DNA from: Patescibacteria group bacterium
GTDB taxonomy: Bacteria > Patescibacteriota > Patescibacteriia > Patescibacteriales > JBAZCA01
Length of the DNA stretch: 64,000 bases
Direction of reading: 5' to 3'
Assembly: GCA_041671125.1 (NCBI GenBank)
Contig: JBAZCA010000006.1
Location: forward strand, 3,184-67,183
The notes beneath the pieces were generated by a model that was not told the DNA's origin, made no database searches, and saw only the letters and a program-made list of their open reading frames with translations. The position numbers and the translations under genes are program-made. Shown piece by piece: positions 1 through 64,000 of the stretch. Positions within the stretch are counted from its first letter, which is position 1. Each line of letters begins with the position of its first letter.

Positions 1-53
1 AATTTGGAGTTAAATTTTTAAAGCCGGTGATTTGTTTGGCAGAAAGCATAAAT

Positions 54-1199
54 ATGAAAGAATTAATGATGGAAAAAAGAATTTGTGAGTGTTGCGGTTC
101 AAGCGATTTGGAATCGGTTTTTTGTGATAAGACTATGGTCAAAACTCGCGCGCAAATTTACAGGCTGGAAGCTTTTGTGGTCATCTGCAGAAATTGCGGA
201 TTTTGTTTTAATTCACCCAGTCCCGTGAAGGAAGAGTTAATGGAATATTATGCTGATTGTTTATCAATTAATAAAGCCATCCCATTGGCTTATTCCATAG
301 AAATCAGGCTGGAAACGTTAAAAAAATACGCCGGAGGCAATTTTATTGAAATCGGCGGAAACCAATCTGATAAGTTTCATGGACGCATAAAGGGATTATT
401 TATTTCAGCGCGAAATATCGAGCCTAATTCTGAAATTGCGGCTGGATCTGAAACGATAGATAAGCTGGAAAAAAATTCCGTTGATGTTCTGGCTTTTTAC
501 GACGTTTTAGAACATGTGGCTGATGTTGGAGATTTTCTCAGGACGTGTAACTCGCTGCTTAACGATGGTGGGGTTATGATAGTTGAAGTGCCCAACATTA
601 AATATTATCCTAAGAATCTAATGCTGCTTTCAGCGGAACATTTAAACCACTTTTCGCCCTGCGCGCTGGAAAGAATCGCCTGCCGATGTGGATTTAATCT
701 CATAGAGATTAGCCACGCGGCGAGCAGGCCATTCAGTTTTCTCGCCGTATTTAAAAAGGGTAAAATAAAAAAATACTCCGGCGGTTATAATGAGTATCTG
801 GACAACCTCGCCTGTCTGAGAGGCGGAGTGAACCAGATTGACCGGGTGATGCTTAAAATAAATAATTTACGGGATAAAATTAATAAATTGAAAGGTAAAA
901 AGATCGTGCTTTGGTGCGTTACGGATTTTCTCTACAGGTTTTTAGAAGGTTATAAGTTGCCGCAAGATGTTATTGTGGTTGACTCCGATTCCAGAAAAAA
1001 GGATCATTTGAGCGTCCCGGTATATCAGCCCGCTGAAAAGCTCGATCTTATCAGGCAGAGCGATTTATTGGTTATTTTTTCTCCCCGGAATAAAACCAGC
1101 ATCCTTGACTGGATTTTTGAAAATACCGGTGAAGAATTTAATGGTAAAAAGTTAGAAGTTATTGGTTGCGGAGTTTACGGCGAACCGTTGCAAGTTTAA
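54..1199 (+). CDS. SAM-dependent methyltransferase, NDP-sugar C-methyltransferase-like (zinc ribbon + Rossmann MTase + C-terminal domain)
   Basis: ORF 27..1199, with ATG at 54 preferred. N-terminal CECCG...CRNCG zinc-ribbon pattern. Class I MTase motifs IEIGG, DVLAFYDVLEHV, GGVMIVEVPN. First gene of the co-directional sugar cluster. Confidence 0.6.
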   Translation: MKELMMEKRICECCGSSDLESVFCDKTMVKTRAQIYRLEAFVVICRNCGFCFNSPSPVKEELMEYYADCLSINKAIPLAYSIEIRLETLKKYAGGNFIEIGGNQSDKFHGRIKGLFISARNIEPNSEIAAGSETIDKLEKNSVDVLAFYDVLEHVADVGDFLRTCNSLLNDGGVMIVEVPNIKYYPKNLMLLSAEHLNHFSPCALERIACRCGFNLIEISHAASRPFSFLAVFKKGKIKKYSGGYNEYLDNLACLRGGVNQIDRVMLKINNLRDKINKLKGKKIVLWCVTDFLYRFLEGYKLPQDVIVVDSDSRKKDHLSVPVYQPAEKLDLIRQSDLLVIFSPRNKTSILDWIFENTGEEFNGKKLEVIGCGVYGEPLQV

Positions 1200-1203
1200 A
1201 AAT

Positions 1204-2100
1204 ATGGCTGAAAAAAATATAAAAAAACAATCTTTAGCTGATAAAATTATTTGCCAATATAATAATTTCCGTTTTAGGATTGCTGAGCCTTTAAAACTTA
1301 GACTAGCCAGAGCGAGGAGTGAAAAGTTTTATTATCCGAATGATAAAGAGCCGTTAATAAGCGTTTATACGCCTACGTATAATCGCGGCAACCTGCTCAT
1401 GGAACGGGCTTTGCCTTCGGTATTATCCCAAACTTATAAAAACTTTGAATATATTATTATGGGAGATTGTTGCACTGACAATACTGAAGAATTGGTTTTA
1501 AAGGTTAATGATCCGAGAATAAGATTTTATAATATCCCCAAAAGGGGCTACCGTTATCCGCCGACGGCCGAAAACCATTGGCTGGCCGGTCCGGTAGCAG
1601 CCGCTAATCAGGCGCTCAAAATGGTTAAGGGAAAGTGGATAGCCAGAATTGATGATGATGATACTTGGTCGACGGATCATCTTGAAGAGTTGATAAATTT
1701 TGCCCAAGCGGGGAGCTATGAATTTGTTTCTTCTTTTTATACCGAAATAAATCGTGGCATAAGGCGGGAAGTTGATGGGGAATACGCCCAGGGGCCTTAT
1801 TATAATTATAAACATGAGCCGGTTAAGGGGTTTAATCCGAAAATCGGCGGCACGTTAACCTGGCTCTATCGGTCTTACCTGAAGTTGTTCAAGTATAATA
1901 TTAATTGCTGGCGCAAGGACTGGAACCGGGTTAATGATATTGACATATCAATAAGAATGTTCCGGGCCGGAGTGAAGATGGGTTTTTTGGAAAAATCTTT
2001 GGCGCTTTATCAGCCGCGGCCGGGCGAAAATACTATTGGTTTGGCGGCTTATGAAGAATCGGCTGACAAAAAAGAAGAACATTATAAATTTAAAGATTAA
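1204..2100 (+). CDS. Family 2 glycosyltransferase
   Basis: ORF 1162..2100, with ATG at 1204 just after the upstream stop. Motifs ISVYTPTYNRG, SVLSQTY, ARIDDDD (DxD) are typical of GT2. Confidence 0.75.
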   Translation: MAEKNIKKQSLADKIICQYNNFRFRIAEPLKLRLARARSEKFYYPNDKEPLISVYTPTYNRGNLLMERALPSVLSQTYKNFEYIIMGDCCTDNTEELVLKVNDPRIRFYNIPKRGYRYPPTAENHWLAGPVAAANQALKMVKGKWIARIDDDDTWSTDHLEELINFAQAGSYEFVSSFYTEINRGIRREVDGEYAQGPYYNYKHEPVKGFNPKIGGTLTWLYRSYLKLFKYNINCWRKDWNRVNDIDISIRMFRAGVKMGFLEKSLALYQPRPGENTIGLAAYEESADKKEEHYKFKD

Positions 2101-2103
2101 AAT

Positions 2104-2832
2104 ATGGACAAAGTATTGGCCTACATTCCGGCTCGAGTCGGCTCTAAGCGGATAAAAGACAAAAACATTAAAAATTTTCTCGGCAAGCCTTTAATTTCTT
2201 ATACTATTAAACAGGCTCGGGCTTGCGGGTTTGTTAGTAAAATAATCGTTGACACCGATTCGCCTAAAATAGCCGAAATCAGCAAAAAATACGGCGCCGA
2301 AACGCCTTGGCTCAGGCCGGTTCAATTGGCTTCGGATAAATCAAACATCCGGGACGCGATTGCCTATATTCTGGAACGCTTAAAAAAAGAACAAAAATAC
2401 ACGCCCGATTATATCTTACTCCTTCAAACTACTTCGCCCCTAAGAGAGCTCCGGGATATTGAAGCATGCTGGGAGCTCATAAAAAAAACTAAAGCGGATA
2501 CTGTGTTAACAGTCTGTCCGACTCATCCAAGGCTTTATTATTTAGACGAAAATAAAAATATCGTTCTGGCTAACGGTAATGAAAAAATGTCAACCAACAT
2601 CCAGGACTGGCGCCCAGCTTATATTTTAAACGGCTGTTTCGCTTATATTTTTAAAACAAAATCTTTCTTAAAAGAAAAAAACGTGATTATGAAGAATACC
2701 AAAGCGGTTATTTGCGATAAATGGCGGTCGGTGGACTTGGATGAACCTGAAGACTGGGCTTTGGCTGAAATCTTGTTTAAAAATAAAAATAATCTAGCTA
2801 AACGGGCGAAAAAAATTTATGGAGAAAAATAA
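2104..2832 (+). CDS. Acylneuraminate cytidylyltransferase family (CMP-nonulosonate synthetase, NeuA/LegF-like)
   Basis: N-terminus YIPARVGSKRIKDKNIKNFLGKPLISYTI and the LLLQTTSPLR motif are typical of the CMP-sugar synthetase family. Confidence 0.7.
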   Translation: MDKVLAYIPARVGSKRIKDKNIKNFLGKPLISYTIKQARACGFVSKIIVDTDSPKIAEISKKYGAETPWLRPVQLASDKSNIRDAIAYILERLKKEQKYTPDYILLLQTTSPLRELRDIEACWELIKKTKADTVLTVCPTHPRLYYLDENKNIVLANGNEKMSTNIQDWRPAYILNGCFAYIFKTKSFLKEKNVIMKNTKAVICDKWRSVDLDEPEDWALAEILFKNKNNLAKRAKKIYGEK

Positions 2833-3832
2833 GTTAAAATTTTTAATTATCGGTTTGGGCTCAATGGGCAAGCGAAGAATTCGCAACTTGTTTCATAATG
2901 GTCAAAAACTGATTATTGGATATGATATTCAGGCGAAACGGATGAAAGAAGCAAAAGAAAAATATGGTATCAAAACAGCGGATATAAAGGAAGTAGCCAA
3001 AAGCGATTATGAGGCCATGATTATTTCCACTCCGCCTGATCAGCATGGCGACTATGTCCGGATGGCTTTGCGGGACAAGAAACATTTTTTTGTTGAGCAC
3101 CCGACCAGCACTGACGGTTATAAAGAAATTTTTTTAAATAAGAATCCGCGGATCGCCAAAGCGCCATCTTGCACCTTGCTTTATTACCTGCCGATCAGGA
3201 TGATGAAAAAAATTTTGGATCAAGGTAAAATTGGCAAAGTCTTAGCCTTTCAATATCATATGGGTCAATATTTGCCTGACTGGCACCCTTGGGAAGATTA
3301 CCGCCGGGTTTATTATTCAAAAAAAGAAACCGGAGCCTGCCGGGAGATGTTGCCTTTTGAACTGATCTGGCTTAACCGGCTATTAGGTTCAAAAGTGAAA
3401 AAAATTTCCGGCGCCACAGGAAAGTTGTCTGACTTAAAAATGGAAGCGGATGATTTAATTAACGCTAACGTCCAATACGCCAATGGAATCAGGGGCAATA
3501 TTATTATTGACGTGATTGCCAGAAAACCTTACCGGACTTTGCGGCTTCTCGGATCGGATGGAGTCTTGGATTGGGAAAGATTTGATTTTAAAATAAAGGT
3601 TTATAATGCGAAAAATAAGAAGACAAAAATTATTGACGTTCCTAGAGGCCATCCAGAAACCGGCTATGTTAATGAAGAGGAAATGTATAATGAAGAAATC
3701 GGCGATTTTTTACGAGCTATTGACGGCAAAAAAGAATTTCCGCACAATTTTAAAGACAGTCAGCAAGTATTAAATACTCTTTACGCCCTGGAGAAAAGCA
3801 GTATCAGTGGCAGGGAGATAAGTGTGAAATAA
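2819..3832 (+). CDS. Gfo/Idh/MocA family oxidoreductase
   Basis: N-terminal Rossmann motif FLIIGLGSMGKRR and a 337-aa architecture typical of the family. The start overlaps the upstream gene by 14 nt. Confidence 0.7.
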   Translation: MEKNKLKFLIIGLGSMGKRRIRNLFHNGQKLIIGYDIQAKRMKEAKEKYGIKTADIKEVAKSDYEAMIISTPPDQHGDYVRMALRDKKHFFVEHPTSTDGYKEIFLNKNPRIAKAPSCTLLYYLPIRMMKKILDQGKIGKVLAFQYHMGQYLPDWHPWEDYRRVYYSKKETGACREMLPFELIWLNRLLGSKVKKISGATGKLSDLKMEADDLINANVQYANGIRGNIIIDVIARKPYRTLRLLGSDGVLDWERFDFKIKVYNAKNKKTKIIDVPRGHPETGYVNEEEMYNEEIGDFLRAIDGKKEFPHNFKDSQQVLNTLYALEKSSISGREISVK

Positions 3833-3851
3833 TAACAAAATAATAAATTTC

Positions 3852-4997
3852 ATGGCGCAAGTAAGAAAAAAAATTCTAATAATAACCGGAACACGCGCTG
3901 AATACGGACTTTTGAAATCCACGATTGACGCTGTCAGGGAAAGTAATAAATTAAGTTTGCAACTTTTGGCAACCGGAATGCATACTTTGAAAAAGCATGG
4001 TTATAGTTTAGAAGCGATTAAAAAAGATGGTGTTCTAATTGACGGAGTGGTAAAAATCAAGGATAGTGATAGTATGATTGATACCTTGGCGGCGGAAATC
4101 ACTGGTATTAACAAATTTTGCCTGAAAAACCGTCCAGATTTAATTATTGTTTTAGGTGACCGGGATGAAGCTTTGGCTGGCGCGATCGTCGGCAGCCATC
4201 TAGGTATTCCCGTCGGGCATATTCATGGTGGAGATTACACAGGGACGATTGTTGATGGCCTCATTCGTCACGCCGTAACTAAGTTATCGCATCTTCATTT
4301 TACCGCCTGCCAAAAGAGCTTTGAGCGGGTTCGTCTTTTACAGGAAAACCCCAAAAATATTTTTTTAGTTGGTGCGCCGGGTTTGGATAATTTAAAGCAA
4401 AGATCTTTTTCATCGCGTAAAACTCTGGCGAAAAAGCTAAAAATTAATATTAACCGCTCCTGGTTGTTATTTTTGATGCATCCGACGCCTTTTTCGCCAA
4501 TTTCGCTTAAAACGCAGATAAGTAATCCGTTAAAGGCTATTAGCCGGCTTAAAGAATTTGAAAAAATTGTGATTTATCCCAACGCGGATACCGGTAGTGA
4601 TATTTTTATAAAGTCAATAAACTCGTATAAAAAAGACAATTCTTTCCGTATATTTTCCAACCTGCCGCGATTGGATTATCTTTCATTATTGGACGAAGTT
4701 GAATTTATGGTTGGCAACTCAAGTTCGGGAGTATTGGAATCAACTTATTTTAAACTGCCGGTGGTTAATATTGGTGATCGGCAGAAATATCGCGACCGGG
4801 GAAAGAATGTAATTGACTGCGGTTATAGTCTTAGCGCCATAATTAAAGCCATTAAGCTGGCCGCGGCTCCGGCTTTTAGGGAAATAGCAAAGAACGCGAT
4901 TAGTCCTTACGGCGATGGTGGCGCGGCAAAAAAAATCGTTAAAATTTTGGAAAACATAAAAGAAAAAGATTTAATTTTAAAAAAAACTTTTACCTAG
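3852..4997 (+). CDS. neuC: UDP-N-acetylglucosamine 2-epimerase, hydrolysing type (NeuC/LegG-like)
   Basis: Motifs ITGTRAEYGLL, VLGDRDEALAGA, HIHGGD and GNSSSG are characteristic of hydrolysing 2-epimerases. Confidence 0.7.
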   Translation: MAQVRKKILIITGTRAEYGLLKSTIDAVRESNKLSLQLLATGMHTLKKHGYSLEAIKKDGVLIDGVVKIKDSDSMIDTLAAEITGINKFCLKNRPDLIIVLGDRDEALAGAIVGSHLGIPVGHIHGGDYTGTIVDGLIRHAVTKLSHLHFTACQKSFERVRLLQENPKNIFLVGAPGLDNLKQRSFSSRKTLAKKLKININRSWLLFLMHPTPFSPISLKTQISNPLKAISRLKEFEKIVIYPNADTGSDIFIKSINSYKKDNSFRIFSNLPRLDYLSLLDEVEFMVGNSSSGVLESTYFKLPVVNIGDRQKYRDRGKNVIDCGYSLSAIIKAIKLAAAPAFREIAKNAISPYGDGGAAKKIVKILENIKEKDLILKKTFT

Positions 4998-5001
4998 GAT
5001 T

Positions 5002-5949
5002 ATGTCCGCTCCGCGTTCAAACAGCAATAAAATAATTTTCATTACTTTTAACCGGCTTGGCTGTCTTTGTTTAGAAACAATCGCCCGATCCGGGGTTTTT
5101 GATATAAAACAAGTGTACACTCTAAAGCAGAAACTGACGGAAAAAATTTCCGATTATAAAGACGTAGAACCTTTGTGTGAAAAATTTAAATTTTCGGTTA
5201 AAAGGATAAAAAATATCAATAACGAAATAGATGAAATCAGAAAAATCAATCCGGATATTATTTTTATTATCGGCTGGTCCCAGATTATTAATAGAGAACT
5301 GATAAAAATTCCAAAGATCGGTTGCGTCGGTTTCCATCCGGCGCTCCTGCCGAAGAATCGGGGCCGAGCGGCTATACCCTGGCATTTTATAAATGAAGAG
5401 AGATATGGCGGCGCCACCTTATTTTTTATTGACGACAGTTGTGATAGTGGCGATATAATCGGCCAGAAAAAATTTAGGTTAACTGATAAAGATAACGCCC
5501 AAAGTTATTATCTGAAAGCTGAAGAAGCCGCGGTCGCGCTATTAAATAAAACCCTGGCTGGTTTAGCGGTAAATAAAATAAAAAGGCGTCCGCAAGATGA
5601 CCGCCGGGCGACATATCTCCTTATCAGGAACGCGGGTGACAGTTTTCTGGACTTTCAAAAATTAAATACCAGACAAATTTTTAACCAAGTCCGAGCGGTT
5701 GCCGGCGTCTATCCGCCCGCTTTCGCGGATTATGAAAACAATAGGGTGGAGTTTCTGGCTGCGGCGATAGTGCCGAAAAAGTATTATATTTATTCAGCCA
5801 CAACCGGCCAAATAATCAAGGTTTCACCTGATTGTATCTGGGTAAAAACAATTAACGGTATTATTGAGCTAAACAAAATTTCGTCTGGCGGTGCGGCGAT
5901 TAATGATTGCTCCCGGTTTTTTAAGGCCGGACATTATTTAAACAGATAA
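5002..5949 (+). CDS. Formyltransferase (Fmt/ArnA-N-like sugar N-formyltransferase candidate)
   Basis: The IIGWSQII...GFHPALLPKNRGRAAIPW motif matches the formyl_transf N domain. Located inside the sugar cluster. Confidence 0.65.
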   Translation: MSAPRSNSNKIIFITFNRLGCLCLETIARSGVFDIKQVYTLKQKLTEKISDYKDVEPLCEKFKFSVKRIKNINNEIDEIRKINPDIIFIIGWSQIINRELIKIPKIGCVGFHPALLPKNRGRAAIPWHFINEERYGGATLFFIDDSCDSGDIIGQKKFRLTDKDNAQSYYLKAEEAAVALLNKTLAGLAVNKIKRRPQDDRRATYLLIRNAGDSFLDFQKLNTRQIFNQVRAVAGVYPPAFADYENNRVEFLAAAIVPKKYYIYSATTGQIIKVSPDCIWVKTINGIIELNKISSGGAAINDCSRFFKAGHYLNR

Positions 5950-5954
5950 AAAAT

Positions 5955-6614
5955 ATGCAAAAAATGCTCATTATCGCCCCTCATCCTGATGACGAAGTTT
6001 TAGGATGCGGTGGGACAATAAAAAAATATTCAAAGGCGGGTGACGAAGTCTTTCTCTGCGTAGTTACCAAAGCCTATCCGCCGGAGTGGTCAAAATCGTT
6101 TATTAAAAACCGGGCGAAAGAAGTAGTCGCCGCGAATAACATTCTGGGAATAAAAAAAACATTCTTTTTGGATTTTCCCACGGTTAAGCTTGATACGGTT
6201 CCACAAAAAGAATTAAATGAAGCTATTCTGTCAGTTATTAAAATAGTAAAGCCGAGAATTGTTTATTTGCCCCATTGCGGTGATATTAATAAGGACCATC
6301 GCCTGGTTTTTGAGGCTGGACTGGTAGCCTTAAGGCCAAGTAATAATACTTCAGTTAAAAGAATATTATCTTATGAATCTTTATCGGAAACGGCCGAAGG
6401 AAGAAGTATTAAAGAGTTTTCTCCAACCATTTATGAAAAAATTGATAGTGAATTCGCGAAAAAAATACAGGCCATGAAAGCTTATAAAAGTGAAATTCGA
6501 AAATTTCCTCATCCTCGCTCGCTTGAGATGATGGAGGTGCTGGCTAAAAAAAGGGGGTCAGAAGCAGGCTATAGGCTGGCGGAAGCCTTTGTTTTAATTA
6601 GGGAAATATTATGA
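5955..6614 (+). CDS. PIG-L/LmbE family deacetylase
   Basis: IIAPHPDDEVLGCGGT and HCGDINKDH motifs. Confidence 0.75.
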   Translation: MQKMLIIAPHPDDEVLGCGGTIKKYSKAGDEVFLCVVTKAYPPEWSKSFIKNRAKEVVAANNILGIKKTFFLDFPTVKLDTVPQKELNEAILSVIKIVKPRIVYLPHCGDINKDHRLVFEAGLVALRPSNNTSVKRILSYESLSETAEGRSIKEFSPTIYEKIDSEFAKKIQAMKAYKSEIRKFPHPRSLEMMEVLAKKRGSEAGYRLAEAFVLIREIL

Positions 6615-6664
6615 TCCAGAGGCCGAGCATCCCACAGCGTTAACTTAGAAATAAAAATAAGCTT

Positions 6665-7066
6665 ATGCAACCAAGATTTAATAATTGGCGCGCGCCAAAA
6701 ATAAAAGAAGGGAAGTTAACCAAGTGGAATTGGCTTGTAAAGCATAAAAAAAATTTAAAGCTCGGCTCGCGGTGTGATATAGGCGCATTTACTTATATTA
6801 ACGCGCGAAACGGGGTGGTTATTGAGGATGAAGTCCAGATCGGCTCACATTGTTCCGTTTATTCGGTTTCCACGATTGATAATAAAGAGGGGGAAGTGGT
6901 ATTGAAAAAAAATTGCCGCGTCGGATCGCACAGCGTAATAATGCCCGGCGTTACAATTGGAGAAAATACTATTATCGGCGCGTTCAGTTTTGTTAATCGC
7001 GACCTTCCAGCTAACGTCGTTGCTTGCGGCGTGCCGGCAAAGATTATGAAAAAAAATAAAACCTAA
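6665..7066 (+). CDS. Hexapeptide-repeat (LbH) acetyltransferase
   Basis: Repeated [LIV]-G-x4 hexapeptide pattern (IGSHCSVY, VGSHSVIMPGVTIGENTIIGA). Confidence 0.7.
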   Translation: MQPRFNNWRAPKIKEGKLTKWNWLVKHKKNLKLGSRCDIGAFTYINARNGVVIEDEVQIGSHCSVYSVSTIDNKEGEVVLKKNCRVGSHSVIMPGVTIGENTIIGAFSFVNRDLPANVVACGVPAKIMKKNKT

Positions 7067-7070
7067 TTAT

Positions 7071-8189
7071 ATGAAAAAATATCCAGTAGCCAAGCCTTTT
7101 ATTACTAACGAAGATCGGGAAAGCGTCCTTGGGGTTTTAAAAACCGACTATTTGAGCCTCGGGCCGAAATTAGGGGAGTTTGAAAGAAAATTCGCGAAGA
7201 AACTGGGCGCAAAATTCGCCTGCGCCGTATCCAGCGGCACGGCCGGATTGCACTTGGCTTTAATCGCCGCAGGCATCGGCGAGGGCGATGAAGTTGTTAC
7301 TACTCCGTTCACCTTTGTGGCATCAGCCAATACAATTGTTTCGGTTGGCGCCAAGCCGGTATTTGCCGATATTGATCCTGAGACTTATAATATTAATCCA
7401 AAACAACTGGAAAAGAAAATTACGAAGTTTACCAAGGCTATTATGGTGGTGCATATCTTTGGCCAGCCATGTGATATGGGGTCAATAATGGCCATCGCAA
7501 AAAAAAACAGGTTAATAGTTATTGAAGACGCCTGTGAATCGCTTAACGCGGCTTATCGTGGAAAAAAAGCTGGAACTTTTGGCCAAGCAGGAGTATTCGC
7601 GTTCTATCCCAATAAGCAGATGACAACCGGGGAAGGCGGCATGATTATTACCAACAACAAAAAGACTTATAATGCTTGCGCCAGCTTAAGGAATCAGGGG
7701 CGGGACGAGAATGACCGCTGGCTGGAGCATAAATATTTCGGGTATAATTACCGGCTGGATGAGATGAGCGCGGCTTTAGGCATAAGCCAGTTAAAAAAGC
7801 TTGACTTTATGATTAACGAGCGCCGGAAAATCGCTCGTTGGTATTCCGGATTCTTAAAGTCTTATGCGGATATCGTTCAGTCTCCCAAAATTGCCGCCAG
7901 TAGTACCCACACTTGGTTCGTATATGTTGTAAAAATTAAAGATAAAAGAATTGGCCGCAACCGGTTAATTGTCAATTTGGAAAGAAAAGGCATCTGCACC
8001 AGGCCTTATCTTCCTTCAGTTCATTTGTCCCCATTTTATAAAAGCCGATTTGGCTACCGGGCGGGCGATTTTCCGGTAAGCGAGGCAGTAAGCGCTTCCA
8101 GCCTGGCTTTGCCGCTTTTTATCGGTTTGACTAAGAGCGATTGCCAATATATAGTAAATAAACTAATAAAGGAAATCAATAATTTATAG
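7071..8189 (+). CDS. DegT/DnrJ/EryC1/StrS family sugar aminotransferase (PseC/PglE-like)
   Basis: Motifs SSGTAGLHLAL, TTPFTFVASAN and NYRLDEMSAALG. Size 372 aa. Confidence 0.85.
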   Translation: MKKYPVAKPFITNEDRESVLGVLKTDYLSLGPKLGEFERKFAKKLGAKFACAVSSGTAGLHLALIAAGIGEGDEVVTTPFTFVASANTIVSVGAKPVFADIDPETYNINPKQLEKKITKFTKAIMVVHIFGQPCDMGSIMAIAKKNRLIVIEDACESLNAAYRGKKAGTFGQAGVFAFYPNKQMTTGEGGMIITNNKKTYNACASLRNQGRDENDRWLEHKYFGYNYRLDEMSAALGISQLKKLDFMINERRKIARWYSGFLKSYADIVQSPKIAASSTHTWFVYVVKIKDKRIGRNRLIVNLERKGICTRPYLPSVHLSPFYKSRFGYRAGDFPVSEAVSASSLALPLFIGLTKSDCQYIVNKLIKEINNL

Positions 8190-8202
8190 GTATAAAAAAT
8201 AT

Positions 8203-9258
8203 ATGGCTAATGAATTTAAAAACAAGAGGATTTTAGTAACCGGCGGCACCGGCTCCATCGGCTCGGTAATTGTCAAAAAATTATTGCAGTTTAAACCCAA
8301 GCAAATCCGAATTCTGAGCCGTGATGAAACTAAGCAGTTTAATTTAATTAATGAATTAAATCACAATTCTATATTAAGGATGCTGATTGGTGACATAAGA
8401 AATAAGGATCGGGTAAATAAAGCTATGGAGAATGTTGATATTGTTTTTCACGCCGCCGCCATGAAGCACGTTTTATCCTGCGAGAATGACCCGTTTGAGG
8501 CGGTTGAAACCAATGTCCGCGGCATGCAAAATATAATAGATTGCGCCATGACTAATGACGTTGAAAAAGTAATTGGGATTTCAACTGATAAAGCAACTGA
8601 TCCGACCTCCGTTATGGGCTGCACCAAACTTTTAGCGGAAAAAATCATGCTGTCGCATTACAGCGGGCCGCACCGGACTAAGTTTTGTTTCGTCCGCTTC
8701 GGCAATGTATTAAATTCTCGGGGTTCGGTTATTCCTTTGTTCTATAAGCAAATTAAAGCCGGTGGTCCGGTAACCGTAACCGACAAGGACGTTTGTCGCT
8801 TTTTTATGTCAATTGATGAGGCCGTCAATTTAGTTTTTAAAGCTTCAAATATAATGCGCGACCGGGAAATTTTCGTTTTGAAGCAGATGGCCATTCTAAA
8901 AATTATTGATTTGGCACGGGCGATGATTGAACTCTACGCGCCCCAGTTAGGCTTAAAAACTGAGGACATAAAGATAAATATTACCGGTTTAAAAAGCGGA
9001 GAAAGGCTACATGAAAAATTATTGAGTAAGGACGAATCAGGCTATGCCCTAGAGAACGAAGAGATGTTTATAGTTTTACCAGTTTTAAATTTTGATGTTA
9101 ATCAAGCGGCCAGGCGTAAAAAATATTTAAACGCGAAGAAAAGCCGGCTTGGTGATTTTAGTACTGAGAACAGGAAGGTTTTGTCAATTGTCGAAATAAA
9201 AAAACTTCTTCTTGAAGATAATGGTAACCTTTCGCATGAGATTAATAATTTATTCTAA
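8203..9258 (+). CDS. NDP-sugar 4,6-dehydratase, CapD/PseB/PglF-type SDR
   Basis: ILVTGGTGSIGS Rossmann motif, STDKA and CTKLLAEK catalytic region. Confidence 0.8.
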   Translation: MANEFKNKRILVTGGTGSIGSVIVKKLLQFKPKQIRILSRDETKQFNLINELNHNSILRMLIGDIRNKDRVNKAMENVDIVFHAAAMKHVLSCENDPFEAVETNVRGMQNIIDCAMTNDVEKVIGISTDKATDPTSVMGCTKLLAEKIMLSHYSGPHRTKFCFVRFGNVLNSRGSVIPLFYKQIKAGGPVTVTDKDVCRFFMSIDEAVNLVFKASNIMRDREIFVLKQMAILKIIDLARAMIELYAPQLGLKTEDIKINITGLKSGERLHEKLLSKDESGYALENEEMFIVLPVLNFDVNQAARRKKYLNAKKSRLGDFSTENRKVLSIVEIKKLLLEDNGNLSHEINNLF

Positions 9259-9265
9259 TGCGGGT

Positions 9266-10708
9266 ATGAATGTTTTTTTTATAAAATGGGATTATAATAA
9301 CGAGGATAATCTGGCGATTGCGAAAGGATTAGAAAATCAAGGCCATAAAATTACGTATTGGGTGGGCGCTAGTCCCGAAAATGTTTCCTTACTAAGTCGC
9401 CAAAATTTCACGAAGACGATATTCCATAATATTTTTGACGCGATTGCCGGCCGGCCGGCTCAGGAATTTAAAGACACCCGCTTTCCGCCGCCGGGCGAAG
9501 AAACTGTAAGGGATTTTTTTGAGGCTGAGTCAATCCTTGCCACAATTAAGCAGTTTGAAAAATTGACGCCGAGCGTGTTGGAAAAAAAAAGCGTTTATCA
9601 CGGTTTTTTGGAATATTGGTTCGGCGTTATTAAAGAATTAAAACCGGAAGCAGTTATTTTCGCAGTTCAGCCTCACGCCGGTTTTGATTTTGTCCTTTAT
9701 TCTATCGCAAAGTATCTGAAAATTAAAACAGTACTTTTTGAATACGCGAGCGTGTCTGACCGCCATTTCGTAATTAATGACTATAGCGTCGGCTGCGACA
9801 AATTACGGAAAGAGATAGAAAATAACCAGGGTAGGACTATAAGAATTAAAGACTTAAGTTCTGACATAAGCGAGTTTTATCTAAGGCAGGCAGACCGGGC
9901 CAAGCAGGCAATTAACAAGGAGGTGGGGAGTATTAAAAAAAGTTTTTCCGGGGTTAACTTAGTCTTGATTAAATTAAGAATGCTGAAGCGAGCGATGGCT
10001 GATTTTTCGATTTTTAAAAAAAGTTGTTTCTATTTAATAAAAAAATTCGGAAAAAATTTCCGGAAGGAATATACTAAAGTCCAGACCCGGCCGGACTGGA
10101 ATAAAAAATTTATTTATCTTGCCTTGCATTACCAACCCGAAGCAGCTACCTCTCCCTTAGGGGGAGTTTTTGTCGATCAGCTTCTGATGGTTAAAAATTT
10201 AGCTTATGCTCTTCCGGACGACTGGGTAATCTACGTTAAAGAGCATCCTGCGCAGTGGCTGATTAGCGGTCTAAATTATACTACTTTTCGTTACCCTGGT
10301 TACTATCAGGCGATAGCTAAAATAAAAAATGTGAAGATTGTCCCGATTGATACTTCAGCCGAAGAGTTAATAGAAAAGTCGGAAGCGGTTGCCACTATTA
10401 CCGGCTCAGCCGGACGGGAAGCCTTGCTCCGTAAGAAGCCGGTTATTGCTTTTGGCTATCCTAATTATCGCTATTGTCCGGGAGTGTTTAAGGTTAATGA
10501 TGTTTTATCATGCCAAGCGGCTATCACCGAAATAAAATCTGGATTTATACTAGAAGAGCAGGATATACTGAATTTTCTTTACAGCCTAGACAAAATAAGT
10601 ATTCATACTTATTTTGAAATTTCAGCAAAAAAATTATCAAAGTTAACCCCGGCGGAGCACGTTGAAATTATGATAGGGGCAATTGCAAAGGAGTTGGAAG
10701 CTGAATAG
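9266..10708 (+). CDS. Putative GT-B-like capsule-synthesis (KpsS/Capsule_synth-like) glycosyltransferase
   Basis: ORF 9212..10708, with ATG at 9266 after the upstream stop. LHYQPEAATSP...VKEHP...TITGSAGREALLRKKPVIAFG resembles capsule polysaccharide transferases. The assignment is tentative. Confidence 0.35.
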   Translation: MNVFFIKWDYNNEDNLAIAKGLENQGHKITYWVGASPENVSLLSRQNFTKTIFHNIFDAIAGRPAQEFKDTRFPPPGEETVRDFFEAESILATIKQFEKLTPSVLEKKSVYHGFLEYWFGVIKELKPEAVIFAVQPHAGFDFVLYSIAKYLKIKTVLFEYASVSDRHFVINDYSVGCDKLRKEIENNQGRTIRIKDLSSDISEFYLRQADRAKQAINKEVGSIKKSFSGVNLVLIKLRMLKRAMADFSIFKKSCFYLIKKFGKNFRKEYTKVQTRPDWNKKFIYLALHYQPEAATSPLGGVFVDQLLMVKNLAYALPDDWVIYVKEHPAQWLISGLNYTTFRYPGYYQAIAKIKNVKIVPIDTSAEELIEKSEAVATITGSAGREALLRKKPVIAFGYPNYRYCPGVFKVNDVLSCQAAITEIKSGFILEEQDILNFLYSLDKISIHTYFEISAKKLSKLTPAEHVEIMIGAIAKELEAE

Positions 10709-10767
10709 TTATTTAGTGCGGCGTAAAAATGTAGTAATTGCTGGTTACCTTGGCTGAGATAATAATC

Positions 10768-12177
10768 TTATCTCCCCCCCCTTGAAACCACCGTCGCCAC
10801 GGTTTTTAAGATAATGGACAGATCCAGATAAATGGATCTGTTTTTTATATAAAAGAGGTCGTATTGCAGTTTCTTTAAGCTGTCTTCGTAAGACGGGGAA
10901 TGGTACTGTCCGGAAATCTGGTCCCAGCCGGTGGCGCCGGGCTTAACGAGCGTCCGTTCGCGGTAAAAAGGGATTTGCTTTTCCAATAAAGCGACCAGCT
11001 CCGGCCGTTCAGGCCGCGGGCCGACGAAACTCATTTCGCCTTTTAAGATGTTAATCGCCTGGGGGATTTCGTCAAGGCGGGTTTTCCGCATGAAACCGCC
11101 GAAGCCGGTTACGCGCGGATCATCCTCAACTGTCGGCGAACGGTCGTTGTCGTTTTCGCGCATGGAGCGGAATTTAAGCATTCGGAATTCATTCCCGTTT
11201 TTTCCGCTCCGGCTCATGCGGATGAAAACCGGCCCCCGGCTTTGGATTTTTATAATGATGGCAATTAACGGCCAGAAGGGAAGGGTAATAACGAGAATGG
11301 CGAGCGAGAGAATTATATCATAAGCCCGCTTAAAGAGGTCAAAGCCGCTTTTTTTTCCTTCGTTCATGTTTTCAAGAAACCACATCTCGCTGATAGCTTC
11401 AACCGGCACTTTGCCGGTAAGCTGTTCGTAAAAGTTCGCCAGACTCTGATACTTAATATTTAAAGGTAGACAGGAAAAAAGCGCTGTCCGAAGTTCGCCG
11501 GATTCGCGGGGATTTTCGGAAAAAATTAGCGCGGAAATTTTATTTTTTTCCGCCATATTTTTTAGCTCGCTGATTCTAATGATTGGCGGAAAAGTGAATT
11601 GATAACCCTGTTTATTAGCGGTTTCCGCCATGTTTTGGCCGGCTTGGTTTGCGTCGGCACTATTTTTTTCTTCAACAATAAACTTAACCTCATATCCGAG
11701 ATGGGGTTTTTTTATGAGATAAGCAATTAGTTCGCGGGACTGGCGGTTTAAACCGGCAAAAGCCAGGTTGGTTTTTGGCAGGCGCGACTTTAAAAGCCAG
11801 TTGCAGGCGCGCCGCCAGAGGATAAAAATAATGCCGTAGATGAAGATGAAAATTATCAGGTTTGTTTTTGGGGCAATGCCCATGCCGGGCGAAGCGTAAA
11901 AAAAGATGACCGAAAGCAGGGCGGCGACCAAGAGGCTTTGGGTTATTTTCCGGATGAACTCCGATCCATTAACCGCGGCTTTTAAATCGTAGAGGCCGGA
12001 GATGTAAAAAATAATTATCCAGCCGAAAAAAATGGCTGTAAAAGGAAAGAAATGATCCTGCCAGGTAGCGGCCGTCGGCAGGCTGAAATAGCGGAGGCTG
12101 AGGGCGAGATAAAGCGCCAAATATAGGAAAACAAAGTCGCCGAAAAGTATGGTGAATTTTTTTAAACGGTTATTCAT
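10768..12177 (-). CDS. Polyprenyl-phosphate glycosyl-1-phosphate transferase (WbaP/PglC-type sugar transferase)
   Basis: Four N-terminal TM segments plus a C-terminal Bac_transf domain (KRAYDIILSL, MLKFRSM, DEIPQAINILKGEMSFVGPRP). Confidence 0.85.
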   Translation of the reverse strand: MNNRLKKFTILFGDFVFLYLALYLALSLRYFSLPTAATWQDHFFPFTAIFFGWIIIFYISGLYDLKAAVNGSEFIRKITQSLLVAALLSVIFFYASPGMGIAPKTNLIIFIFIYGIIFILWRRACNWLLKSRLPKTNLAFAGLNRQSRELIAYLIKKPHLGYEVKFIVEEKNSADANQAGQNMAETANKQGYQFTFPPIIRISELKNMAEKNKISALIFSENPRESGELRTALFSCLPLNIKYQSLANFYEQLTGKVPVEAISEMWFLENMNEGKKSGFDLFKRAYDIILSLAILVITLPFWPLIAIIIKIQSRGPVFIRMSRSGKNGNEFRMLKFRSMRENDNDRSPTVEDDPRVTGFGGFMRKTRLDEIPQAINILKGEMSFVGPRPERPELVALLEKQIPFYRERTLVKPGATGWDQISGQYHSPSYEDSLKKLQYDLFYIKNRSIYLDLSIILKTVATVVSRGGR

Positions 12178-12201
12178 GGTTTAGAAATACCATATTTCCG
12201 G

Positions 12202-12732
12202 CTAAAATTCAAGCCTGGCCGCCGCGTTTTCGTTTTTTTTCATGTAGGCCAAAGCCAGCTCATAGCTTCCGGCCAAGGCCGCGGTATAGAAGAGGTCGCC
12301 CGCTAGGCTGTTTTTGAAAAAAGGCAGAGCTAAGAAAAAGCATTGGTATAGTCCGGAAAGGCTATGTTCATACCAGTTTCCGAACGCCCAGACTGAAAAG
12401 TTGGTGAGAAGGAAAAATAGAACGCTTCCAAAAACCGTTCCCCCGATAACCGTGGCGGCGTTTTTTTCCTTTTTTATTGCCATGCCGATAAGGGTCATGA
12501 TAATAAAACCTAAGTAAACCGAAAGCATAACCGGCCAAGCGTAAAAGCCGAGAAAAAGATCGCTTAAAAACATGGCCGCAATCGGCAAAATAAGCGCCCA
12601 GCGCCGCGGCAGATAAATACCCGAAAAAATCGCCGCTCCTCCCAGGGCGGTGAAGTTCGCCGGATGCGGCAAAAAGCGGGTGGAGATGCCGAGAATGATT
12701 AAGGCAAAGGCGGGCAAATAATATTTTTTCAT
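12202..12732 (-). CDS. Small polytopic membrane protein, DUF6580-like putative transporter component
   Basis: 176 aa with 5-6 hydrophobic helices. Motifs LPHPANFTALGGAAIF, LTNFSVW, LPFFKNSLAGDLFY as I recall them for the DUF6580 family. Last gene of the riboswitch-led operon. Confidence 0.5.
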   Translation of the reverse strand: MKKYYLPAFALIILGISTRFLPHPANFTALGGAAIFSGIYLPRRWALILPIAAMFLSDLFLGFYAWPVMLSVYLGFIIMTLIGMAIKKEKNAATVIGGTVFGSVLFFLLTNFSVWAFGNWYEHSLSGLYQCFFLALPFFKNSLAGDLFYTAALAGSYELALAYMKKNENAAARLEF

Positions 12733-12814
12733 AAAGTTTAGCTAAGGCCGGAGCTTAAGTTTGCCGGCGATTGATTATTTAATTATATCAGGCGGTTTTT
12801 ATTTTGTCATCCGG

Positions 12815-14953
12815 CTAGCGCCTTTTCGCGCCGCTGTAGGCAATTGCCCGGATTATGTTCCAGTCTTTAAGATTTTCCGGCGTGCGGCCGTAAACCGCGA
12901 TAAAGCTTTTCAGGGCCGCTTCCTCGTCTTTTATTTTTCTTTTAGGAAGGAGCCCGTAAGCCGCGACAATAACAAAAGCGTTTTCACGGGGATCGTTCAT
13001 ATCGGCCTCATGCTTGTAGATTTTTAAAAATTCTTTTTTAGAAACGGTTTCCCGGTCTTTATTTCTTTGACCCGGCCAGCGGCCGTTTAAAATTTTTATC
13101 ACGTCTTCCCAGTCGGCTTCGCTTAGAGGCTCGTGGCCGAACGCCAGGTTGTAGGCGGAAAGCGCCGGCTTTAAGGTTTGATCCTCTGATTTTTTATCTA
13201 AAGCCGTTTTGTCCGCTTCCGGACTATTAATTTTTTCTCCCAAAATTTTTTCTTCTGGATCTTCATTGTCTTTTTCTACTGGCGGTTCTTCTTCTGTCTT
13301 CTTATTTTCACCGTCTTTATCAGAGTCTTCATCTTCAGCCGCGTCATCAGTTAAGCCTGCTCCACTGTTTTTGTTTTTAGGATCCAGGCTCGCGGGTGAT
13401 GGAAAGTTAATTAAAACATCCGGCCAGCTTTTCTTTAGACCGGCCGGCAGGGCGTAAGCCGAGGCCCAGATCCGGGTATTTTTGTCCTCAGCCGGAGATA
13501 AAAGGCCGCCGTCCGGATTTTGCAGGCCGGCAAGATATTCAAGCGGGGTTTTATTATTTTTTTTCCAGTCGTTTTCGTTTTCCCTCAAAGCGTAAATCGC
13601 CTGCAGAGCCCAGCTCGTAGAAAAGCTGTTGCCAAACCCGGCGTCTTGTCCCTGCTTTTCTTTTAAATAAAATCTGGCCTTAGTAATAGATTCTTCCGCG
13701 CCGGCGGAATTTTTAACGGTCAAAAGCGCCTCTATGGCGGCGGAAGTTAAGTCAACGCCGCCCCAGCCGCCGTCTTGCCTTTGGGCGGAGAGCAGTTGGC
13801 TTAACGCGCCATTAAATATTTCATCCCCGGCGCTAAAACCGGCTTTTCTTAAAACCAGAATCGCGAAAATATCGTCATTAAAGTTTTCCGGATCCCCGGA
13901 TTGGCCGTTAGCGTATTCTTCGGTTATTTTATTAATGTAATTGGTTTTAGTCCCGTTGTAAGGGCTAATTCCGAGGCTCATCAAAGCCATTGCCCGGCGC
14001 ATGTAATCGGTCAGCAGGTTCCCGGGCTGAGGATCGCCCAGTAAATAATTTTTTATTTTTTCCGTGTTACTGCCCGAAGCCGCCAAAGCAATCGCCGTCC
14101 AGTCGGAAATTATTATTGTCGGCATTGAGCCGTCTTCTTTCTGATTTGCCAGTAAAAAATTTATAAGTTTAGCGCTGTCAATATTGGCGGCAATAGGCGG
14201 GATAACCGATCCTCCGCCGTAATTACCACTGCTTCCTGTCGGAGCAGGGGTCTCTTCTTCTTCCGGCTCTTCCTCTTCAGCCGGAAGTAAAGGAGTTATA
14301 GTGAGGCTTTGGCTATTAATATAGCCGGCTTTTTCGCCGTAGATAATATAAGGAGACGAAGTGCTGATAAAAAGTTCATAATCGCCGGCCGGATTAGCCC
14401 GGCTCTCGCCGTTGATTATTAAAGCGCTCTCGGCCGCCGGACTCCAGACCGGATTCCAAAATTCATCCAGTCCGAATTCAGACAGCCGGATTGTAGAAGT
14501 GGAATTGACCGGTGGAGCGCTTTCCGCTATTTCCAGTTTTAACGGGTTGACGCCATAAGCTAAAAGCAGGTTTTCGCCTTCGGTTAAAACATGGCTGTTT
14601 AGAGCCGTTTGCCCGTATTCCAGATTAGAAAACCACTGCCAGTAAATTCCGTTTGCTTCATCATTATTCTTATGGCCTCCAAGCGAATTAAGGAAGGCCG
14701 AGCTCTCCCAATAACTCCAATCGCTTTTCAATCCTGACTGCAGAACCGCGCACATGGCGTTTAAGGTGCTGGTCGCGCTTTCGTCAGTCTCGGCACAAGG
14801 CATAACTTCAAGGGTGTTGTCGTAAACGATTTCTTCTTCGGCCGCGATTTTAAGATGAACGCTGACCTTTTCCCCTTCCGCGTTTCCGGTGAGCGGGAAA
14901 AAAATCGCCAGGGCGGCTAAAATCCCCAATCCTTTAAAAATTTGATTCTTCAT
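12815..14953 (-). CDS. Secreted multidomain protein: DUF4430 domain + beta-sandwich + prenyltransferase/squalene-cyclase-like alpha/alpha toroid + acidic linker + conserved C-terminal tri-repeat module
   Basis: ORF 12815..15022. ATG at 14953 gives the signal peptide MKNQIFKGLGILAALAIFFPLTGNA. Toroid repeats DGGWGG, QDAGFGNSFSTSWALQAI, NPDGGLL. The C-terminus is homologous to the C-terminus of ORF 47631..50885. Confidence 0.6.
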   Translation of the reverse strand: MKNQIFKGLGILAALAIFFPLTGNAEGEKVSVHLKIAAEEEIVYDNTLEVMPCAETDESATSTLNAMCAVLQSGLKSDWSYWESSAFLNSLGGHKNNDEANGIYWQWFSNLEYGQTALNSHVLTEGENLLLAYGVNPLKLEIAESAPPVNSTSTIRLSEFGLDEFWNPVWSPAAESALIINGESRANPAGDYELFISTSSPYIIYGEKAGYINSQSLTITPLLPAEEEEPEEEETPAPTGSSGNYGGGSVIPPIAANIDSAKLINFLLANQKEDGSMPTIIISDWTAIALAASGSNTEKIKNYLLGDPQPGNLLTDYMRRAMALMSLGISPYNGTKTNYINKITEEYANGQSGDPENFNDDIFAILVLRKAGFSAGDEIFNGALSQLLSAQRQDGGWGGVDLTSAAIEALLTVKNSAGAEESITKARFYLKEKQGQDAGFGNSFSTSWALQAIYALRENENDWKKNNKTPLEYLAGLQNPDGGLLSPAEDKNTRIWASAYALPAGLKKSWPDVLINFPSPASLDPKNKNSGAGLTDDAAEDEDSDKDGENKKTEEEPPVEKDNEDPEEKILGEKINSPEADKTALDKKSEDQTLKPALSAYNLAFGHEPLSEADWEDVIKILNGRWPGQRNKDRETVSKKEFLKIYKHEADMNDPRENAFVIVAAYGLLPKRKIKDEEAALKSFIAVYGRTPENLKDWNIIRAIAYSGAKRR

Positions 14954-15632
14954 ATTTCCAGGTAATGACGTCGCCGGTTTTGGGGAAGTAGCTTGAGATT
15001 CCCGTCTTGGCCGGAGCGTCATTAATATAATAAATCCAAAACATGCCTTTTAGCGGGCTGTCTTTCAGTCCGTTTATTTCTTCAATATAATAACCCATGC
15101 CGCCGTATTCTTTGGTTTTAAAATTTAAGGCGTTTTGAGTCCTTAATTTGTCCATTAAATCATAAACATTATCTCCTTCCACTAACTCTGCTTCGTATTT
15201 TTTATTTTCAACGTAAATGTTAATAATTATTCGCTCTTTCTCCGAAATTTTTTCTTCATCAGCGTCCGGCGCTTCGTCTGTTTTTTTAATTTTTTCTCCG
15301 ATAACATCACCCGCCATTGGTTTTGCCCTTGCTCCGGTTTTTTCCGGAGTTTTAATCGGAACATCCTTGTCCGGCTGGGTGTTGGCGGCAAAATCAGGTT
15401 GTAAGGCGCTGGCCAGCGGATCGCTGTCTTTTACATCCAATGAATCAGTTTCCTTACTTTCTTCTTTTGACGGCGCATTTTCTGATATTTCAGCTGTATT
15501 GTTATCTGGATCATTAAATTGATGATCATTCTGGAGCGGATTTTTTTCTATGGACTTAAAGAAAAAAAACAGGGATATAAAAATTCCCGCGATTATAAAT
15601 ATTTTCAGGCCGATTTTGAAATTTGGTTTCAT
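14934..15632 (-). CDS. Membrane-anchored DUF4430 domain protein
   Basis: N-terminal TM helix, acidic linker and a C-terminal DUF4430-like domain (YDLMDKL...GYYIEEINGL...FWIYYINDAPAKTGISSY...GDVITWKY). Overlaps the downstream gene start by 20 nt. Confidence 0.65.
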   Translation of the reverse strand: MKPNFKIGLKIFIIAGIFISLFFFFKSIEKNPLQNDHQFNDPDNNTAEISENAPSKEESKETDSLDVKDSDPLASALQPDFAANTQPDKDVPIKTPEKTGARAKPMAGDVIGEKIKKTDEAPDADEEKISEKERIIINIYVENKKYEAELVEGDNVYDLMDKLRTQNALNFKTKEYGGMGYYIEEINGLKDSPLKGMFWIYYINDAPAKTGISSYFPKTGDVITWKYEESNF

Positions 15633-15654
15633 AAAAAAAACCGCTTACGAGCGG
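15633..15654 (-). terminator. Short hairpin + U8 in the riboswitch expression platform (candidate attenuator terminator)
   Basis: Minus-strand ccgctcgtaagcgg followed by tttttttt, immediately before the ATG at 15632. The upstream cgagc can pair with gctcg as an alternative structure. Confidence 0.45.
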
Positions 15655-15730
15655 GGTAAAAAATCCTTAAAAAGGATTCCTGGCCTTTTAAAAAGGCCTG
15701 TCCCTGCTCGGGGAAAAATAAATAATAATT

Positions 15731-15812
15731 AAATTCAGCATTCTGGCTTTCCGCCTTGGGCGGATTACAGTTGCGGCACAGCGCCTGATTTTCACAGGAC
15801 TTTCCTGAATTT
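15731..15812 (-). promoter_or_regulatory. Cobalamin riboswitch aptamer (compact, short P6; class-II-like)
   Basis: Minus strand reads AAAUUCAG-GAAAGUCCUGUGAAAAUCAGGCGCUGUGCCGCAACUGUAA-uccgcccaaggcgga-AAGCCAGAAUG-CUGAAUUU. It contains the conserved GGAAA, GUGAAAAUC, CCGCAACUGUAA and B12-box-like AAGCCAG elements, and an 8-bp P1. Confidence 0.75.
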
Positions 15813-15824
15813 AATCTATTGTTA

Positions 15825-15854
15825 ATAGTAGCGGGTATAAATTTTACTGTCAAC
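15825..15854 (-). promoter_or_regulatory. Sigma70-type promoter for the riboswitch operon
   Basis: Minus-strand TTGACA (15854-15849), 18-nt spacer, TACTAT (15830-15825). Confidence 0.5.
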
Positions 15855-15892
15855 GGGTTGAAAATTGCGATTCTAAATGCTAGACTAAAGTC

Positions 15893-16912
15893 ATGAAAGA
15901 CGAGCTGGAACAAAGCGGCTGGCCGTTAACGGGCAATGAGCGGGCCGGAGAATATCTCTTAAAAAGCGCGAGAAGGGGCGGCCTTTCCGGCGCCTATATT
16001 TTTTGCGGTCCGGCAGACCTTGGGAAGGGAACAGCGGCCAGGTTTTTCGCCAGAATTCTTCTTTGCGAGAACCTGGGAAAAACCGGAGCCAAACTGCCTT
16101 GCGGCCGCTGTCCTTCCTGTAAAACCGGTCCGGCGCACGGGGATTTGTTTATTGTCCAAAAAGAAGAAGAAAAGAAAAATATCTCCATAGAGCAGATCCG
16201 GGAGTTCATTAAAATGATGAGTCTGGGTTCATTTTTAGGGGACTACAAAGTCGGGATAATCAAAGACGCGGACAGTCTTAGTATTGAAGCCGCGAACGCC
16301 CTTTTAAAAACCCTGGAAGAGCCGAAAAAGAAAACCGTGATAATCCTGATCGTAACCGATTTGGACAAAATTTTGCCGACCATAGTTTCAAGAAGTCAGA
16401 CGCTCCATTTTTTTCCGGTTAAGGCTGGCGTAATTCAGGATTTTCTTATTAGCCGGCATAAAACCGGGCGGAGCGCGGCGAAGAATTTTTCCCGTCTGGC
16501 GCTCGGCCGGCCGGCCTTAGCCGTTAAGATGCTTATGGAAAAAGATTATTATGAAGATTACCTTTCGGTTGCCGGCGTTTTTTTTAAAATGATACCGGCG
16601 GGTATTAACGAGCGGCTGGACATTACGGAAAAACTGATCGGAAAAAAAGAAAGCGCCCAGGCGGCGGCGCGTTCGGCCGAGAGGATTCTTAATATCTGGG
16701 AAGGGGCGGCGCGGGATCTTATTCTTTTAGTAACTGGTCAGGCGGATTTAATCCGGCACGAAGTTGAAGAAAAAGCCATAAAGACGGCCGGAAGAATATA
16801 TAGCATGGAAAGGATAGTAAACTTTTTTGAACTCTCCGGCAAAGCCCGCGATTATTTAAGGGCTAATGTCAGCCCGAAGTTGGTATTGGAAGAGGTGGTA
16901 ATTAATTTATAG
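15893..16912 (+). CDS. holB: DNA polymerase III delta-prime subunit
   Basis: AAA+ clamp-loader motifs GPADLGKGTAARFFA, zinc module CGRCPSCK, SRSQ. Confidence 0.8.
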   Translation: MKDELEQSGWPLTGNERAGEYLLKSARRGGLSGAYIFCGPADLGKGTAARFFARILLCENLGKTGAKLPCGRCPSCKTGPAHGDLFIVQKEEEKKNISIEQIREFIKMMSLGSFLGDYKVGIIKDADSLSIEAANALLKTLEEPKKKTVIILIVTDLDKILPTIVSRSQTLHFFPVKAGVIQDFLISRHKTGRSAAKNFSRLALGRPALAVKMLMEKDYYEDYLSVAGVFFKMIPAGINERLDITEKLIGKKESAQAAARSAERILNIWEGAARDLILLVTGQADLIRHEVEEKAIKTAGRIYSMERIVNFFELSGKARDYLRANVSPKLVLEEVVINL

Positions 16913-16990
16913 AATAGCATAACGCGTAACGTTCATTAATTAATGTGGTTTTTCGGATAGTTTTGTGGGTAAAATTGGCATCCCCACCCT

Positions 16991-17138
16991 GTCATCCTGA
17001 GCGAAGCGAAGGATCTAATTGCACTAAGCACGAATAGAAAAGAGCCTCACTATGAAATTATGTCATAAATTATAGCGTCTTCCGGCTGGTGATAAATTCG
17101 TCTCAATTAGATCCTTCGCCGACACGGCTCAGGATGAC
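16991..17138. repeat. Family-A palindromic MITE-like element (gtcatcctgagc...gaaggatc termini)
   Basis: Terminal inverted repeats gtcatcctgagcgaagcgaaggatctaattg / caattagatccttcgccgacacggctcaggatgac. Intergenic. Confidence 0.8.
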
Positions 17139-17260
17139 AAAGAGAGGTTGTTTACGCGCAAGCGAATAAGGTCTTGTAATTTTTAAATTTAAAAATTGAC
17201 GCATTGAAAATTGTTTGACCTGCCTGCCGGTAGGAAATTAAAAATTAAAAATTTTTACTT

Positions 17261-18331
17261 ATGTTTTTTTCAAAGAATAAACTCGCAATCAGTTTAATCG
17301 CGGCGGCCATTTTTCTCTCCGGCTGCAGCGTAAGTTTTAACACCGGCGGCGGAGCGGCTAATGGAGCGATTGACGGGGGGATTTACCGGTCGGAAAATAA
17401 GGGCGCGGTTTGGGCGCAAAAAACCCTCTCTCTTAGCGTCGGCGGCCGATCGCTTGATGTTAGGGCGCTTGATACCGGAGTTTTGGAAATGGATCCGTCC
17501 GACCCGGCAACGCTTTATCTCGGGAGCCTTGAGAACGGCGTTTATTACAGTTATGATCGGGGCGAAAGCTGGCAGGTTATCAGCCGTCTTGGAAAGACGG
17601 CGATTAGCGCGCTCGCCGTTGATCCTGGCGATAAATGCATCCTTTATGCCGCCACGGCTAACCGGGTGGTGAAGTCGGTTGACTGCGGCCGTTTCTGGGA
17701 TCAGGCTTATTTTGACAATGATCCGGCGGTCGCGATTCGGGCCATTGCCGTTGACCCGGTTGAAAGCGCCTGGATATTTATTACCACCAGCCGGGGAGAA
17801 GTGATAAAAAGCGTTGACGCGGGAAAAACCTGGCGGACTGTCGGGCGGCTTGAGAGCGACGTGGTAAAAATAAAATTGAGTCCCCATAACCCGGATATAA
17901 TTTTCGCCGGCACGAGAGACGCGGGAGTTTTTCGTTCGTTTGATTCCGGAGAATCATGGCAGAGCCTTGAAGAAGAACTAAAAGATTTTAAGGATAATAA
18001 ACGCTTCCGCGACTTAACCTGGAGCCAGTCGGACGCGGGAACAATTTTTCTCGCCAACGGCTACGGCTTTTTAAAATCAACCGACGATGGCGATACCTGG
18101 GCGAATATTGAGCTGATACCTCCCCAGGAAGAAACCGTAATTAATTCCATTGCCGTAAACCCTAAAAGCGCTGACGAACTGTATTACGTTACCAACACGA
18201 CTTTTTACCATTCAATTGACGGCGGCAAAAATTGGTCTTCAAAAAAACTTCCGACCACGCGCCTGGGCTGGCGGCTAATCGTTGATCCGGAGAAGCCGGA
18301 TATTGTTTATTTGGGAGTGAGGAAGCGGTAG
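17261..18331 (+). CDS. Lipoprotein with Asp-box (BNR) repeats, beta-propeller (Ycf48/sortilin-like)
   Basis: Lipobox LSGCS. Five SxDxGxxW motifs (SYDRGESW, SVDAGKTW, SFDSGESW, STDDGDTW, SIDGGKNW). Confidence 0.7.
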   Translation: MFFSKNKLAISLIAAAIFLSGCSVSFNTGGGAANGAIDGGIYRSENKGAVWAQKTLSLSVGGRSLDVRALDTGVLEMDPSDPATLYLGSLENGVYYSYDRGESWQVISRLGKTAISALAVDPGDKCILYAATANRVVKSVDCGRFWDQAYFDNDPAVAIRAIAVDPVESAWIFITTSRGEVIKSVDAGKTWRTVGRLESDVVKIKLSPHNPDIIFAGTRDAGVFRSFDSGESWQSLEEELKDFKDNKRFRDLTWSQSDAGTIFLANGYGFLKSTDDGDTWANIELIPPQEETVINSIAVNPKSADELYYVTNTTFYHSIDGGKNWSSKKLPTTRLGWRLIVDPEKPDIVYLGVRKR

Positions 18332-18356
18332 GTTGTAAATATTAATAAATATTATT

Positions 18357-18911
18357 ATGAACAAATACATCCAAACCAAGGAGAGCGATTTAAAAGATGC
18401 TATTGAATTTTTTAAAAAAGACATCGCGAGCCTTAGGACCGGCCGCGCCAACCCGTCGCTATTGGACGGGGTGATGATTGATTCTTACGGCGTAAAAACT
18501 CCGGTTCAGAACGTCGCGAGCATAACCGTTGCCGATGGACGAAGCATGACTGTTACTCCCTGGGACAAGAGTATCTTAAAGGAGGCGGAAAAGGGCATTG
18601 TTGACGCGAACCTGGGCGTTGGCGTAGTTAACGAGGGTGATAAGCTCCGGATTTCCATCCCGCTGATGACCGAGGAAAACCGCAAAGAGCTCGTAAAAAA
18701 ATTAAACGAGAAAATGGAAAAAGGTCGGGTTTCACTCCGCCAGGTCAGGGATGAAATAAAAAACGGGATTGAAGACGGCTTTAAGAAAAAAGAAATTTCT
18801 GAAGATGATAAATTTAAGTTCATTGCCGAGCTGGACGAAACGATCAGGGAGCGGAATGACGAGCTGAAAGCGATCCGGGATAAGAAAGAAGAAGATATAA
18901 TGACGATTTAA
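18357..18911 (+). CDS. frr: Ribosome recycling factor
   Basis: 184 aa. LRTGRANPSLLD, ITVADGRSMTVTPWDK and PLMTEENRKELVK are typical of Frr. Confidence 0.95.
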   Translation: MNKYIQTKESDLKDAIEFFKKDIASLRTGRANPSLLDGVMIDSYGVKTPVQNVASITVADGRSMTVTPWDKSILKEAEKGIVDANLGVGVVNEGDKLRISIPLMTEENRKELVKKLNEKMEKGRVSLRQVRDEIKNGIEDGFKKKEISEDDKFKFIAELDETIRERNDELKAIRDKKEEDIMTI

Positions 18912-18921
18912 TAATTTATTT

Positions 18922-20130
18922 ATGATTTTTACTATTATCATATTCATAGCTGTATTAAGCCTTTTGGTTTTTGTCCATGAATTCGGGCATTTTTTCGTCG
19001 CGAGAAGATTCGGCGTTAAAGCCGAGGAGTTTGGCTTTGGTTTTCCGCCGCGGGCTTTTGGTTTTTATAAGTCAATTTCCGGGCGTTGGAAGCGGGTCGT
19101 CGGGAATAAAGAGGTGACTGACGCGGCTGACACGATTTATTCGGTAAACTATATTCCTATGGGCGGCTTTGTCCGGATTAAGGGCGAGCTTGGGCCTTCG
19201 GACGGTTCAATTCTTGGGGAATCTAAGGCGATGGCTGATGGCGGCAATGATAGTGACAGCTTTTTTTCAAAAAAAATCTGGGAGCGGGTGCTTATCATTT
19301 CCGCCGGAGTGGTTATGAACGTGGTTTTGGCGGCGGCTCTGCTTTCTATCGGTTTTATGGTTGGACTGCCCGGAGTGATTGACGAGAGCCTCGGGAAATC
19401 CGCCCGGGTGAGCGGTCAAAAGATCCAGGTGGTGGAAATTATTCCTGATTCGCCGGCGGCTAAGGCCGGTCTGCAAACAGGGGATACGATTGAAAGCGTT
19501 GACGGCAACGGGTTTTTAAAAATTGAGGATTTGCAGGATTACGTTGGCGTTAGGGCGGGAAAAGAGCTTAGTTACAAAATCCAGCGCTCCGGCGAAACTC
19601 TTGAAAAAACTTTGGTGCCCGAAATAATTAAGGAAACCGGCAAAGCCGGCATCGGCATCGGCATCGCTGAAACCGGACTGGTAAAATATCCCTGGTATCT
19701 GGCGATCTGGAAGGGGATAGTGAGCGCGGTTACGCTTATCTGGGTAATCATTACGGCTTTTTATGGCCTGATAAAATCTCTGATCATGGGTCAGGGAGTA
19801 TCCGGCGACTTAGCCGGTCCGGTCGGCATAGCGGTCTTAACCGGCCAGGTGGCGCGGATGGGGTTTATTTATCTTTTACAATTCACCGCCCTTTTATCAG
19901 TCAACCTAGCGGTCGTTAACTTTCTCCCGATTCCGGCCTTAGACGGCGGCCGGGTGCTTTTCCTTATTATTGAGCGGATTAAAGGCAGTCCGGTGAGAAG
20001 AGAGGTTGAAGCGATTATCCATAACATCGGTTTTATCCTTCTTATGATTCTCGTGGTTCTAGTAACTTTTAGGGATGTCCTTAATTTTAGGGAAGCTTTC
20101 ATTAATCTCTGGCAGAGGATTGTCGGGTAA
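18922..20130 (+). CDS. rseP: RIP metalloprotease RseP (site-2 protease, M50) with PDZ domain
   Basis: HEFGHFFVARRFG zinc motif, PDZ segment (SPAAKAGLQTGDTIESVDG) and C-terminal NLAVVNFLPIPALDGG. Confidence 0.9.
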   Translation: MIFTIIIFIAVLSLLVFVHEFGHFFVARRFGVKAEEFGFGFPPRAFGFYKSISGRWKRVVGNKEVTDAADTIYSVNYIPMGGFVRIKGELGPSDGSILGESKAMADGGNDSDSFFSKKIWERVLIISAGVVMNVVLAAALLSIGFMVGLPGVIDESLGKSARVSGQKIQVVEIIPDSPAAKAGLQTGDTIESVDGNGFLKIEDLQDYVGVRAGKELSYKIQRSGETLEKTLVPEIIKETGKAGIGIGIAETGLVKYPWYLAIWKGIVSAVTLIWVIITAFYGLIKSLIMGQGVSGDLAGPVGIAVLTGQVARMGFIYLLQFTALLSVNLAVVNFLPIPALDGGRVLFLIIERIKGSPVRREVEAIIHNIGFILLMILVVLVTFRDVLNFREAFINLWQRIVG

Positions 20131-20207
20131 ATATGTATGAATTATTTTGTGGTTGTTTCAGGGAAGGTTAGTTGATTTATAGCCGGGTTTGTTGTAATAT
20201 TACGGAT

Positions 20208-21938
20208 ATGCGGACTATTTACCTGCAATTCAGGGAAGCGGCCGAAAAATATAATAGACGTCCGATCGCGCGTTGGAAGCGGAAAAAACGCTGGCACTCC
20301 TTAAGTTACCAGAAATTCCTTAAAAAAGTGGACTTGCTCTCCGGAGGATTTAGAAAAGAGGGGATCAAAGAAGGGGATCGGGTGGCGATAATGAGCGAGA
20401 ATTGCCCGGAGTGGCTCATGACTGACCTCGCGTTAAATAAAATCGGCGCAGTAAGCGTCCCTATTCACATAACCTCCAACAGACCGTTCATTGAGTATAT
20501 CGTAAAAGATTCCATGAGCGGTTTTTTTATTGTCTCGGAAAAAGTTTTAAAAAAACACGAGGAAACCATAAAAGAGATCGCCAGGAATTTTAAGGTGGCG
20601 GTGATAAGGCGGGACGCGCCCTTTTTTAGCCGGTCCGCTGATGAGGCTGACATGGACGTTAATGCCGCGTCAGCCATCGGCTTAAGGGAAGAGCTTGGGA
20701 AAGAATATCTTGATTTTGATAATTTATTATCCCGGGAATATTCGGACGAACCGGCGGCTGACGGGAAACTCGCGAGCCTTATTTATACCTCTGGGACGAC
20801 TGGCGACCCCAAAGGCGTGATGCTTACCAATGAAAATTTTTTAACGAACGCTTTCGGCGCCATGGAAAAAATAAAAGTTTTTCCGCGGGACGTATTTTTG
20901 TCTTTTCTCCCTCTGTCCCATGTGCTTGAACGGCTGGCCGGCAGCTATGTGCCGATTCTTTCCGGCGCGGAAGTCGCTTACGCGCCGGATATTAAGGAGC
21001 TCGCCCGCAGTTTTTCTGAAGTCAAACCGACGATTTTTACCGGCGTGCCGAAAATATTTGAGAACAGTTACGAAAAGATCCGCGCGAAACTGGAAAAGAG
21101 CAATCCTCTCATTAAAAAGTTTTTCTATTATTCGCTAAATAAAAAAAGTCCGGCCTTTGCCAGGGCATTAGCCGATAAGTTCCTCTACGCGAAGATAAGG
21201 AAAAGTTTCGGCGGCCGTCTGCGTTTCGCTATTTCCGGGGGCGCGGCCATAAACGAACGGATAATAAAATTTTTCCGGAAAATCGGCGTAAAGATCGTGG
21301 AAGGCTACGGCTTAACCGAAACCTCGCCGATCGTGGCCATGAATACCCTTTTAGAGTCGAGAATCGGTTCAGTCGGCCGGCCGCTTCCGGGCGTGGAAAT
21401 TAAAATCGCTCCGGATAAAGAAATACTGGTAAAGGGAAAAAGCGTTATGTCCGGCTACTGGAACAAAGAGGAGATGACCGGCACCCATTTTACCGAAGAC
21501 GGCTGGTTTAAGACCGGCGACCTAGGATTTTTAGACCGGGAAAATTTTTTAACCATTATCGGCCGGAAAAAGGAAATGATTGTTACGACCAACGGCAAGA
21601 ATATCAGCCCGGAAAAAGTGGAGGCCATAATAAACCTGAACCCTTTAGTTAGCCAGTGCCTGGTAACCGGGCACAAAAAACCTTATTTAGCCTGTCTTAT
21701 CGTTCCCGAGTATGATCGGATTAAAGAAAAATACGGAGCGGATTGCGATTTAGAAAAATGCCTGGCCGATGAGATGGAAGAAATAAATAACCATCTCATG
21801 TCCCATGAACGGATAAAAAAAATCGCCGTCATCGGAAGTTCCTTTACGGTTGAAGCCGGCGAGCTTACCCCGACGCTAAAAGTGCGGAGAAGCGTTATTG
21901 AACATAAATACCGGAGGGAGATTGAGCGGTTGTATTAA
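20208..21938 (+). CDS. Long-chain acyl-CoA synthetase (AMP-forming ligase)
   Basis: ORF 20172..21938 (TTG), with ATG at 20208 preferred. AMP-binding motif LIYTSGTTGDPKGVML, plus GYGLTETSP and TGDLG. Confidence 0.85.
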   Translation: MRTIYLQFREAAEKYNRRPIARWKRKKRWHSLSYQKFLKKVDLLSGGFRKEGIKEGDRVAIMSENCPEWLMTDLALNKIGAVSVPIHITSNRPFIEYIVKDSMSGFFIVSEKVLKKHEETIKEIARNFKVAVIRRDAPFFSRSADEADMDVNAASAIGLREELGKEYLDFDNLLSREYSDEPAADGKLASLIYTSGTTGDPKGVMLTNENFLTNAFGAMEKIKVFPRDVFLSFLPLSHVLERLAGSYVPILSGAEVAYAPDIKELARSFSEVKPTIFTGVPKIFENSYEKIRAKLEKSNPLIKKFFYYSLNKKSPAFARALADKFLYAKIRKSFGGRLRFAISGGAAINERIIKFFRKIGVKIVEGYGLTETSPIVAMNTLLESRIGSVGRPLPGVEIKIAPDKEILVKGKSVMSGYWNKEEMTGTHFTEDGWFKTGDLGFLDRENFLTIIGRKKEMIVTTNGKNISPEKVEAIINLNPLVSQCLVTGHKKPYLACLIVPEYDRIKEKYGADCDLEKCLADEMEEINNHLMSHERIKKIAVIGSSFTVEAGELTPTLKVRRSVIEHKYRREIERLY

Positions 21939-21977
21939 AATACGGCTACTGCGATAAAGATATCATATTAAAAAAAT

Positions 21978-22001
21978 CCTTCCGGCTTGGAAGGTTTTTT
22001 T
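21978..22001. terminator. Rho-independent terminator between convergent genes
   Basis: ccttcc-ggctt-ggaagg hairpin flanked by an A-run upstream and a T-run downstream. Confidence 0.7.
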
Positions 22002-22027
22002 GTTGCTTTGATGATTTTTGCCGATGA

Positions 22028-22774
22028 TTAATGTTCAAGAAATTTTAAAGCGTACATAAGAATTATTCCGACCATGATGAATAAAAATTGTTTTAAGGAC
22101 TTTAAGGGATCGGCGTCTTTCCGGAGTTCGGGAAGAAGGTCGGCCATGGCGATATAAATAAATCCTCCGGCCGCGAGCGGTAAAAGGCTTGAAGAAATCT
22201 GCTCCGGCCGGATGCCCGCGACGAGGACAACGACCGCGCCCAGAACCGCGAAGAGGGCGGTAAGAAAGTTTAAGACAATAGCTTTGGCCCGGTTAAAACC
22301 GGCATAGATAAGCACGCCGAAGTCGCCGATTTCCTGGGGAATTTCATGGGCGATAACAGCGATAGTGGTAACTATTCCCAGCGGAAAGCTGATGATAAAA
22401 GCCCCGGCGATTACCATGCCGTCAATGAAATTATGGAGGCCGTCGCCGACCAGGTTCATAATCCCGAGATGGTGCGGGTGGTCCGGGGAAGTGGGGATGT
22501 GGCAGTGGCGCCAGCAGACCAGCCGTTCCAGGACAAAAAAAATAATTATTCCGGCCAAAAACCAAAACCAGGGAATAACCGAACCGCTGTTTTCGGAAAG
22601 GGCTTCGGGTAAAAGATGCAAAACCGCGCCGCCGAGCATAGTACCGGCTGAAAGGCTTACGAGAAGCATTACGGCTTTTTTTAATTTTTCCGGCTGGAGG
22701 GCGAGTGAGATTACGCCGACGAAAGATATCAGGGAGACGACGAAAACGGCGAGCAGGGAATATAGGGCAACCAT
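22028..22774 (-). CDS. ZIP family metal (zinc) transporter
   Basis: 8-TM profile, His-rich loop HCHIPTSPDHPHH, and HNFIDG / HEIPQEIGDF motifs. Confidence 0.85.
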   Translation of the reverse strand: MVALYSLLAVFVVSLISFVGVISLALQPEKLKKAVMLLVSLSAGTMLGGAVLHLLPEALSENSGSVIPWFWFLAGIIIFFVLERLVCWRHCHIPTSPDHPHHLGIMNLVGDGLHNFIDGMVIAGAFIISFPLGIVTTIAVIAHEIPQEIGDFGVLIYAGFNRAKAIVLNFLTALFAVLGAVVVLVAGIRPEQISSSLLPLAAGGFIYIAMADLLPELRKDADPLKSLKQFLFIMVGIILMYALKFLEH

Positions 22775-22993
22775 AGTAAATTATGTTAAATATAGTTAAT
22801 CAAGCTTAGCTATATGTTAGCACTATTTTTCGCTTTTCGGCAAATGTAATATGGAATTTTACCATGTAATTTAGCAAAGCGCCGGAAGCATTTAGCGCCC
22901 GGTGCGCGAGTCTGGTTTCCGCCTTTGACTGGAGGGCTTTTTTAGACTATGATGTATTTACTTTAAGACTCCCTTTTTCACCAACCCTTCATT

Positions 22994-23389
22994 ATGAAAT
23001 TGACCATAAAAAACAGCCAGTTGCCGGTCGGTCCCGAACAATTTTTAAGAAGAGCCGGATATGGCTATATTGAGGACCGGCGGCGGGGAACGGCGAGCTT
23101 TGTCCGGCGACTCTCGTCTAATTTTTATCCGAGGCTTCATGTGTATGTTGAGCGGGAAGGCGACAGCGTGTCGTTTAATCTCCATCTGGATCAGAAGCAG
23201 GCGAGTTACGCCGGAGCGCGCGCTCATAACGCCGAATACGACGGACCGATAGTAGAAGGGGAGATGGAGAGAATTAAAAATTTAGTCAGCCAGGGAATGT
23301 CTGCCGGAGCCAGCCGGAATCCGGATGAAGCCGTTAAGCCGGAATACGATAAAAAAGAGGAGGGATGGTGGAGAAAGATTTTTAAGTGA
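22994..23389 (+). CDS. Hypothetical protein
   Basis: 131-aa ORF with coherent composition. No domain recognised. Confidence 0.45.
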   Translation: MKLTIKNSQLPVGPEQFLRRAGYGYIEDRRRGTASFVRRLSSNFYPRLHVYVEREGDSVSFNLHLDQKQASYAGARAHNAEYDGPIVEGEMERIKNLVSQGMSAGASRNPDEAVKPEYDKKEEGWWRKIFK

Positions 23390-23475
23390 CAAGAATTCGC
23401 GTCAAAGTTTGAAAATTAAAAATTGTCCGCCAGAGGCGGATCCGCCTTTGGCGGAAAAATTGGAAATTTAATCTT

Positions 23476-25377
23476 ATGCAGCCTTCGGACGAGATAAAAT
23501 CAAAACTGGATATCGTTGATGTTATCCGCGAATACATACCGCTCCGGCCGGCCGGGATGAATTTTCGCGCCAATTGCCCGTTCCATAATGAGAAGTCGCC
23601 TTCGTTCATGGTCTCCCCGGAAAAGCAAATCTGGCATTGCTTCGGTTGTGGTAAAGGCGGCGATGTCTTATCTTTTGTTATGGAAATGGAAGGCTTAAGT
23701 TTTATTGAAACTCTCCGGGCGCTCGCTCCCCGGGCCGGGGTGGTTTTAAAAAAGACTGATTCAAAAATTGAATCTAAAAGAAACCGGCTTTTAGATATCC
23801 TTGAAATTTCGGCTGAATTTTACCATGAGGCGCTACTCCGCCACCCGGAAGCCGGATCGGCTCGCGAATATTTAAAAGGCCGGGGATTGAAAAACGAAAC
23901 TTTGGAAGACTGGAAAATCGGCTACAGTTTTGATTCCTGGGACCGGCTGTTTCTTTTTTTAAAAAAAAGGGGCTATGAGGAGAATGAAATATTCATGGCC
24001 GGCATGGCGGTGCGGAAGGAAAAAGGCGGCGGTTTTTACGACCGGTTTCGCGGCCGGATTATGTTTCCCATAAAAAATATCAACGGCAATGTTGTGGGAT
24101 TCTCCGCCCGGGTGAGTCCGGAAAAGGAAAAGACCGAAGTGATGGGAAAATATATTAACAGTCCGGCGACTCTGGTTTATGATAAATCAAAAATTCTTTT
24201 TGGCCTCTATAAAGCTAAAATGGAAATAAAGAAAAAAAATTTAGTCATTATAACCGAAGGTCAGATGGACGTCATCACTTCCCATCAAGCCGGTTTTTTA
24301 AATACCATCGCTTCGTCCGGAACGGCCCTTACCGAAGAGCAGGTCAAGTTGGTAAAAAGATACACGATGAATATCGCCCTGGCTTTTGATTCTGACGCGG
24401 CGGGAGAAATGGCGGCCGAGCGCGGGGCCGGGGAAGCCATGGCGGCGGGCATGAATATTTCGGTAATAGAAGTTCCTTTGGGAAAAGATCCGGACGAATG
24501 CATAAAAAAAGATCCGGAGGAATGGACCCGGGCCGTCGCAGAGGCCAAGCCGATCATGCAGTATTTTTTTGACCAGACTTTTTCCCGCCTTAATCCGGAA
24601 AAAATTGACGAAAAGCGTGAAGCCGCCCGGAAGCTTATCGGCTCCATATCGCGCCTCGGAAACCGGATAGAAGAAGATTTTTGGCTGAGAAAATTGGGTC
24701 AGAAAATTGACGTTCCGGAAAATATTTTAAGGGAAACCCTGGCTAAAATCAGGGAAACCCAAAAATCCCGTGAAGAAAAAAGGTCGTTTTCGGGTAATAC
24801 GGAGAGGCGAACCGGACAGCCGGGAGAAAAGGCGGGCGTTTTAGCCGGACGCAAGCCAAGGCAGACCCGCGAAGAGCTTTTATCGGATATTTTTTTAGCT
24901 TTGCTCTTAAGATTCCCTTCGCACCTGCCGCATGCCGTCGCTAGCGTAAGCCTTGACTGCCTGGCGCAAAATTCTAAGCCTATTTACAGCAACCTGATTT
25001 TTTATTATAATAACATTGGAAAAGAACTAATCTTTGAAGCAGACCCGGAAAACCTAAGCAAGGTTTTTTACGAAGATTTTAAATGCTGGATTCTTGACCG
25101 CGACGGCGATGAAACCGGCGGTGATCTTGATTTTCTATCCCTTTTAGGCGAGAGGGATTGTTATCATTTGGGAACCGAGGAAGCCGGAAAGGAGATACTC
25201 CGGATATCCATTGAGCTGAAAAAAAATTATCTTGCCGGCCGCCTTAAGGAAATTGAAAAGCTGATTAGCGCGGCCGAAGCCTCGCCGGACGATTTTGCCG
25301 GGAAAGAAAACGAGATGGCGTCTTTGTTGAAAGAATTTAGGGAATTGGTTGATGAAAAAAGGGGAATGGATGGATGA
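23476..25377 (+). CDS. dnaG: DNA primase
   Basis: Zinc finger CPFHNEKSPSF...CFGCGKGGD, TOPRIM motifs ITEGQMDV and AFDSDAAG. Confidence 0.95.
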   Translation: MQPSDEIKSKLDIVDVIREYIPLRPAGMNFRANCPFHNEKSPSFMVSPEKQIWHCFGCGKGGDVLSFVMEMEGLSFIETLRALAPRAGVVLKKTDSKIESKRNRLLDILEISAEFYHEALLRHPEAGSAREYLKGRGLKNETLEDWKIGYSFDSWDRLFLFLKKRGYEENEIFMAGMAVRKEKGGGFYDRFRGRIMFPIKNINGNVVGFSARVSPEKEKTEVMGKYINSPATLVYDKSKILFGLYKAKMEIKKKNLVIITEGQMDVITSHQAGFLNTIASSGTALTEEQVKLVKRYTMNIALAFDSDAAGEMAAERGAGEAMAAGMNISVIEVPLGKDPDECIKKDPEEWTRAVAEAKPIMQYFFDQTFSRLNPEKIDEKREAARKLIGSISRLGNRIEEDFWLRKLGQKIDVPENILRETLAKIRETQKSREEKRSFSGNTERRTGQPGEKAGVLAGRKPRQTREELLSDIFLALLLRFPSHLPHAVASVSLDCLAQNSKPIYSNLIFYYNNIGKELIFEADPENLSKVFYEDFKCWILDRDGDETGGDLDFLSLLGERDCYHLGTEEAGKEILRISIELKKNYLAGRLKEIEKLISAAEASPDDFAGKENEMASLLKEFRELVDEKRGMDG

Positions 25378-25396
25378 ATTTTAAATTACAAAATAT

Positions 25397-25507
25397 TATT
25401 TCCTCCCCCTTACAAAGGGGGAGGTCAGGAGGGGGTAATACGATCTTAGGTAAAAACCCCTCCCCATCCCTCCCCTTCGTAAGGGGAGGGAGTCCGTTTC
25501 GTAATTT
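25397..25507. repeat. Family-B double-hairpin repeat (cctccccc..gggggagg + ccctcccctt..aaggggaggg)
   Basis: Two GC hairpins between dnaG and rpoD. An inverted near-copy lies at 51867-51975. Confidence 0.8.
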
Positions 25508-25518
25508 ATAAAAAGTTA

Positions 25519-26802
25519 ATGGCAAAGAAAAAAAACAATCTGAAAAAGATAAAAAAAGCCGTGAAAAAAACGAATAAAAATAAACCTTCAAAGAAGGCTT
25601 TGTTCAGGTCGGCTAAAAAGAAACAGGTTAAGTTAAGAGCTGTAAAAAAAATATTTTTCCGGGTCGCGAAACCGGCAAAGAAAAATAAGGTAAGAGTGAT
25701 TGAGGTTTTGCCGATAAAATTTCCCGGCGCCGAAGACATGAAAAAACTCATAGAAAAAGGCCGGATGCGCGGATTTGTCACTGAAACCGAACTGCTTTAT
25801 GTTTTCCCCGAAATAGAAGAATATGTTTTTGATTTTGAGCTCTTCCTAGAGTCATTGCAAAAAAACGGTATCCGCATCATTGAGTCTCCGAAGAGCTTTC
25901 TTGAAATCGGGCCGAAGAAGACGGAAAAAGAAATAAAAGCCGAAGAAAAACTAAAAATAGACCTGGCCGGACTCCATAGCGTTGATTCAATCCAGATGTA
26001 CCTTAAGGAGATCGGCAAAGTGCCGCTTTTAACCCAGGAAGAGGAAGTGGAGCTTTCTAAGAGGAAGGAAAAAGGCGAAAAAGAAGCCGAACGCCGGCTC
26101 ATAGAAGCGAATCTAAGGCTCGTCGTTTCTATCGCCAAGAAGTTCGTCGGCGCCAAGGGGCTCTCGCTTTTGGATCTTATTCAGGAAGGCAATATCGGGT
26201 TGTTTCGGGCGGTGGAAAAGTTTGAGTACCGCAAAGGCTATAAGTTTTCCACTTACGCCACCTGGTGGATCAGGCAGGCGATTACCCGGGCTTTAGCCGA
26301 CCAGTCCCGGACTATCCGCATTCCGGTTCATATGGTTGAGACGATAAACCGGTTCCAGCAAATAGAGCGGCAGTTAATTCAGGATCTCGGACGCGAACCT
26401 TTGCCCGAGGAAATCGCGGCCGAAATGAACGAGGAAATTGATAAGGTTAGGCACATCATAAAAATTTCTCAGGATACGGTATCGCTCGGCACCTCGGTCG
26501 GCGAAGACGAGGACGATTCAACTTTAGAAGATTTCATTGAAGACGTAAAAAACGTAACTCCGGACAGGACCGCGGCCTTAAGCCTTTTAAAGGATTATGT
26601 TAAACAGGTAATCTCCGACCTTTCAGCGCGGGAGCAGAAAATCCTTGAGATGCGTTTCGGCCTCGCGGACGGCGTTACCCACACTTTAGAAGAAGTCGGC
26701 CAGGAGTTTGACGTGACCCGGGAACGGATCCGGCAGATTGAAGCCAAAGCCCTGGAACGGATCCGGCGGCACGCCCAGATAAAGAAATTGCAGGACTTTT
26801 AA
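25519..26802 (+). CDS. rpoD: RNA polymerase sigma factor RpoD (sigma-70) with Lys-rich N-terminal extension
   Basis: Regions 2-4: [55 protein letters not shown]. Confidence 0.95.
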
Positions 26803-26805
26803 AGA

Positions 26806-26886
26806 ATTTTTAATTTTATAATTTTTTAATTTTGTAAATATTTGTCCGCAAGAATTTTTTTAAAAATTACAAAATTAAAAATTTAG
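26806..26886. repeat. Family-C AT-rich palindromic element
   Basis: aattttttaattttgtaaat ... aaaattacaaaattaaaaatt inverted arms. Related copy at 55719-55857, with motif fragments at 17170-17257 and 23411-23425. Confidence 0.6.
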
Positions 26887-26890
26887 ATTT

Positions 26891-28282
26891 ATGAAGAAAT
26901 TCCCCATGCTTTCGCTATTAATGGTAGCGACCCTTTTAACTTCCTATCCGGCTCCGGTTCTCGGGGAGGATACGGCGGCTTCGGCCGGCGATGATTCCGT
27001 TGCCGAAGTTGAAGTGACCGCCGATGACACCGGCTTGAGCGGCGAGGCGATAAACAGCGCTACGGCCGAAGAGACCGAAAAAGTGGAAACCACCGGCACT
27101 ATGATTGAAATCGGCAATACAACGGCCGAGGAGACAACAGTAGTAGTAAGAGTTCCCGACGGCCAGGGCGGCACGACCGATGAAACTTTGCAAATAAGCA
27201 AAGCGACCGGCCTGACTAACGACGCCGGGCAGAAAACCGGTTTAGACGACTGGATCGCCGGCGATCAGCTTACTTTCTCAGCCATTAAAAACAAAAACAG
27301 CGGCGAATACATCGCTTCACGGATTAAGAACCGGGCCATGAAAAAGGGCTTTAAGGGCGCTAACGGCTGGATTAAGGAAATCCGGGCTGATAAAAACGAA
27401 GTGGACGTCATATACGGAAAAGTGATCTATACTCTTGACGTATCCGCCGCGAAAATGGTGGCTGGCCTTAAGAATCCGGCCGCCATTACCGACTTATTGG
27501 CCGGCGACCGGATCAGAGCGAGAATTATTGAAGATAATGACGGGAACGGATTGACCTGGGACGCGAAAACTTTGGTGGTTTTACGGCGCGGCAAAACACT
27601 GTTTATGAAAGTATCCCGCTGGGTAGTGCCGGGAAAAATCGTCAGCCTGCCGGATGATTTGTCGGCCGCGGATGGCGTGATGGTAATTGAAATACTGCCT
27701 AATAAATTTTACCAAAAAGGCGACGTCAATAATTTAATTGGCGAGCCCGGTGAAAAATTAGAAGTCCTGATTAATAATAAGACCCAACTCAGGCGGAGAT
27801 TTATGGGCAAGTGCCTTTTAGGGGAATTTACCGAAGGCGATACGGTTCAGGTATTAGGCCGCCTAAACGAAATCACCGGCCAGCTGGACGCGAAAATGAT
27901 CCGGGATAATTCCATCCAGAAATTAGGCGTCGCGACCCGGGTGGCGAAAATCAATAGCGTCAACACGGCTAACAATACCCTTACCGCGGTTTACGGCAAC
28001 AGTAAAAAAGAATTTATTGTAACGCTCGCCAAGGACGGTAAAGTCTATGAGCGGACAGCGACCAGCTCTGAAGACCTGAAAACTGTAACTTTAAAAACTA
28101 TAAATTTTTCCGATTTGATTTCAGGCAGAAGAATCAGGATCAGGGGAGTAGCAAATAAGCGGAACGCGGCCATAGCCGCCCAGACGATTGTCATGTTGCC
28201 CGAACAGGTAGTCGCGGATGGCAATCAGAATGCTGACAGTAATACGCAAGAAAATTCCGATAATTCCAATTCCAGCCAGTAG
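26891..28282 (+). CDS. Secreted hypothetical protein
   Basis: Signal peptide MKKFPMLSLLMVATLLTSYPAPVLG. 463 aa. No catalytic motif recognised. Confidence 0.6.
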   Translation: MKKFPMLSLLMVATLLTSYPAPVLGEDTAASAGDDSVAEVEVTADDTGLSGEAINSATAEETEKVETTGTMIEIGNTTAEETTVVVRVPDGQGGTTDETLQISKATGLTNDAGQKTGLDDWIAGDQLTFSAIKNKNSGEYIASRIKNRAMKKGFKGANGWIKEIRADKNEVDVIYGKVIYTLDVSAAKMVAGLKNPAAITDLLAGDRIRARIIEDNDGNGLTWDAKTLVVLRRGKTLFMKVSRWVVPGKIVSLPDDLSAADGVMVIEILPNKFYQKGDVNNLIGEPGEKLEVLINNKTQLRRRFMGKCLLGEFTEGDTVQVLGRLNEITGQLDAKMIRDNSIQKLGVATRVAKINSVNTANNTLTAVYGNSKKEFIVTLAKDGKVYERTATSSEDLKTVTLKTINFSDLISGRRIRIRGVANKRNAAIAAQTIVMLPEQVVADGNQNADSNTQENSDNSNSSQ

Positions 28283-28350
28283 TAGAAATATCCCGCCGGG
28301 GCGTCTCTACAACTGTCTGAAAAATTTTTTAGTAAAGGACTATTAAAAGG

Positions 28351-28386
28351 GTAGAAACGCCCCGGCGGGGCGTTTCTACGTTTTTA
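28351..28386 (+). terminator. Rho-independent terminator built from a family-D palindrome
   Basis: Perfect palindrome gtagaaacgccccggcggggcgtttctac followed by gttttt. A degenerate half-copy lies at 28283-28310. Confidence 0.7.
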
Positions 28387-28390
28387 ATTA

Positions 28391-28419
28391 TTGACTTTTA
28401 GGCGGGTATTTATTAAACT
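28391..28419 (+). promoter_or_regulatory. Candidate promoter for the tRNA-like array and tRNA-Asn
   Basis: TTGACT, 17-nt spacer, TAAACT. Followed by a 7-bp hairpin plus T-run at 28442-28466. Confidence 0.4.
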
Positions 28420-28478
28420 ATGTTTAGTGCCAAAAAGGCTGTGAGATGGTTGCATCTCATGTTTTTATTTGCAACATA

Positions 28479-28547
28479 TTCCCGGCCTGTCCGCCTCTGG
28501 CGGAGTAGCGTATTCGTCGGTTGGCGAAGCGGTTGGCCAGGATGAGG
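28479..28547 (+). other. Degenerate tRNA-Asn-derived unit 1
   Basis: Shares ttcccgg (acceptor 5'), GTAGCGTA (D-arm start) and tcgtcggtt (T-arm start) with the tRNA downstream. Carries an inserted ccgcctctggcgg hairpin and lacks an anticodon arm. Confidence 0.45.
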
Positions 28548-28559
28548 TAAAATTATATA

Positions 28560-28636
28560 TTCCCGGCCCCAAAGGGGAGCCTTTGGCTGTAGCGTAACCC
28601 GATGGGTTCCCTTTGGGGCCGGTGCGCAGTCGCATG
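28560..28636 (+). other. Degenerate tRNA-Asn-derived unit 2 with a perfect 14-bp closing stem
   Basis: ttcccgg leader. ccggccccaaaggg (28563-28576) pairs perfectly with ccctttggggccgg (28609-28622). Internal GTAGCGTA and two small hairpins. The trailer gtcgcatg matches the tRNA trailer. Confidence 0.45.
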
Positions 28637-28693
28637 TTTTACGTTTATATAGCTTTTGGATAAAAAAAGAATCATCAAGAGTTTGAATATAAT

Positions 28694-28768
28694 TCCCGGG
28701 TAGCGCAGCGGTAGCGCAGCTCGCTGTTAACGAGTTGGTCGTCGGTTCGAATCCGACCCCGGGAGCCA
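28694..28768 (+). tRNA. tRNA-Asn (anticodon GTT), CCA encoded
   Basis: Manual cloverleaf: acceptor tcccggg/cccggga, D stem gcgc/gcgc, anticodon loop ctGTTaa, T arm gtcgg-ttcgaat-ccgac, discriminator g, CCA. Confidence 0.93.
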
Positions 28769-28776
28769 CGTCGCAT

Positions 28777-28802
28777 GCGCCTGCCTTTGGCAGGCGTTTT
28801 TT
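28777..28802 (+). terminator. Rho-independent terminator after tRNA-Asn
   Basis: gcgcctgcc-tttg-ggcaggcg hairpin followed by tttttt. Confidence 0.75.
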
Positions 28803-28876
28803 AATTATGAAAACCTTTTTGGATATTCGGTAATTTTATGATAAAATTAGATATATAATTATTAATCTAATATATT

Positions 28877-29392
28877 ATGGTAAAAAAAAGTAAGCTTTTT
28901 AGTTTATTGTTAATTTTACCGCTGGCTACTTTAATTCTTAGCGGCTGCGGTAAAAGCGCTTCCGAGCTAGCCGGAGAAAGAGCGGCTGAAAAATCTATTG
29001 AAAATCAATTAGGCGGCCAAGCCGACGTTGATATTAATAATGGCAACATAAAAGTTGAAAGTGAGCAGGGAAATATTGAAACCGGCGACAGCGTTAAATT
29101 GCCGGATGATTTTCCGAGCGATGTTTATGTTATTGACGGCAAAATAATCGTGGCGACTTCAAACCAGGCGGAAAAGAGTTTTATGCTTTCAATTGACGCC
29201 ACTACTGGCTTAGAAGAAGCGTATTCCGTCTATCAAGAAAAATTTAAAGCCGCCGGCTGGCAGCTTACCGGCACCATGAATTTCGGCGATTCCGCCAGCG
29301 TAGTGGCTGAAAAAGATAAGCGCGCCGCTTCAATATACCTGAGCCGGAACGGCGATAAAACCAACGTGGTTGTCGGCGTGGCGGAAAATTAA
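28877..29392 (+). CDS. Lipoprotein, unknown function
   Basis: Signal peptide with lipobox LILSGCG. 171 aa. Confidence 0.6.
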   Translation: MVKKSKLFSLLLILPLATLILSGCGKSASELAGERAAEKSIENQLGGQADVDINNGNIKVESEQGNIETGDSVKLPDDFPSDVYVIDGKIIVATSNQAEKSFMLSIDATTGLEEAYSVYQEKFKAAGWQLTGTMNFGDSASVVAEKDKRAASIYLSRNGDKTNVVVGVAEN

Positions 29393-29472
29393 TCAAACAG
29401 CCGGTTAATAAGTAAGAGAAGCGGCCTGGAAAAAATGTTATAAATATTAGCGATTAGTTTTTAAAAATTTTT

Positions 29473-31173
29473 ATGACTAAGACTAAAAAGATCGGCCTCA
29501 TTATTTTAATTATTATCGCGGCAGCGGGATGTTTTTTATTATTATCATTAAGATTTTTCATTGGACCGGGATTTATAGCGGTATTAACAGAAGAATTTAG
29601 CAAAAAAATGTCCGGTTCGCAAACCATAGGGCAGGTAACCGCTAATAGAAATACTGATAAGTTAAGCATTACCGAGGTAACCGCCCCGGAGTGGAATCAA
29701 ACCGCCTTGTCTCCGGTTATTGGTAAGGCTTATAAAATAGAACGGTTGAAAGACGACAGCAAATCCGTATCCGTGGAATTTTCCTATAATCCGGCTGAAT
29801 TAAATCAGGGAATTCCGGAATCTTCTTTGCGCTTGTTTAAGTGGCATTACGACGGTGAAAAAGGTTTTTGGTCGTTTGTGCCCAGTACGGCGGATACCAG
29901 CCGGCACGTAGTAAGCGCCAGCCTTAGTTCGTTTTCAATTCTAGCCGTGCGCGCCCCGCTGATTTACTATTTAAGTCCAGAAGAGGTTCAGGAATTTAAT
30001 AATGATTTACAAAGCATTATAAAAGAAGTTCCGAGCGATACCTGCGGCCTTATGATTCTCGTTGACGAGGAGCTGACTGAAATAAAAGACGGAGTAACCA
30101 TGGAAGATTATTCACGGCCTTTTGACGAACGGGAAGAGGTTCATGATTGCGTAGGAAATCCTTTTGTTAATATACATTCCGTGCGCCAATTTAGTATTTC
30201 TAAGCTGCGCGAGCAGTCCTGGAACCAACAGCAAAAACGCACTGTTAGTTATTTCATCAAGGCGGACGCCGAGTGGCAGAGGGATACTAATGAAAGCGCG
30301 GTGATTAAGGGTACGGTGGTTAACCAAAAAAACAAACCGCTTGAAGGAGTTAGCGTGGTTGCTGATAAAAAAAAGTATAATACCGGACAAAAGAAGGTTG
30401 CTACCGATAAAAATGGAAAATTTGAGCTGGCTTTGCACTCCGGGGAGTATGCGATAAAAATTATTCCCGGCGATAAAAATAAAAATTGTGCCGGTACTGA
30501 TTTGGCGGAAAAGTTTTTTGAATTTGGCACATTACCGGACGACTTGCCTAAGGAAGGGCAGGAACCTTATCGGCACGGGCCTTGGGATAAAACCATTACT
30601 TTGCAATGTTCGGAATATTATTTAGACGAAACTTTACAGTTGCCGATTAATTCGTCCGTTTCCGGCATCAGCGTGAAAGGCACGGAAGGCGCGCATATTA
30701 CCGGCCAATTAACCCAGCCCATTTCCGGAGGCTACGGCTGGGAAGGCGTTTGGGAAATAGATCATGAGGTAAAAACCGATATTAAAACCAGCGGTGTTAT
30801 GAATATTATGGGCGGGACCATTGCCATGCCCGCGGGGGCAAACCAAACGCAGGGTCTTTATAAATATAAAATAAGAATACCTTTAGGCGCTAAAGCCGGA
30901 GACTCGTTTACTATTACCGGCACCTGGGTCGGGGCTAATTATAAAAGTTCAACGCAAACCAGCGCCGGCAACATGAATGCTTCGGCTAATGGCGGTCAAG
31001 CTTCGTGGGACATTGGTTCTAGCGCGAAAGATGAACAAAATGGTAAAAATGTTCCAGTTAATCGCGCTGGCCGGATTGTTTCCGTGGATGGTGAAAACGG
31101 TCTAACTATAGAATTAATTTCAAACATGTCCAACGATCTTCCCAAGGTAAGCATTAAGCATCAGGCAGAATAA
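29473..31173 (+). CDS. Membrane-anchored extracytoplasmic protein with carboxypeptidase-regulatory-like beta-sandwich
   Basis: N-terminal TM helix. The segment VIKGTVVNQKNKPLEGVSVVADKK...TDKNGKFELALHSGEYAIKI is typical of CarboxypepD_reg-like domains. Confidence 0.55.
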   Translation: MTKTKKIGLIILIIIAAAGCFLLLSLRFFIGPGFIAVLTEEFSKKMSGSQTIGQVTANRNTDKLSITEVTAPEWNQTALSPVIGKAYKIERLKDDSKSVSVEFSYNPAELNQGIPESSLRLFKWHYDGEKGFWSFVPSTADTSRHVVSASLSSFSILAVRAPLIYYLSPEEVQEFNNDLQSIIKEVPSDTCGLMILVDEELTEIKDGVTMEDYSRPFDEREEVHDCVGNPFVNIHSVRQFSISKLREQSWNQQQKRTVSYFIKADAEWQRDTNESAVIKGTVVNQKNKPLEGVSVVADKKKYNTGQKKVATDKNGKFELALHSGEYAIKIIPGDKNKNCAGTDLAEKFFEFGTLPDDLPKEGQEPYRHGPWDKTITLQCSEYYLDETLQLPINSSVSGISVKGTEGAHITGQLTQPISGGYGWEGVWEIDHEVKTDIKTSGVMNIMGGTIAMPAGANQTQGLYKYKIRIPLGAKAGDSFTITGTWVGANYKSSTQTSAGNMNASANGGQASWDIGSSAKDEQNGKNVPVNRAGRIVSVDGENGLTIELISNMSNDLPKVSIKHQAE

Positions 31174-31391
31174 CATATTGTCGGAATAAAACTTGAAACC
31201 CGCCTGACTGCCTTGCGGCGTCAAGGCGAGCGTGGTTTTTACCCGCGAGGAAATTCTGTTTTTAAAACCTTTGACCGGACAATGGGAGAAATATTTTCTG
31301 GCTTTTAATTTCGCGGCGAACGCGAATAAGTGAATAATGGAATTTATTTTACAATCAACCATTTTATCTATAACCCGGGATCAATTAAAAA

Positions 31392-31421
31392 ATCGCCAGA
31401 CAGGCGATTTTTTGGTATAAT
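31392..31421 (+). promoter_or_regulatory. Terminator hairpin followed by an extended -10 promoter (TGgTATAAT)
   Basis: atcgcc-agaca-ggcgat plus T-run (31392-31413), then tggtataat (31413-31421), 11 nt before the ATG at 31432. Confidence 0.55.
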
Positions 31422-31431
31422 ATTGGCACTT

Positions 31432-32403
31432 ATGAATGAGAATTACAGCCAATCAAATCAGCCATCAGCTAAAATCATTGGGCGGATTTTAGCGGTAATA
31501 TTTATTCTGGCCACCACCACTGCCACCGTTTATTACCGGGATTTTCTTTTTCATTACTACCAAACTGCTTCCAGCCTGATTGTCGAACCCTGTCGCCAAA
31601 CCATAACCTATCGGGTGAGCTTGTCCGACAGCCGTTTTGGAATTTCCGAAGAAAGGCTCCGGCAGGCAATAGGCGAGGCGGCTGAAATTTGGAATGAAGC
31701 GGCTGGCAGGAAGCTTTTTAATTATGAGGAAAATGGTAACTTATTAATCAGCCTGGTTTATGATAACCGCCAGGCCGCCGCTGATGAACAAAAAGATCTA
31801 AATTCCAAAGTTGAAAGCAAAGAGAGTTTTTATAACCTGCTAAAAAGCAGTTATGACCGCGCTCAAACCCGGTATGAAGCGGAAAAAAATAAATACGAAG
31901 CTTCGCGAAGCCGGTACGCGGCCGAAGTCCAGTCTTATGAAAATGCTATAAGAAGCCTTAACGGCCGCGGTAATATCACGTCCGAAGAGCGAAATAAATA
32001 TAACGCGGAGCGCGACCGGCTGAACGCGGCCGCCGATTCCTTAAATAAAGAATCCGCTTCGCTTAAAGCGCAAGTTGATATTATCAACGGTCAGGCAAGG
32101 GATTTAAATCAGCTTGCGCGGGAGCTTGGTTTGGATATTAAAGATTTTAATTCTATCGGCGAGGAGCTGGGAGAATTTCAGGAAGGCGTTTACCAGGCCA
32201 ATGGGCTGGACAAACAAATTACCATTTACCAGTTTGACAATTATGAAGTTTTGGTTAGGGTTTTGGCTCATGAACTAGGGCATAGCCTGGACTTAGAACA
32301 TGTAAACGACCCTGACGCGATAATGTATAAAATCAACCAGGGAGAAGATAAGATTTTAAAAGAAGATGATTTAAAGGAATTAGAAAGAGCATGTAAATTT
32401 TAG
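31432..32403 (+). CDS. Matrixin-like zinc metalloprotease (M10) with TM anchor and coiled-coil insert
   Basis: ORF 31330..32403. The upstream part contains a terminator, so ATG at 31432 is preferred. Motif HELGHSLDLEHVNDPDAIMY (HExxHxxxxxH plus Met-turn). Confidence 0.65.
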   Translation: MNENYSQSNQPSAKIIGRILAVIFILATTTATVYYRDFLFHYYQTASSLIVEPCRQTITYRVSLSDSRFGISEERLRQAIGEAAEIWNEAAGRKLFNYEENGNLLISLVYDNRQAAADEQKDLNSKVESKESFYNLLKSSYDRAQTRYEAEKNKYEASRSRYAAEVQSYENAIRSLNGRGNITSEERNKYNAERDRLNAAADSLNKESASLKAQVDIINGQARDLNQLARELGLDIKDFNSIGEELGEFQEGVYQANGLDKQITIYQFDNYEVLVRVLAHELGHSLDLEHVNDPDAIMYKINQGEDKILKEDDLKELERACKF

Positions 32404-32541
32404 GCCGGAGATATTATATCCGGACGCCCGGCAAACGTGAATAAGAATTATTTTTGATAACTGCTCAAACCATTAGTGAAAGCTAATGTTTTTTTGTGCG
32501 TCCGGTTTTGGGATAATTTTTGGGCGTGATATACTGGTCGT

Positions 32542-33798
32542 ATGGAATACGACATAGTAATAATCGGCGGCGGGCCGGCCGGAATGATGGCGGCCGGAAG
32601 GGCGGGGGAAAGAGGCGCCCGGACGCTTTTAGTAGAAAAAAATAAAAGCTTGGGAGTAAAACTTTTAATTACCGGCCATGGCCGCTGTAATATTACGAAT
32701 AACCAATACGGCCCCAAAGAATTTATCAGCCGGTTCGGAAAAAACGGGAAATTTTTATTTTCCTCGCTTTACCGGTTCGGAACCGCCGACGCGATTGATT
32801 TTTTTCAGAGCCGCGGGGTAAAAACTAAAGTTGAAGCCGGCGGAAAAATTTTTCCCCAAAGCGACAGGTCCCAAGACGTATTAAACGCCTTAGCCGGGTA
32901 TTTAAAAGAATCAGGAGTGGAAATAAAAACCGGCGTTGAAGTAAAAAAGATTGTCCGCGCGGGTGATGTTATTAGAAAAATAATCCTGGCTGACGGAACT
33001 GAGATTAAAGCCCAAAATTATATAATCGCGACCGGCGGACTGGCCTATCCGCAAACCGGATCAACCGGCGACGGCTATAAATGGGCGAGGGAGCTCGGAC
33101 ACGCGATCGTTGAACCATTACCCGCGCTTACCACTATTATTTTAAAAGATCGTTTTATAAAAGATTTGCGGGGTTTAAGTTTTTCCGGCGTTAAAGCGAC
33201 CTCCGTCAGGTTAAATAAAAAAATTCATTCTATCGGCGGCGATATTATTTTTACTGATGACGGGATTGGCGGCCCGGCTATCATGAACCTCACCCGGTTA
33301 ATTACCAGGGAGAATCCAGGGGGAATTTCTCTTGCGATTGATTTTTTTCCGGATCGGGATATTTCCGAACTGGATTGCCTCTTGCGGGATGAGTTTAAAA
33401 AAGAGCCCAATAAGCTTTTAAAAAATATTCTTCATAAGTTCATGCCGCCGAGGCTCGCGGCGGTTATCCTGAAAATCGCGGAAATTGACGGAGAAAAAAA
33501 GGTGAATGCCGCGGCCAAAGATGAAAGAAAAAAATTAACCCGTGCTTTAAAGGAATTCAGGCTTACCATAAAATGCCTGTCCGGTTTTTCGCGCGCCTAC
33601 ATCACCTCCGGCGGAGTGGCTTTAAATGAAGTTGATCCGGCGACCATGCGCTCAAAACTAATTCATAATCTTTATTTTGCCGGGGAAGTTCTTAATTTAG
33701 ACGGCCCGACCGGCGGCAATAATTTGCAGGTTGCCTGGACGACCGGCTTCGCGGCCGGAACCGCGGCGGCCGGAGCGCTTAATAAAGATTTGGTTTAG
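32542..33798 (+). CDS. HI0933/BaiN-like FAD-dependent oxidoreductase (aminoacetone oxidase family)
   Basis: YDIVIIGGGPAGMMAA...LLITGHGRCNITN N-terminus and C-terminal FAGEVLNLDGPTGGNNLQ. Confidence 0.8.
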   Translation: MEYDIVIIGGGPAGMMAAGRAGERGARTLLVEKNKSLGVKLLITGHGRCNITNNQYGPKEFISRFGKNGKFLFSSLYRFGTADAIDFFQSRGVKTKVEAGGKIFPQSDRSQDVLNALAGYLKESGVEIKTGVEVKKIVRAGDVIRKIILADGTEIKAQNYIIATGGLAYPQTGSTGDGYKWARELGHAIVEPLPALTTIILKDRFIKDLRGLSFSGVKATSVRLNKKIHSIGGDIIFTDDGIGGPAIMNLTRLITRENPGGISLAIDFFPDRDISELDCLLRDEFKKEPNKLLKNILHKFMPPRLAAVILKIAEIDGEKKVNAAAKDERKKLTRALKEFRLTIKCLSGFSRAYITSGGVALNEVDPATMRSKLIHNLYFAGEVLNLDGPTGGNNLQVAWTTGFAAGTAAAGALNKDLV

Positions 33799-33915
33799 CC
33801 GGCTGAATTTGTGTAATTATAATTTATAAAACTCGTCTTTTTTAGGCGGGTTTTTTATATTACAATTAATAAGTTTTAAGATAATGCGAAAATTAAATTT
33901 TAATAACCAAAACAT

Positions 33916-34338
33916 ATGATGAACAAAATGAATCCGGTCGTGCATTTTGAAATGCCGGCCGAAGACAGACAGCGCATGGCCGATTTTTATACCAAAGCCT
34001 TTGGCTGGAAAGCGAAAATGCTCGGTCCGGAAATGGGGGACTACGTAGTCGTCCAGACAACCGAAACCGACGAAAAGGGAATGGTAAAAACACCCGGGGT
34101 AATTAACGGCGGGTTTTACCCGAAAACTCCGGAAATGGGAGAAATGCATCCGTCCGTCGTTATCGCGGTTGATGATATAAAGGCGAGCATGAAGATGGTG
34201 GAAGGAGCCGGCGGCAAGGTCTTAGGCGGCCAGTCCAAGTCCGGAGAACCGGATGATATCCCGGGAGTCGGGCTCTACGTTTCTTTCATAGATACCGAAG
34301 GCAACCGGGTCGGCATGCTCCAGCCGAAAGGCATGTAA
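33916..34338 (+). CDS. VOC (glyoxalase/bleomycin-resistance) family protein
   Basis: 140 aa. Motifs HFEMPAEDRQRMADFYTKAFGW and FIDTEGNRVGMLQP. Confidence 0.7.
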   Translation: MMNKMNPVVHFEMPAEDRQRMADFYTKAFGWKAKMLGPEMGDYVVVQTTETDEKGMVKTPGVINGGFYPKTPEMGEMHPSVVIAVDDIKASMKMVEGAGGKVLGGQSKSGEPDDIPGVGLYVSFIDTEGNRVGMLQPKGM

Positions 34339-34363
34339 GCAGTTAAAATAATTAATAAATCTT

Positions 34364-34603
34364 ATGATGTGGAATAACGGATACAATCCAATGTTTTGGG
34401 GAGGGTTTGGATCAATTTTTATGATAATATTCTGGGTGATAATAGCAGCCGGCATTGTTTATTTTATCAAATGGTCTTTTGACCAATCCGGCGGTTCGTC
34501 CGCTCCGCGCGGCAATAACGCGTTAGAAATCTTAAAAGAGCGTTACGCCAAAGGCGAAATAAACAAGCAGGAATTTGAAGAAAAGAAAAAAGACCTGGCT
34601 TAA
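34364..34603 (+). CDS. SHOCT-domain small membrane protein
   Basis: One TM helix plus C-terminal ALEILKERYAKGEINKQEFEEKKKDL. Confidence 0.65.
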   Translation: MMWNNGYNPMFWGGFGSIFMIIFWVIIAAGIVYFIKWSFDQSGGSSAPRGNNALEILKERYAKGEINKQEFEEKKKDLA

Positions 34604-34648
34604 AAGACGGGGTTTTCTAAAAACGAAAAATCTTGGTATAATATATTC

Positions 34649-35761
34649 ATGAATAAAGACAACTTCTTTAAGCTGGCCATCAGCGTTATCATCGCCGAAA
34701 CGGCCGGAATTCTCGGCTCAATTTTTACTGTCCCGGCCATTCCCGGCTGGTACGCGACGCTTCCCAAACCAGCCTTTAATCCGCCAGCCTGGGTTTTTGG
34801 TCCGGTCTGGATCGCGCTTTTTTTTCTCATCGGAGTTTCACTTTACCTGGTCTGGAAAAACGGCTGGAAAATTAAGAACCCGATTTTAACTAAAGGGAAA
34901 AAGGCCTGGAATCCCTGGTCCGAGCGGTTATGGACCGGCGATTGGCAAAAGTTCAACCTGATTTCAATTTTCGTCCTCCAGTATGTCTTAAATATCTTTT
35001 GGTCATATTTATTTTTTGGCTTGCGCCTCCCCGGACTCGCGTTTTTTGAGCTTCTGGCTCTTTGGTTTTCCATCCTATACCTGATTATCAATTTTTATCG
35101 CGTCTCCAAACCAGCCGCCTGGTTTTTATTGCCTTACATCCTTTGGGTCAGTTTTGCCGGCTATCTTAATTTTTCAATCTGGCAATTATCGGCTAAGGCG
35201 AGCGCCCAGGTCTTTTGCACCGAAGAAGCCAGACTTTGTCCGGACGGTTCGTATGTGGGAAGAACTGCTCCTGACTGCGAATTTGCCTCCTGCCCGGAAG
35301 CCGGATCAAGGGTCAATACCGGCACTTCGGGCGAAGCCGCCGGTTTCGGAAATGAACAAGAGGAAAAAGCCATCATTGACTATCTTTTGACCCAAAAATA
35401 TTTTAGCTGGAAAACTAAAGAGGGAAGCACTAATTTTTGCGGAGTGGAAAACCTTCGGCCGGGTGAAAATCTGTTCCCGATTTACGTCTGGGCCTATTGC
35501 GCCGAGTACGCGGTAGTTGACGGTAAGCTCCAAACTTTAAGCGGAACTTCATTGCCAATAAAAATAAATTACCCGAACGAACTCTCATATTATGATTTAA
35601 GTAAATTCTCCCATGAAGCGCCCCGGGACGGATCGTATAATGACGATGACATCAAACGGATTTTTCCCAAAGACGCTCAAGAACGAATTCATGACCCGGA
35701 TAAGAATCTCCTCATAAAAAAAGTAGAAGCCCGGGCTAGAGGCGAGCTTCTGCCGAAGTAA
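34649..35761 (+). CDS. TspO/MBR (tryptophan-rich sensory protein) fused to a ~190-aa Cys-rich extracytoplasmic domain
   Basis: N-terminal 5-TM TspO pattern (PGWYATLPKPAFNPPAWVFGPVW...). The C-terminal part contains CTEEARLCPDGSYVGRTAPDCEFASCP. Confidence 0.7.
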   Translation: MNKDNFFKLAISVIIAETAGILGSIFTVPAIPGWYATLPKPAFNPPAWVFGPVWIALFFLIGVSLYLVWKNGWKIKNPILTKGKKAWNPWSERLWTGDWQKFNLISIFVLQYVLNIFWSYLFFGLRLPGLAFFELLALWFSILYLIINFYRVSKPAAWFLLPYILWVSFAGYLNFSIWQLSAKASAQVFCTEEARLCPDGSYVGRTAPDCEFASCPEAGSRVNTGTSGEAAGFGNEQEEKAIIDYLLTQKYFSWKTKEGSTNFCGVENLRPGENLFPIYVWAYCAEYAVVDGKLQTLSGTSLPIKINYPNELSYYDLSKFSHEAPRDGSYNDDDIKRIFPKDAQERIHDPDKNLLIKKVEARARGELLPK

Positions 35762-35966
35762 GGCAATAGGCGGCGTCAGGGACGTCCTAGCTGGCTTCGT
35801 CGGCGGGCTGGCGGCAAAATTAAATTTATTGGTGATAATATTAAATTGTTTTCAAACTCTTCTCGCAGTTATTTTAGCATAATCCAGATAAAGGGTAAGA
35901 CTGATGCAGGGCGTAAGAATAAATACTGAAAATATAGGCTTTGAAAATAGGTTTTAATAAGAATTT

Positions 35967-36854
35967 ATGAACGATCTTATAAACATAAGGGTAATTCAAA
36001 AAGATTTTAATGGCGAAAAAAAGAGGTTTGTTAATGCCAGGGAATTGCATCGTTGGCTTGGTGTAGGAAAATTTTTCGCAAATTGGATCAAAGACAGAAT
36101 CGAAAAGTACGATTTCGTTGAAAATCTCGACTATTTTATCACCATTGCCAATTCTGGCAATGGATTAAATGCCCAAAAAACAGGCAAAATTTTTGATTCC
36201 AAGACTGGCAGAGTTTTGCCTAAAGAGTACGTTATTTCCGTTGATATGGCCAAGGAGCTGGCAATGGTGGAAAACAGTGAAATAGGTAAAATGGTGAGAA
36301 AATATTTTATTCGCGTTGAAGGCGAATTTAAGAAAGTGATGCGCATTGCCGCGCTTGATCCGAAAACCATCAACCAGCTAACCAGCCAGTTTTCCGAAAC
36401 CAGAGAAGAAACTAAAGATTACCGAAAAGATTTTACTGACTGCATTAAAAATTTCGTGGCGGTAAAAAATTATGGCACTTATACCGATATGCTATATAAT
36501 TTTCTCTTTTTGGAAAGAGCCAAGGAATACCGAAAACTTTTGGATTTGGCAAAAAAAGATTTTACCAGGAATTATATGTATGAAGAAATTTTACTGATCA
36601 TTGGTGCTTTTGAAGCCGGACTGGCCGGAGAGATTGAAAAAGAGTTTAAGAAGTTAAAAAGGATGTTAACCCAGCCTGAATTTGTAAGGAAATTTGATGA
36701 ATTCGCTTCGCAGAAAAATTGGCTGGTGTATCAGAAGCGGGTGAGGAATATAATGGCGACTTATGACGCGGAATTGCGCAGTATAAAACATCCGAAGCTG
36801 ATTGATTACAGGAAAGAATTCAGCCAGGAAGATATTCAAAAGTTATTGGCGTAA
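35967..36854 (+). CDS. AntA/AntB-type phage antirepressor-like protein
   Basis: The N-terminus FVNARELHRWLGVGKFFANWIKDRIEKYDFVENLDY is typical of the AntA/AntB domain. The region is AT-rich relative to its neighbours. Confidence 0.6.
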   Translation: MNDLINIRVIQKDFNGEKKRFVNARELHRWLGVGKFFANWIKDRIEKYDFVENLDYFITIANSGNGLNAQKTGKIFDSKTGRVLPKEYVISVDMAKELAMVENSEIGKMVRKYFIRVEGEFKKVMRIAALDPKTINQLTSQFSETREETKDYRKDFTDCIKNFVAVKNYGTYTDMLYNFLFLERAKEYRKLLDLAKKDFTRNYMYEEILLIIGAFEAGLAGEIEKEFKKLKRMLTQPEFVRKFDEFASQKNWLVYQKRVRNIMATYDAELRSIKHPKLIDYRKEFSQEDIQKLLA

Positions 36855-37126
36855 ACTTTTAACCAGGCCGCGAATTGTGTTTGCAAGTGTCGTTGCAAGT
36901 AAAAATAAATTTGTTTAAATTTGGGATGAATTTAAAGATCAATATGCGTCTTTTTAATATGTTTAAGAAATTATTTCGGAGAGAAGATCGGTTTAAACCC
37001 AGTTGATGATTTACCGTTTGCAATTAAAAATAAGGGAAATTTTAATCCGATAGTGTCAGTTTATTTTACCAACAAAAAAGCTGATTAAGACTTTAGTTGT
37101 AGCCGATTGGATTTAAACCGCTAATT

Positions 37127-37375
37127 ATGTATCACCTCTATATCCTTCAATGTTCGGATAAAACTTTGTATACCGGGATTACGACTGATCTCAACCGGAG
37201 AATAGGTGAGCATAATAGCGGAAAAAGAGGAGCTAAATATACAAGAGCCCGGCGGCCGGTCAGATTAGTTTATTCCCGGAAGTTTAAAAGCCGGTCGGTC
37301 GCGCAGGCGGCCGAAAGCCGGATAAAGAAACTATCCCGGGTGGAAAAATTGGTAAAGATAAAAGGAAAGTTGTAG
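37127..37375 (+). CDS. GIY-YIG nuclease family protein (YhbQ/UPF0213-like)
   Basis: YHLYILQCSDKTLYTGITTDLNRRIGEHNSGKRGAKYTRARRP. Confidence 0.85.
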   Translation: MYHLYILQCSDKTLYTGITTDLNRRIGEHNSGKRGAKYTRARRPVRLVYSRKFKSRSVAQAAESRIKKLSRVEKLVKIKGKL

Positions 37376-37388
37376 ATTAGGGGGAAAT

Positions 37389-37414
37389 GTAGAGACGCAA
37401 AATTTTGCGTCTAT
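37389..37414. repeat. Family-D palindrome (gtagagacgc...gcgtcta)
   Basis: agacgcaaaattttgcgtct is a perfect palindrome lying 14 nt after the GIY-YIG stop. Confidence 0.7.
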
Positions 37415-37416
37415 AT

Positions 37417-37445
37417 TTGACAAAAAAATAAATTTGTGCTATTGT
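37417..37445 (+). promoter_or_regulatory. Promoter of the DEAD-box helicase gene (long structured 5' UTR follows)
   Basis: TTGACA, 17-nt spacer, TATTGT. About 180-215 nt of hairpin-rich leader precede the start codon. Confidence 0.55.
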
Positions 37446-37624
37446 TAAGCCTTAATTAATAACCGTATCTAAAACGGTTAAATGCCCCATAAATAAGGGG
37501 GTAAACCGTAAAAGGGATGTAAGCCCGGCATACGCCGGGTAAAGACTCGGACTTATTTGTCATTAGGATTTCCATAAATTGGTGATATTGGTGACTTATT
37601 TATAGGACTCGGGTCATCAATACT

Positions 37625-39199
37625 ATGAGTGGGGATAAAATTTCCTCACCCATTCCAATTATGATGAAAACACAAACCGAAGCTTTAAGCTTCAATGGTC
37701 TTGGCATTGCGCCAAAACTTTTAGACATTTTAGCCGGATTAAATTATTTCACTCCGACGCCGATTCAATTACAGTCCATCCCCACGAGTTTAGAAGGGAA
37801 GGATTTAGTCGGCATCGCCCAAACCGGAACCGGAAAAACCCTGGCTTTTGGCATTCCAATGATCCAACTGCTCGCTACCAATAAGGGAAAAGGGTTGGTC
37901 GTTTTACCGACCCGCGAACTGGCTTTGCAGGTTGATGAACATTTAAGGATTATTGGCAATAAAATCGGACTGCGGACCGCGGTGTTAATCGGCGGGGAAG
38001 CGATGGGCCGCCAGTTAGGCGCCCTAAAGCGCAATCCGCACATTATCGTCGCGACGCCGGGAAGGCTCGCTGACCACGCCAAACGGGGAACGGTTAAATT
38101 GAACGACGTGAAGATCTTAGTTTTGGACGAAGCGGACATGATGCTGGATATGGGATTCCTGCCGCAGATTAAGGAAATTTTAAAACTGGTGCCAAAAGAA
38201 AGACAGACCATGCTTTTTTCCGCTACCATGCCGAACCAGATCATGAAAATCGCCACCGAATACATGGCTTTGCCAATTAGGATTGAAGTGGCGCCGGCCG
38301 GAACCGCGGCAGAAAATGTTGAGCAGGAAATAATCATTATTGACCGGGATTCAAAATTCCCTCAACTTAAAAAAATACTGGAAGAAACCAAAGGATCGGT
38401 TTTGATGTTCTGCCGCACTAAGCACAGCGTAAAAAACCTGACCCAAAAAATCCGCTTAGCCGGATTCAGCGCGACCGAAATTCATTCTAACCGGTCTTTA
38501 GTCCAGCGCCGGACCGCCTTAAACGGCTTTAAACTTGGACAATTTCGGGTGCTCGTCGCGACGGATATCGCGGCCCGGGGAATTGACGTTAAAGGGATTG
38601 AACTGGTTATAAATTACGATCTGCCGGAAAACTCGGAAGACTATGTGCACCGCATCGGAAGAACCGGCCGGGCGGGAAAAAGCGGCAAAGCGATTTCTTT
38701 CGCCCTGCCGAGCCAGATGCGCGATATCCGGGATATTGAAAGATTGATTAAAAAAACTTTGAATGTTACCAGGCCGAATGGCGAAGCCCTTGATCCGGCC
38801 GGCATGAAACAGGCATTTGCCCGCGCCACCCTGGAAAAATACGTAGAAAGAAAGGCCCGGGGCGGAGGAGGAAGGACTGGCGGAAGGGTAACTCATAGGA
38901 TAGATTCCCATACTAACTCAAGGATGTACCACAGCCCCAAAACTGAAGGCGCCAGCCAAAAACCTTATCGCGCCTTCAGTAAACCGGACCGCGGTCTCAA
39001 CTCTAAACCCGGAAACAGCTTTGATCGCAAGCCGGGCAAGCCGGGCGGATTTGGCGGACGCTTTAAAAAAGATTATGAAGATAATTCTAACGCGGCCGTA
39101 GAAAATTCGCCGGATCGCTATAATCCCTACAATAAGCCTAAAAAAAGATCGGCGAACCGGACTTTTAGTAGATGGCAGGACAGGAAAAAATCATACTAA
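37625..39199 (+). CDS. DEAD-box ATP-dependent RNA helicase (RhlE/CshA-like) with basic Gly/Arg-rich tail
   Basis: Q motif TPTPIQ, AQTGTGKT, DEAD, SAT, HRIGRTGRAG. An alternative start is at 37661. Confidence 0.92.
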   Translation: MSGDKISSPIPIMMKTQTEALSFNGLGIAPKLLDILAGLNYFTPTPIQLQSIPTSLEGKDLVGIAQTGTGKTLAFGIPMIQLLATNKGKGLVVLPTRELALQVDEHLRIIGNKIGLRTAVLIGGEAMGRQLGALKRNPHIIVATPGRLADHAKRGTVKLNDVKILVLDEADMMLDMGFLPQIKEILKLVPKERQTMLFSATMPNQIMKIATEYMALPIRIEVAPAGTAAENVEQEIIIIDRDSKFPQLKKILEETKGSVLMFCRTKHSVKNLTQKIRLAGFSATEIHSNRSLVQRRTALNGFKLGQFRVLVATDIAARGIDVKGIELVINYDLPENSEDYVHRIGRTGRAGKSGKAISFALPSQMRDIRDIERLIKKTLNVTRPNGEALDPAGMKQAFARATLEKYVERKARGGGGRTGGRVTHRIDSHTNSRMYHSPKTEGASQKPYRAFSKPDRGLNSKPGNSFDRKPGKPGGFGGRFKKDYEDNSNAAVENSPDRYNPYNKPKKRSANRTFSRWQDRKKSY

Positions 39200-39232
39200 C
39201 AACTCTGAATTACGAAACGCCTTTTTTGCCCC

Positions 39233-39310
39233 GTCGTTCTGAGGCTGAAGGCCGAAGAATCTCGTGGTATTTCCGCTAAACACGAGATCCTTCACTCCGT
39301 TCAGGATGAC
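39233..39310. repeat. Family-A palindromic element, short variant
   Basis: gtcgttctgaggctgaaggccgaagaatctcgtg / cacgagatccttcactccgttcaggatgac. Confidence 0.7.
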
Positions 39311-39324
39311 GTTTCAGCCAAGAC

Positions 39325-39356
39325 AAAACATCCCGCCAAAGAGGCGGGATGTTTTT
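39325..39356. terminator. Bidirectional Rho-independent terminator (helicase / csp)
   Basis: 11-bp stem aacatcccgcc/ggcgggatgtt flanked by A-run and T-run. Confidence 0.8.
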
Positions 39357-39373
39357 ACGCGTGTAAAAAAGTA

Positions 39374-39568
39374 TTAAGCTTTTTGTACATTGACGGCGGC
39401 ATTGCCTTTCGGAGTTTTTTCAATCTCGAAAGTAACCGCGTCGCCTTCCCGGAGTTGGCTGAATTCAACACCGGACAAGTTGTTGGCGTGGAAGAATAAA
39501 TCGTCTCCGCCATCCTGAGCGATAAAACCGAAGTTTTTATCAGTCAGTTTTTTGATAGTTCCTTGCAT
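39374..39568 (-). CDS. Cold-shock protein (CspA family)
   Basis: MQGTIKKLTDKNFGFIAQDGGDDLFFH carries the RNP1/RNP2 motifs. The ORF track starts 10 codons upstream; ATG at 39568 is preferred. Confidence 0.9.
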   Translation of the reverse strand: MQGTIKKLTDKNFGFIAQDGGDDLFFHANNLSGVEFSQLREGDAVTFEIEKTPKGNAAVNVQKA

Positions 39569-39734
39569 GTGAATGTAAAGATAAAATAAATTAATCAAAT
39601 ACTAAGAAGTAGAAATTCGACTTTATCTCTACACTCAAAATATTCGCCACTCCGCTTCGCCGGTCGGCGGTTTACGGAGCGGTCAGTAGTTAAACTGACT
39701 CCTAGACACTAACATAAAGAAAATTTTTTGTCAA

Positions 39735-39762
39735 TTGACTTTCGCGGTATTTAGAGTATAAT
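39735..39762 (+). promoter_or_regulatory. Near-consensus sigma70 promoter
   Basis: TTGACT, 16-nt spacer, TATAAT. Followed by a ~155-nt leader before ORF 39923. Confidence 0.55.
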
Positions 39763-39922
39763 TCGGATATAGGGAATAGCGGGAAAAATGGTTGCTTTAA
39801 TGGCTTCCCGGTAAATTTAAGGCAAAGGCTATGCAGGCAACTCATGTTATTCGGGTTGCTTTTTTTATTCATAAAGCGGATGGCCATAAAAGCGGTTTTT
39901 ATCGCCCTCCAAACGCGAATAT

Positions 39923-40141
39923 ATGGTTACAAAAGAAGAATTTTTAACTGAGCATAATAGATTATCGCCGATAAACCTGAAGGCCACGCTGGGCATGCTT
40001 ACCCGCTTCAGGGAAGAAAAACCGGCGCTTTTTAAGGGAAGTGACTGGCCGATTGATAAAATCCGCCGACCGTTTATTTTTTGGCTGACCTCGCTTTCCC
40101 GGGTGAAGAAGGAGGAAGTGTTCAATTGCGGGAAAAAATAG
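39923..40141 (+). CDS. Hypothetical small protein
   Basis: 72-aa ORF downstream of a good promoter and 13 nt upstream of the capA-like gene. No recognisable domain. Confidence 0.3.
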   Translation: MVTKEEFLTEHNRLSPINLKATLGMLTRFREEKPALFKGSDWPIDKIRRPFIFWLTSLSRVKKEEVFNCGKK

Positions 40142-40154
40142 CGATTGAAAAAAA

Positions 40155-41279
40155 ATGGGAAAGCTTCCTAAATATTTCATATCTGTTTCTGCCTTGCTGG
40201 TATTAGCCGGTATTTTGGCGGTTTTAATATTTGTCCAATTTCCGGCAACGCTCTTAGCGCTAAAAAAAGGGAGCGGTGACGCGATCGGCTCCGGGCGCGG
40301 AGCCGGGGAGGCGCGTGAAGAATCCGGAGAGGAAAAAAAAGAAATTAAGGCGGTTGAAGAAGAACTGCCGGAAAAAATCAGCCTGCTTTTTGCCGGCGAT
40401 ATCATGCTTGACCGGAATGTTTACCTTAAAGTCCGGGCTAAGGATGATTATGATTTTCCTTTTGAAAAAATCGGGTCTGTAATTGAATCAGCGGATTTTT
40501 TTGTTGCTAACCTTGAAGGGCCGGTGACGGATAATAAATCGGTGAGCCTGGAAAAAGACCGGATGGTTTTTACTTTTTCGCCGGAATTTTTGCCGGTCTT
40601 AAAAAAATATTTTAACGCTTTCAGTTTGGCCAATAATCATACCCAGAATTTCGGCCAGAAAGGGCTTATCGTGAGCCGTGATTACCTTAGTAAGTCAGCG
40701 ATTGGCTATTTTGGCGACCCGAATAATGATGAAAAAAACCTGTCCGCTGTCTTTGAAAAAAACGGGTTTAAAATCGGGTTCGTTGGCTACCACGGCCTTT
40801 ATCGGGATGAACCGGAAAAAGTTTCTAAAGAAATTGAAAAGCTCAGGCCGGATTGCGACCTGATAATAATTTTCCCCCATTGGGGCATTGAGTATAAGCG
40901 AAAGCCTTCAGCTTCGCAGGAAAAGGAGGCTCGGCTGTTTATTGACAGCGGGGCTGATCTCGTAATCGGGAGCCATCCGCACGTAATCCAGACGGTTGAA
41001 GAATATAAAGGCAAACTGATTTTTTACAGCCTGGGGAATTTTATCTTTGACCAATATTTTTCCAAAGAAACCATGGAAGGCCTGACTGTCGGGGTGGATG
41101 TTTTTAAACTGGACGGGAAACTGAAAATTGATTACCGAATCATTCCGATAACCATTAGTAAAGAGAGCCAGGCTGAATTAGCCGGGGAAGAAAGAAAAAA
41201 GGAAATCCTTGACTGGCTGGCTGAAAATTCAGGCGTAAGCGAAAAAATCAGGGAAGAGATAAAAAGCGGCTTTTTTTAA
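40155..41279 (+). CDS. CapA family (PGA_cap metallophosphatase-like) protein
   Basis: TM anchor plus motifs LLFAGDIMLDR, ANLEGPVT, SLANNHTQNFG, GSHPHV. Confidence 0.8.
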   Translation: MGKLPKYFISVSALLVLAGILAVLIFVQFPATLLALKKGSGDAIGSGRGAGEAREESGEEKKEIKAVEEELPEKISLLFAGDIMLDRNVYLKVRAKDDYDFPFEKIGSVIESADFFVANLEGPVTDNKSVSLEKDRMVFTFSPEFLPVLKKYFNAFSLANNHTQNFGQKGLIVSRDYLSKSAIGYFGDPNNDEKNLSAVFEKNGFKIGFVGYHGLYRDEPEKVSKEIEKLRPDCDLIIIFPHWGIEYKRKPSASQEKEARLFIDSGADLVIGSHPHVIQTVEEYKGKLIFYSLGNFIFDQYFSKETMEGLTVGVDVFKLDGKLKIDYRIIPITISKESQAELAGEERKKEILDWLAENSGVSEKIREEIKSGFF

Positions 41280-41351
41280 GCGTTCGCTGTTGTCATTTTT
41301 TAGCTGTTATCAGCTTATGAAATACGCCCCCTTATTTTATATGAAACGGCC

Positions 41352-41371
41352 AGGGTAAATTACCCTTTTTT
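41352..41371 (+). terminator. Rho-independent terminator after the capA-like gene
   Basis: gggta-aat-taccc hairpin followed by tttttt. Confidence 0.55.
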
Positions 41372-41381
41372 CATGGCGGTT

Positions 41382-42254
41382 TTATCCTCTTAAAACTTCG
41401 TTTATGAGTCCGCTTATATCAATATTGGCAGATTTGTTTTTTATTGTATTCGTAAGATAGAGTCCATCATATTTTTCCGCGATGCGCTTAATGCCTTTGG
41501 GAAGGACACCGTGGGTGATTAAGGCCACGACTTTTTTTGCTTCCCGCGATTTACATTCATCGTAAAATTTGGCCATTGTCCCGCCGGTTTCAAGAAGGTC
41601 ATCAACTACGCCGACGTTTCTGTCTTTTACCGCGCTAGAGAGCCACTGGCCACTTTCTTCTTTCATCTGGGTTTCAAAGGAATTCAGTCTTTGTTTTTCC
41701 ACGCCGGAAATGCCGGTCCGCCTCTGAGAACCTACGTCCGGGGTGATAAAAACCATGTCCGGGTTAGTCTTCTGGGCTTCGGCTTTGAGTAAATCAACGG
41801 CACTTAAATTTTTTATCGGGTAATTATTAGTAAAATCCCGGCCCCAAAAATGGGCGTCCACTGTCCAAATTTTTTGGACAGCGTAATAGGTGGTGAGCTC
41901 TTTTAAAATGTTTTCAGCCGTGTTAAGCGCGCCGGCCTGGTCGGCGTGGTCCTGCATGCCGTAAGCAAAGTAGGTAAAAAACACTTCCGGCTTTATGGAG
42001 CGTTCTTTTAGGATTTCCAAAACCATTTTTAGTTCCATGAGCCCATCATTCGGCCGGGGCATGCCGGAGTGGATGACGATTGTCCGGCCTTCCGGATTTT
42101 TTATGCCCTCCAGCCGGGCGTAAATTTCGCCATCCGGAAAATAGCGCTTTTTATCCTTATTCTTTCCGTTTTTAATGATACGGAAGTTTTTTTTATCTTT
42201 TTTTAAAAGCTTGACCAGGTGTTCTGCCTGGGATGTGCAAATGATATTTATCAT
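41382..42254 (-). CDS. prs: Ribose-phosphate pyrophosphokinase (PRPP synthase)
   Basis: The FPDGEIY motif, the PRPP-binding loop VGVVDDLLETGGT and the size fit short Prs enzymes. Confidence 0.75.
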   Translation of the reverse strand: MINIICTSQAEHLVKLLKKDKKNFRIIKNGKNKDKKRYFPDGEIYARLEGIKNPEGRTIVIHSGMPRPNDGLMELKMVLEILKERSIKPEVFFTYFAYGMQDHADQAGALNTAENILKELTTYYAVQKIWTVDAHFWGRDFTNNYPIKNLSAVDLLKAEAQKTNPDMVFITPDVGSQRRTGISGVEKQRLNSFETQMKEESGQWLSSAVKDRNVGVVDDLLETGGTMAKFYDECKSREAKKVVALITHGVLPKGIKRIAEKYDGLYLTNTIKNKSANIDISGLINEVLRG

Positions 42255-42256
42255 AA

Positions 42257-42904
42257 TTAATTTCCAAGCATTCTAAGCGATTTAATAGCTTTGACGCGAT
42301 TTTTTGATTTAAAAATATAAGATCCGGCGACAATATTATCGCCACCGGCTTTAACGGCCAATGGGGCGGTGATATTATCCATTCCGCCGTCTATTTTTAT
42401 TTCAATGTCGGGAAATTTTTTTCTTAAATAGGTGACCTTGGAGAGTTCTTTGGCCATAAATTTTTGACCGCCAAAGCCGGGAGTTACCGTCATGATGACA
42501 AAATAATCCGCCAGGCCGAAATAGGGGAATAATTCCTCAACCGGAGTTTTCGGGCTGATGGCCACTCCGGCCGGCTTGCCGGATTTTTTAGTAATATCAA
42601 GACTTAGTTTTGTCATTTCCTCGCCCAATTCAACATGGGTGGCAATTCTGGCCGCTCCGGATTCTATAAAGTGGTGGATATGCTTGGCTGGATTTTCTAT
42701 CATTAAGTGGCAGTCCAGCGGCAGTTTTGATTTTATGCAGTTCAAAATTGTGTAACCGAAAGTGATGTTGGGGACAAAATGGCCGTCCATGACGTCAACA
42801 TGGAGAAAATCGGCGTAATCTTCAACCGACTTTATTTCGTCATTCAAACAGCCGAAATCGGCGGCTAAGATGGATGGGGAGATTTTTAGTTTCGGATTTT
42901 TCAT
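42257..42904 (-). CDS. rpe: Ribulose-phosphate 3-epimerase
   Basis: ISPSILAADF, HVDVMDGHFVPN, VTPGFGGQKF. Confidence 0.93.
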   Translation of the reverse strand: MKNPKLKISPSILAADFGCLNDEIKSVEDYADFLHVDVMDGHFVPNITFGYTILNCIKSKLPLDCHLMIENPAKHIHHFIESGAARIATHVELGEEMTKLSLDITKKSGKPAGVAISPKTPVEELFPYFGLADYFVIMTVTPGFGGQKFMAKELSKVTYLRKKFPDIEIKIDGGMDNITAPLAVKAGGDNIVAGSYIFKSKNRVKAIKSLRMLGN

Positions 42905-43031
42905 TTAATGGCTGGTTATTTTTATATTTAAAGATTATCATACCGGGCGCCCGAATTCAAGGCGCGAGGCATTTACAAATACTAAATAAATAGGGTAATA
43001 TGAAACTAAGATAATAACTAATATTAAACTT

Positions 43032-43967
43032 ATGGACAGAAATTTGGCTTTAGAATTCGTCCGGGTTACGGAGGCGGCGGCTATCGCGGCGGCAAAATGG
43101 ATTGGAAAAGGTGAGGGAAAAAAGGCCGACGGCGCGGCAGTTGACGAGATGCGCGACCGTTTTAACCAGATTGATTTTAGAGGGAAAGTGGTTATCGGTG
43201 AAGGCGCCAAAGACGAGGCGCCCGAACTCTATACCGGAGAAATCGTGGGAAAAGGGAAGAAGCCAGTTATGGATTTAGCTATTGACCCTTTAGAATGCAC
43301 GGACAGCGTGGCTTTTGGCCGCTATAACGCGATTACCGTAATCACGGCCGGAGCGCCAAAATCGCTCCTTTCAGCGCCGGATGTATATATGGAAAAAATC
43401 GCGGCCGGACCAAAAGCGGCCAAAGTGATAAAACTGGACGCGCCGGTTAAAGTCAATATTGAAAAAACCGCTAAAGCTCTCGGAAAGAAAGTCGGCGATA
43501 TTACCGTCTGTATTCTTGACCGGGAACGCCACGCGGACCTTATCGCCGAAGTCCGGAAAGCCGGAGCCAGGGTCAGGCTTATAACTGACGGGGATGTCGC
43601 GGGCGGGATCGCGCCTTCCATGCCGGAATCGGGAATAGATATGCTTTTAGGGATTGGGTCTTCAACCGAAGCGGTTTTAGCCGCGGCGGCCATTAAAATT
43701 CTCGGCGGAGAAATCCAGGCTCGCTTTAAGCCGATAAGCGAGACGAGCGAAAAAGTTATTAAAAAAGCCGGCATGTCGTTAAATAGAATTTACCGGACGG
43801 AAGATTTGGCTAAAGGAAAGCAATTAACTTTTACCGCCACCGGCGTAATTGACGGCCCTCTTTTAAAAGGAGTGCAAGTTACAGGTAGCGCGATAATTAC
43901 CCATTCAATCGTCATGCGGGGTATATCAGGGACAATCCGTTACATAACGACGCGGCATCATAAGTAA
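43032..43967 (+). CDS. glpX: Fructose-1,6-bisphosphatase class II
   Basis: LALEFVRVTEAAAIAAAKWIGKG...ADGAAVDEMR and the DGDV motif closely resemble GlpX. Confidence 0.92.
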   Translation: MDRNLALEFVRVTEAAAIAAAKWIGKGEGKKADGAAVDEMRDRFNQIDFRGKVVIGEGAKDEAPELYTGEIVGKGKKPVMDLAIDPLECTDSVAFGRYNAITVITAGAPKSLLSAPDVYMEKIAAGPKAAKVIKLDAPVKVNIEKTAKALGKKVGDITVCILDRERHADLIAEVRKAGARVRLITDGDVAGGIAPSMPESGIDMLLGIGSSTEAVLAAAAIKILGGEIQARFKPISETSEKVIKKAGMSLNRIYRTEDLAKGKQLTFTATGVIDGPLLKGVQVTGSAIITHSIVMRGISGTIRYITTRHHK

Positions 43968-43989
43968 AAATAATTTTTCAATTTTTTCT

Positions 43990-44067
43990 GTCATCCTGAG
44001 CGGAGCGAAGGATCTCGAGTATTGAGCGTTCACCACGAGATTCTTCGGGCTTTGCCCTCAGAATGAC
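43990..44067. repeat. Family-A palindromic element, short variant
   Basis: gtcatcctgagcggagcgaaggatctcg ... cgagattcttcgggctttgccctcagaatgac, between glpX and fba. Confidence 0.75.
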
Positions 44068-44078
44068 GGTTGCCTTTT

Positions 44079-45110
44079 ATGTTAGACCCACAAAAAATCC
44101 AAAAGTTAAAAACGATCGCTAAAGCCATGGTGGCGCCTGGCAAGGGAATATTGGCCGCTGACGAAAGTACCGGCACGATAGAAAAAAGGTTTGCCAAAAT
44201 CAATGTGCCCTCAACCGAGGATAACCGCCGTCGCTACCGGGAAATGCTTTTTACGACTCCGGGACTGGAAAACCACATTAGCGGGGTAATTCTTTTTGAT
44301 GAGACTTTCCGGCAGTCCGGTTCGGACGGTCGGACGTTCGTGTCATTTTTAAAAGAGGTTGGAATTATGCCCGGAATAAAAGTGGACAAAGGTTTAGATC
44401 CTATGCCGGAATCGCCCGAGGAAAAAATTACCAAAGGGCTTGACGACCTTGAAGACCGGCTAAGGGAATACGCCGAACTCGGCGCCCATTTTGCCAAATG
44501 GCGGGCGGTAATAACTATTACCGATATGACCCCGAGCGACGCGAACATTAAGAAAAACGCCAAAGATTTAGCCGCTTACGCTTTAGCCTGCCAGCACGCG
44601 GGGATCGTCCCGATTGTTGAGCCCGAGGTTTTAATGGACGGCGTTCATACTCTTAAGCGGTGCGAAGAAGTAAGCGGAAAAGTTTTGGAAGCGGTTTTCC
44701 GCGAACTGGAAGCCACCGGAGTAATAATGGAAGGCATAATTTTAAAACCCAATATGGTTCTGCCGGCTAAGGATTCGGGAGAAATCGCCCATCCGGAGCA
44801 TATTGCCGAAGCGACTTTAAGGATTTTTAATAAGCACCTGCCGAAAAATCTGCCGGGCGTGGCCTTTCTTTCCGGCGGCCAGTCGGAAATTGAAGCCACG
44901 GAAAATTTGCACGCCATGAATAAAATCGGGCCGCACCCCTGGACTCTTTCGTTTTCTTACGGCCGGGCTTTGCAGGATAGCGCCTTAAAAACCTGGGCGG
45001 GAAAAGAGGAAAACGTTAAAGCCGCCCAGGAAAAATTACTCCACCGGGCAAAGATGAAAGGTCTCGCGGCTAAGGGTGAGTATGATAGGGAATTGGATTG
45101 GAAAGATTAG
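44079..45110 (+). CDS. fba: Fructose-bisphosphate aldolase, class I
   Basis: GKGILAADESTGTIEKRF is typical of class I (Schiff-base) aldolases. The ORF track starts at TTG 44070; ATG at 44079 is preferred. Confidence 0.9.
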   Translation: MLDPQKIQKLKTIAKAMVAPGKGILAADESTGTIEKRFAKINVPSTEDNRRRYREMLFTTPGLENHISGVILFDETFRQSGSDGRTFVSFLKEVGIMPGIKVDKGLDPMPESPEEKITKGLDDLEDRLREYAELGAHFAKWRAVITITDMTPSDANIKKNAKDLAAYALACQHAGIVPIVEPEVLMDGVHTLKRCEEVSGKVLEAVFRELEATGVIMEGIILKPNMVLPAKDSGEIAHPEHIAEATLRIFNKHLPKNLPGVAFLSGGQSEIEATENLHAMNKIGPHPWTLSFSYGRALQDSALKTWAGKEENVKAAQEKLLHRAKMKGLAAKGEYDRELDWKD

Positions 45111-45261
45111 GATTGATTTTAACCTATAATTATCAGTTATGCAGCCAAGTATTTTTGTCCGCAATCAGATGATAAATAACCCCGATTTAATCTTATGGAA
45201 TTTTGTAAGATTAAAAATGAAATCGGAACTAACGGTTTTTTAGATTACGGTATAATTTTTC

Positions 45262-45612
45262 ATGAAAAAAATTCCTCAAAATTCACAAATCATTATTTAT
45301 AAAACCGAGGATGGCCGGACAAAAATTGACGTGCGTTTTGACGGCGATACGGTTTGGCTGGCGCAAAACGCTTTAGCCGAATTATTTCAGACCACTAAAC
45401 AAAACATCGGCCAGCACATAAAAAACATTACGGAAGAGGGGGAATTATCAGAAAATTCAACTGTAAAGAAATTCTTTACAGCTCAAAAAGAAGGCAATCG
45501 CGAGGTAAAAAGGGAAATAGAATTTTATAACCTAGATCTTATCATTTCCGTTGGCTACCGCGTTAAGAGTTCCATCGCCACGGCTTTTCGCCAATGGGCG
45601 ACGGTAATTTGA
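45262..45612 (+). CDS. RhuM-family protein, N-terminal fragment (truncated)
   Basis: IIIYKTEDGRTKIDVRFDGDTVWLAQNALAELFQ...ISVGYRVKSSIATAFRQWAT matches the RhuM N-terminus as I recall it. It stops where full-length members continue for about 200 aa. Confidence 0.6.
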   Translation: MKKIPQNSQIIIYKTEDGRTKIDVRFDGDTVWLAQNALAELFQTTKQNIGQHIKNITEEGELSENSTVKKFFTAQKEGNREVKREIEFYNLDLIISVGYRVKSSIATAFRQWATVI

Positions 45613-45624
45613 TATAATAAATTC

Positions 45625-46455
45625 ATGGAAAAAGAAATAATAAAAACTCTGGCGAAAAATTTTGAATCAATCGGCCAAAAAACCGATGACGGTTTGGAAT
45701 TTTGGCTGGCGCGCGATTTGCAGCATTTGCTCGGATATGACGAATGGAGGAATTTTCAAAATATCATATCCAAAGCGAAAACAGCCTGCGAAGTTTCGGG
45801 GCAAAAGATTGCCGATCATTTTGTTGATGTCAACAAAACGATAAAAATGCCCAAAAATGCCCAAAAAATTGTGCCGGACATCATGCTCACCCGCTACGCC
45901 TGCTATCTTATCGCCCAAAATGGCGATCCCAAAAAAGAAGAGATCGCTTTTGCCCAAACGTATTTTGCCGTTCAAACAAGAAAGATTGAAATTATCGAGC
46001 AAAGGATTTTGGAATCCGAAAGAGTGCAAGCCAGGAAAAAACTGGCGAAGACCGAAAAAGAACTTTCCGCGGTTATTTTTGAACAAACTGGGGATAACCG
46101 GAATTTTGCGTTCATTCGTTCCAAGGGCGACAAAGCGCTTTTCGGCCGGACGACGCAGGATATGAAAGCGCGATGGGGGATAAAAGACAAAAAGCCTTTG
46201 GCGGATTTTATGCCGACTATTCTTCTCAAAGCCAAGGATTTCGCGGCTGAAATTACGATTTTTAACGCCAAAAAGAGAGATATGCGGACGGAAAGTGAAA
46301 TTTCCAAGGAACATATAACGAACAATTCCAGTGTCAGAAAAACTTTGCAAAGCCGTGGGATCACGCCGGAAAATTTACCGCCGGAAAAGGATGTGAAAAA
46401 GGTGGAAAGAAAAATCAAGTCGGAAGGAAAGAAATTATTGAAAAAGAAAAAATAA
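45625..46455 (+). CDS. dinD: DNA-damage-inducible protein D homolog
   Basis: [36 protein letters not shown] and [10 protein letters not shown] parallel E. coli DinD along the whole 276 aa. Confidence 0.8.
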
Positions 46456-46466
46456 TCGGGTATAAT
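46438..46466 (+). promoter_or_regulatory. Consensus sigma70 promoter, copy 1 of a duplicated module
   Basis: TTGAAA, 17-nt spacer, TATAAT. The 29-nt string ttgaaaaagaaaaaataatcggStataat is repeated at 47506-47534. It overlaps the last dinD codons. Confidence 0.7.
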
Positions 46467-46529
46467 ATGCGCAGGGTAGGGACGCCTGCCTACCGGACAG
46501 GCAGGCATTGTAATGTGTCTCTGCAGGAT

Positions 46530-46600
46530 AAATAATAAAATCGAACCCCGTTAAATCCGCCCGGCGGATATGCGTCGGGATAAATACAAAAACATGAAAG
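46530..46600 (+). promoter_or_regulatory. Conserved 71-nt leader, copy 1
   Basis: 65 of 71 nt are identical to 47545-47615, and all 6 differences are transitions. It ends in acaaaaacATGaaag. Separated from the promoter by a copy-specific insert (46467-46529) with a GC hairpin. Confidence 0.6.
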
Positions 46601-46652
46601 ATATGTTCACCGCTCTCTTAAAAGAAAACTGAAAACTTTATTTTAAAGTGTT

Positions 46653-47486
46653 ATGGATAATAAAATTGCCATTTTTGAAAACTTCAAAATCCGTCGTCAC
46701 TATGACGAAAAGGCGGAGGTTTGGTATTTTTCTGTGGTGGACATAATCCGGGCATTGTTGGAACAGCCAGATTTTCAAACGGCCAGGAAATACTGGAACA
46801 AACTCAAAGAGAGGCTTAAGAATGAAGGAAGTGAGTCGGTGACAAAATGTCACCGACTGAAATTGGAGGCAGCTGACGGGAAAAAGTATCTTACTGATGT
46901 AGCCAATCCCGAAACTATTTTACGCATTATTCAATCGGTGCCGTCCAAGAAAGCCGAACCGATTAAATTGTGGCTGGCTAAGGTTGGATATGAGCGAATT
47001 CAGGAAATGTCCGATCCTGAAAAATCATTGAATCGGGCCAGAGAGAACTGGAAAAATCATGGTCGCAGCCAGAAATGGATCCAGCAGAGAATGATGGGGC
47101 AGGAAACCAGAAATAAGCTGACGGATTATTGGAATGAACACGGAGTTAAAGAAAAAGACGAATTCGCGATTCTCACTAATATTATCCATAAAGAGTGGTC
47201 CGAGCTGTCTGTCAAAGAACACAAAAACCTAAAAGGGTTAAAAGCGCAAAACTTGCGCGACCATATGAGCGAGGCGGAATTGATTTTCACGGCTCTGGCG
47301 GAAATGTCAACCCGGCAGATTGCCGAAACCGATAACGCGGAAGGAATGGCGGAGAATAAATTAGCCGGAAAAAGAGGCGGCGGAATAGCCAAAAGAGCCA
47401 GAATTGACTTGGAACAGAGAACCGGTCAGAAAGTAATTTCCGGAAAGAATTTTTTGATGAAAAGAAACGTTAAGAAATTGAAATAA
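46653..47486 (+). CDS. Bro-N domain protein (prophage antirepressor-like)
   Basis: N-terminal FENFKIRRHYDEKAEVWYFSVVDIIRAL is Bro-N-like. The C-terminal DYWNEHGVKEKDEFAILTNIIHKEW...NLRDHMSEAEL region is typical of this family. Confidence 0.7.
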   Translation: MDNKIAIFENFKIRRHYDEKAEVWYFSVVDIIRALLEQPDFQTARKYWNKLKERLKNEGSESVTKCHRLKLEAADGKKYLTDVANPETILRIIQSVPSKKAEPIKLWLAKVGYERIQEMSDPEKSLNRARENWKNHGRSQKWIQQRMMGQETRNKLTDYWNEHGVKEKDEFAILTNIIHKEWSELSVKEHKNLKGLKAQNLRDHMSEAELIFTALAEMSTRQIAETDNAEGMAENKLAGKRGGGIAKRARIDLEQRTGQKVISGKNFLMKRNVKKLK

Positions 47487-47505
47487 CGCGAAAAAGCTGC
47501 TGTTG

Positions 47506-47534
47506 TTGAAAAAGAAAAAATAATCGGCTATAAT
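47506..47534 (+). promoter_or_regulatory. Consensus sigma70 promoter, copy 2
   Basis: TTGAAA, 17-nt spacer, TATAAT. Differs from copy 1 at a single position. Confidence 0.7.
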
Positions 47535-47544
47535 ATAGTTAGTC

Positions 47545-47615
47545 AAATAATAAAATCAAACCCCATTAAACCCGCCTGGCGGATATGTGTCGGGATAGAT
47601 ACAAAAACATGAAAG
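47545..47615 (+). promoter_or_regulatory. Conserved 71-nt leader, copy 2
   Basis: See copy 1. Contains the ATG at 47609. Confidence 0.6.
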
Positions 47616-47630
47616 CCGTCTCTCTCCCCA

Positions 47631-50600
47631 GTGGAATACTTGCTCCGCAAATTCCACGGGGTAAACTCTCTCTCTCTCTCTCTTAGTAAAGACGCATTGC
47701 AATGCGTCTCTACCCAAAATCTAAAATTTTCCAGATTTGTTTTTGTCTTCCTGTTATTTTTGGGAAGTTTTTTTGTTTTCGGAGCGGGGAAGGCGAGCGC
47801 GGTTTACCCCGTTGCCGGCTGGCGTAAATTTCTTCTGACTGGACTGTTATGCAGTTTTTTTATTTTTCTCGGCGGACTGGCTTTTGCCTCTCCGGCATAC
47901 GGGGCGACGTATTATGTTGATAAAACTTGTGTTACAAATGGGAATGGTAGCTATAAATCTGGCGGTGGTTGCGCTGATGTTGTCGGGGAAGAGGGTCCTT
48001 ATAATACTTTAACAAATACGCCAACTGGAAATATCTATTTATTCGCTGGAGGAAAAACGCATAATTATAATACAAATCTAAATTTTACAAACGCTAATAC
48101 AGAAATTGGTTCTTATGACTTGGCTACCGGATTGCGTTTAACTGATGGAAGTAATAAGGCTATTCTTAATTTTTCATCCGGTTATGGAGTAGCAACTGCT
48201 GTTTCTACTTCGGGAGGAAATGTTCTTTCAAATCTGGAGATAATAAGAGGCGACATAACCGGCACCGCAGTGAGTCATGGATATTGGGTTGGCTCATTTA
48301 CCATGAGTCACGTTGAGGTGAGTGGCGGATTGTATGGAGCAAACATAAGACCCAGTAGCGGTACACCTTCAGATGTGACAATAGAAGACTGCACCTTTGA
48401 AAATGCCGGAGGTATCCAGTCGGCATTACAGGTTAAAGGGTTGAATTCTACTACATTAGCAACAAATGTGACCATTCTAGATACTATTATTAGGGATAAT
48501 TCGAATGTAGGAGGAAATTTTGAGAATATTAATAACCTAACCATGGAAAGGGTTACTTCTACAGGCAATAAGGTTGGCTTGAGTTTTAAATATATCACTA
48601 ATTTTTCCATAACAGATAGTTCTGGAAATAATAATGGTGATGGAATCAATACTGGTAGTGGGATTAGATTTGATTCGGGATGTTCAAATGGTATTGTGCG
48701 GGGATGTGAGGCAAGTGAAAACTCAGAAGACGGATTCACTTTCGTGGATACGGTTCCATCAGTTGCTCCGCAAGGTATTGATCTTTATACGTGCAAGGCG
48801 CATCTAAATGGAGATTTGGATGATACGACCATTCCTTCTAACGCGGGGGATGGATTTACCGTGCACTCATCTGCTAATGACATAAATGCTTATTATAGTG
48901 ATTTTTCCCTTAACCATAATAGCGGTGCTGCAGTCGTTGGAACTTCCTCAGGGAGCCTTATAAATTGTGTTCTTTCGGGCAATGGGTATGATGATGGCGT
49001 TGAAGGTTTTAACGGACCTTACGAAAATCGAGGTGGACTAGCGATACAAAGCACTGATAATTGGACGGTAAAAAATAGCATTATATCAAAAAATTGGCCC
49101 AGAGAAATAAAATTAGATACCAACAGCAAGAGCCATTTTATTGGTTATAATAATAACTATTACAACACAGAAGGAGAAGACGAATCTTTTTCTTTAGATG
49201 GTGGAGCAACTTTTTCTGGAAGCTATTCAGCTTTTCTGGCCGGTCTAGTTATCCCGGCTTTAGATAATAGTAGCCTATATGTCGATGCTAAATTTATTTC
49301 CTCCTCTAACTTTAACTTGCAATCCACTTCCCCCGCCATCGACTCCGGCACCGATGTCTCCCTCACCACCGACTACGCCGGCAACCCGATCTATGGCACT
49401 CCCGACATTGGCGCCTATGAATACCAGCCGCCCTACACCATAGGAACAACCGCCGTCCCCCAAACCGGCTCGGTTCGGATTTACTCTAACGGCAAGTACC
49501 GGGCGCTCATTGCCTCTACTACCGCTGACACTATTACTCCGGCCAACTTCTCGGTCGTACCCGCCGGAGGCGGGTACTATACCGCCTCCACCTCGGCATT
49601 CATGGATTTAAACATTGATAATTGGGAAATGACCGGAAACAAGAATAAATCCTGGACAGCAACGTCCTCGGCCGACGGAGTCGGCCAAACTCACGCCACC
49701 AGCACAGTATTCACTATCGGCGATTTAACCCCGGATAGCTACTACACGTTCAAGATTGACGGTTCGGCCACCACTACCGCTATCACCGGTTACGGAACTA
49801 CGACCTGTTCCCCGAGCATCGGGGACAACACCAATATCGCCTGCCTCTCCGATTCCTCGGGCATTGTCCAATTCACCTACTCCGGCGGCTATTCCACTCA
49901 TACGTTTTCCCTGGAAAAGGACATAACCAGCCCGGCCGGGTTTACTGTCTCTTCGCCAGCCAATAATACGGTTAACTCCGACTCCCGCCCGGTTCTCTCC
50001 TGGAACGCCTCGTCTGACACAGAATCAGGAATAGCTAAATATAAACTCTACATAGATAATGCCCTGGACTCTGACAATATTTCTAATACTGCCACCTCCC
50101 AAACCCCGGGTCAGAACCTCGCCTGCGGTTCCCATAGCTGGTATGTCACAGCTGTGGACAATAACGGCAATACTACTAACTCCAACACGTTTAACTATAC
50201 CCGGGACTGTAATACGATTCCAATCTACTTGCTAAACAGCCAGAATAATAATAACAATACTGCCAATACCAATAATGACAATAATAGCGATACCAGTCCG
50301 GATGATGACGCGTCAGGAGATGATAGTGAGGGAAGTGATGTTAGTGATAATCAGGAGAACAAAACAGCAACCCAGCAAAACAGCGTAGAGACGCCCCGGC
50401 GGGGCGTCTCTACGCTGGAAAAGCTAATGTCCGAGGCCAGAGAGATAATCGCGATTAAAACCAATACCCTAAATAATTTCATCGCCAACGGCACGGACAC
50501 TACCAAAACCCTCGGCGCGGGCGAAAGAGCCGGAGTAACCGCCTCGTTTAAATCGGCCTTTGGCCGCAACCCGGCTACTGAAACCGACTGGCAGGACGTA

Positions 50601-50885
50601 ATTAAAATCGCCAACGGAAGATGGCCCGGCCAAAAGAACGAAAAAACCGAGGCTAACGCCTCGGCCGCTTTCAAAAAGATTTACCAAAGAGAACCGGACA
50701 AAACCAATCCGCATGACAATAACGCTATTGCCATAATCTCTTACGGCCTCCGGCCAGCCAGCCGTAACCTCAATTCAGAGAAAAAATCTATTCAATTCTT
50801 CAAAAACATCTACGGCTACGCGCCGAAATCGGCGATGGCCTGGGACATTGTGAGAGCGATTGCCTATTCCGGGGCGAAACGGTAG
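47631..50885 (+). CDS. Large secreted right-handed beta-helix (PbH1/pectate-lyase-fold) protein with Ig/FN3-like domains, Asn/Asp-rich linker and conserved C-terminal tri-repeat module
   Basis: Two signal-peptide-like hydrophobic segments. Repeated NxGxGI/beta-helix turns (SGNNNGDGINTGSGIRF, SENSEDGFTF, NAGDGFTVH). The start codon is uncertain (GTG 47631, TTG 47694, or ATG 47609 after a frame change). Confidence 0.7.
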   Translation: MEYLLRKFHGVNSLSLSLSKDALQCVSTQNLKFSRFVFVFLLFLGSFFVFGAGKASAVYPVAGWRKFLLTGLLCSFFIFLGGLAFASPAYGATYYVDKTCVTNGNGSYKSGGGCADVVGEEGPYNTLTNTPTGNIYLFAGGKTHNYNTNLNFTNANTEIGSYDLATGLRLTDGSNKAILNFSSGYGVATAVSTSGGNVLSNLEIIRGDITGTAVSHGYWVGSFTMSHVEVSGGLYGANIRPSSGTPSDVTIEDCTFENAGGIQSALQVKGLNSTTLATNVTILDTIIRDNSNVGGNFENINNLTMERVTSTGNKVGLSFKYITNFSITDSSGNNNGDGINTGSGIRFDSGCSNGIVRGCEASENSEDGFTFVDTVPSVAPQGIDLYTCKAHLNGDLDDTTIPSNAGDGFTVHSSANDINAYYSDFSLNHNSGAAVVGTSSGSLINCVLSGNGYDDGVEGFNGPYENRGGLAIQSTDNWTVKNSIISKNWPREIKLDTNSKSHFIGYNNNYYNTEGEDESFSLDGGATFSGSYSAFLAGLVIPALDNSSLYVDAKFISSSNFNLQSTSPAIDSGTDVSLTTDYAGNPIYGTPDIGAYEYQPPYTIGTTAVPQTGSVRIYSNGKYRALIASTTADTITPANFSVVPAGGGYYTASTSAFMDLNIDNWEMTGNKNKSWTATSSADGVGQTHATSTVFTIGDLTPDSYYTFKIDGSATTTAITGYGTTTCSPSIGDNTNIACLSDSSGIVQFTYSGGYSTHTFSLEKDITSPAGFTVSSPANNTVNSDSRPVLSWNASSDTESGIAKYKLYIDNALDSDNISNTATSQTPGQNLACGSHSWYVTAVDNNGNTTNSNTFNYTRDCNTIPIYLLNSQNNNNNTANTNNDNNSDTSPDDDASGDDSEGSDVSDNQENKTATQQNSVETPRRGVSTLEKLMSEAREIIAIKTNTLNNFIANGTDTTKTLGAGERAGVTASFKSAFGRNPATETDWQDVIKIANGRWPGQKNEKTEANASAAFKKIYQREPDKTNPHDNNAIAIISYGLRPASRNLNSEKKSIQFFKNIYGYAPKSAMAWDIVRAIAYSGAKR
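47666..47683 (+). repeat. (CT)9 dinucleotide tract
   Basis: ctctctctctctctctct read directly. Lies between ATG 47609 and the body of the 1084-codon ORF. Confidence 0.95.
47686..47713. repeat. Family-D palindrome at the 5' end of the surface-protein ORF
   Basis: gtaaagacgcattgcaatgcgtctctac: 14-nt arms with one mismatch around a perfect 20-nt core. Confidence 0.75.
50382..50416. repeat. Family-D perfect palindrome embedded in-frame in coding sequence
   Basis: agcgtagagacgcccc-ggc-ggggcgtctctacgct (16-bp arms), translated as SVETPRRGVSTL. The core matches the terminator palindrome at 28351-28379 except for one base per arm. Confidence 0.9.
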
Positions 50886-50969
50886 CCTGTTCGCGCAAAA
50901 AATATAAAAGGCCCATGTTATCAATGTTGAGTCTTTTTTTAATTTATTGGCGCTAACAGATCCAAAATT

Positions 50970-51851
50970 TTAACAATTTATTAATTTTTCCAGTTTTTCT
51001 TTCACTCCTGCCGGAGTAAGTCCGACGCACTCGTCATGCTCTTCGGCTTTGCCGTATTTATTTAAGAATTCAACCGGTACGCCGATTGACTCCACCCGAA
51101 CCGCCTGGCCGGCCATGACTTCCATTACCTCTGGCAGAAGCGCTCCCCGGTAATAGGGTTCGCAAAGGAGGATTTTTTTGGAAGCGCAGTTTTCTTTTAA
51201 AGTCTCGGCGTCAAAAGGCGCGACCGTGGCGTAATAGAGGATGGTAACATCCATATCTCGCGCCCCTTCCAGCACCGGTTTTAAAGCCGGTCCAACGGCA
51301 ATAACCGTGGCCTTAGAACCGGTTTTTATGATGTGTGCTTTGCCGAATTTTACCGCGTAGCTCTCCGGATTACTTTTCTCGCTTAACCGGTAATAGGTCG
51401 GATGGCCGTCCGCGTAAGACTCCAAAAATAAATCATGGAATTCCTGAGCCGTGCCTGGCAAAACTATCTCCATGCCTGGAATATGTTTTAAAATGCCGAC
51501 GTCGGCCGGGCAATGGTGGGTGCATCCTAAGGCGGCGTAATCGTAGGAGCCGCCGATGGAAATAAAATTGCCGCCAAGGCGCTGATAGCCGAAATCCAGT
51601 TTCAACTGCTCATAAGTTCGTTCTATGAGAAATGGGGCAATAGTGTGAAAAATCGGAGTAAAGCCGGTCATGGCTAGTCCGGCGGCGAGTCCTACTGTCG
51701 CCTGCTCAAGGATGCCGATGTTATAGGCGCGGTCAGGGTATTTTTTTATGGCTGAAACAAAACCCTTGACGCTTATGTCTCCGAGCAAAAGGATGGTTTT
51801 TTCGTCTTTTTCCAGGACGTCGGTGATTGTGGTGAAAAATTGTTTACGCAT
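50970..51851 (-). CDS. Transketolase, C-terminal (pyrimidine-binding) subunit
   Basis: 293 aa. GILEQATVGLAAGLAMTG, IGGSYDYAALGCTHH. Confidence 0.88.
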   Translation of the reverse strand: MRKQFFTTITDVLEKDEKTILLLGDISVKGFVSAIKKYPDRAYNIGILEQATVGLAAGLAMTGFTPIFHTIAPFLIERTYEQLKLDFGYQRLGGNFISIGGSYDYAALGCTHHCPADVGILKHIPGMEIVLPGTAQEFHDLFLESYADGHPTYYRLSEKSNPESYAVKFGKAHIIKTGSKATVIAVGPALKPVLEGARDMDVTILYYATVAPFDAETLKENCASKKILLCEPYYRGALLPEVMEVMAGQAVRVESIGVPVEFLNKYGKAEEHDECVGLTPAGVKEKLEKLINC

Positions 51852-51866
51852 ATAGAATTATTTTTA

Positions 51867-51975
51867 ATTACGAAGCAGACTCCCTCCCCTTACGAAGGGG
51901 AGGGATGGGGAGGGGTTTACCTGAGATTATACTACCCCCTCCTGGCCTCCCCCTTCACAAGGGGGAGGGAATGGG
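51867..51975. repeat. Family-B double-hairpin repeat, inverted copy
   Basis: Its reverse complement aligns with 25397-25507, including an identical 38-nt core cccctccccatccctccccttcgtaaggggagggagtc. Sits between the two transketolase subunit genes. Confidence 0.8.
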
Positions 51976-51982
51976 TATTTTG

Positions 51983-52762
51983 TTAACCGTCCAGCTCCTT
52001 TAAAAATTCGTCCAGCTCTTCCTCGCTTGGGCGTTTGTGGTGCCAGGTAAGCATATCAGCCTCTATGGTTTTAATGCCTTTGCCTTTAACAGTGTTGGCA
52101 ATTATGGCTTTGGGTTTGCCATCGCTGTCTTTCATAAAAGCCTCGTAAAGCGCCTCCTGGTCATGGCCGGCAACTTCAAAGCTCTCCCAGCCGAAAGATT
52201 TGAATTTTTCCGTGAAATCATGGACTTCTATGGCCGGGTCGGTTGAATGGTTGTAATCCACGATGCAGGTCAGGTTGTTTAACTTGTGATGCCCGGCCAG
52301 TAGCGCCGCTTCCCAGATAGTGCCTTCGTTTGATTCGCCGTCGCCGATGATGGTATAGGTTTTAACGGCGGATTTTTTAATTTTTTCGCCGAGCGCCACT
52401 CCGACCGCGATTGGCATGCCGTGACCGAGCGAGCCGGTTGAAGCTTCCACGCCCGGCACTTTATTCCTGTCCGGGTGGCCGCCTAAAGGAGAGTCGTAAG
52501 CGGCGAAATTATCAAATTCGGAAAAAGGAAAAAAGCCGGCGTTCGCCAGTATCGCGAAAAGTCCGATTGAGGCATGACCCTTACTTAAAATAAAGCGGTC
52601 GCGATCCGGGTCGGTCGGATTTTTCGGGTCAATTTTTAACACCCGGTCGTATAAAACCCAAAGGATGTCTAAAATGGAAAAGGCGCTCGGGATATGGCCT
52701 TCTTTTTTTTCATAAACAGTTTTCAGGATTCTTTTTTTAAGTTCGCTGATTGGTTCTTGCAT
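51983..52762 (-). CDS. Transketolase, N-terminal (TPP-binding) subunit
   Basis: 259 aa. SKGHASIGLFA, GSLGHGMPIAVG, GDGESNEGTIWEA. Confidence 0.88.
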   Translation of the reverse strand: MQEPISELKKRILKTVYEKKEGHIPSAFSILDILWVLYDRVLKIDPKNPTDPDRDRFILSKGHASIGLFAILANAGFFPFSEFDNFAAYDSPLGGHPDRNKVPGVEASTGSLGHGMPIAVGVALGEKIKKSAVKTYTIIGDGESNEGTIWEAALLAGHHKLNNLTCIVDYNHSTDPAIEVHDFTEKFKSFGWESFEVAGHDQEALYEAFMKDSDGKPKAIIANTVKGKGIKTIEADMLTWHHKRPSEEELDEFLKELDG

Positions 52763-52774
52763 AGTTCTTTTTAT

Positions 52775-53206
52775 TCATCCTATTTTTTTAATCCGCCTTG
52801 CGTGCCGTTCTCCGCCTTCGTGTTTAGTTTTTATCCAGGCGACGGTTATTTTTTTGGCCATGTCTATGGTGGTCGTCCTGGCGCCAAGGCAAAGAATATT
52901 GGCGTCGTTATGCTCCCGGCTTAATTTAGCCGTAAGTACATTATAGCATAAGGCCGCCCGGATGCCTTTTATTTTATTAGCCGTCATGCACATGCCAATG
53001 CCGGTGCCGCAAATTAAAATACCTTTAGACTTAGTGTCGTTTTGGACGGCTTTGGCGATTTTTTTGGCGTAATCCGGGTAATCAACCGAAGTGTCATTTT
53101 TTGTACCCAAATCATACACCGCGTATTTGTTTCTTTCAAGCAGTTCTTTTAGAGTTTTTTTCATTTCCACTCCGGCGTGGTCTGAGGCTAAATAAATGTT
53201 ATTCAT
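52775..53206 (-). CDS. rpiB: Ribose-5-phosphate isomerase B
   Basis: 143 aa. ASDHAGVEMK, ILICGTGIGMCMTANK, SREHNDANILCLGAR. Confidence 0.92.
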   Translation of the reverse strand: MNNIYLASDHAGVEMKKTLKELLERNKYAVYDLGTKNDTSVDYPDYAKKIAKAVQNDTKSKGILICGTGIGMCMTANKIKGIRAALCYNVLTAKLSREHNDANILCLGARTTTIDMAKKITVAWIKTKHEGGERHARRIKKIG

Positions 53207-53217
53207 CTGATATGATT

Positions 53218-54564
53218 TTATCTCTTACCGTTTAAAGACGCGGCTAATTTTTTTACGTCCAGAAGATCGTCAATGATTTTTTTATCCACGCCTTCATTCT
53301 CAAGCGCCTCGCGGATTGAAAGGTTGGGAGCGGCGTTTATTTTTTTTATGATCTGCGCCACTTTATCGTAGCCTAAAACCGGTGTCAGGGAAGTGAGCAG
53401 AGTGGTATTTTTTAGAGCGTAGCCTTCGCAGGTTTTAACGTTGGCTTTAATGCCTAAAATACAATCATTGGCCAGGATTTTTATGCCTTTGGCAAAAAAG
53501 CGGAGCGATTCAATTAAGTTATGGGCGAGGACTGACATAAAAACATTTAATTCCAGCTGTCCGTGTTCAACGACCATGGTTACGGCGAGGTCGTTGCCGT
53601 AAACGTGAAAGGCGATCTGGTTAATAAGCTCGGGAATAACCGGATTGACTTTGCCCGGCATTATAGTTGATCCTTTCTGCATCTCCGGCAGTTTTATTTC
53701 ATGGAAACCGCAGGTCGGGCCTGAGGCGAGAAGTCTTAAATCATTGGCGTTTTTTGTTATAGCCGCTAAGGTAGTTTTTATTCCGGCTGAGATATCGGAG
53801 AAGGAATCAACGTTCTGAGTGGCGTCTACGAGATCCTCGGCCGAGCGGACCGGCAAACCGGTATTCTTTTTTAAATATTTTATAACCAGCTTATTATATT
53901 CTTTTCCCGCGTTAACTCCTGTGCCGATGGCGGTGCCGCCGATAGAGAGATCAAGCATGCCCTGGCGAACCCGGTTTAAGCGGGCAATTCCGCGCCGAGC
54001 CACCATTTTATAGGCGTTAAATTCCATGCCCAAAGTCATAGGCACGGCGTCCTGGAGATGCGTCCGGCCGGTTTTTATCACGCCGGAAAATTCCTTAGCC
54101 TTTTTATCCAGGGCTTTTTCAAGAATTTTCAGCGACGTTATGCAATCTTCCATCAATTCATAAATAGTCATTTTCAGGGCGGTAGGCAGGACGTCGTTAG
54201 TGGATTGGGAAAGGTTGACGTGGTTTAAATAATGGATTTTGGTTTTGTCGCCCCCGATTTCTTCCGCCAAAGAGGCAATGACTTCATTGACGTTCATATT
54301 AATACTCGTTCCGGCGCCGCCCTGAATCGCCGGAGTGACGAATTGGTCGTCGTAAGCGCCGGTTTCCAGTTTTAAAATAGCCTTGTCAATCAGACGGTAT
54401 TCTTTTTCGCCGATTTTTCCCAGTTCAAAATTAGCCTGGTTAGCGGCTTTCTTTACCGCGATGATTTTTTTCACCCAGTAAAGCGAGGCTTTCTGCCGCG
54501 AAACCGCGAAATTTTTTAAAGCCAGTTCGGTCTGCTCGCCGTAGTACTTTTTTTGGTTTGGCAT
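53218..54564 (-). CDS. Aspartate ammonia-lyase / class II fumarase family lyase
   Basis: Fumarate-lyase signature GSTIMPGKVNP, plus TNDVLPTA and TGRTHLQDAVPMTLG. The AspA versus FumC assignment is not resolved. Confidence 0.8.
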   Translation of the reverse strand: MPNQKKYYGEQTELALKNFAVSRQKASLYWVKKIIAVKKAANQANFELGKIGEKEYRLIDKAILKLETGAYDDQFVTPAIQGGAGTSINMNVNEVIASLAEEIGGDKTKIHYLNHVNLSQSTNDVLPTALKMTIYELMEDCITSLKILEKALDKKAKEFSGVIKTGRTHLQDAVPMTLGMEFNAYKMVARRGIARLNRVRQGMLDLSIGGTAIGTGVNAGKEYNKLVIKYLKKNTGLPVRSAEDLVDATQNVDSFSDISAGIKTTLAAITKNANDLRLLASGPTCGFHEIKLPEMQKGSTIMPGKVNPVIPELINQIAFHVYGNDLAVTMVVEHGQLELNVFMSVLAHNLIESLRFFAKGIKILANDCILGIKANVKTCEGYALKNTTLLTSLTPVLGYDKVAQIIKKINAAPNLSIREALENEGVDKKIIDDLLDVKKLAASLNGKR

Positions 54565-54603
54565 AGATGATATTTATGAATTTATTTAAAATTAGCCTAT
54601 TTT

Positions 54604-54778
54604 GTCATCCTGAGGCCGGTTAGGCCGAAGGATCTGCGGACAAGTTTTTCATTCTTATGTGTCTATTCCGCATACATGGATTTTCCTTATCTATAGACAA
54701 GACCGATCCATGAATTGACCGCTTTCTGATAATTATATTCCTAGATCCTTCGCTTCGTTTCACTCCGCTCAGGATGAC
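54604..54778. repeat. Family-A palindromic MITE-like element
   Basis: gtcatcctgaggccggttaggccgaaggatctg ... ctagatccttcgcttcgtttcactccgctcaggatgac. Confidence 0.8.
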
Positions 54779-54796
54779 AGAAAAGCAAGAAAACGC

Positions 54797-55717
54797 TTAT
54801 TTCCCTGTCAGCGCTTTATGTAAAAGCGCCATGCGGACGTAAAGGCCGTTATGGGCCTGCCTAAAATAGGCGGCGCGGGAATCGGCGTCCACGGCCGGAT
54901 CAATCTCGTAAATCCGGGGCATGACATGTAAAATTATGGATTTGACTTTCATTCGGTTGACCTGTTCCATGCCGATGTGCAAAGTTTGCTTTAGCCGCTC
55001 GTATTCAGCCGGGTCGGAAAACCGTTCCTTAAAAACCCGGGTGACGTAAAGGACATCAAGCTTTTCAATCACCTTATCAAGGTTTTCCAGCTCTTCGTAT
55101 TTAATGCCTTCCCGCGAAAGAATATCTTTGTATTCGTTCGGCAGGCGCAGTTCCGGAGGCGAAATGAAAAAGAGTTCTACTTTTTTAAAAAGCGGGAAAA
55201 GCGGGATGAGCGAATGAATATTTCTTTGATAGCGGAAATCGGCTAAAAAAGCGATTTTTAAACCGTCAATTTTTCCGAGCTCCTTTTCAATCGTGTACAA
55301 ATCGTATAGCGCCTGGGTTGGGTGTTCGTTAAATCCGTCGCCGCCGTTAATAATCGGGACGGATGAAACCTTAGCGGCGGTTTCAGCCGCGCCGTTTTCC
55401 GGATGGCGGAGAACGATAGCGTCGGAAAAGCCGGAAACCACTTTTATCGTGTCAGTAAGGCTTTCGCCCTTAGAGGCCGACGAGGCGGCGGCGTTGGCTA
55501 CGGAAAGGACGTTGGCGCCTAATTTATAGGCGGCCGATTCAAAAGACAGGCGGGTGCGGGTAGAAGATTCGTAAAAAAGCGTGGCGACGATTTTTCCGGC
55601 GCAGTCTTTTTTAATATTTCCTTGCTCGTCCTGTTTTTGCAGTTTGGCGGCTTTGTTAAAAATTTCTTTTAAGGTTTTTTTATCGGCGAATTGTTGGCCG
55701 GTTAATACATTGAACAT
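54797..55717 (-). CDS. pyrB: Aspartate carbamoyltransferase catalytic subunit
   Basis: FYESSTRTRLSFE, HPTQAL, HVMPR. Confidence 0.93.
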   Translation of the reverse strand: MFNVLTGQQFADKKTLKEIFNKAAKLQKQDEQGNIKKDCAGKIVATLFYESSTRTRLSFESAAYKLGANVLSVANAAASSASKGESLTDTIKVVSGFSDAIVLRHPENGAAETAAKVSSVPIINGGDGFNEHPTQALYDLYTIEKELGKIDGLKIAFLADFRYQRNIHSLIPLFPLFKKVELFFISPPELRLPNEYKDILSREGIKYEELENLDKVIEKLDVLYVTRVFKERFSDPAEYERLKQTLHIGMEQVNRMKVKSIILHVMPRIYEIDPAVDADSRAAYFRQAHNGLYVRMALLHKALTGK

Positions 55718-55718
55718 A

Positions 55719-55857
55719 ATTTTTAAATTTTATAATTTTTAATTTTGTAAATAATTTTTAATGTCTAAATTTTTAAAGAATTTTGGCAATAAAACAATTT
55801 TTAAAACATTAAAAATTCAAGCATTATTTAAAAATTACATAATTAAGAATTATAAAA
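55719..55857. repeat. Family-C AT-rich palindromic element between carB and pyrB
   Basis: aaattttataatttttaattttgtaaataattttta versus the reverse complement of taaaaattacataattaagaattataaaatt. The left arm shares motifs with 26810-26840. Confidence 0.6.
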
Positions 55858-58800
55858 TTATAACTCAGATTTCATTCCTTTAGGCATGTATTCTCGCCAG
55901 GATTTAATTTTTAAATCCTCAAGCGATTTTTCGGTCAGGGCTTTGATAAAAGAACGGGTCAGCTGTAAATCGGTAAAAAGCGGGATGTGCGAATCAACCG
56001 CGGCCCGGCGGATAAGATAGCCGTCAGTAACTTCGCCGCCGGATTTTTTTATTCTATCGCCGTTTTGTTCGCTTATGTTAATGACAAAGGCGACTTTTTT
56101 TTCGTTGATAAGGTCAATGACGCTAGGCATTTTTCCTTCGTTTAGTTTATAAACTATTTCAGCCGGAATTTCGCGTTCTTTTAAGAATTCATAAGTCGCG
56201 CCGGTGGCGTAGAGTCTGTAGCCGGCGTCAGAGAGGAGCTTAATGGCTTCAAAAAGCCGGCGCTTATTAACCGGGCCGCCAAGAGTTAAGAGGGCGGATT
56301 TTTTTTCGGTCAGGTTCGTAGAAGCGAGAATAGCTTTTAAGAGCGCTTCGCCAAGATCAGCGCCAAAGGCGGCCACTTCGCCGGTTGAAGACATTTCAAC
56401 TTTTAAGACCGGGTCGGCGCCCGCGAGGCGGGCAAAAGAAAACTGGGGTGATTTTACGACTACGTAATCGGGATAAGAAAGCCGGACTTTTGATCCTTTT
56501 TTGTAAAAGGCGTCAACGATTAAGCCGGCGAAATTAACTCCCGAGGCCTTAGAGATAAAAGGCAGGGTGCGGCTGGCGCGCAAGTTAATTTCAATCACGT
56601 AAACTTTATTTTCTTTAACGAGGAACTGGATATTATACGGGCCGGTAATGCGCAAAGCAATGGCGAGTCGGCGGCTGATTTTTTTTATTTCCTCCTCGGT
56701 TGAAGAAAAGACTTTTTGGGTCGGGTAGGCGATAGTAGCGTCGCCGGAATGGACGCCGGCATTTTCTAAATGCTCGGAGATAGCGTAAACGAGCGTAACT
56801 CCGTCCTGGGCTACCGCGTCGTATTCTATTTCTTTGGCGTTAACCATGAATTTTGACACCGTAACCGAATATTTTTTTGCGGTCAGTCCCAGGGCTTTTT
56901 CCACGAAATTTTCTATGTCAGCGTCGTTAAAACAAACGCTCATGGCCGAACCGGAAAGGACGTAAGACGGCCGGACGAGAACCGGATAACCGACCCGGTC
57001 GGCGAAAGTTTTCGCTTCGGCGATTGAAGCGCAATTGGCCCATTCGGGCTGAGGGATGTCTAATTCGTCGCATAACCGCGAAAATTTTCCCCGGTCTTCG
57101 GCCCGGTTTATATTTTCGGGCGCGGTGCCAAGAATCGGCACTTTATTTTCATGGAGCTTATTGGCGAGGTTGTTCGGGCGCTGGCCGCCGACGGAGATTG
57201 CTACTCCGCCGGATTTTTCAAAGTCATGAATATCCAGTACGGTTTCAAGGTTTAAGTCTTCAAAATAGAGCCGGTCAGACATGTCATAATCCGTAGAAAC
57301 GGTTTCCGGATTGCAGTTGACGATGATTGATTTTTTTCGGTATTTTTTTAATGAGAGAGCGGTATTGACGCATGACCAGTCAAACTCAACCGAAGAGCCG
57401 ATATGGTAGGGGCCGGAGCCTAAAACCATGACAGCTTTTTTTCCGAGCGGACGAACGTCATGATGCGAGCCGTGATAAGTAAGATATAAATAGTTGGTTT
57501 TAGCCGGGACTTCGCCTGCCAGAGTATCAATCTGGAAAACTGAAGGTATTACTTTCAGTTTTTTCCTTAGGGCGCGGACTTCGGTTTCGGTTTTTCCCGC
57601 GAGCTTGCCAATAATCTTATCCGAAATTCCGGCCTGCTTGCATTTTAACAGGGTTTCTTTATTAAGCTTTTTATTTTCGCCGAGCTCTTTTTCAATGTCC
57701 ATGATATTTTTAAGGCGATAGAGAAACCAGGGATCAATGCCGGTCATTCTATAAATTTTTTCTACTTCCATTCCGCGCTTAAAGCCTTCGGCTAAAGCAA
57801 AAATTCTTTTCGGGGTCGGAATTTTAATCCATCTTTCCAGGTCAGGCGTGGCCGTATTGAAGCCGGCGTAAGATATGCCCCTAGCTTTTGAAGCGAGCAT
57901 GCGCACGGCTTTCTGCAGGGCTTCTTCAAAGGAGCGGCCGATAGCCATCACTTCGCCGACCGATTTCATGGCCGAGCCGATGGTCTCTTCGGCGCCGGAA
58001 AATTTTTCTAAATCCCAGCGCGGAATTTTTACGGCAACGTAGTCCAGAGCCGGTTCAAAAAAGCTTTGCGTAACTTTGGTCACCTGGTTTTGGACTTTAT
58101 TTAAAGTAATGCCGAGCGCCAGCTTAGCGGCGACGTAAGCTAAAGGATAGCCGGTGGCTTTGGACGCCAGAGCCGAAGAGCGCGATAACCGGGCGTTTAC
58201 TTCAATGACAAAATATTCCAGTTCGTTTTTTTCCGGTTTGGGGTTTAGGGCGAACTGGACATTACATTCGCCGACGATGCCAAGACTTTGGACTATTTTA
58301 ATAGAGATCTGTCTTAGAGCGTGATATTCGTCATTAGTTAAGGTCTGTGACGGGGCGACTACTATGGATTCGCCGGTATGGATACCTAAAGGATCCATGT
58401 TTTCCATATTACAGACGGTAACGCAGTTGCCGGCCGCGTCGCGCACCACTTCGTATTCAATTTCTTTAAAATGATGAAGGTATTTTTCAATAAGCACTTG
58501 TGGGGAGACGGCCAGGGCGGCGGAAACAATCTCAGTAAGCTGTTTTTCGTCATAAGCCACGCCGGATTTTTGCCCGCCTAAGGTAAACGCGGCCCGAACC
58601 ATAACCGGATAGCCGATTTTTTCCGCGATTTTTTTTGCCTGTTCCAGGCTGGTGGCGGCCGCGCTAGGCGGAACCGTTATGTCAATGTTTCGTAAATGGT
58701 CGGCGAATTTCTGTCGGTCTTCGGTTAATTCAATGGCCGAGACCGGAGTGCCTAAAACTTCTACCCCGTACTTTTTTAAGACGCCTTTGTCATATAATTC

Positions 58801-59097
58801 TAAACCGCAGTTTAAGGCGGTTTGCCCGCCAAAGGATAAAAGGATGCCGTCGGGCTTTTCTTTGGCAATGATTTTTTCAACGAAATAAGGAGTAACCGGC
58901 AGGAAATATATTTCGTCGGCTAAAAGCGGGGAAGTCTGAATCGTCGCGATATTCGGGTTGATTAAGACCGTTTTTATCCCTTCTTCTTTTAAGGCTTTTA
59001 AACCTTGCGATCCGGAATAATCAAACTCACCAGCCTCGCCGATTTTTAAGGCGCCGGAACCGAGCACTAATACTTTTTTTATCTTCATTTTTTTCAT
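55858..59097 (-). CDS. carB: Carbamoyl-phosphate synthase large subunit
   Basis: 1079 aa. Duplicated ATP-grasp halves and the N-terminus KVLVLGSGALKIGEAGEFDYSGSQ. Confidence 0.97.
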   Translation of the reverse strand: MKKMKIKKVLVLGSGALKIGEAGEFDYSGSQGLKALKEEGIKTVLINPNIATIQTSPLLADEIYFLPVTPYFVEKIIAKEKPDGILLSFGGQTALNCGLELYDKGVLKKYGVEVLGTPVSAIELTEDRQKFADHLRNIDITVPPSAAATSLEQAKKIAEKIGYPVMVRAAFTLGGQKSGVAYDEKQLTEIVSAALAVSPQVLIEKYLHHFKEIEYEVVRDAAGNCVTVCNMENMDPLGIHTGESIVVAPSQTLTNDEYHALRQISIKIVQSLGIVGECNVQFALNPKPEKNELEYFVIEVNARLSRSSALASKATGYPLAYVAAKLALGITLNKVQNQVTKVTQSFFEPALDYVAVKIPRWDLEKFSGAEETIGSAMKSVGEVMAIGRSFEEALQKAVRMLASKARGISYAGFNTATPDLERWIKIPTPKRIFALAEGFKRGMEVEKIYRMTGIDPWFLYRLKNIMDIEKELGENKKLNKETLLKCKQAGISDKIIGKLAGKTETEVRALRKKLKVIPSVFQIDTLAGEVPAKTNYLYLTYHGSHHDVRPLGKKAVMVLGSGPYHIGSSVEFDWSCVNTALSLKKYRKKSIIVNCNPETVSTDYDMSDRLYFEDLNLETVLDIHDFEKSGGVAISVGGQRPNNLANKLHENKVPILGTAPENINRAEDRGKFSRLCDELDIPQPEWANCASIAEAKTFADRVGYPVLVRPSYVLSGSAMSVCFNDADIENFVEKALGLTAKKYSVTVSKFMVNAKEIEYDAVAQDGVTLVYAISEHLENAGVHSGDATIAYPTQKVFSSTEEEIKKISRRLAIALRITGPYNIQFLVKENKVYVIEINLRASRTLPFISKASGVNFAGLIVDAFYKKGSKVRLSYPDYVVVKSPQFSFARLAGADPVLKVEMSSTGEVAAFGADLGEALLKAILASTNLTEKKSALLTLGGPVNKRRLFEAIKLLSDAGYRLYATGATYEFLKEREIPAEIVYKLNEGKMPSVIDLINEKKVAFVINISEQNGDRIKKSGGEVTDGYLIRRAAVDSHIPLFTDLQLTRSFIKALTEKSLEDLKIKSWREYMPKGMKSEL

Positions 59098-59109
59098 AAT
59101 TTCCCTATT

Positions 59110-59375
59110 GTCATCCTGAGCGGAGCGAAGGATCTGCTAACGCGTCTTACGCGTTTGCTTATTATAGCGTTCGCTCAGCTCCAACACCTGTCCGGTGTTC
59201 CAATATGCGGTTTATAATATTATTTGTGATTCCGGTGTAAAAAATCGTTATATTAAAATTCGTCAGTATATAAACGTAATATCGGCGCTCGTCTCTCATA
59301 ACATTAATCAGCTATGATTCATTATTTCGCAATTCTCATCCGTAGATCCTTCCTCCCTACGGTCGTCAGGATGAC
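59110..59375. mobile_element. Family-A element carrying an internal GIY-YIG gene remnant
   Basis: Termini gtcatcctgagcggagcgaaggatctgc / gtagatccttcctccctacggtcgtcaggatgac enclose 200 bp that include a truncated GIY-YIG ORF. Confidence 0.75.
59162..59299 (-). pseudogene. Truncated GIY-YIG nuclease gene (45 codons)
   Basis: Manual translation of the minus strand gives MRDERRYYVYILTNFNITIFYTGITNNIINRILEHRTGVGAERTL*. This is the canonical GIY...YIG N-terminus, stopping after the EHR motif. Confidence 0.7.
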
Positions 59376-59396
59376 AGGTGGGAGGTGAATCATAGC

Positions 59397-60443
59397 CTAT
59401 CGGCTTCCAGGAATGACATGCTCAAGGAATTCATCAAACAACCAGCCGGTATCAAGCGGTCCGGGTCGGGATTCAGGATGAAACTGGACTGACATGAAAG
59501 GGAGGCTCTGATGGATTATGCCTTCATTAGTATTGTCATTGGCGTTGTAAAACCACTCTTTAAAGCCTTTGGGAATTTTTCCGACCGCGAAGCCGTGGTT
59601 TTGGGTGGTCAGGAAACATTTATCCGTGCCTTTTATCACCGCCGGCTGGTTTTGCCCCCGGTGGCCGAATTTTAACTTATAAGTATCGCCGCCGGCCGCG
59701 AGGGCTAAAATCTGGTTCCCGAGGCAAATGCCAAAGATTGGAATTTTTTTTGCCATAAGATGTTTTATGCTCTTGATTGTTTTGTCGGCCATCTTAGGAT
59801 CGCCCGGGCCGTTTGAAATCATCAATCCGTCAAATTTGATGCCGGCCTCTAAAGGGTTACAGTCCCAGGGGGCGACAATTACCTTAACGCCGCGCTTTGA
59901 TAGTTCATTAGCGATATTGGCTTTAGCCCCGCAATCTAATAAAACAACGGTTTTTTGACCGTTGCCTTTTTCATATATATCTTTAGTTGAAACTTTAGCG
60001 ACTAGATTATCCTTATTCGGATCCGCGAATCCAATTTTTTCTCCCAATTCAATTTTTCCAAGCATTACGCCCTTTGTCCTTAATTTTTGGGTCAAACCCC
60101 GGGTGTCTTTTATTTCCAGAGCCGGAATGCCTTCGTCCATTAACCATTGGCTAAGCGTTCGTTCGCTCTGGTGATGGGACGGCGTGTCTATGTAAGAAGA
60201 AACAATTAAACCGGCCACCTGGATTTTATCCGACTCCCAATGCTCTTTGGCCGGAACGCCGTAGTTGCCGACCAGCGGGTAGGTCATGACCAGGATTTGT
60301 CCGGCGTAAGAAGGATCGGTGAGGCTTTCCGGATAACCGACCATGCCGGTCGCGAAAACCACCTCTCCGGCAATGGACTTTTCTTTGCCAAAAGAATGAC
60401 CGGAAATTTCAGTTCCGTCTTTTAATATGAGTTTGCCAGTCAT
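59397..60443 (-). CDS. carA: Carbamoyl-phosphate synthase small (glutaminase) subunit
   Basis: VFATGMVGYPESLTDPSYAGQI, GICLGNQ, FHPE. Confidence 0.95.
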   Translation of the reverse strand: MTGKLILKDGTEISGHSFGKEKSIAGEVVFATGMVGYPESLTDPSYAGQILVMTYPLVGNYGVPAKEHWESDKIQVAGLIVSSYIDTPSHHQSERTLSQWLMDEGIPALEIKDTRGLTQKLRTKGVMLGKIELGEKIGFADPNKDNLVAKVSTKDIYEKGNGQKTVVLLDCGAKANIANELSKRGVKVIVAPWDCNPLEAGIKFDGLMISNGPGDPKMADKTIKSIKHLMAKKIPIFGICLGNQILALAAGGDTYKLKFGHRGQNQPAVIKGTDKCFLTTQNHGFAVGKIPKGFKEWFYNANDNTNEGIIHQSLPFMSVQFHPESRPGPLDTGWLFDEFLEHVIPGSR

Positions 60444-60605
60444 CTTGTTCTTTTAAGTAATAGCGCCTAGGCGAAGGGGCGCTATTATCTCTATTGAAGC
60501 TTTAAATATTCTTTAAATAACATATCACATATTTTAAGCCTTGTGAAGACATGTTATACTGAAAATACCGCTAAACCCATCATTAACATCCAACCCGGCT
60601 AATTT

Positions 60606-61490
60606 ATGCAAAAAAAATTGATATTTTGGTACCTCGTATTGATAGTAAACCACATCTTTTGGGGAACCCAGGTGCCGGCTCTAAAAGCGGTTTCAGGACA
60701 TGTTTCGCTCCCGTTACTGACTTTTCTTCGGTTTTTTATGGCCATGCTCGCCCTCCTGCCTTTCTATTTACTGGCCAAGGATAGAAAGCCGATCGAAAGG
60801 AAAGATATGAAATTGATCGCCTTTTTGGGGTTTTTTGGCGTGGCAGTTTATGCCATGGTTAACGTGATAGGGATAAAGTTATCGACAGCGGTTAATCAGG
60901 CGATTATCCTCCATAGCTGGCCCCTTATGACGGCCATTTTGGCTCCGCTCTTAATTAAGGAAAGAGTGGGCAAAGGGACTTACTTAGCCTTACTCCTCGG
61001 GTTTACCGGTTTAATAATAGTGGTGACCGAAGGCAATTTGAGTATGGTTTTTCAGTCCCAATATTTTCTTGGGAATCTGCTTATTTTTCTTAGCGCTCTC
61101 ATTCTTGCCATCCATACTATTTATAGCAAAAATTTTAACCATAAATACGGCAGCCTGAACATTAATTTCATATATTTTCTTCTTGGTTCATTTTTTCTAT
61201 TTCTTTTCACTTTTTTTTCCGGAGACTTAGGCCGGATTATTAGTATTGATTCAAAAGACTGGCTATTGATTTTTTGGGTCGGGGTCCCGACTATAGCCCT
61301 TACTTGGGTTATCTCTTTTCGCGCCATGCGGGAAATCGGAATTATTAAGGCTAATTCATTTTTTCTTTTAAACGCCCCTTCCGGCGTATTTTTTTCGGTT
61401 TTTTTTCTTCATGAGGCCATCACGCCGTTGAAACTTTTTGGGGCTGGCTTAATCTTTCTCGGGCTCTATATAGTACAAACCAGGAAATAA
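60606..61490 (+). CDS. DMT superfamily (EamA-like) transporter
   Basis: 10 TM segments in two EamA-like halves. Confidence 0.8.
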   Translation: MQKKLIFWYLVLIVNHIFWGTQVPALKAVSGHVSLPLLTFLRFFMAMLALLPFYLLAKDRKPIERKDMKLIAFLGFFGVAVYAMVNVIGIKLSTAVNQAIILHSWPLMTAILAPLLIKERVGKGTYLALLLGFTGLIIVVTEGNLSMVFQSQYFLGNLLIFLSALILAIHTIYSKNFNHKYGSLNINFIYFLLGSFFLFLFTFFSGDLGRIISIDSKDWLLIFWVGVPTIALTWVISFRAMREIGIIKANSFFLLNAPSGVFFSVFFLHEAITPLKLFGAGLIFLGLYIVQTRK

Positions 61491-61554
61491 TAACTTTACT
61501 TTTCATAAATTTTGAGTTAAATTTAGATAAGATTTTAACCATCACTACGTATTT

Positions 61555-62469
61555 ATGGCAAATCTTTCACTGACGTTTCTGGGCACAAAAATGAAAAACC
61601 CCATCGTTTTGGCGTCCGGAATATTGGGAGTAACGAAAGCATCACTAGGGAATGTCGTTTTAAACGGGGCGGGCGCGGTAACTATCAAATCAATAAGTAA
61701 AGACAAACGGAAAGGCCACAATAATCCCATCATTATTACGTTTGAGACCGGCATGATGAACGCCGTCGGATATTCAAATCCCGGTCTAGACGCGGCTAAG
61801 GAAGAATTCGCTGGTCTAGACGAAGTCGGAGCGCCGGTTTTCGCGAGTATTATAGGAACCGCTCCGGAAGACTTCGCCTACATGGCGGAGAATTTTTTAT
61901 CGGATGAGTACGCGGCAGTTGAAGTTCCTTTGTCTTGTCCGCATACTCCCGGGTTCGGAACCCTTGCCGGCCAGGGGACTCCCGAGGCGGTTTTTAATAT
62001 AACGAAAGCTATCAAAGAAAAGACCGACTTGCCAATAATCATCAAACTGTCGCCCATTTCGCAAAACTTGGGCGAAGTGGCCAAGGCGGCCGAAGCGGCC
62101 GGAGCGAGCGCTATTAATATGGGAAACACTCACGGGCCGGGGATGGTTATAAATTTGGAAACTAGAAAACCCATTCTTGACTTTAAAGTGGGCGGCGTTA
62201 GCGGACCGGCCATTCGTCCGATTACTGTCCGATGCGTATATGACGTTTATAAGGCCGTAAAAATCCCGATCATAGGTACCGGGGGCGTTAATACCGGAAA
62301 AGACGCGATTGAGATGATGATGGCCGGGGCAAGCATGATTGGCGTTGGTACTGCCGTTTATTACCGCGGCATAAGCGTTTTTAAACAAATATGCGACGAA
62401 ATGAAAGAATGGATGGAAGGCGCTGGCGTTAAGTCTATAGAAGAGATTATTGGGGCGGCGCATGAATGA
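61555..62469 (+). CDS. pyrD: Dihydroorotate dehydrogenase, class 1B catalytic subunit
   Basis: NPIVLASG, NAVGYSNPG, SCPHTPG, GGVSGPAIRP, IIGTGGV. Confidence 0.93.
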   Translation: MANLSLTFLGTKMKNPIVLASGILGVTKASLGNVVLNGAGAVTIKSISKDKRKGHNNPIIITFETGMMNAVGYSNPGLDAAKEEFAGLDEVGAPVFASIIGTAPEDFAYMAENFLSDEYAAVEVPLSCPHTPGFGTLAGQGTPEAVFNITKAIKEKTDLPIIIKLSPISQNLGEVAKAAEAAGASAINMGNTHGPGMVINLETRKPILDFKVGGVSGPAIRPITVRCVYDVYKAVKIPIIGTGGVNTGKDAIEMMMAGASMIGVGTAVYYRGISVFKQICDEMKEWMEGAGVKSIEEIIGAAHE

Positions 62470-62521
62470 ATTAAATTTGTAATATTAGAATGTAGCAGAA
62501 TTAAACTAAAACCCCTCTTTT

Positions 62522-62624
62522 GTCATTTCGAGCCCGACGCAAGGAGGGCGAGAAATCTAATCTTCGTGAAAACGCGTTCATAGCAATTAGATCTCTCCCT
62601 CCGCTACGCTCCGGTCGAGATGAC
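62522..62624. repeat. Family-A variant palindromic element (gtcatttcgagc...ctcgagatgac)
   Basis: gtcatttcgagcccgacgcaaggagggcgagaaatctaat / attagatctctccctccgctacgctccggtcgagatgac, between pyrD and pyrK. Confidence 0.75.
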
Positions 62625-62666
62625 AAAATATTGTTCTACGGTCTAAATATTAATTTTTGAAATTTT

Positions 62667-63476
62667 ATGGAAATACAGCGTAGGGTGGAGCAGCCGATAA
62701 TGTTGCCAATAAAAAAAATAATAAAGGACAATAAAGACTTTAGGACATTTGTCTTTTCCGGGCAACTGGGCGCGAAACCCGGTCAATTCATAATGCTTTG
62801 GCTTCCGCGCGTCAACATGAAACCGTTCAGCATTTCAAATCAGACCGAAAATGAATTTCATATAACCGTGATGAAGGTGGGAGAATTTACCGAAAAGTTA
62901 TTTGAAATGAAAGTCGGGGATCTTTTAGGCATCCAAGGGCCATATGGGCGACCTTTTAGCTTTAATGAAGGAAAAAATGTAGCAATTGTCGGAGGCGGTT
63001 GCGGCATAGCTCCGGTAAACTTCCTGATTTACGACGCGATAAGCAAAGGAAAAAAGGTTTATTTTATCGGCGGTTGCCGTAATAAGGATCTTTTTATAAA
63101 GGCGGATGAAATTAAATCGCTTCCGGTTGAGGCCAGTTTCGTTACCGACGACGGTTCTTACGGCGAAAAAGGTTTTACCACCGACGCCTTGAAAATGTTA
63201 TTAGAGAAAGAAAAGATTGACGAGATTTTCGCCTGCGGACCGGAAAAAATGCTTGTCGCGATTGGTAAAATCGCCCTGGAGCACGATATACCGTGCCAAA
63301 TATCAATGGAAAGATATATGAAGTGCGGATTTGGCGTATGCGGACAGTGTTGCGTTGACGATACTGGCTTAAGAGTCTGCCATGAAGGGCCGGTATTTGA
63401 AGCTAAGACGCTCCTCAATTCAAAGGAGTTTGGCGCCTATAAAAGGGATGGCAGTGGAACAAAACAAATGATTTAA
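62667..63476 (+). CDS. pyrK: Dihydroorotate dehydrogenase electron-transfer subunit
   Basis: FAD/NAD-binding fold (GQFIMLW, GPYG) and a C-terminal 2Fe-2S cluster motif CGFGVCGQCCV. Confidence 0.88.
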   Translation: MEIQRRVEQPIMLPIKKIIKDNKDFRTFVFSGQLGAKPGQFIMLWLPRVNMKPFSISNQTENEFHITVMKVGEFTEKLFEMKVGDLLGIQGPYGRPFSFNEGKNVAIVGGGCGIAPVNFLIYDAISKGKKVYFIGGCRNKDLFIKADEIKSLPVEASFVTDDGSYGEKGFTTDALKMLLEKEKIDEIFACGPEKMLVAIGKIALEHDIPCQISMERYMKCGFGVCGQCCVDDTGLRVCHEGPVFEAKTLLNSKEFGAYKRDGSGTKQMI

Positions 63477-63626
63477 AATAAAAATTTGTAGGCAAGAGAA
63501 TCATATGGCGGGAGATGGTGAGTGTAATCTATTTTTTGACAGGAACTAAAATAAAATTTATATCAATGATATAATCTCATTCGCTCGGAAATTGGAGCAA
63601 GCTCCATTTCCTCGCTCATATCAATT

Positions 63627-64000
63627 ATGAATTACCAAAAAGAAGTAGCCAAAGCGCAGATTAAGATCGGAGCGGTCGGGTTTCGGCCGGACGATCCGAT
63701 TACGTTTGTCTCGGGACTAGTTTCGCCGATTTACGTTGATAACCGGAAGTTTCCGTTTTATCCGGAAGAGTTTAAGATCGTGATTGAGGGGTTTCGGGAT
63801 ATAATAAAGAAAGAGGAGCTGGAATTTGATATTATCGCCGGGATTGAAGCCGGCGGCATCCCTTATAGTTCGGCCTTAGGTTACGCCATGAACAAGCCGT
63901 CAATATTCATCCGGAAAAAAATAAAAGACCATGGGACTAAGAGCCGGATAGAGGGCGGTAAGGTTGAAGGCAAGAGAGTGCTTTTGGTTGAGGATTTGGC
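63627..64000 (+). CDS. pyrE: Orotate phosphoribosyltransferase (partial, runs off the window)
   Basis: Manual translation from ATG 63627: MNYQKEVAKAQIKIGAVGFRPDDPITFVSGLVSPIYVDNRKF...IAGIEAGGIPYSSALG...VLLVEDL (PRPP loop start). No stop before 64000. Confidence 0.85.
   Translation, partial: MNYQKEVAKAQIKIGAVGFRPDDPITFVSGLVSPIYVDNRKFPFYPEEFKIVIEGFRDIIKKEELEFDIIAGIEAGGIPYSSALGYAMNKPSIFIRKKIKDHGTKSRIEGGKVEGKRVLLVEDL

Follow-up and report, generated by a model that had tools for sequence, protein, structure and literature searches.

Duplicated promoter and leader in a mosaic array of candidate-defence genes beside a giant surface-protein gene of a Patescibacteria bacterium

In the stretch of DNA analysed here (64 kb in length, in the following the window), nearly identical promoter and leader sequences precede both a Bro-N gene and a giant surface-protein gene. 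This raises the question whether the repeated segment, in the following the module, is a regulatory RNA, the mark of a cassette-insertion mechanism or simply a gene start that was copied along with its surroundings. We set the reading as a new riboswitch or other new regulatory RNA aside in favour of an ordinary rearrangement product. In our judgement, it is reasonably probable that the two copies are a paralogous “expression head”, duplicated by cassette recombination and representing the start region of the giant gene.

Extent of the repeat and its occurrence in relatives

The conserved parts of the two copies are arranged as follows:

46438..46466, + strand: promoter copy 1, TTGAAA-17-TATAAT, 11/12 consensus, repeat family D3
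47506..47534, + strand: promoter copy 2, TTGAAA-17-TATAAT, 11/12 consensus, repeat family D3
46530..46600, + strand: 71-nt leader copy 1, with a hairpin (46560-46566/46573-46579), then an A-rich stretch and ATG 46594-46596
47545..47615, + strand: 71-nt leader copy 2, with in-frame ATGs at 47585 and 47609

The promoters are part of a 34-nt block (46435-46468 and 47503-47536) that is identical at 32 positions (94%). As described in the initial annotation, TTGAAA-17-TATAAT is present in duplicate, and each copy contains a near-consensus promoter oriented toward the next gene. Judged by hexamers and a spacing of 16-18 nt, both are sigma-70-type promoters with 11 of 12 consensus positions, and they are the top two sites of the region; promoter activity is predicted on this basis for both copies, with transcription expected to begin near 46473 and 47541. 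The description of the leaders was likewise confirmed, with 65 of 71 positions identical, six transitions as the only differences and ACAAAAACATGAAAG terminating both copies. In copy 1, the loop of the leader hairpin contains an AUG (46570-46572). The count of copies by nhmmer is exactly two in the window (E about 1e-23), with none other at E < 1, and profiles of the leader and of the hairpin recovered known instances only in the window and 30 fetched loci. A third, degenerate trace that had been suspected at 45170-45195 is no better than chance, as 101 of 500 and 188 of 500 shuffles score at least as high.

The picture of a portable, dispersed module was not borne out. We scanned 185,579 species genomes (GTDB), JGI metagenomes and viral contigs with exact patterns, which need 21-23 exact bases and could miss diverged copies. 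These scans returned one contig of a Moranbacteria MAG and one short contig, with one copy each, besides three chance matches in GC-rich genomes; there was no match in viral contigs. Exact-protein look-ups for the window locus elsewhere yielded only one 1.7-kb Logan contig, which ends inside copy 1. The module is conserved in relatives, with one copy each in the related locus L007 and in the Moranbacteria RIFOXYA12 contig. In L007, the order is RhuM-module-BroN-giant, with the single module upstream of Bro-N only, and in the RIFOXYA12 contig it is BroN-relic-module-ATG-(TC)7-terminator, with the single module downstream of Bro-N only. The window combines both arrangements, which leaves Bro-N between direct repeats, and a test of this direct-repeat structure gave the corresponding result: the relatives carry one module copy, with Bro-N on either side.

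In the RIFOXYA12 contig, a stop and a good intrinsic terminator lie behind the module, which drives no long ORF; module and remnant (TC)7 are identical in 11 Moranbacteria assemblies. Between the window and Moranbacteria, the nucleotide identity of Bro-N ranges from 62% to 96% across 90-nt blocks. In L007, the sequence shared with the window comprises the module and extends ~45 nt into Bro-N, beyond which the two diverge. At a further related locus, L009, RhuM is flanked by a 35-nt direct repeat made up of gene tail plus promoter. We rejected homology of the full 71 nt to the leader of L009 and L013, convincing alignment being confined to ATACAAAAAC(A)TGAAA and the promoter.

A mosaic array of candidate-defence cassettes

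The module lies within the following array:

45262..45612, + strand: RhuM-family N-terminal fragment, 116 aa (PADLOC PDC-S05), cut off by the next gene
45625..46455, + strand: DinD-type Bro-N gene (PDC-S13; NCBIfam NF008573, DNA damage-inducible protein D, E = 1e-111; PADLOC PDLC04919)
46594..46632, + strand: 12-codon dead-end ORF (MKDMFTALLKEN*), opened by the module ATG, read directly from the sequence
46653..47486, + strand: Bro-N gene (PDC-S13) between the module copies (Pfam Bro-N; PADLOC PDLC04920, E = 3e-119)
47489..47523, + strand: RhuM-type 3'-end relic (..KKLLLLKKKK*), out of frame, after the Bro-N stop; aligns with the L009 RhuM 3' end

The island is a mosaic of ~1-kb single-gene candidate-defence cassettes, with RhuM as PDC-S05 and DinD and Bro-N as PDC-S13. 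It adjoins the giant surface-protein gene and is located between housekeeping sugar-phosphate genes of a Moranbacteria-like, ultrasmall and uncultivated CPR bacterium. The RhuM fragment matches Pfam Virulence_RhuM at profile positions 1-49 of 252 only (PADLOC PDC-S05, E = 1e-49), and homologues of the Bro-N gene between the module copies are 74-87% identical in many phyla. No recombinase, integrase or transposase was found within about 8 kb.

The initial annotation had stressed that two unrelated genes lie downstream of the repeat. This statement hides the key point, which is found upstream: a gene of the RhuM/DinD/Bro-N type, or a relic of one, precedes the module in four of four instances and contributes its last codons to it. 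The “-35” box of the module consists of the final codons (LLKKKK*) of a RhuM-type gene. In copy 1, the stop of the upstream gene overlaps the -35 box, and the DinD-type gene contributes its tail (KKLLKKKK*), similar to the tails of RhuM in L007 and L009, as left end and -35 box of the module. The same string occurs out of frame, as a relic behind a normal Bro-N end, in copy 2 and in the Moranbacteria contig, ..KKLK* being the usual C-terminus of Bro-N family proteins. The relic forms the left end of copy 2 and can be aligned with the genuine 3' ends of the RhuM genes in L007 and L009. In related loci, ATYGGSTATAAT recurs upstream of Bro-N, RhuM and giant genes. We rejected CGGNTATAAT as a genome-wide promoter motif, as its five other matches in the window fall inside genes.

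For the expression head, we propose a unit of 110 to 165 nt. The last codons of a RhuM-type gene would supply the -35 box. Next would come a -10 box close to the sigma-70 consensus and a structured 5' UTR, in which the nested hairpin at the 5' end is optional and the 71-nt stretch contributes its small hairpin. The unit would end in an AUG in A-rich context without Shine-Dalgarno sequence. Recombination among conserved cassette ends would have placed Bro-N between two such heads. Copy 2 would then serve the giant gene as promoter, UTR and start codon, with the (CT)9 tract setting the frame, and copy 1 would provide Bro-N only with a promoter and a long 5' UTR, while its AUG opens the dead-end ORF. 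Judged by the four independent instances, a duplication, two insertions or the deletion of a second RhuM gene may each have led to this arrangement.

The families involved are those known from the turnover of defence islands (PADLOC PDC-S05 and PDC-S13, often in type I restriction-modification loci), and the island likewise consists of tandem ~1-kb single genes, truncated and mosaic, between housekeeping genes. It differs in that each of its junctions bears a conserved outward-facing consensus promoter, to which the preceding cassette contributes part of its 3' coding sequence, and in that the neighbour of the array is a giant surface-protein gene instead of a restriction-modification system. 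The module also resembles the Correia elements of Neisseria and REP/BIME elements as a short palindrome-containing intergenic unit that is able to bring a promoter, and a partial second copy of the palindrome is found at 47686-47713. In contrast to these elements, it is not dispersed, with two copies in 64 kb and one in the genome of a relative, and it has neither terminal inverted repeats nor a target-site duplication. A test for a dispersed element of the REP, MITE or Correia-like type accordingly failed (two copies per 64 kb, one exact match in a Moranbacteria species genome), and no terminal inverted repeats were found around the module.

Chance similarity or an artefact of assembly can hardly account for the repeat. 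The nhmmer E-value of about 1e-23 applies to both copies, which differ at 6 positions and by a 53-nt indel, each flank runs into different sequence, and each of the two arrangements was found separately in independent assemblies; nothing was found in favour of this explanation, which is effectively refuted already. The junction sequence of a cassette-insertion mechanism came closest among the options of the initial annotation, since the module does lie at the junctions of a mosaic gene array. In its strict form, this option would make the repeats attachment or target sites at which ~1-kb cassettes are inserted by site-specific recombination or transposition with target duplication, in the fashion of integrons or non-autonomous elements. 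Single cassettes with direct repeats on both sides indeed occur at three independent loci (the window, L009 with 35 nt and L019 with 84 nt, 94% identical), Bro-N genes must be mobile somehow given their 74-87% identity across phyla, and in L012 a Bro-N gene interrupts the fusA-tuf ribosomal operon. However, the repeats are wholly different between loci and the cassette ends are unconserved, so that a fixed att site or terminal repeat is lacking, and the region within about 8 kb lacks an integrase or transposase. The integron attC core GTTRRRY is present in copy 1 only (GTTAAAT; the others read ATTAAAC or GCTAAAC) and the attC test failed, with no recombinase nearby. Besides, the palindrome repeated in L019 is REP-like, neighbours a gene for an IS200-like Y1 transposase and could have propagated by itself. 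We regard attachment sites as improbable.

Structure and conservation of the leader

Between promoter and leader, copy 1 contains one further element:

46467..46529, + strand: 63-nt nested hairpin, outer stem 46476-46485/46515-46524, inner stem 46486-46490/46500-46504; also in the Moranbacteria contig and L007

This segment (GCCTGCC...GGCAGGC) had been described as an insert specific to copy 1. Within the window it is indeed found in copy 1 only, but it occupies the same position in both relatives (three of four instances), so that the segment is ancestral and copy 2 is the odd one out. It is located at the predicted 5' end of the transcript, and every stem cell pairs, with four one-sided changes that are all G·U on the + strand. 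The annotated leader hairpin AUCCGC-CCG-GCGGAU loses one pair in three of the four sequences, whereas an overlapping hairpin, CCYGGCG-GAUAUG-YGUCGGG, fits all four; the two are mutually exclusive and have the GGCGG segment in common. Over all module stems (four sequences, 22 pairs), 73 of 73 stem cells are paired (100%) and six one-sided substitutions occur, all of them G·U on the + strand. If transitions are assumed to be equally likely to preserve or to break a pair, we estimate the odds of all six keeping the pairing at ~1/64. No compensatory double changes were found among the 22 pairs in these four little-diverged sequences. A minus-strand structure or terminator, with which two substitutions between the window copies alone had appeared G·U-compatible, was rejected, as the four sequences and the better hairpin put all changes on the + strand.

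Rfam 15 at gathering thresholds gave nothing relevant in the whole window and no match in the region of the module, and the best match of a permissive search (E <= 10) of 45-48 kb was manA-II with 24.9 bits versus a gathering threshold of 100 (E = 0.26). The structure most likely stabilises the 5' end of the predicted transcript and exposes the start codon. Stem-loops at the 5' terminus act as stabilisers in the ompA 5' UTR of E. coli and in Bacillus leaders that protect against RNase J1. Similarly, the strong hairpin found here begins about 9 nt past the -10 box, at or near the predicted 5' end, and its substitutions preserve pairing at the RNA level. It differs in being optional, as it is absent from copy 2, and is here a candidate stabiliser. 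A related genome encodes an RNase J.

Between lineages, the module is ~94% identical (153/163), whereas identity at the third codon positions of Bro-N next to it is 65%. This reflects either constraint or recent exchange; strong constraint on a functional site, in RNA or DNA, accounts for it at least as well as passive duplication does, a hint of a function more specific than “promoter plus UTR”. The conservation is also an argument for a cis-regulatory RNA, i.e. a sensor, attenuator or protein-binding leader that would co-regulate Bro-N and the giant surface protein, together with the + strand pairing preserved by all six stem changes, the mutually exclusive hairpins sharing GGCGG, and the attenuator-like short ORF plus terminator behind the module in the Moranbacteria contig. 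Nevertheless, the annotated option of a shared cis-regulatory RNA found no backing from an Rfam family, even at E <= 10, or from compensatory covariation. Fold energies are unremarkable (z-scores of -1.3 to -2.2), the element is confined to one narrow lineage, the orthologous giant gene in L007 has no such leader, copy 2 dispenses with the 63-nt hairpin, and the conservation may just as well be due to recent exchange, given that the region is mosaic. We therefore consider co-regulation by such an RNA unlikely. The arrangement in the Moranbacteria contig, with a promoter, about 230 nt and a 9-bp stem with T7 tail, identical in 11 assemblies, could also suggest a free-standing small gene with its own promoter. 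Its product would be a small RNA of ~230 nt or the tiny peptide MRRDKYKNMK..., whose ORF from the loop AUG is open in four of four copies. We give little credence to this possibility: both window copies lack a terminator, and the 11 assemblies are probably one clonal population. The peptide itself is not conserved as a protein, since R/C, K/R and M/T changes stand against one synonymous change; its ends differ in length, and its frame differs from the related L009/L013 sequence.

The giant gene and its CT tract

Downstream of copy 2, the start region of the giant gene contains these features:

47631..50885, + strand: giant secreted beta-helix / choice-of-anchor-Q ORF (Pfam Beta_helix; NCBIfam choice_anch_Q)
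47626..47661, + strand: extra hairpin CCCC-A-GTGGAAT ... ATTCCAC-GGGG between ATG and CT tract, absent in the Moranbacteria copy
47666..47683, + strand: (CT)9, candidate slippage tract (Tandem Repeats Finder), sole dinucleotide array in the 64-kb window
47686..47713, + strand: palindrome GTAAAGACGCATTGCAATGCGTCTCTAC, inverted repeat I10, in which outer stem and loop of the 63-nt hairpin recur in part

The ATG at the end of the leader starts neither of the two annotated genes. In copy 1, it opens the 12-codon ORF that ends 20 nt before the Bro-N ATG; a CTCTCT within this ORF may be a vestige of a CT tract (by-eye comparison), and L007 has ACG in place of ATG 46594. In copy 2, the terminal ATG opens a 25-codon ORF that is out of frame with the giant ORF. 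Nevertheless, ATG 47609 is probably the start codon of the giant gene: the (CT)9 tract follows 57 nt downstream, the ATG is one CT unit out of frame, and by frame arithmetic one additional CT unit or the loss of two fuses it to the giant ORF, which gives MKAVSLPSG...SLSLSKDALQ as N-terminus of the ON phase. The gene is OFF in the window assembly with (CT)9, the single length of this tract that was observed. A TTG inside the 47686-47713 palindrome could serve as start instead, which would place the CT tract in the UTR.

Related giant genes carry repeats at the same position, between ATG and signal peptide, namely (GA)10 in L007 (OFF), G9 in L009 (ON as assembled) and G11 in L013 (OFF), and those of L007 and L013 are each ON at -1 unit. 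Direct reading of these three sequences found no in-frame ATG, GTG or TTG from the repeat to the charged start of the signal peptide. Slippage of such repeats is observed in this group at a neighbouring reverse-transcriptase locus, in a related organism. There, L014 and L015/L016, the same locus from different metagenomes, are identical at 1170 of 1173 positions over the aligned region, and their sole indel is one AG unit, (AG)8 vs (AG)7, which turns the reverse-transcriptase gene ON or OFF.

The giant gene thus combines a 5' repeat tract, a frame that is restored by a change in unit number and a surface-type product, the latter based on a signal-peptide-like stretch (47724-47801, by eye) and on the Beta_helix and choice-of-anchor-Q domains. 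From these features, it appears to be phase-variable via (CT)9. Used as query, the hypothetical ON-phase N-terminus matched nothing, the known relative P0121 also being missed; a query of 500 aa from the giant protein had one match. The 1079-aa ORF at 55858-59097 was rejected as a second giant surface gene, as its N-terminus resembles carbamoyl-phosphate synthase (by eye).

These features recall classical contingency loci such as Neisseria opa (CTCTT) or the homopolymer and tetranucleotide loci of Haemophilus and Campylobacter, in which the tract is likewise placed between start codon and signal peptide. Here too, ON and OFF follow the repeat number modulo 3, repeat types differ at the same position among paralogues or orthologues, and most alleles are OFF. 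The differences are the host, which is an uncultivated CPR/Patescibacteria bacterium, the products, which are beta-helix / choice-of-anchor-Q proteins of >1000 aa, and the fact that switching is seen only at the reverse-transcriptase locus. In the literature searched, we found no report of repeat-driven phase variation in CPR/Patescibacteria. On a broader and more tentative reading, which we hold as possible though doubtful, a CPR contingency system would switch giant surface proteins and a reverse transcriptase by (CT)n, (GA)n or poly-G tracts, with the duplicated head as its constant 5' module. Slippery tracts just after the start codon would turn the genes ON and OFF, and the reverse transcriptase appears to be part of a diversity-generating retroelement. 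The near-identity of the head across loci and lineages would follow from its use both as expression signal and as homology substrate for the swapping of cassettes downstream; in this respect, the system would resemble an antigenic-variation locus.

A duplicated promoter and leader as such is an ordinary finding. The window shows the assembly of a small defence-gene island in which each inserted cassette inherits a strong promoter. Of greater interest is the lead on phase variation by simple repeats in CPR bacteria. Where these obligate episymbionts attach to their hosts or are recognised by phages, giant surface proteins are the first candidates to consider. Slippery repeats are found in four giant genes from at least three organisms, exactly at the site that classical pathogens use for phase-variation switches. 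If true, the CPR would join the bacteria with stochastic ON/OFF switching, and a simple sequence signature would become available for locating CPR host-interaction genes.

The repeat and the island that carries it

A near-consensus promoter followed by a 71-nt leader stands twice in the window (G+C 44%), once 5' of a Bro-N gene (copy 1) and once 5' of a giant surface-protein gene (copy 2). This pair, which the initial annotation described as a duplicated portable module, is borne out by the identities of its blocks and by the 71-nt profile, which matches both sites at E about 1e-23 and no other site in the 64-kb window below E = 1.

Features of the island and the repeat (window positions)
45262-45612: RhuM fragment, profile positions 1-49 of 252 only
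45625-46455: DinD-type Bro-N gene (NCBIfam NF008573)
46435-46468 and 47503-47536: 34-nt block, 32/34 identical
46530-46600 and 47545-47615: 71-nt block, 65/71 identical, all six differences transitions
46653-47486: second Bro-N gene
47631-50885: giant beta-helix / choice-of-anchor-Q protein, 1084 aa

Each 34-nt block contains TTGAAA-17-TATAAT, which agrees with the consensus at 11 of 12 positions, and these are the two top-scoring promoter-like sites of the region. Within the window, a 63-nt segment with a nested hairpin (46467-46529) is present in copy 1 and absent from copy 2. Chance similarity and an assembly artefact are excluded as sources of the repeat, and the degenerate third trace proposed near 45170-45195 does not score above shuffled sequence. 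Neither annotated gene begins at the terminal ATG of the module: the ORF that this ATG opens has 12 codons in copy 1 (46594-46632, frame read directly from the sequence) and 25 codons in copy 2, where it runs in a frame different from that of the giant ORF.

The 5.8-kb island sits between two groups of housekeeping genes, encoding a PRPP-synthase-like protein, ribulose-phosphate epimerase, GlpX and class I aldolase on one side and a split transketolase, RpiB, a lyase and aspartate carbamoyltransferase on the other, with no recombinase within about 8 kb. Its three small genes are candidate single-gene defence systems (PDC-S05, PDC-S13; PADLOC). The truncated RhuM gene encodes 116 aa (45262-45625 region). 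The DinD-type gene begins after a further 12 nt and has a TATAAT of its own 8 nt 5' of the ATG, a distance that suggests a leaderless mRNA; a RhuM-like tail at its end looks as if DinD had replaced the RhuM body. Thousands of homologues share 74-87% identity with the Bro-N protein encoded at 46653-47486 (PDC-S13); they are annotated from CPR groups, Elusimicrobia, Planctomycetes, Deltaproteobacteria, Nitrospinae, Coxiellaceae and others, and the gene is therefore very mobile. Such conservation is unusually high for a gene without known function and implies rapid horizontal spread. The only convincing genome match to the module is Candidatus Moranbacteria RIFOXYA12_FULL_44_15, and the host is a Moranbacteria-like CPR bacterium.

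Elsewhere in the window, an AdoCbl (cobalamin) riboswitch lies at 15693-15832 on the minus strand (61.1 bits, above the Rfam gathering threshold). By eye only, 59110-59300 (minus strand) appears to hold a short ORF remnant whose start is GIY-YIG-like (..YYVYILTN..), with a palindromic repeat after it, upstream of a gene resembling carbamoyl-phosphate synthase.

The module in relatives

Scans for exact patterns, covering one genome per GTDB species, the JGI metagenomes and viral contigs, gave only two independent instances besides the window, namely a Moranbacteria contig (L003, identical in L006, L008, L018 and ten further assemblies) and locus L007. On the Moranbacteria contig, Bro-N comes first, then a relic that is out of frame (..ctgctattgaaaaagaaaaaataa) and the module with promoter, 63-nt hairpin and 71 nt; after these stand ATGAAAGCCG(TC)7 with a stop, a good intrinsic terminator and a different surface-protein gene. 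In L007, a full-length RhuM gene precedes promoter, hairpin and 71 nt, here with the terminal ATG mutated to ACG, and Bro-N follows, with the orthologous giant gene directly after it; the latter has a 5' end quite different from the window's and is nearly leaderless. The context of copy 1 is that of L007 and the context of copy 2 that of the Moranbacteria contig; since the window combines both, its Bro-N lies between direct repeats. The 63-nt hairpin, initially regarded as specific to copy 1, also occurs in the relatives (three of four instances) and is therefore ancestral.

The left end of the module is, in all four instances, formed by a RhuM-type 3' end or by the relic of one. Proteins of the Bro-N family usually end in ..KKLK*, and an extra "KKLLLLKKKK*" string past the stop of the window's Bro-N aligns with the true RhuM 3' end and promoter of L009, a more distant Patescibacteria MAG, in which tail plus promoter form a 35-nt direct repeat flanking RhuM on both sides. 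The two giant genes of this MAG (L009 and L013, same sample) have their own common promoter-leader-ATG region of ~190 nt, with a GCCTGCC...GGCAGGC hairpin. A ATYGGSTATAAT string stands 5' of Bro-N, RhuM or giant genes in L009, L012, L013 and the Moranbacteria contig; as a general promoter motif it does not hold in the window.

In a Parcubacteria genome (L012, 4001-4849), a Bro-N homologue with its own ATTGGCTATAAT promoter and a PDDEXK_3 gene are inserted in the conserved rpsL-rpsG-fusA-tuf ribosomal operon. In L014 (2021-2256), 3' of Bro-N, 39-nt direct repeats 197 nt apart bracket a Bro-N/DinD-type 3'-end relic (..AREKLEKRTGKKVSSSKNYL.., by-eye translation), which would be another decayed cassette junction. 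Besides, unrelated perfect palindromes at 47626-47661 (CCCCAGTGGAAT/ATTCCACGGGG), 47686-47713 (AGACGCATTGCAATGCGTCT) and 46476-46524 (GCCTGCC/GGCAGGC) appear as insertions in comparison to homologous sequences in relatives, a sign that these genomes may harbour small mobile hairpin elements.

Structure, constraint and possible roles of the leader

The module has no match in Rfam, its single-sequence folds are unremarkable (z-scores -1.3 to -2.2), and no compensatory double substitutions occur among the four sequences. The hairpin originally proposed has one pair broken in three of the four, but a nested 5' hairpin plus a CCYGGCG-GAUAUG-YGUCGGG structure pairs in all of them (73/73 cells). All six one-sided stem changes give G·U on the plus strand and would be C·A mismatches on the minus strand; on the assumption that a transition keeps or destroys a pair with equal probability, the estimated odds of six pairing-preserving changes are about 1 in 64. 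This pattern is suggestive of a structured plus-strand RNA, short of proof. Module identity among the three lineages is 92-94%, whereas the adjacent Bro-N of the window is 82% identical overall, and 65% at third codon positions, to that of the Moranbacteria contig. The contrast reflects either a real nucleotide-level constraint or recent exchange, the latter being plausible because Bro-N identity varies from 62% to 96% along the gene.

The initial annotation was right in its observation and partly right in its interpretation. The module falls among known kinds, as a promoter that was duplicated together with its 5' region within an island for defence or contingency. We propose that the repeat is a duplicated "expression head", made up of a RhuM tail, a consensus promoter, a structured UTR and a start codon, and part of a mosaic candidate-defence cassette island. 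The giant surface gene that adjoins this island is probably phase-variable. Copy 2 would serve the giant gene, and copy 1 would be the same head stranded 5' of Bro-N, where the ATG would be dispensable; it opens a dead-end ORF in the window and is mutated in L007. The likeliest roles of the RNA part would be to protect the 5' end of the transcript, with the hairpin starting about 9 nt past the -10 box, and to present the AUG in an A-rich, unstructured context lacking a Shine-Dalgarno sequence. The duplication may have arisen by Campbell-type homologous integration of a circle carrying Bro-N plus module, from a pair of RhuM-module units of which one subsequently lost its RhuM body, or by one-sided homology-facilitated insertion.

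A dedicated regulatory RNA would fit the high conservation of the module and the attenuator-like layout in the Moranbacteria contig; the orthologous giant gene of L007 does without the leader, which is thus not essential for that gene, and we consider such an RNA rather unlikely. We give still less credence to a free-standing small RNA or peptide gene. A site-specific cassette-insertion site finds a parallel in L019, another CPR contig, where Bro-N lies between 84-nt direct repeats (207-290 and 1204-1287, 94% identical) that overwrite the 3' ends of the upstream gene and of Bro-N. However, these hold a 45-nt REP-like palindrome and stand next to an IS200-like Y1 transposase (RAYT-like) gene, which follows immediately, and the repeated sequences have nothing in common between loci; this explanation is hardly probable either.

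Simple-repeat tracts and probable phase variation

The frame opened by the ATG of copy 2 (47609) remains open as far as a (CT)9 tract, the window's only dinucleotide array, and the giant frame is open from 5' of the tract; +1 or -2 CT units fuse both frames (MKAVSLPSG...SLSLSKDALQ...KFSRFVFVFLLFLGSFFVFGAGKASA...). This layout recurs in all three related giant genes retrieved (L007, L009, L013).

Tracts at the 5' ends of giant genes
Window: (CT)9, 47666-47683, 57 nt 3' of the ATG; OFF as assembled, ON at +1 or -2 units
L007: (GA)10, 1452-1471; OFF as assembled, ON at -1 unit
L009: G9, 6144-6152; ON as assembled
L013: G11, 4936-4946; OFF as assembled, ON at -1 unit

In L007, L009 and L013 the tract sits between an upstream ATG and the signal peptide, and no in-frame ATG, GTG or TTG was seen in the stretch that leads from the tract to the charged beginning of this peptide; therefore, the tract must be coding there. 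The window is less clean, as a TTG in the palindrome 47686-47713 is a possible downstream start. The window has only one other simple repeat of this class, a C8 homopolymer (10774-10781; G8 when read on the coding strand), which falls in the final codons of a minus-strand Bac_transf sugar-transferase gene (10768-12177).

Direct evidence of tract slippage in this group comes from L014, L015 and L016, three metagenome assemblies of one CPR organism with the same Bro-N protein (1170/1173 identical over the aligned region). The sole indel between L014 and the other two is one AG unit, (AG)8 at 949-964 in L014 versus (AG)7 at 3781-3794 in L015 and 113-126 in L016, 34 nt into a reverse-transcriptase gene that is intact in L014 but carries a frameshift in the other two. 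This gene looks phase-variable and, adjoining bAvd and an Lcl_C target gene in L015 in the layout of a diversity-generating retroelement, appears to belong to such an element. Our literature searches turned up no account of phase variation driven by repeats in CPR or Patescibacteria; the nearest case, a hypervariable PTD-repeat surface gene in a Gracilibacterium (PMC6851277), is a different phenomenon. The main lead from the repeat is candidate simple-repeat switching in CPR bacteria, of giant surface proteins and also of this reverse transcriptase.

What the first reader, a model, noticed from the sequence alone, without database searches (positions are those of the whole stretch)
47609..47713. 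(CT)9 tract between a conserved ATG and a 1084-codon surface-protein ORF: candidate slipped-strand phase-variation switch
The conserved leader supplies an ATG at 47609. Its frame runs through (CT)9 (47666-47683) and stops at the TAG immediately after the tract (47684-47686), giving a 25-aa peptide. The long ORF is in the +1 frame relative to that ATG and can only be entered from the non-ATG codons GTG 47631 or TTG 47640/47694. Gaining one CT unit or losing two would fuse ATG 47609 in-frame to the whole protein (...GKLSLSLSLSKDALQCVST...). Dinucleotide tracts at the 5' end of surface-protein genes are classical contingency loci. I am not aware of this being documented for CPR-like episymbionts, so this would be notable. 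A family-D hairpin (47686-47713) directly follows the tract and could also affect translation.
Basis: partly seen in the sequence, partly recalled or inferred. Interest (0 to 1): 0.65.

Follow-up and report, generated by a model that had tools for sequence, protein, structure and literature searches.

The report
CT-repeat on/off switch, Patescibacteria surface gene
A run of nine CT dinucleotides at the start of a large secreted-protein gene in an ultrasmall groundwater bacterium acts like a slippage-driven on/off switch, because a second assembly that is otherwise identical carries ten CTs, and ten puts the only ATG start codon in frame with the whole gene.

Summary
(CT)9 lies at 47666-47683 and is the only dinucleotide repeat of 5 or more units in 64 kb. 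The ATG 47609 frame stops at TAG 47684. The 1084-codon beta-helix ORF is one base out of frame with that ATG.

The decisive result is a second public assembly, GCA_041664845.1 contig JBAYJZ010000020.1. It matches the window over 10,786 bp with 0 mismatches and one 2-nt gap. The gap is one extra CT unit. In that (CT)10 allele the ATG reads through the ORF for 879 codons to the contig end.

The same module (promoter, leader, ATG, hairpin, (CT)n) occurs in a Moranbacteria genome with (CT)13. A paralogous gene with the same signal peptide has G11 at the homologous position. There too, the only differences between two assemblies lie right beside the tract.

Protein-level conservation extends 17 codons upstream of the annotated starts (p=0.0002), so translation begins upstream of them.

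My best reading is slipped-strand translational phase variation, mechanistically like Helicobacter pylori oipA. I found no report of it in CPR/Patescibacteria. Read-level heterogeneity, the true start codon and any expression effect remain untested.

Verdict: new member of a known kind. Confidence about 0.68, interest about 0.65.

The parts
47506..47534 (+). Sigma-70-type promoter TTGAAA-17 nt-TATAAT that drives the leader and the gene. It is duplicated at 46438-46466, in front of the Bro-N gene 46653..47486.
   Evidence: 11 of 12 consensus matches for both copies; duplication. The -10 region ATCGGCTATAATATA is also present upstream of the paralog in L002.
47545..47615 (+). Conserved leader of about 65 nt ending in ATGAAAG. 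It contains the perfect palindrome CCGCCTGGCGG (47572-47582), which looks like an operator.
   Evidence: 92% identical to 46530-46600. About 90% identical to the Moranbacteria locus L006.
47609..47611 (+). Conserved ATG, the proposed true start codon. As assembled with (CT)9 it opens a 25-codon ORF. With (CT)10 it opens the full-length ORF.
   Evidence: The 57 nt from this ATG to the tract are 100% identical in L006, whereas the leader differs at about 7 of 70 positions.
47627..47661 (+). Hairpin CCC-A-GTGGAAT/ATTCCAC-GGGG (11-nt arms, 13-nt loop), 4 nt upstream of the tract. It is part of the conserved module.
   Evidence: same inverted repeat in the window and in L006; present in the minimum-energy and centroid folds; the whole leader has z = -3.5.
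47666..47683 (+). (CT)9 tract, the hypermutable element. Predicted ON lengths are 7, 10 and 13 units. The OFF lengths are 9 and 12 (stop at once) and 8 and 11 (stop after 13 codons).
   Evidence: Natural alleles are (CT)9 in the window, L001 and the JGI contig, (CT)10 in L008, and (CT)13 in L006 and L007.
47684..47689 (+). TAG TAA double stop in the ATG frame, immediately after the tract. This is the OFF terminator.
47686..47713 (+). It is absent from the L006 copy of the module. The net difference is 21 nt, so it is in frame and reads SKDALQCVST in the main frame.
47613..47759 (+). Stop-free main-frame stretch between the leader and the conserved signal-peptide block. Its last 17 codons (47709-47759, STQNLKFSRFVFVFLLF) are conserved at protein level with the paralog in L002.
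   Evidence: open frame. (BLOSUM62 sum 31 in this frame against 3 and -14 in the other two; column-shuffle p = 0.0002).
47760..47903 (+). Conserved long signal-peptide block, LGSFFVFGAGKASAVYPVAGWRKFLLTGLLCSFFIFLGGLAFASPAYG. It begins with TTG 47760, the start PGAP chose. The homologous ATG of the paralog corresponds to TTT at 47757 here. The mature protein begins with ATYYVD at 47904.
   Evidence: About 92% nucleotide identity to L002, mostly synonymous changes (counted by hand). L005 shows the same SPAYG|ATYYVD junction behind a short signal peptide.
47631..50885 (+). The controlled gene, a secreted right-handed beta-helix protein with a choice-of-anchor Q domain. It is 1084 codons as assembled and 1092 aa from ATG 47609 in the (CT)10 form.
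   Evidence: PF13229; NF041518.

Best explanation
The (CT)n tract is a slipped-strand (simple-sequence-repeat) phase-variation switch in the 5' coding region of a large secreted beta-helix protein of a Patescibacteria (CPR) bacterium. Transcription starts at the TTGAAA-17-TATAAT promoter (47506-47534). Translation starts at the conserved ATG 47609 and runs through 19 fixed codons that contain a hairpin, then through the CT tract. With 7, 10 or 13 units the ribosome continues in frame through an N-terminal extension and the conserved signal peptide into the 1092-aa protein (ON). With 9 or 12 units it stops at TAG-TAA directly after the tract. With 8 or 11 units it stops 13 codons later (OFF). 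At most, weak initiation at in-frame TTG or GTG codons would remain in the OFF states. Gain or loss of CT units during replication switches lineages between states, so a population holds both expressing and non-expressing cells for this surface protein. What is shown: the tract, the frame arithmetic, the natural (CT)9 and (CT)10 alleles on an otherwise identical background, the conservation of the module, and protein-level conservation upstream of the annotated starts. What is inferred: that ATG 47609 is the start used, that switching is frequent and reversible within a population, and that expression follows the tract length.
For: 1) The tract is far longer than chance allows and unique in 64 kb. 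2) L008 matches the window over 10,786 bp with 0 mismatches and one 2-nt gap. The gap is one CT unit, giving (CT)10, and there the ATG is in frame for 879 codons to the contig end. 3) Both OFF frames end at or within 13 codons of the tract, while the main frame has no stop over the 49 codons from 47613 to 47759. 4) The ORF as assembled has no in-frame ATG before codon 225 (48303). The ATG that starts the paralog in L002 is TTT in the window. For all 45 other long ORFs in the window the first in-frame ATG has an A/T-rich upstream region and no Shine-Dalgarno sequence. ATG was the selection criterion, so this does not measure how often non-ATG starts are used. 5) The main-frame protein similarity between the window and L002 continues 17 codons upstream of TTG 47760 / ATG L002:8001. 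The BLOSUM62 sum is 31 against 3 and -14 in the other frames, p = 0.0002, and includes Arg kept as AGA versus CGT. In L002 (G11) that frame has no ATG, GTG or TTG upstream of the first 10 of these 17 codons (KNQNLGILRF). They can be reached only from upstream ATGs after a change to G10 or G13. 6) The module recurs. L006/L007 (Moranbacteria) have the identical ATG plus 19 codons plus hairpin, followed by (CT)13. That ATG is in frame with a decayed remnant of the same N-terminal region, QNIK...AFSMSGF. 7) The paralogous locus L002/L004 has a different repeat (G11) at the homologous position. Across 3,854 nt, all differences between its two assemblies (3 mismatches and 1 indel) lie in the 12 nt next to that tract. 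8) The palindromic element after the tract adds a net 21 nt relative to L006, so it is in frame.
Against: No reads were available, so heterogeneity within a population and reversibility are not shown. The 9-versus-10 difference rests on consensus assemblies of unknown coverage. The sequence context of ATG 47609 scores poorly against this genome's start-site profile (-2.4, below 96% of the training starts). It scores no better than TTG 47760 (-0.4). NCBI's pipeline starts the protein at TTG 47760, and the paralog has its own ATG at the homologous place, so a tract-independent short form is possible. Nucleotide identity to the paralog drops from about 92% to about 45% just upstream of that point. 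The ON form would carry two hydrophobic segments ahead of the cleavage site, which is unusual. The extended N1-H1-N2-H2-C signal peptides of autotransporters are a precedent, but that comparison comes from my own knowledge and was not tested. In the other two copies of the leader the ATG is not fused to the downstream gene. At 46594 it opens a 12-codon ORF, and in L006 a 68-codon ORF followed by a terminator-like hairpin. Three of the five assemblies of the two loci are in an OFF state.
Confidence: 0.68

Rival explanations
1. The tract lies in the 5' untranslated leader. The protein starts at TTG 47760 (homologous to ATG/TTG in the paralog). The ATG 47609 ORF is an incidental or regulatory upstream ORF. 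Tract-length changes are then neutral, or they only modulate expression through leader length or RNA structure. Precedents are the Moraxella uspA1 poly-G tract and the Haemophilus 5'-UTR repeats.
For: PGAP's start is TTG 47760 (P0004). The paralog has an ATG at the homologous position. Nucleotide conservation drops sharply upstream of that point. The start-context score of TTG 47760 is slightly better than that of ATG 47609. In copy A and in L006 the conserved ATG is not the start of the downstream gene. 5'-UTR repeats that control expression are documented (PMC12721329, abstract seen).
Against: Protein-level similarity in the main frame extends 17 codons upstream of TTG 47760, which is not expected for a UTR. 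The main frame is open all the way back to the leader. The natural variant restores exactly the ATG frame. The 21-nt net insertion is in frame. The tract is not in a promoter spacer, and no promoter-like site lies between 47540 and 47760 on the + strand.
Confidence: 0.2
2. The conserved promoter-leader-ATG-hairpin-(CT)n unit is a separate functional element: a small RNA, a leader-peptide attenuator, or the end of a mobile cassette linked to Bro-N/KilA-N genes. Its frame relation to the beta-helix gene would then be coincidental.
For: The unit is nearly identical in a different genome in front of a different gene. There it is followed by a terminator-like hairpin (GGGACAA...TTGTCCC TTTTT) before that gene's own ATG. 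All three leader copies sit downstream of a Bro-N or KilA-N gene. The leader folds better than shuffled sequence (z = -3.5).
Against: There is no Rfam match at gathering threshold in the window, and none near the module in L006 at E<=1. The three ATG-initiated peptides share nothing beyond the fixed codons. The L006 ORF continues in frame into a recognisable remnant of the same N-terminal region, which fits a decayed gene copy better than an independent element. This reading does not explain the open main frame or the conservation found.
Confidence: 0.07
3. The 9-versus-10 difference is an assembly or sequencing artefact (PCR stutter at low coverage). The tract is stable in nature.
For: The sequences are metagenome assemblies. 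One related contig name records only about 3.8x coverage. No reads could be inspected.
Against: The repeat is the only site that differs in 10.8 kb. The same pattern holds at the G11 locus. The module has 13 units in another genome. Two assemblies agree on 9 units. Even stutter picked up in a consensus would need a substantial minority allele.
Confidence: 0.05

Closest known systems
Helicobacter pylori outer-membrane protein genes with 5' CT dinucleotide repeats (oipA/hopH; also sabA, sabB, hopZ)
   Same: A CT dinucleotide tract lies in the 5' coding region ahead of or within the signal sequence. Slipped-strand mispairing changes the unit number, shifts the frame and gives in-frame ON or truncated OFF states of a surface protein. 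For oipA this is stated in PMC10564699 (abstract seen). The other genes are from my own knowledge.
   Different: The proteins are unrelated: beta-helix plus choice-of-anchor Q, not the Hop porin family. The phylum differs (Patescibacteria). Here the tract is bracketed by two hairpins. It also sits in a promoter-leader-ATG module that is shared between different genes and genomes. No expression data exist here.
Neisseria opa genes ((CTCTT)n in the signal-peptide coding region) and Haemophilus/Campylobacter contingency loci
   Same: A repeat inside the leader-peptide coding sequence of a member of a surface-protein family, with translational ON/OFF switching by unit gain or loss. The concept of contingency loci in small host-dependent genomes applies (own knowledge; Campylobacter and Bartonella examples appear).
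   Different: The repeat unit differs (pentamer or homopolymer against dinucleotide). Those systems are experimentally proven and occur as many loci per genome. Only one such locus is seen in this 64-kb window.
Mycoplasma variable surface lipoprotein families (vlp, vsp, vlhA)
   Same: Small-genome surface-dependent bacteria. Gene families share a highly conserved 5' region and signal peptide joined to divergent bodies, and repeats near the 5' end govern expression (own knowledge). Here the 5' block is about 92% identical between genes whose bodies differ.
   Different: The Mycoplasma repeats are mostly in promoters (poly-A, GAA) and act on transcription. Here the tract lies downstream of the promoter and after an ATG.
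5'-UTR repeat switches (Moraxella catarrhalis uspA1 poly-G; Haemophilus influenzae 5'-UTR repeat with RNase III element, PMC12721329)
   Same: A repeat lies between the transcription start and the main ORF. This would be the mechanism if the real start is TTG 47760.
   Different: Evidence here favours translation through the tract. No RNA-processing element was identified.
Hypervariable PTD-repeat surface gene of a Gracilibacterium (PMC6851277)
   Same: It is the closest CPR report I found of a locally hypervariable surface-protein gene in which slipped-strand mispairing is discussed.
   Different: That locus is an in-frame 9-mer array that varies in sequence and number inside the protein. It is not a frame-shifting ON/OFF tract at the start of the gene.

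Membership tests
Repeat-mediated (slipped-strand) translational phase-variable gene / contingency locus | A perfect simple-sequence repeat much longer than the genome's composition predicts | tested here: met
   (CT)9 is the only dinucleotide repeat of 5 or more units in 64 kb. Simulated maximum 7, mean 4.4. The 12-mer is expected 0.09 times.
Repeat-mediated (slipped-strand) translational phase-variable gene / contingency locus | The repeat lies between a start codon and the body of the ORF, with a unit size not divisible by 3, so unit changes toggle between a full-length and a truncated product | tested here: met
   ON at 7, 10 and 13 units. OFF frames stop 0 and 13 codons after the tract.
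Repeat-mediated (slipped-strand) translational phase-variable gene / contingency locus | Tract length differs between otherwise identical genomes | tested here: met
   L008 against the window: 10,786 bp, 0 mismatches, one 2-nt gap, (CT)10 against (CT)9. (CT)13 in the L006 module.
Repeat-mediated (slipped-strand) translational phase-variable gene / contingency locus | Heterogeneous tract lengths within one population, and reversible switching | not testable with these tools
   No read data were available. Exact look-ups of other predicted variants found none on record.
Repeat-mediated (slipped-strand) translational phase-variable gene / contingency locus | The upstream start codon is the one actually used | tested here: inconclusive
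   For: no other in-frame ATG before codon 225, and coding-type conservation upstream of TTG 47760. Against: weak start-context score, and PGAP's start at TTG 47760.
Repeat-mediated (slipped-strand) translational phase-variable gene / contingency locus | Protein expression follows tract length | not testable with these tools
   This needs proteomics or reporter assays.
Helicobacter Hop-family CT-repeat genes (homology) | The protein belongs to the Hop/OMP family | tested here: not met
   Pfam gives only PF13229 Beta_helix. NCBIfam gives the choice-of-anchor Q domain. The resemblance is in mechanism only.
Promoter-spacer repeat switches (for example hif, vlp) | The repeat lies between the -35 and -10 hexamers or overlaps the promoter | tested here: not met
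   The promoter is at 47506-47534, and the tract starts 132 nt downstream of it. No promoter-like site flanks the tract on the + strand.
Known structured RNA families (Rfam) | A match to a curated covariance model over the leader or tract | tested here: not met
   The only gathering-threshold hits in the window are a tRNA and an AdoCbl riboswitch elsewhere. Nothing relevant in L006 at E<=1.

The most novel reading that the evidence does not exclude
The switch may not be a single locus. It could be a portable phase-variable expression module (promoter, operator-like palindrome, leader, ATG, hairpin, repeat) that Patescibacteria place in front of different large surface-protein genes. In this reading the repeat motif itself turns over, with (CT)n in the window and in a Moranbacteria genome and G11 at the homologous position of a paralog. 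The genes would also share a recombining, extended two-part signal peptide. That would make it a family-wide contingency system used by episymbiotic CPR bacteria to vary their surface, for example for host attachment or phage evasion.
Probability: 0.35. Interest if true: 0.78.

Novelty: new member of a known kind. Interest (0 to 1): 0.65.

Why it matters
CPR/Patescibacteria are thought to live attached to host cells and depend on large, poorly understood surface proteins. How they vary or regulate these proteins is largely unknown. My searches of the held literature found no report of repeat-driven frameshift phase variation in this group. A natural ON allele and OFF allele on an otherwise identical 10.8-kb background gives a concrete, testable example of a contingency locus in an uncultivated ultrasmall bacterium. 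It shows that stochastic surface switching, known from pathogens with small genomes, probably also operates in environmental episymbionts. It also has a practical consequence. Gene callers mis-start or truncate such genes: here the same gene was called as 1084 aa from GTG, 1041 aa from TTG and 647 aa from an internal ATG. Metagenome consensus assemblies also hide the variation. Repeat tracts at the 5' ends of CPR surface genes could be screened systematically.

Tried and rejected
1) Known RNA: Rfam at gathering threshold on the window and at E<=1 on L006 found nothing at the leader or tract.

2) Promoter-spacer switch: no promoter-like site spans or flanks the tract.

3) Shine-Dalgarno support for one start: rejected, because this genome shows no Shine-Dalgarno sequences at all. 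A start-context profile did not separate ATG 47609 from TTG 47760.

4) More family members or strains:
- The genome-contig scan returned only the L002 contig.
- The metagenome-contig scan returned L004 and a distant L005.
- Two viral-contig scans with leader and hairpin patterns found nothing.
- An exhaustive HMMER search with the 68-aa P0007 found no other ORF starting with MKAVSLPSGILAPQIPRGK.
- A word-indexed search with the ON-form N-terminus found only P0007.
- Exact look-ups of the predicted full-length ON protein and of the small OFF peptides for other tract lengths found none on record.
- Look-ups through neighbouring genes gave only short Logan contigs that do not reach the tract. Look-ups of P0003, P0004, P0005 and the 277-aa Bro-N protein returned 'not on record'.

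5) Synteny through the upstream gene: the KilA-N protein of L006 is not sequence-related to either Bro-N protein of the window. The module is therefore not just inherited with an orthologous neighbour.

6) Provenance: the MAG names suggested the Alberta groundwater study. The paper text did not contain the well identifier, so I make no provenance claim.

7) Conserved small protein from the ATG: rejected, because the three ORFs (12, 25 and 68 codons) share only the fixed module codons.
Full report
**Observation**

- ATG lies at 47609-47611.
- A perfect (CT)9 lies at 47666-47683.
- TAG at 47684-47686 is followed directly by TAA.
- The ATG frame encodes MKAVSLPSGILAPQIPRGKLSLSLS*.
- The 1084-codon ORF 47631..50885 is in the +1 frame relative to that ATG.

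The first in-frame ATG is at 48303, codon 225.

The tract is not a chance feature. The CT 12-mer occurs only here, against 0.09 expected. It is the only dinucleotide repeat of 5 or more units in 64 kb. First-order Markov simulations gave a mean longest run of 4.4 units and a maximum of 7.

**Anatomy of the locus**

A near-consensus promoter, TTGAAA-17-TATAAT, lies at 47506-47534. It is followed by a leader of about 65 nt that ends in ATGAAAG. Promoter and leader are duplicated about 1 kb upstream, in front of a Bro-N gene (46438-46466 and 46530-46600). In that copy the ATG opens only a 12-codon ORF.

Downstream of ATG 47609 the order is:
- a hairpin at 47627-47661;
- TAAA;
- (CT)9;
- TA;
- a second palindrome at 47686-47713.

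The second palindrome belongs to a dispersed family, GTAGAGACGC...GCGTCTCTAC, with 9 half-sites against 1.56 expected.

The gene encodes a secreted right-handed beta-helix protein with a choice-of-anchor Q domain. It is flanked by core metabolic genes and preceded by RhuM and Bro-N genes.

The protein clusters with Patescibacteria MAG proteins, and the module recurs in a Candidatus Moranbacteria genome.

**The decisive comparison**

The 90%-identity cluster of this protein has members from several assemblies.
- The ENA contig (L001) is identical to the window.
- The JGI protein P0005 is identical over all 1084 residues. That stretch includes the tract-encoded residues, so this assembly also has (CT)9.
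- The contig carrying P0006 is L008, NCBI GCA_041664845.1, JBAYJZ010000020.1. It aligns to the window over its whole 10,786 bp with 0 mismatches and a single 2-nt gap.

The gap is one additional CT unit, giving (CT)10 at L008:8206-8225. In L008 the conserved ATG is in frame with the ORF for all 879 codons to the contig end.

So the repeat is the only polymorphic site on a 10.8-kb background, and the variant is the predicted ON allele.

**The module elsewhere**

A search with the hypothetical ON N-terminus found P0007. This is a 68-aa ORF of Candidatus Moranbacteria RIFOXYA2_FULL_43_15.

Its locus (L006, and the identical L007) carries the same -10 region and leader. The 57 nt from the ATG to the tract, hairpin included, are identical, and are followed by (CT)13.

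The leader differs at about 7 of 70 positions while the ATG-to-tract segment differs at none. The downstream gene there is different: a 1375-aa DUF2341 protein with its own ATG, preceded by a terminator-like hairpin.

The L006 ORF continues in frame into a recognisable but decayed copy of the same N-terminal region, QNIK...AFSMSGF. I read it as a remnant of a module-plus-gene 5' end.

**A paralog with a different repeat**

P0002 (L002) is a different choice-of-anchor Q protein. Its first 55 residues match the window's signal-peptide block. Identity there is about 92% at nucleotide level, with mostly synonymous changes.

L002 starts at an ATG whose counterpart in the window is TTT 47757. The next codon, TTG, is conserved.

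About 55 nt upstream of that ATG, L002 has a G11 tract. It lies at the position homologous to the CT tract in a multiple alignment of the leaders. Upstream ATGs open a 43-codon ORF that stops just after the tract, and G10 or G13 would fuse it to the main ORF.

A second assembly of this locus from another sample (L004) differs from L002 at 3 mismatches and 1 indel in 3,854 nt. All of these lie within the 12 nt next to the G tract.

**Where translation starts**

This genome shows no Shine-Dalgarno sequences. For all 45 other long ORFs, the first in-frame ATG has an A/T-rich upstream region, often with T at -1 and -2. Several have a TATAAT box 7-10 nt upstream.

A start-context profile does not discriminate between the candidates. 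ATG 47609 scores -2.4 and TTG 47760 scores -0.4, both in the lower tail of real starts.

Comparative evidence is more informative. The 17 codons upstream of TTG 47760 / ATG L002:8001 align without gaps in the main frame:
- window: STQNLKFSRFVFVFLLF
- L002: KNQNLGILRFLAVFSIM

The BLOSUM62 sum is 31, against 3 and -14 in the other two frames. Only 1 of 5000 column shuffles reached the observed score (p = 0.0002). The aligned residues include an Arg encoded by AGA in one and CGT in the other.

This indicates that translation begins upstream of the starts chosen by the annotation pipelines. In L002 as assembled, that frame has no start codon upstream of the first 10 of these 17 codons (KNQNLGILRF), so they can be reached only after a tract-length change. 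In the window the main frame has no stop from 47613 to the signal peptide. The palindrome that the window has and L006 lacks adds a net 21 nt, so it is in frame.

**Interpretation**

The best-supported mechanism is classical slipped-strand translational phase variation.
- ON at 7, 10 and 13 CT units.
- OFF at 9 and 12 units, with a stop at once.
- OFF at 8 and 11 units, with a stop after 13 codons.

The closest analogue is the CT-repeat switch in the 5' region of Helicobacter pylori oipA (PMC10564699). The resemblance is in mechanism only, since the protein is not a Hop-family member.

The ON precursor would have an N1-H1-N2-H2-C type extended signal peptide. Such signals are known from autotransporters, which also have beta-helical passengers. 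That point comes from my own knowledge and was not tested here.

**Weaknesses**

- No reads could be examined, so switching within a population is inferred from consensus assemblies.
- ATG 47609 has a mediocre start context.
- A tract-independent short form starting at TTG 47760 cannot be excluded, and it is the main rival (about 0.2).
- The conserved ATG is not fused to the downstream gene in the other two leader copies.
- Searches for further variants and family members mostly returned nothing.

**Novelty**

The mechanism is well known. I found no report of it in CPR/Patescibacteria in the held literature. The nearest case is an in-frame hypervariable repeat gene in a Gracilibacterium (PMC6851277).

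I rate it a new member of a known kind. There is an open and more interesting possibility: that the whole promoter-leader-ATG-hairpin-repeat unit is a reusable switch module for a family of surface-protein genes.

Noticed in passing
window 28301-28379, 37389-37398, 46476-46485, 47686-47713, 50385-50413: A dispersed palindromic repeat family, GTAGAGACGC-(spacer)-GCGTCTCTAC, with 9 half-sites against 1.56 expected. Two copies lie inside the beta-helix ORF and are translated in frame. The copy at 50385-50413 gives VETPRRGVSTL in a low-complexity linker. This recalls REP elements and the Rickettsia palindromic elements that insert into coding sequence.
   Followed up: partly
window 46435-46600 versus 47503-47615: Promoter and leader are duplicated in front of the second Bro-N gene. 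Copy A carries a 53-nt palindromic insertion right after the -10 box (46469-46521) and loses homology just after ATGAAAG. Both leaders contain the palindrome CCGCC(C/T)GGCGG, which looks like an operator. All three leader copies, including L006, follow a Bro-N or KilA-N gene, although those proteins are not sequence-related.
   Followed up: partly
L002:7936-7959 and L004:1951-1975: A G11 tract followed by T3A8 in L002 and by ATTTAGAAGAAT in L004. All differences between these two assemblies (3 mismatches and 1 indel in 3,854 nt) fall in these 12 nt. This could be a real mutation hotspot or a post-homopolymer sequencing error.
   Followed up: partly
window, many gene starts (e.g. 20208, 31432, 32542, 34649, 45625): No Shine-Dalgarno motifs appear anywhere. 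Start contexts are A/T-rich with a strong T at -1 and -2. Several genes have a TATAAT-like box 7-10 nt upstream of the ATG, which suggests leaderless or near-leaderless mRNAs.
   Followed up: partly
window 10774-10781: A C8 homopolymer, the only G/C homopolymer of 8 or more in the window. It lies in the last four codons of the minus-strand gene 10768-12177 (...RGGR*), so slippage would change only the extreme C-terminus.
   Followed up: no
window 47747-47777: A weak terminator-like hairpin, CTTCCTGTTATTTTTGGGAAG followed by T7, overlaps TTG 47760. It may simply reflect the GSFFVF codons, or it may affect initiation at that TTG.
   Followed up: no
window ~50240-50330 (protein residues around NSQNNNNNTANTNNDNN): An Asn/Asp/Ser-rich low-complexity linker in the beta-helix protein. 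The GCA_041664845.1 assembly breaks here: contig L008 ends at window position 50244. Partial proteins P0006 and P0003 from two contigs overlap by about 40 residues. This hints at a second variable or hard-to-assemble spot in the gene.
   Followed up: no
L006:1093-1205: Between the 68-codon ORF and the DUF2341 gene there is a structured stretch. It has a long imperfect inverted repeat at 1113-1160, then GGGACAA...TTGTCCC followed by T5, which looks like an intrinsic terminator or attenuator. There is no Rfam match.
   Followed up: no
L005:309-322 versus L002:7960-7973: A 14-nt exact match, AAAATTTAGGGATA, lies just upstream of the signal peptide in a distant relative (L005) and in L002. In L005 it forms the 3' end of the preceding ORF (...KNLGIKE*), which overlaps the ATG of a beta-helix gene with a short signal peptide, MKYLFLILFFIASPAYG|ATYYVD. 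The meaning is unclear.
   Followed up: no
window 15693-15832 (-) and 28694-28768 (+): An AdoCbl (B12) riboswitch at 61 bits and a tRNA-Asn(GTT) are the only Rfam or ARAGORN hits in the window.
   Followed up: no
annotation of the same gene in public records: The same gene is called three ways: 1084 aa from GTG 47631 (ENA, JGI), 1041 aa from TTG 47760 (NCBI PGAP) and 647 aa from the internal ATG 48303 in the (CT)10 contig. None of the callers used ATG 47609, even where it is in frame.
   Followed up: yes

Follow-up and report, generated by a model that had tools for sequence, protein, structure and literature searches.

In the window examined here (the whole 64-kb stretch of DNA, taken from a Patescibacteria MAG contig of 88 kb), a 266-bp palindromic element lies between carB and carA and carries, between inverted ends of a repeat type termed family A, a fragment of a GIY-YIG nuclease gene. 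The locus raises the question of how gene and repeat belong together, and whether the gene-less copies of the same repeat in the window are the remains of such genes, as a sequence-only reading of the window had suggested. The observation is real and the general idea survives, its interpretation being supported in part. The link between hairpins and GIY-YIG gene is that of the published Ssn/SRM system, and the find is largely explained by the work of Chenal et al. 2025 (PMC11893778); new are the Patescibacteria host, a hairpin class missed by the published SRM pattern, and the comparison of filled and empty sites.

In N. meningitidis, SsnA is a 94-aa single-domain GIY-YIG protein (cd10448) that binds the hairpin repeat NTS (CGTCATTCCCGCGMAVGCGGGAATCYRG) as ssDNA only and cuts a few nucleotides upstream of it. 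Cleavage is governed by GTC, the three bases preceding the palindrome, and binding by the C following the palindrome. Ssn homologues in many phyla have flanking 'Ssn-related motifs' (SRM), and the NTS-ssnA-NTS layout was likened to IS and RAYT/REP, mobility being only hypothesised (PMC11893778). The paper has a set of 7,051 Ssn sequences and gives 71% as the share of ssn loci flanked by an SRM. Patescibacteria and pseudogenes are not mentioned in the main text of that paper.

The element between carB and carA

The features of the locus are as follows.

55858-59097, minus strand: carB
59093-59116, plus strand: direct repeat partner, covering the start codon and RBS of carB as well as the left hairpin's outer edge
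59110-59135, plus strand: left hairpin, Ssn-related-motif-like, GTC-ATCCT-GA-GCGGAGC-GA-AGGAT-CT
59162-59299, minus strand: ssn pseudogene (stump) of 45 codons, identified by Pfam, an Ssn HMM and its nearest relatives
59318-59341, plus strand: direct repeat copy, 20 of 24 nt identical to 59093-59116
59344-59375, minus strand: right hairpin, GTC-ATCCT-GA-CGACCGTAGGGAG-GA-AGGAT-CT
59385-59420, minus strand: extra insert sequence, in which a degenerate hairpin start GTCATTCC lies at 59417-59410, from junction comparison with the relatives L204, L205, L207 and L209
59397-60443, minus strand: carA

The 266-bp element (59110-59375) takes up most of the 299-nt gap between carB and carA, and its inverted GTCATCCTGAG-type ends enclose a 45-codon minus-strand ORF (59299-59162) with exactly the residues quoted in the sequence-only reading, which described the copy and its place correctly. 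The left end reads GTCATCCTGAGCGGAGCGAAGGATCT on the plus strand (59110-59135), and the right end GTCATCCTGACGACCGTAGGGAGGAAGGATCT on the minus strand (59344-59375), with 2 mismatches to the family 12-mer (see below). In gene orientation the left hairpin is downstream of the stump and the right hairpin upstream, about 44-45 nt ahead of the ATG, a spacing that matches the full-length modules compared (L137, L173, L176 and L186). The hairpins lie 26 nt (left) and 44 nt (right) from the ORF ends, on both sides and well within the 500 bp used for flanking motifs in the Ssn/SRM system.

The 59318-59341 repeat consists of the 17-nt outer flank and the first 7 nt of the left hairpin, and continues as a truncated hairpin (CTCATCC followed by GTAGATCC) that is fused to the right hairpin. 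The order is hairpin(+), gene(-), truncated hairpin(+), hairpin(-), the same as in loci L042 and L088 of other genomes. A perfect 11-nt inverted repeat, GCTATGATTCA / TGAATCATAGC (59311-59321 and 59386-59396), brackets the right hairpin and its immediate flanks. The element had been taken to end at 59375 and does exist with these limits; foreign DNA nevertheless continues to about 59420, into the 3' end of carA, where the last nine codons and the stop (LEHVIPGSR and stop; window 59397-59420) come from the insert, the four relatives ending in (I/L)KK(I/L) and stop. The 'VIP' residues of CarA are encoded by the degenerate GTCATTCC hairpin start. No Rfam family is recognised on the element, whether the gathering cut-offs are applied or E is allowed to reach 10; a resemblance to a hammerhead (CUGA...GAA) was dropped, the core being incomplete and Rfam silent. 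An AdoCbl riboswitch (61 bits, 15693-15832, minus strand) and a tRNA-Asn(GTT) (28694-28768, plus strand) elsewhere in the window are both unrelated to the hairpin element. In the NCBI numbering carA is MFA6394162 and pyrB is MFA6394164, and because a single number lies between them, presumably that of carB, the stump is apparently unannotated.

Of the about 95 residues of a full-length protein, the stump covers the first 38, which hold the GIY...YIG...R..EH motifs of the Ssn-type nucleases, in agreement with its earlier description as a truncated GIY-YIG N-terminal half. It matches Pfam GIY-YIG (PF01541) at 27.3 bits (E 4.5e-6, cut-off 22.6) over profile positions 2-38 of 78, which places it at superfamily level only, and an Ssn HMM at 38.3 bits (E 1.3e-10); NCBIfam has no model for Ssn-type proteins here. 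A word-indexed homologue search with the 45-aa stump gave no match, and exhaustive phmmer was used instead, by which the nearest relatives among 1.84 billion representative proteins are all Ssn-type, with the signature YVYI.TN..LYTG.TNNL.RR..EH...FT.KY..KLVYYE..AI.REKQIKG..R.KK..LI...NP.W. The match to N. gonorrhoeae SsnA is 39% over 28 aa (E 2e-6), an alignment that is short because the gene is truncated. The putative placement of the stump in the Ssn clade (cd10448) rests on 38 residues.

Judged from its sequence, the gene is a dead pseudogene. From the set Y6, Y17 and E64 of Nm SsnA, the stump keeps both tyrosines (VYI, FYTG); it stops near the residue-38 equivalent, without the Glu of the REK motif, and its end codons (GAERTL and stop) come from the hairpin-like CTGAGCGAACGC. 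Because the C-terminal ~57 codons including the catalytic Glu are missing, the local gene yields no enzyme, and no intact ssn gene was found in the 64-kb window or in an extra 4.5 kb of the contig. Roughly half of the nearest relatives (P0128-P0163) are shorter than 85 aa or have out-of-frame tails, which suggests frequent pseudogenisation and mis-annotation of ssn genes across metagenomes. Several stump relatives start or end with hairpin-encoded peptides (SFRPKGEI..., ...CFASLAMT, ...IKSGMT, ...SLAMT, ...SGMT).

The window holds one intact GIY-YIG gene.

37127-37375: intact UPF0213-type GIY-YIG gene

This gene scores 66.7 bits to PDB 1zg2 (UPF0213 BH0048) vs 39 bits for the Ssn-type profile, and its earlier assignment to a different subfamily stands. 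The stump scores 37.9 bits against the Ssn-type protein of locus L061 vs 17.7 bits against the UPF0213 protein. UPF0213 proteins (BH0048 / EF2693) are similar in size and share the N-terminal GIY...YIG...R..EH motifs, but form a clade separate from the Ssn type, and the gene at 37127-37375 lacks flanking family-A hairpins. The palindrome AGACGCAAAATTTTGCGTCT that follows it (to 37412) had been listed as a member of a further repeat family, D; it occurs once in the window even at 3 mismatches, is not a repeat family there, and from its sequence looks like a terminator.

Hairpins and full-length GIY-YIG genes

The inverted ends are indeed present, but had been read as one TIR pair; judged by compensatory changes, they are two independent hairpins. 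Each terminus forms its own local hairpin, GTC-A-YYYY-GA-[variable mini stem-loop]-GA-RRRR-T-C, in which stem variants such as ATCCT/AGGAT, ATTCT/AGAAT, ATTTC/GAAAT and ATCTC/GAGAT are compensated inside one terminus, often unmirrored at the opposite terminus of the same copy. In a non-circular test, in which the complements of the 12 commonest stems were sought after every GTCA-NNNN-GA, the matrix of 5' stems against 3' complements holds 419 diagonal and 38 off-diagonal counts. DNA folding gives z of -2.3 to -2.5 for hairpins with G+C mini-stems, and doublets fold as long hairpins (z -3.3). For the GCGGAGC class nearest-neighbour folding is no better than shuffles (z -0.8), and the structural claim therefore rests on covariation.

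With up to 2 mismatches, the 12-mer GTCATCCTGAGC occurs 13 times in the window vs 1.5 expected, a count reached in none of 100 shuffles. A search by structure picks out 11 hairpins in the window vs 0 in the reversed control, and 278 vs 2 in 120 loci of other genomes; these figures are those of a strict detector and are conservative (the GTCATTGCGAGG...GAAGCAATC class, for example, is missed), a relaxed detector having been discarded for its 137 control matches. All 12 window hairpins examined for orientation read GTC-[AG]NNNN...N'N'N'N'T-C, keeping the 5' GTC and the 3' C. The exact 25-mer GTCATCCTGAGCGNAGCGAAGGATC is present in at least 120 contigs of species-representative genomes from more than 10 phyla (Acidobacteriota, Chloroflexota, Omnitrophota, Patescibacteria, Bacteroidota, Bacillota, Planctomycetota, Verrucomicrobiota, Gemmatimonadota, Nitrospirota, Pseudomonadota and others).

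The sequence-only reading had proposed a search for full-length GIY-YIG genes between the same repeats, whose complete absence would have counted against it. Such genes exist, and its link between termini and gene therefore holds. The 840 kb of loci selected by their hairpins contain four small GIY-YIG genes and no more, each directly beside hairpins. In locus L061 (Chloroflexota), a hairpin at 3313-3336(+) and another at 3687-3710(-) enclose a gene at 3377-3664(-); further full-length genes flanked by the same hairpins are present in L042, L088, L090 and most of L121-L200. Conversely, a profile of the hairpin-linked proteins retrieved 593 metagenome loci, and among the best 80 of these, selected by protein, at least 58 have a hairpin no further than 250 bp away (the 262 kb hold 219 hairpins vs 3 in the reversed control). 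Two layouts recur, the gene lying either within a convergent pair or between the GTCA-ends of two flanking doublets. The association first noticed at carB-carA is thus real and general; the part that lacks support is the view of gene-less hairpins as leftovers of gene decay.

The L061 protein shows 47% identity to SsnA of N. gonorrhoeae across 88 of 94 aa (E 3e-26) and, with the gonococcal orthologue as a proxy, falls within the published definition of an SsnA homologue (blastp E < 1e-10, >=75% coverage, single domain, <150 aa; PMC11893778). The gonococcal orthologue (L201) has 94 aa with Y6 and Y17 in register, and 9 canonical NTS repeats lie in 2.3 kb around ssnA. The two gonococcal sequences NZ_CP119140.1 (L201) and NZ_CP119142.1 (2.17 Mb) are listed as plasmids in PLSDB and look like whole chromosomes. 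Planktothrix agardhii plasmid p1 (L202; NZ_LR882964.1 18847-19131) also has a complete gene of the Ssn type, with 66% identity to L061 and GTCATTCTGAG-type hairpins around it; this gene is flanked by DISARM drmA and by a type IIL MmeI restriction-modification gene, a defence-island setting. Among the carriers, Hymenobacter glaciei and Mucilaginibacter sp. SG564 can be cultured.

The window element thus shares with the Ssn/SRM system the ~95-aa single-domain GIY-YIG gene between inverted, oriented hairpins, which begin with (C/T)GTCA, end with C after the palindrome, and lie scattered between genes, in many cases as convergent pairs; the window hairpins are predicted to be ssDNA recognition sites of an Ssn-type nuclease. 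It differs in its gene, a pseudogene, in its host, a Patescibacteria MAG, in the filled and empty sites recorded for it, and in its hairpin, where the continuous 8-bp stem of NTS is replaced by an outer stem of 5 bp, tandem G.A/A.G positions and, nested within, a variable mini stem-loop. The published degenerate SRM, HGTCWYN(0-2)YYVSBRHN(0-5)WNVSBRGN(0-2)RNCYNB (PMC11893778), recovers the 9 NTS repeats around gonococcal ssnA, and matches none of 12 window hairpins and one of 80 ssn loci.

Several other systems resemble the module. Like REP/REPIN-RAYT, it has one small nuclease gene between inverted, oriented hairpins with a conserved 5' tag and many gene-less hairpin doublets per genome, ssDNA recognition being presumed; inverted doublets of an oriented hairpin dispersed in intergenic DNA, as in REPINs, are found here as well. 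The gene associated with family A, however, is GIY-YIG and not an HUH/Y1 (IS200-like) transposase, and the tag is GTCA and not GTAG or CGTC. With IS200/IS605 the module shares subterminal hairpins recognised in ssDNA and cleavage a short distance 5' of the hairpin. In IS200/IS605 both ends are cut on one strand and rejoined via a covalent tyrosine intermediate, a joining chemistry not known for GIY-YIG enzymes, whereas the convergent layout of family A leaves one cleavable hairpin per strand. Homing endonucleases (I-TevI, I-BmoI) have the same GIY-YIG catalytic fold and selfish-gene flavour, but they carry a separate DNA-binding domain, cut dsDNA and reside in introns and phage genomes. The relatives of the stump are single-domain proteins of 90-105 aa, and no Ssn-type relative was found in the 2.9 million viral contigs of IMG/VR; homing by small GIY-YIG genes, as the sequence-only reading had it, is not borne out.

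Gene-less doublets and empty sites

Six family-A doublets, all intergenic, are present in the 64 kb. The five besides the stump copy, none assigned to a strand, are as follows.

16991-17138: doublet of 148 bp, intergenic, with an interior unrelated to the stump element
39233-39310: doublet of 78 bp, with 81% identity to the 43990 copy from end to end
43990-44067: doublet of 78 bp
54604-54778: doublet of 175 bp, downstream of pyrB, with G+C mini-stems in its hairpins
62522-62624: doublet of 103 bp, between pyrD and a pyrK-like gene, with stems ATTTC/GAAAT and ATCTC/GAGAT

These copies have the sizes that were reported for them and lack a coding remnant, but they do not form the nested series proposed, as their interiors are unrelated. 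Among 36 frames the best match to Ssn has E 0.023, compared with 8.5e-12 for the stump copy, and beyond the hairpins the five interiors have no similarity to the stump element. The 840 kb of hairpin-bearing loci show the same pattern: convergent-pair lengths are bimodal, 74 of 90 pairs being tight doublets of 60-125 bp and few lying near 400 bp, and no further ssn stump was found in them. The 81% identity of the two 78-bp copies along their whole length indicates that a doublet is copied as such, and from these comparisons of sequence doublets appear to propagate as units rather than to arise one by one from gene decay. The stump would then be a rare intermediate and the doublet the standard unit, better seen as a REPIN-like rider than as the wreck of a gene. 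Directly after the doublet at 39233-39310, a terminator-like hairpin (CATCCCGCC AAAGA GGCGGGATG and a T run) is present at 39330-39360.

A comparison of empty and filled sites, also proposed in the sequence-only reading, is provided by the four closest relatives (L204, L205, L207 and L209; CarA 84-89% identical). Their carA-carB gap is 2-5 nt vs 299 nt in the window, and neither hairpins nor an ssn gene were found in about 17 kb of syntenic DNA of each, a region that holds three doublets in the window. Because the carA-carB junction is empty and free of hairpins in all four, the module is a recent insertion relative to them. The pyrD-pyrK site (62522-62624 doublet) is empty in the relatives as well, and there the window insert is bracketed by AATATTA, a possible 7-nt duplication; such a duplication is seen at this site only, the carA-carB junction being remodelled. 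Near pyrB (54604-54778), the relatives are without the hairpin and the site is not alignable. The pyrD-pyrK spacer of L207/L208 (about 5607-5768) contains other AT-rich palindromes, e.g. GAAAACTTTTTGTAAAAAGTTTTC, and may be a hot spot for palindromic insertions. In L209 (9044-12526), carB is called at 1160 aa, as against 1079 aa for the window and for the other relatives; the extra length may reflect an in-frame insertion or an error of gene calling.

Proposed origin and spread of the module

Very probably, the 266-bp element is a decayed SRM-ssn-SRM module, i.e. a ~95-aa GIY-YIG gene between inverted copies of the oriented hairpin that such enzymes recognise. The module or parts of it would have entered the Patescibacteria lineage recently, and one internal deletion of about 170 bp, with an end at the hairpin-like CTGAGCGAACGC, would have killed the gene. 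The five gene-less copies would be ordinary hairpin doublets that multiply as units in the manner of REPINs, and would depend on Ssn acting in trans and encoded elsewhere, or may now be relics. Spread would probably involve ssDNA fragments with Ssn cuts at their ends, returned to the chromosome at other hairpin copies through recombination by the host. This mobility mechanism is a conjecture, because to our knowledge a GIY-YIG nuclease has no strand-joining activity. Tentatively, and with considerable doubt, SRM-ssn-SRM might be an autonomous mobile element that works by a new type of mechanism, in which the GIY-YIG ssDNase frees hairpin-bounded ssDNA, host recombination reinstalls it at hairpins, and the doublets are non-autonomous riders. 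If so, the window would show a recent invasion of a Patescibacteria genome with one gene copy already decaying, and the direct repeat of flank plus hairpin would be the footprint of the copying step.

It was suggested in the sequence-only reading that every family-A copy is the wreck of a gene-bearing GIY-YIG mobile unit, the lengths of 78-266 bp forming a nested deletion series. The stump in one copy, the full-length genes between the same hairpins elsewhere, and the many truncated nearest relatives (45-80 aa), which attest that ssn genes decay often, all fit this history; the other five interiors, without Ssn remnant or similarity beyond the hairpins, the bimodal pair lengths with no second stump in 840 kb, and the full-length identity of the two 78-bp copies make it unlikely. 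A two-step origin, in which a gene-less doublet settled at carA-carB and a gene segment recombined into it via hairpin homology, is possible, if somewhat improbable. It would explain the direct repeat of flank and hairpin edge (59093-59116 / 59318-59341), the truncated hairpin fused to the right hairpin, and the hairpin(+), gene(-), hairpin(+), hairpin(-) order found again in L042 and L088. A doublet-only site is seen in no relative, however, all four being completely empty, and the 24-nt repeat could stem from a local duplication after insertion.

Two further readings make the GIY-YIG gene incidental. If family A were a classical MITE of a DDE-type IS and the stump an unrelated passenger, the inverted ends and the possible AATATTA duplication at one site would be expected, but so would TIRs shared with a transposase-encoding IS. 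No IS with family-A termini and a transposase was seen, and GIY-YIG is the only gene found between hairpin pairs (the ORFs of other large pairs being outside the Pfam scan) and is systematically linked to the hairpins; moreover, the two ends of one copy differ, yet each keeps its own internal complementarity. This origin is scarcely credible. Alternatively, the hairpins could act mainly in RNA, as terminators, stabilisers of mRNA or regulators in the pyrimidine operon, a reading in line with the intergenic position of all copies, with the location of three of them in or beside the carA-carB-pyrB and pyrD-pyrK units, where they would be transcribed, and with the folding of doublets into long hairpins. 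It is very unlikely, given the lack of an Rfam match, the same 25-mer in unrelated contexts in more than 10 phyla, relatives that run the same operon without hairpins, and hairpins in both orientations; in addition, Neisseria SsnA shows no RNA binding (PMC11893778). A secondary effect of the hairpins on mRNA is possible.

Read as a decayed ssn module, the locus provides a natural filled-vs-empty comparison, in which four relatives lack all three inserts of one operon region, and a rare decay intermediate. Because a widespread hairpin class falls outside the published SRM pattern, surveys by that pattern under-count such systems. For annotation, the element shows where spurious peptide tails and altered gene ends commonly come from, the C-terminus of CarA being the case at hand.
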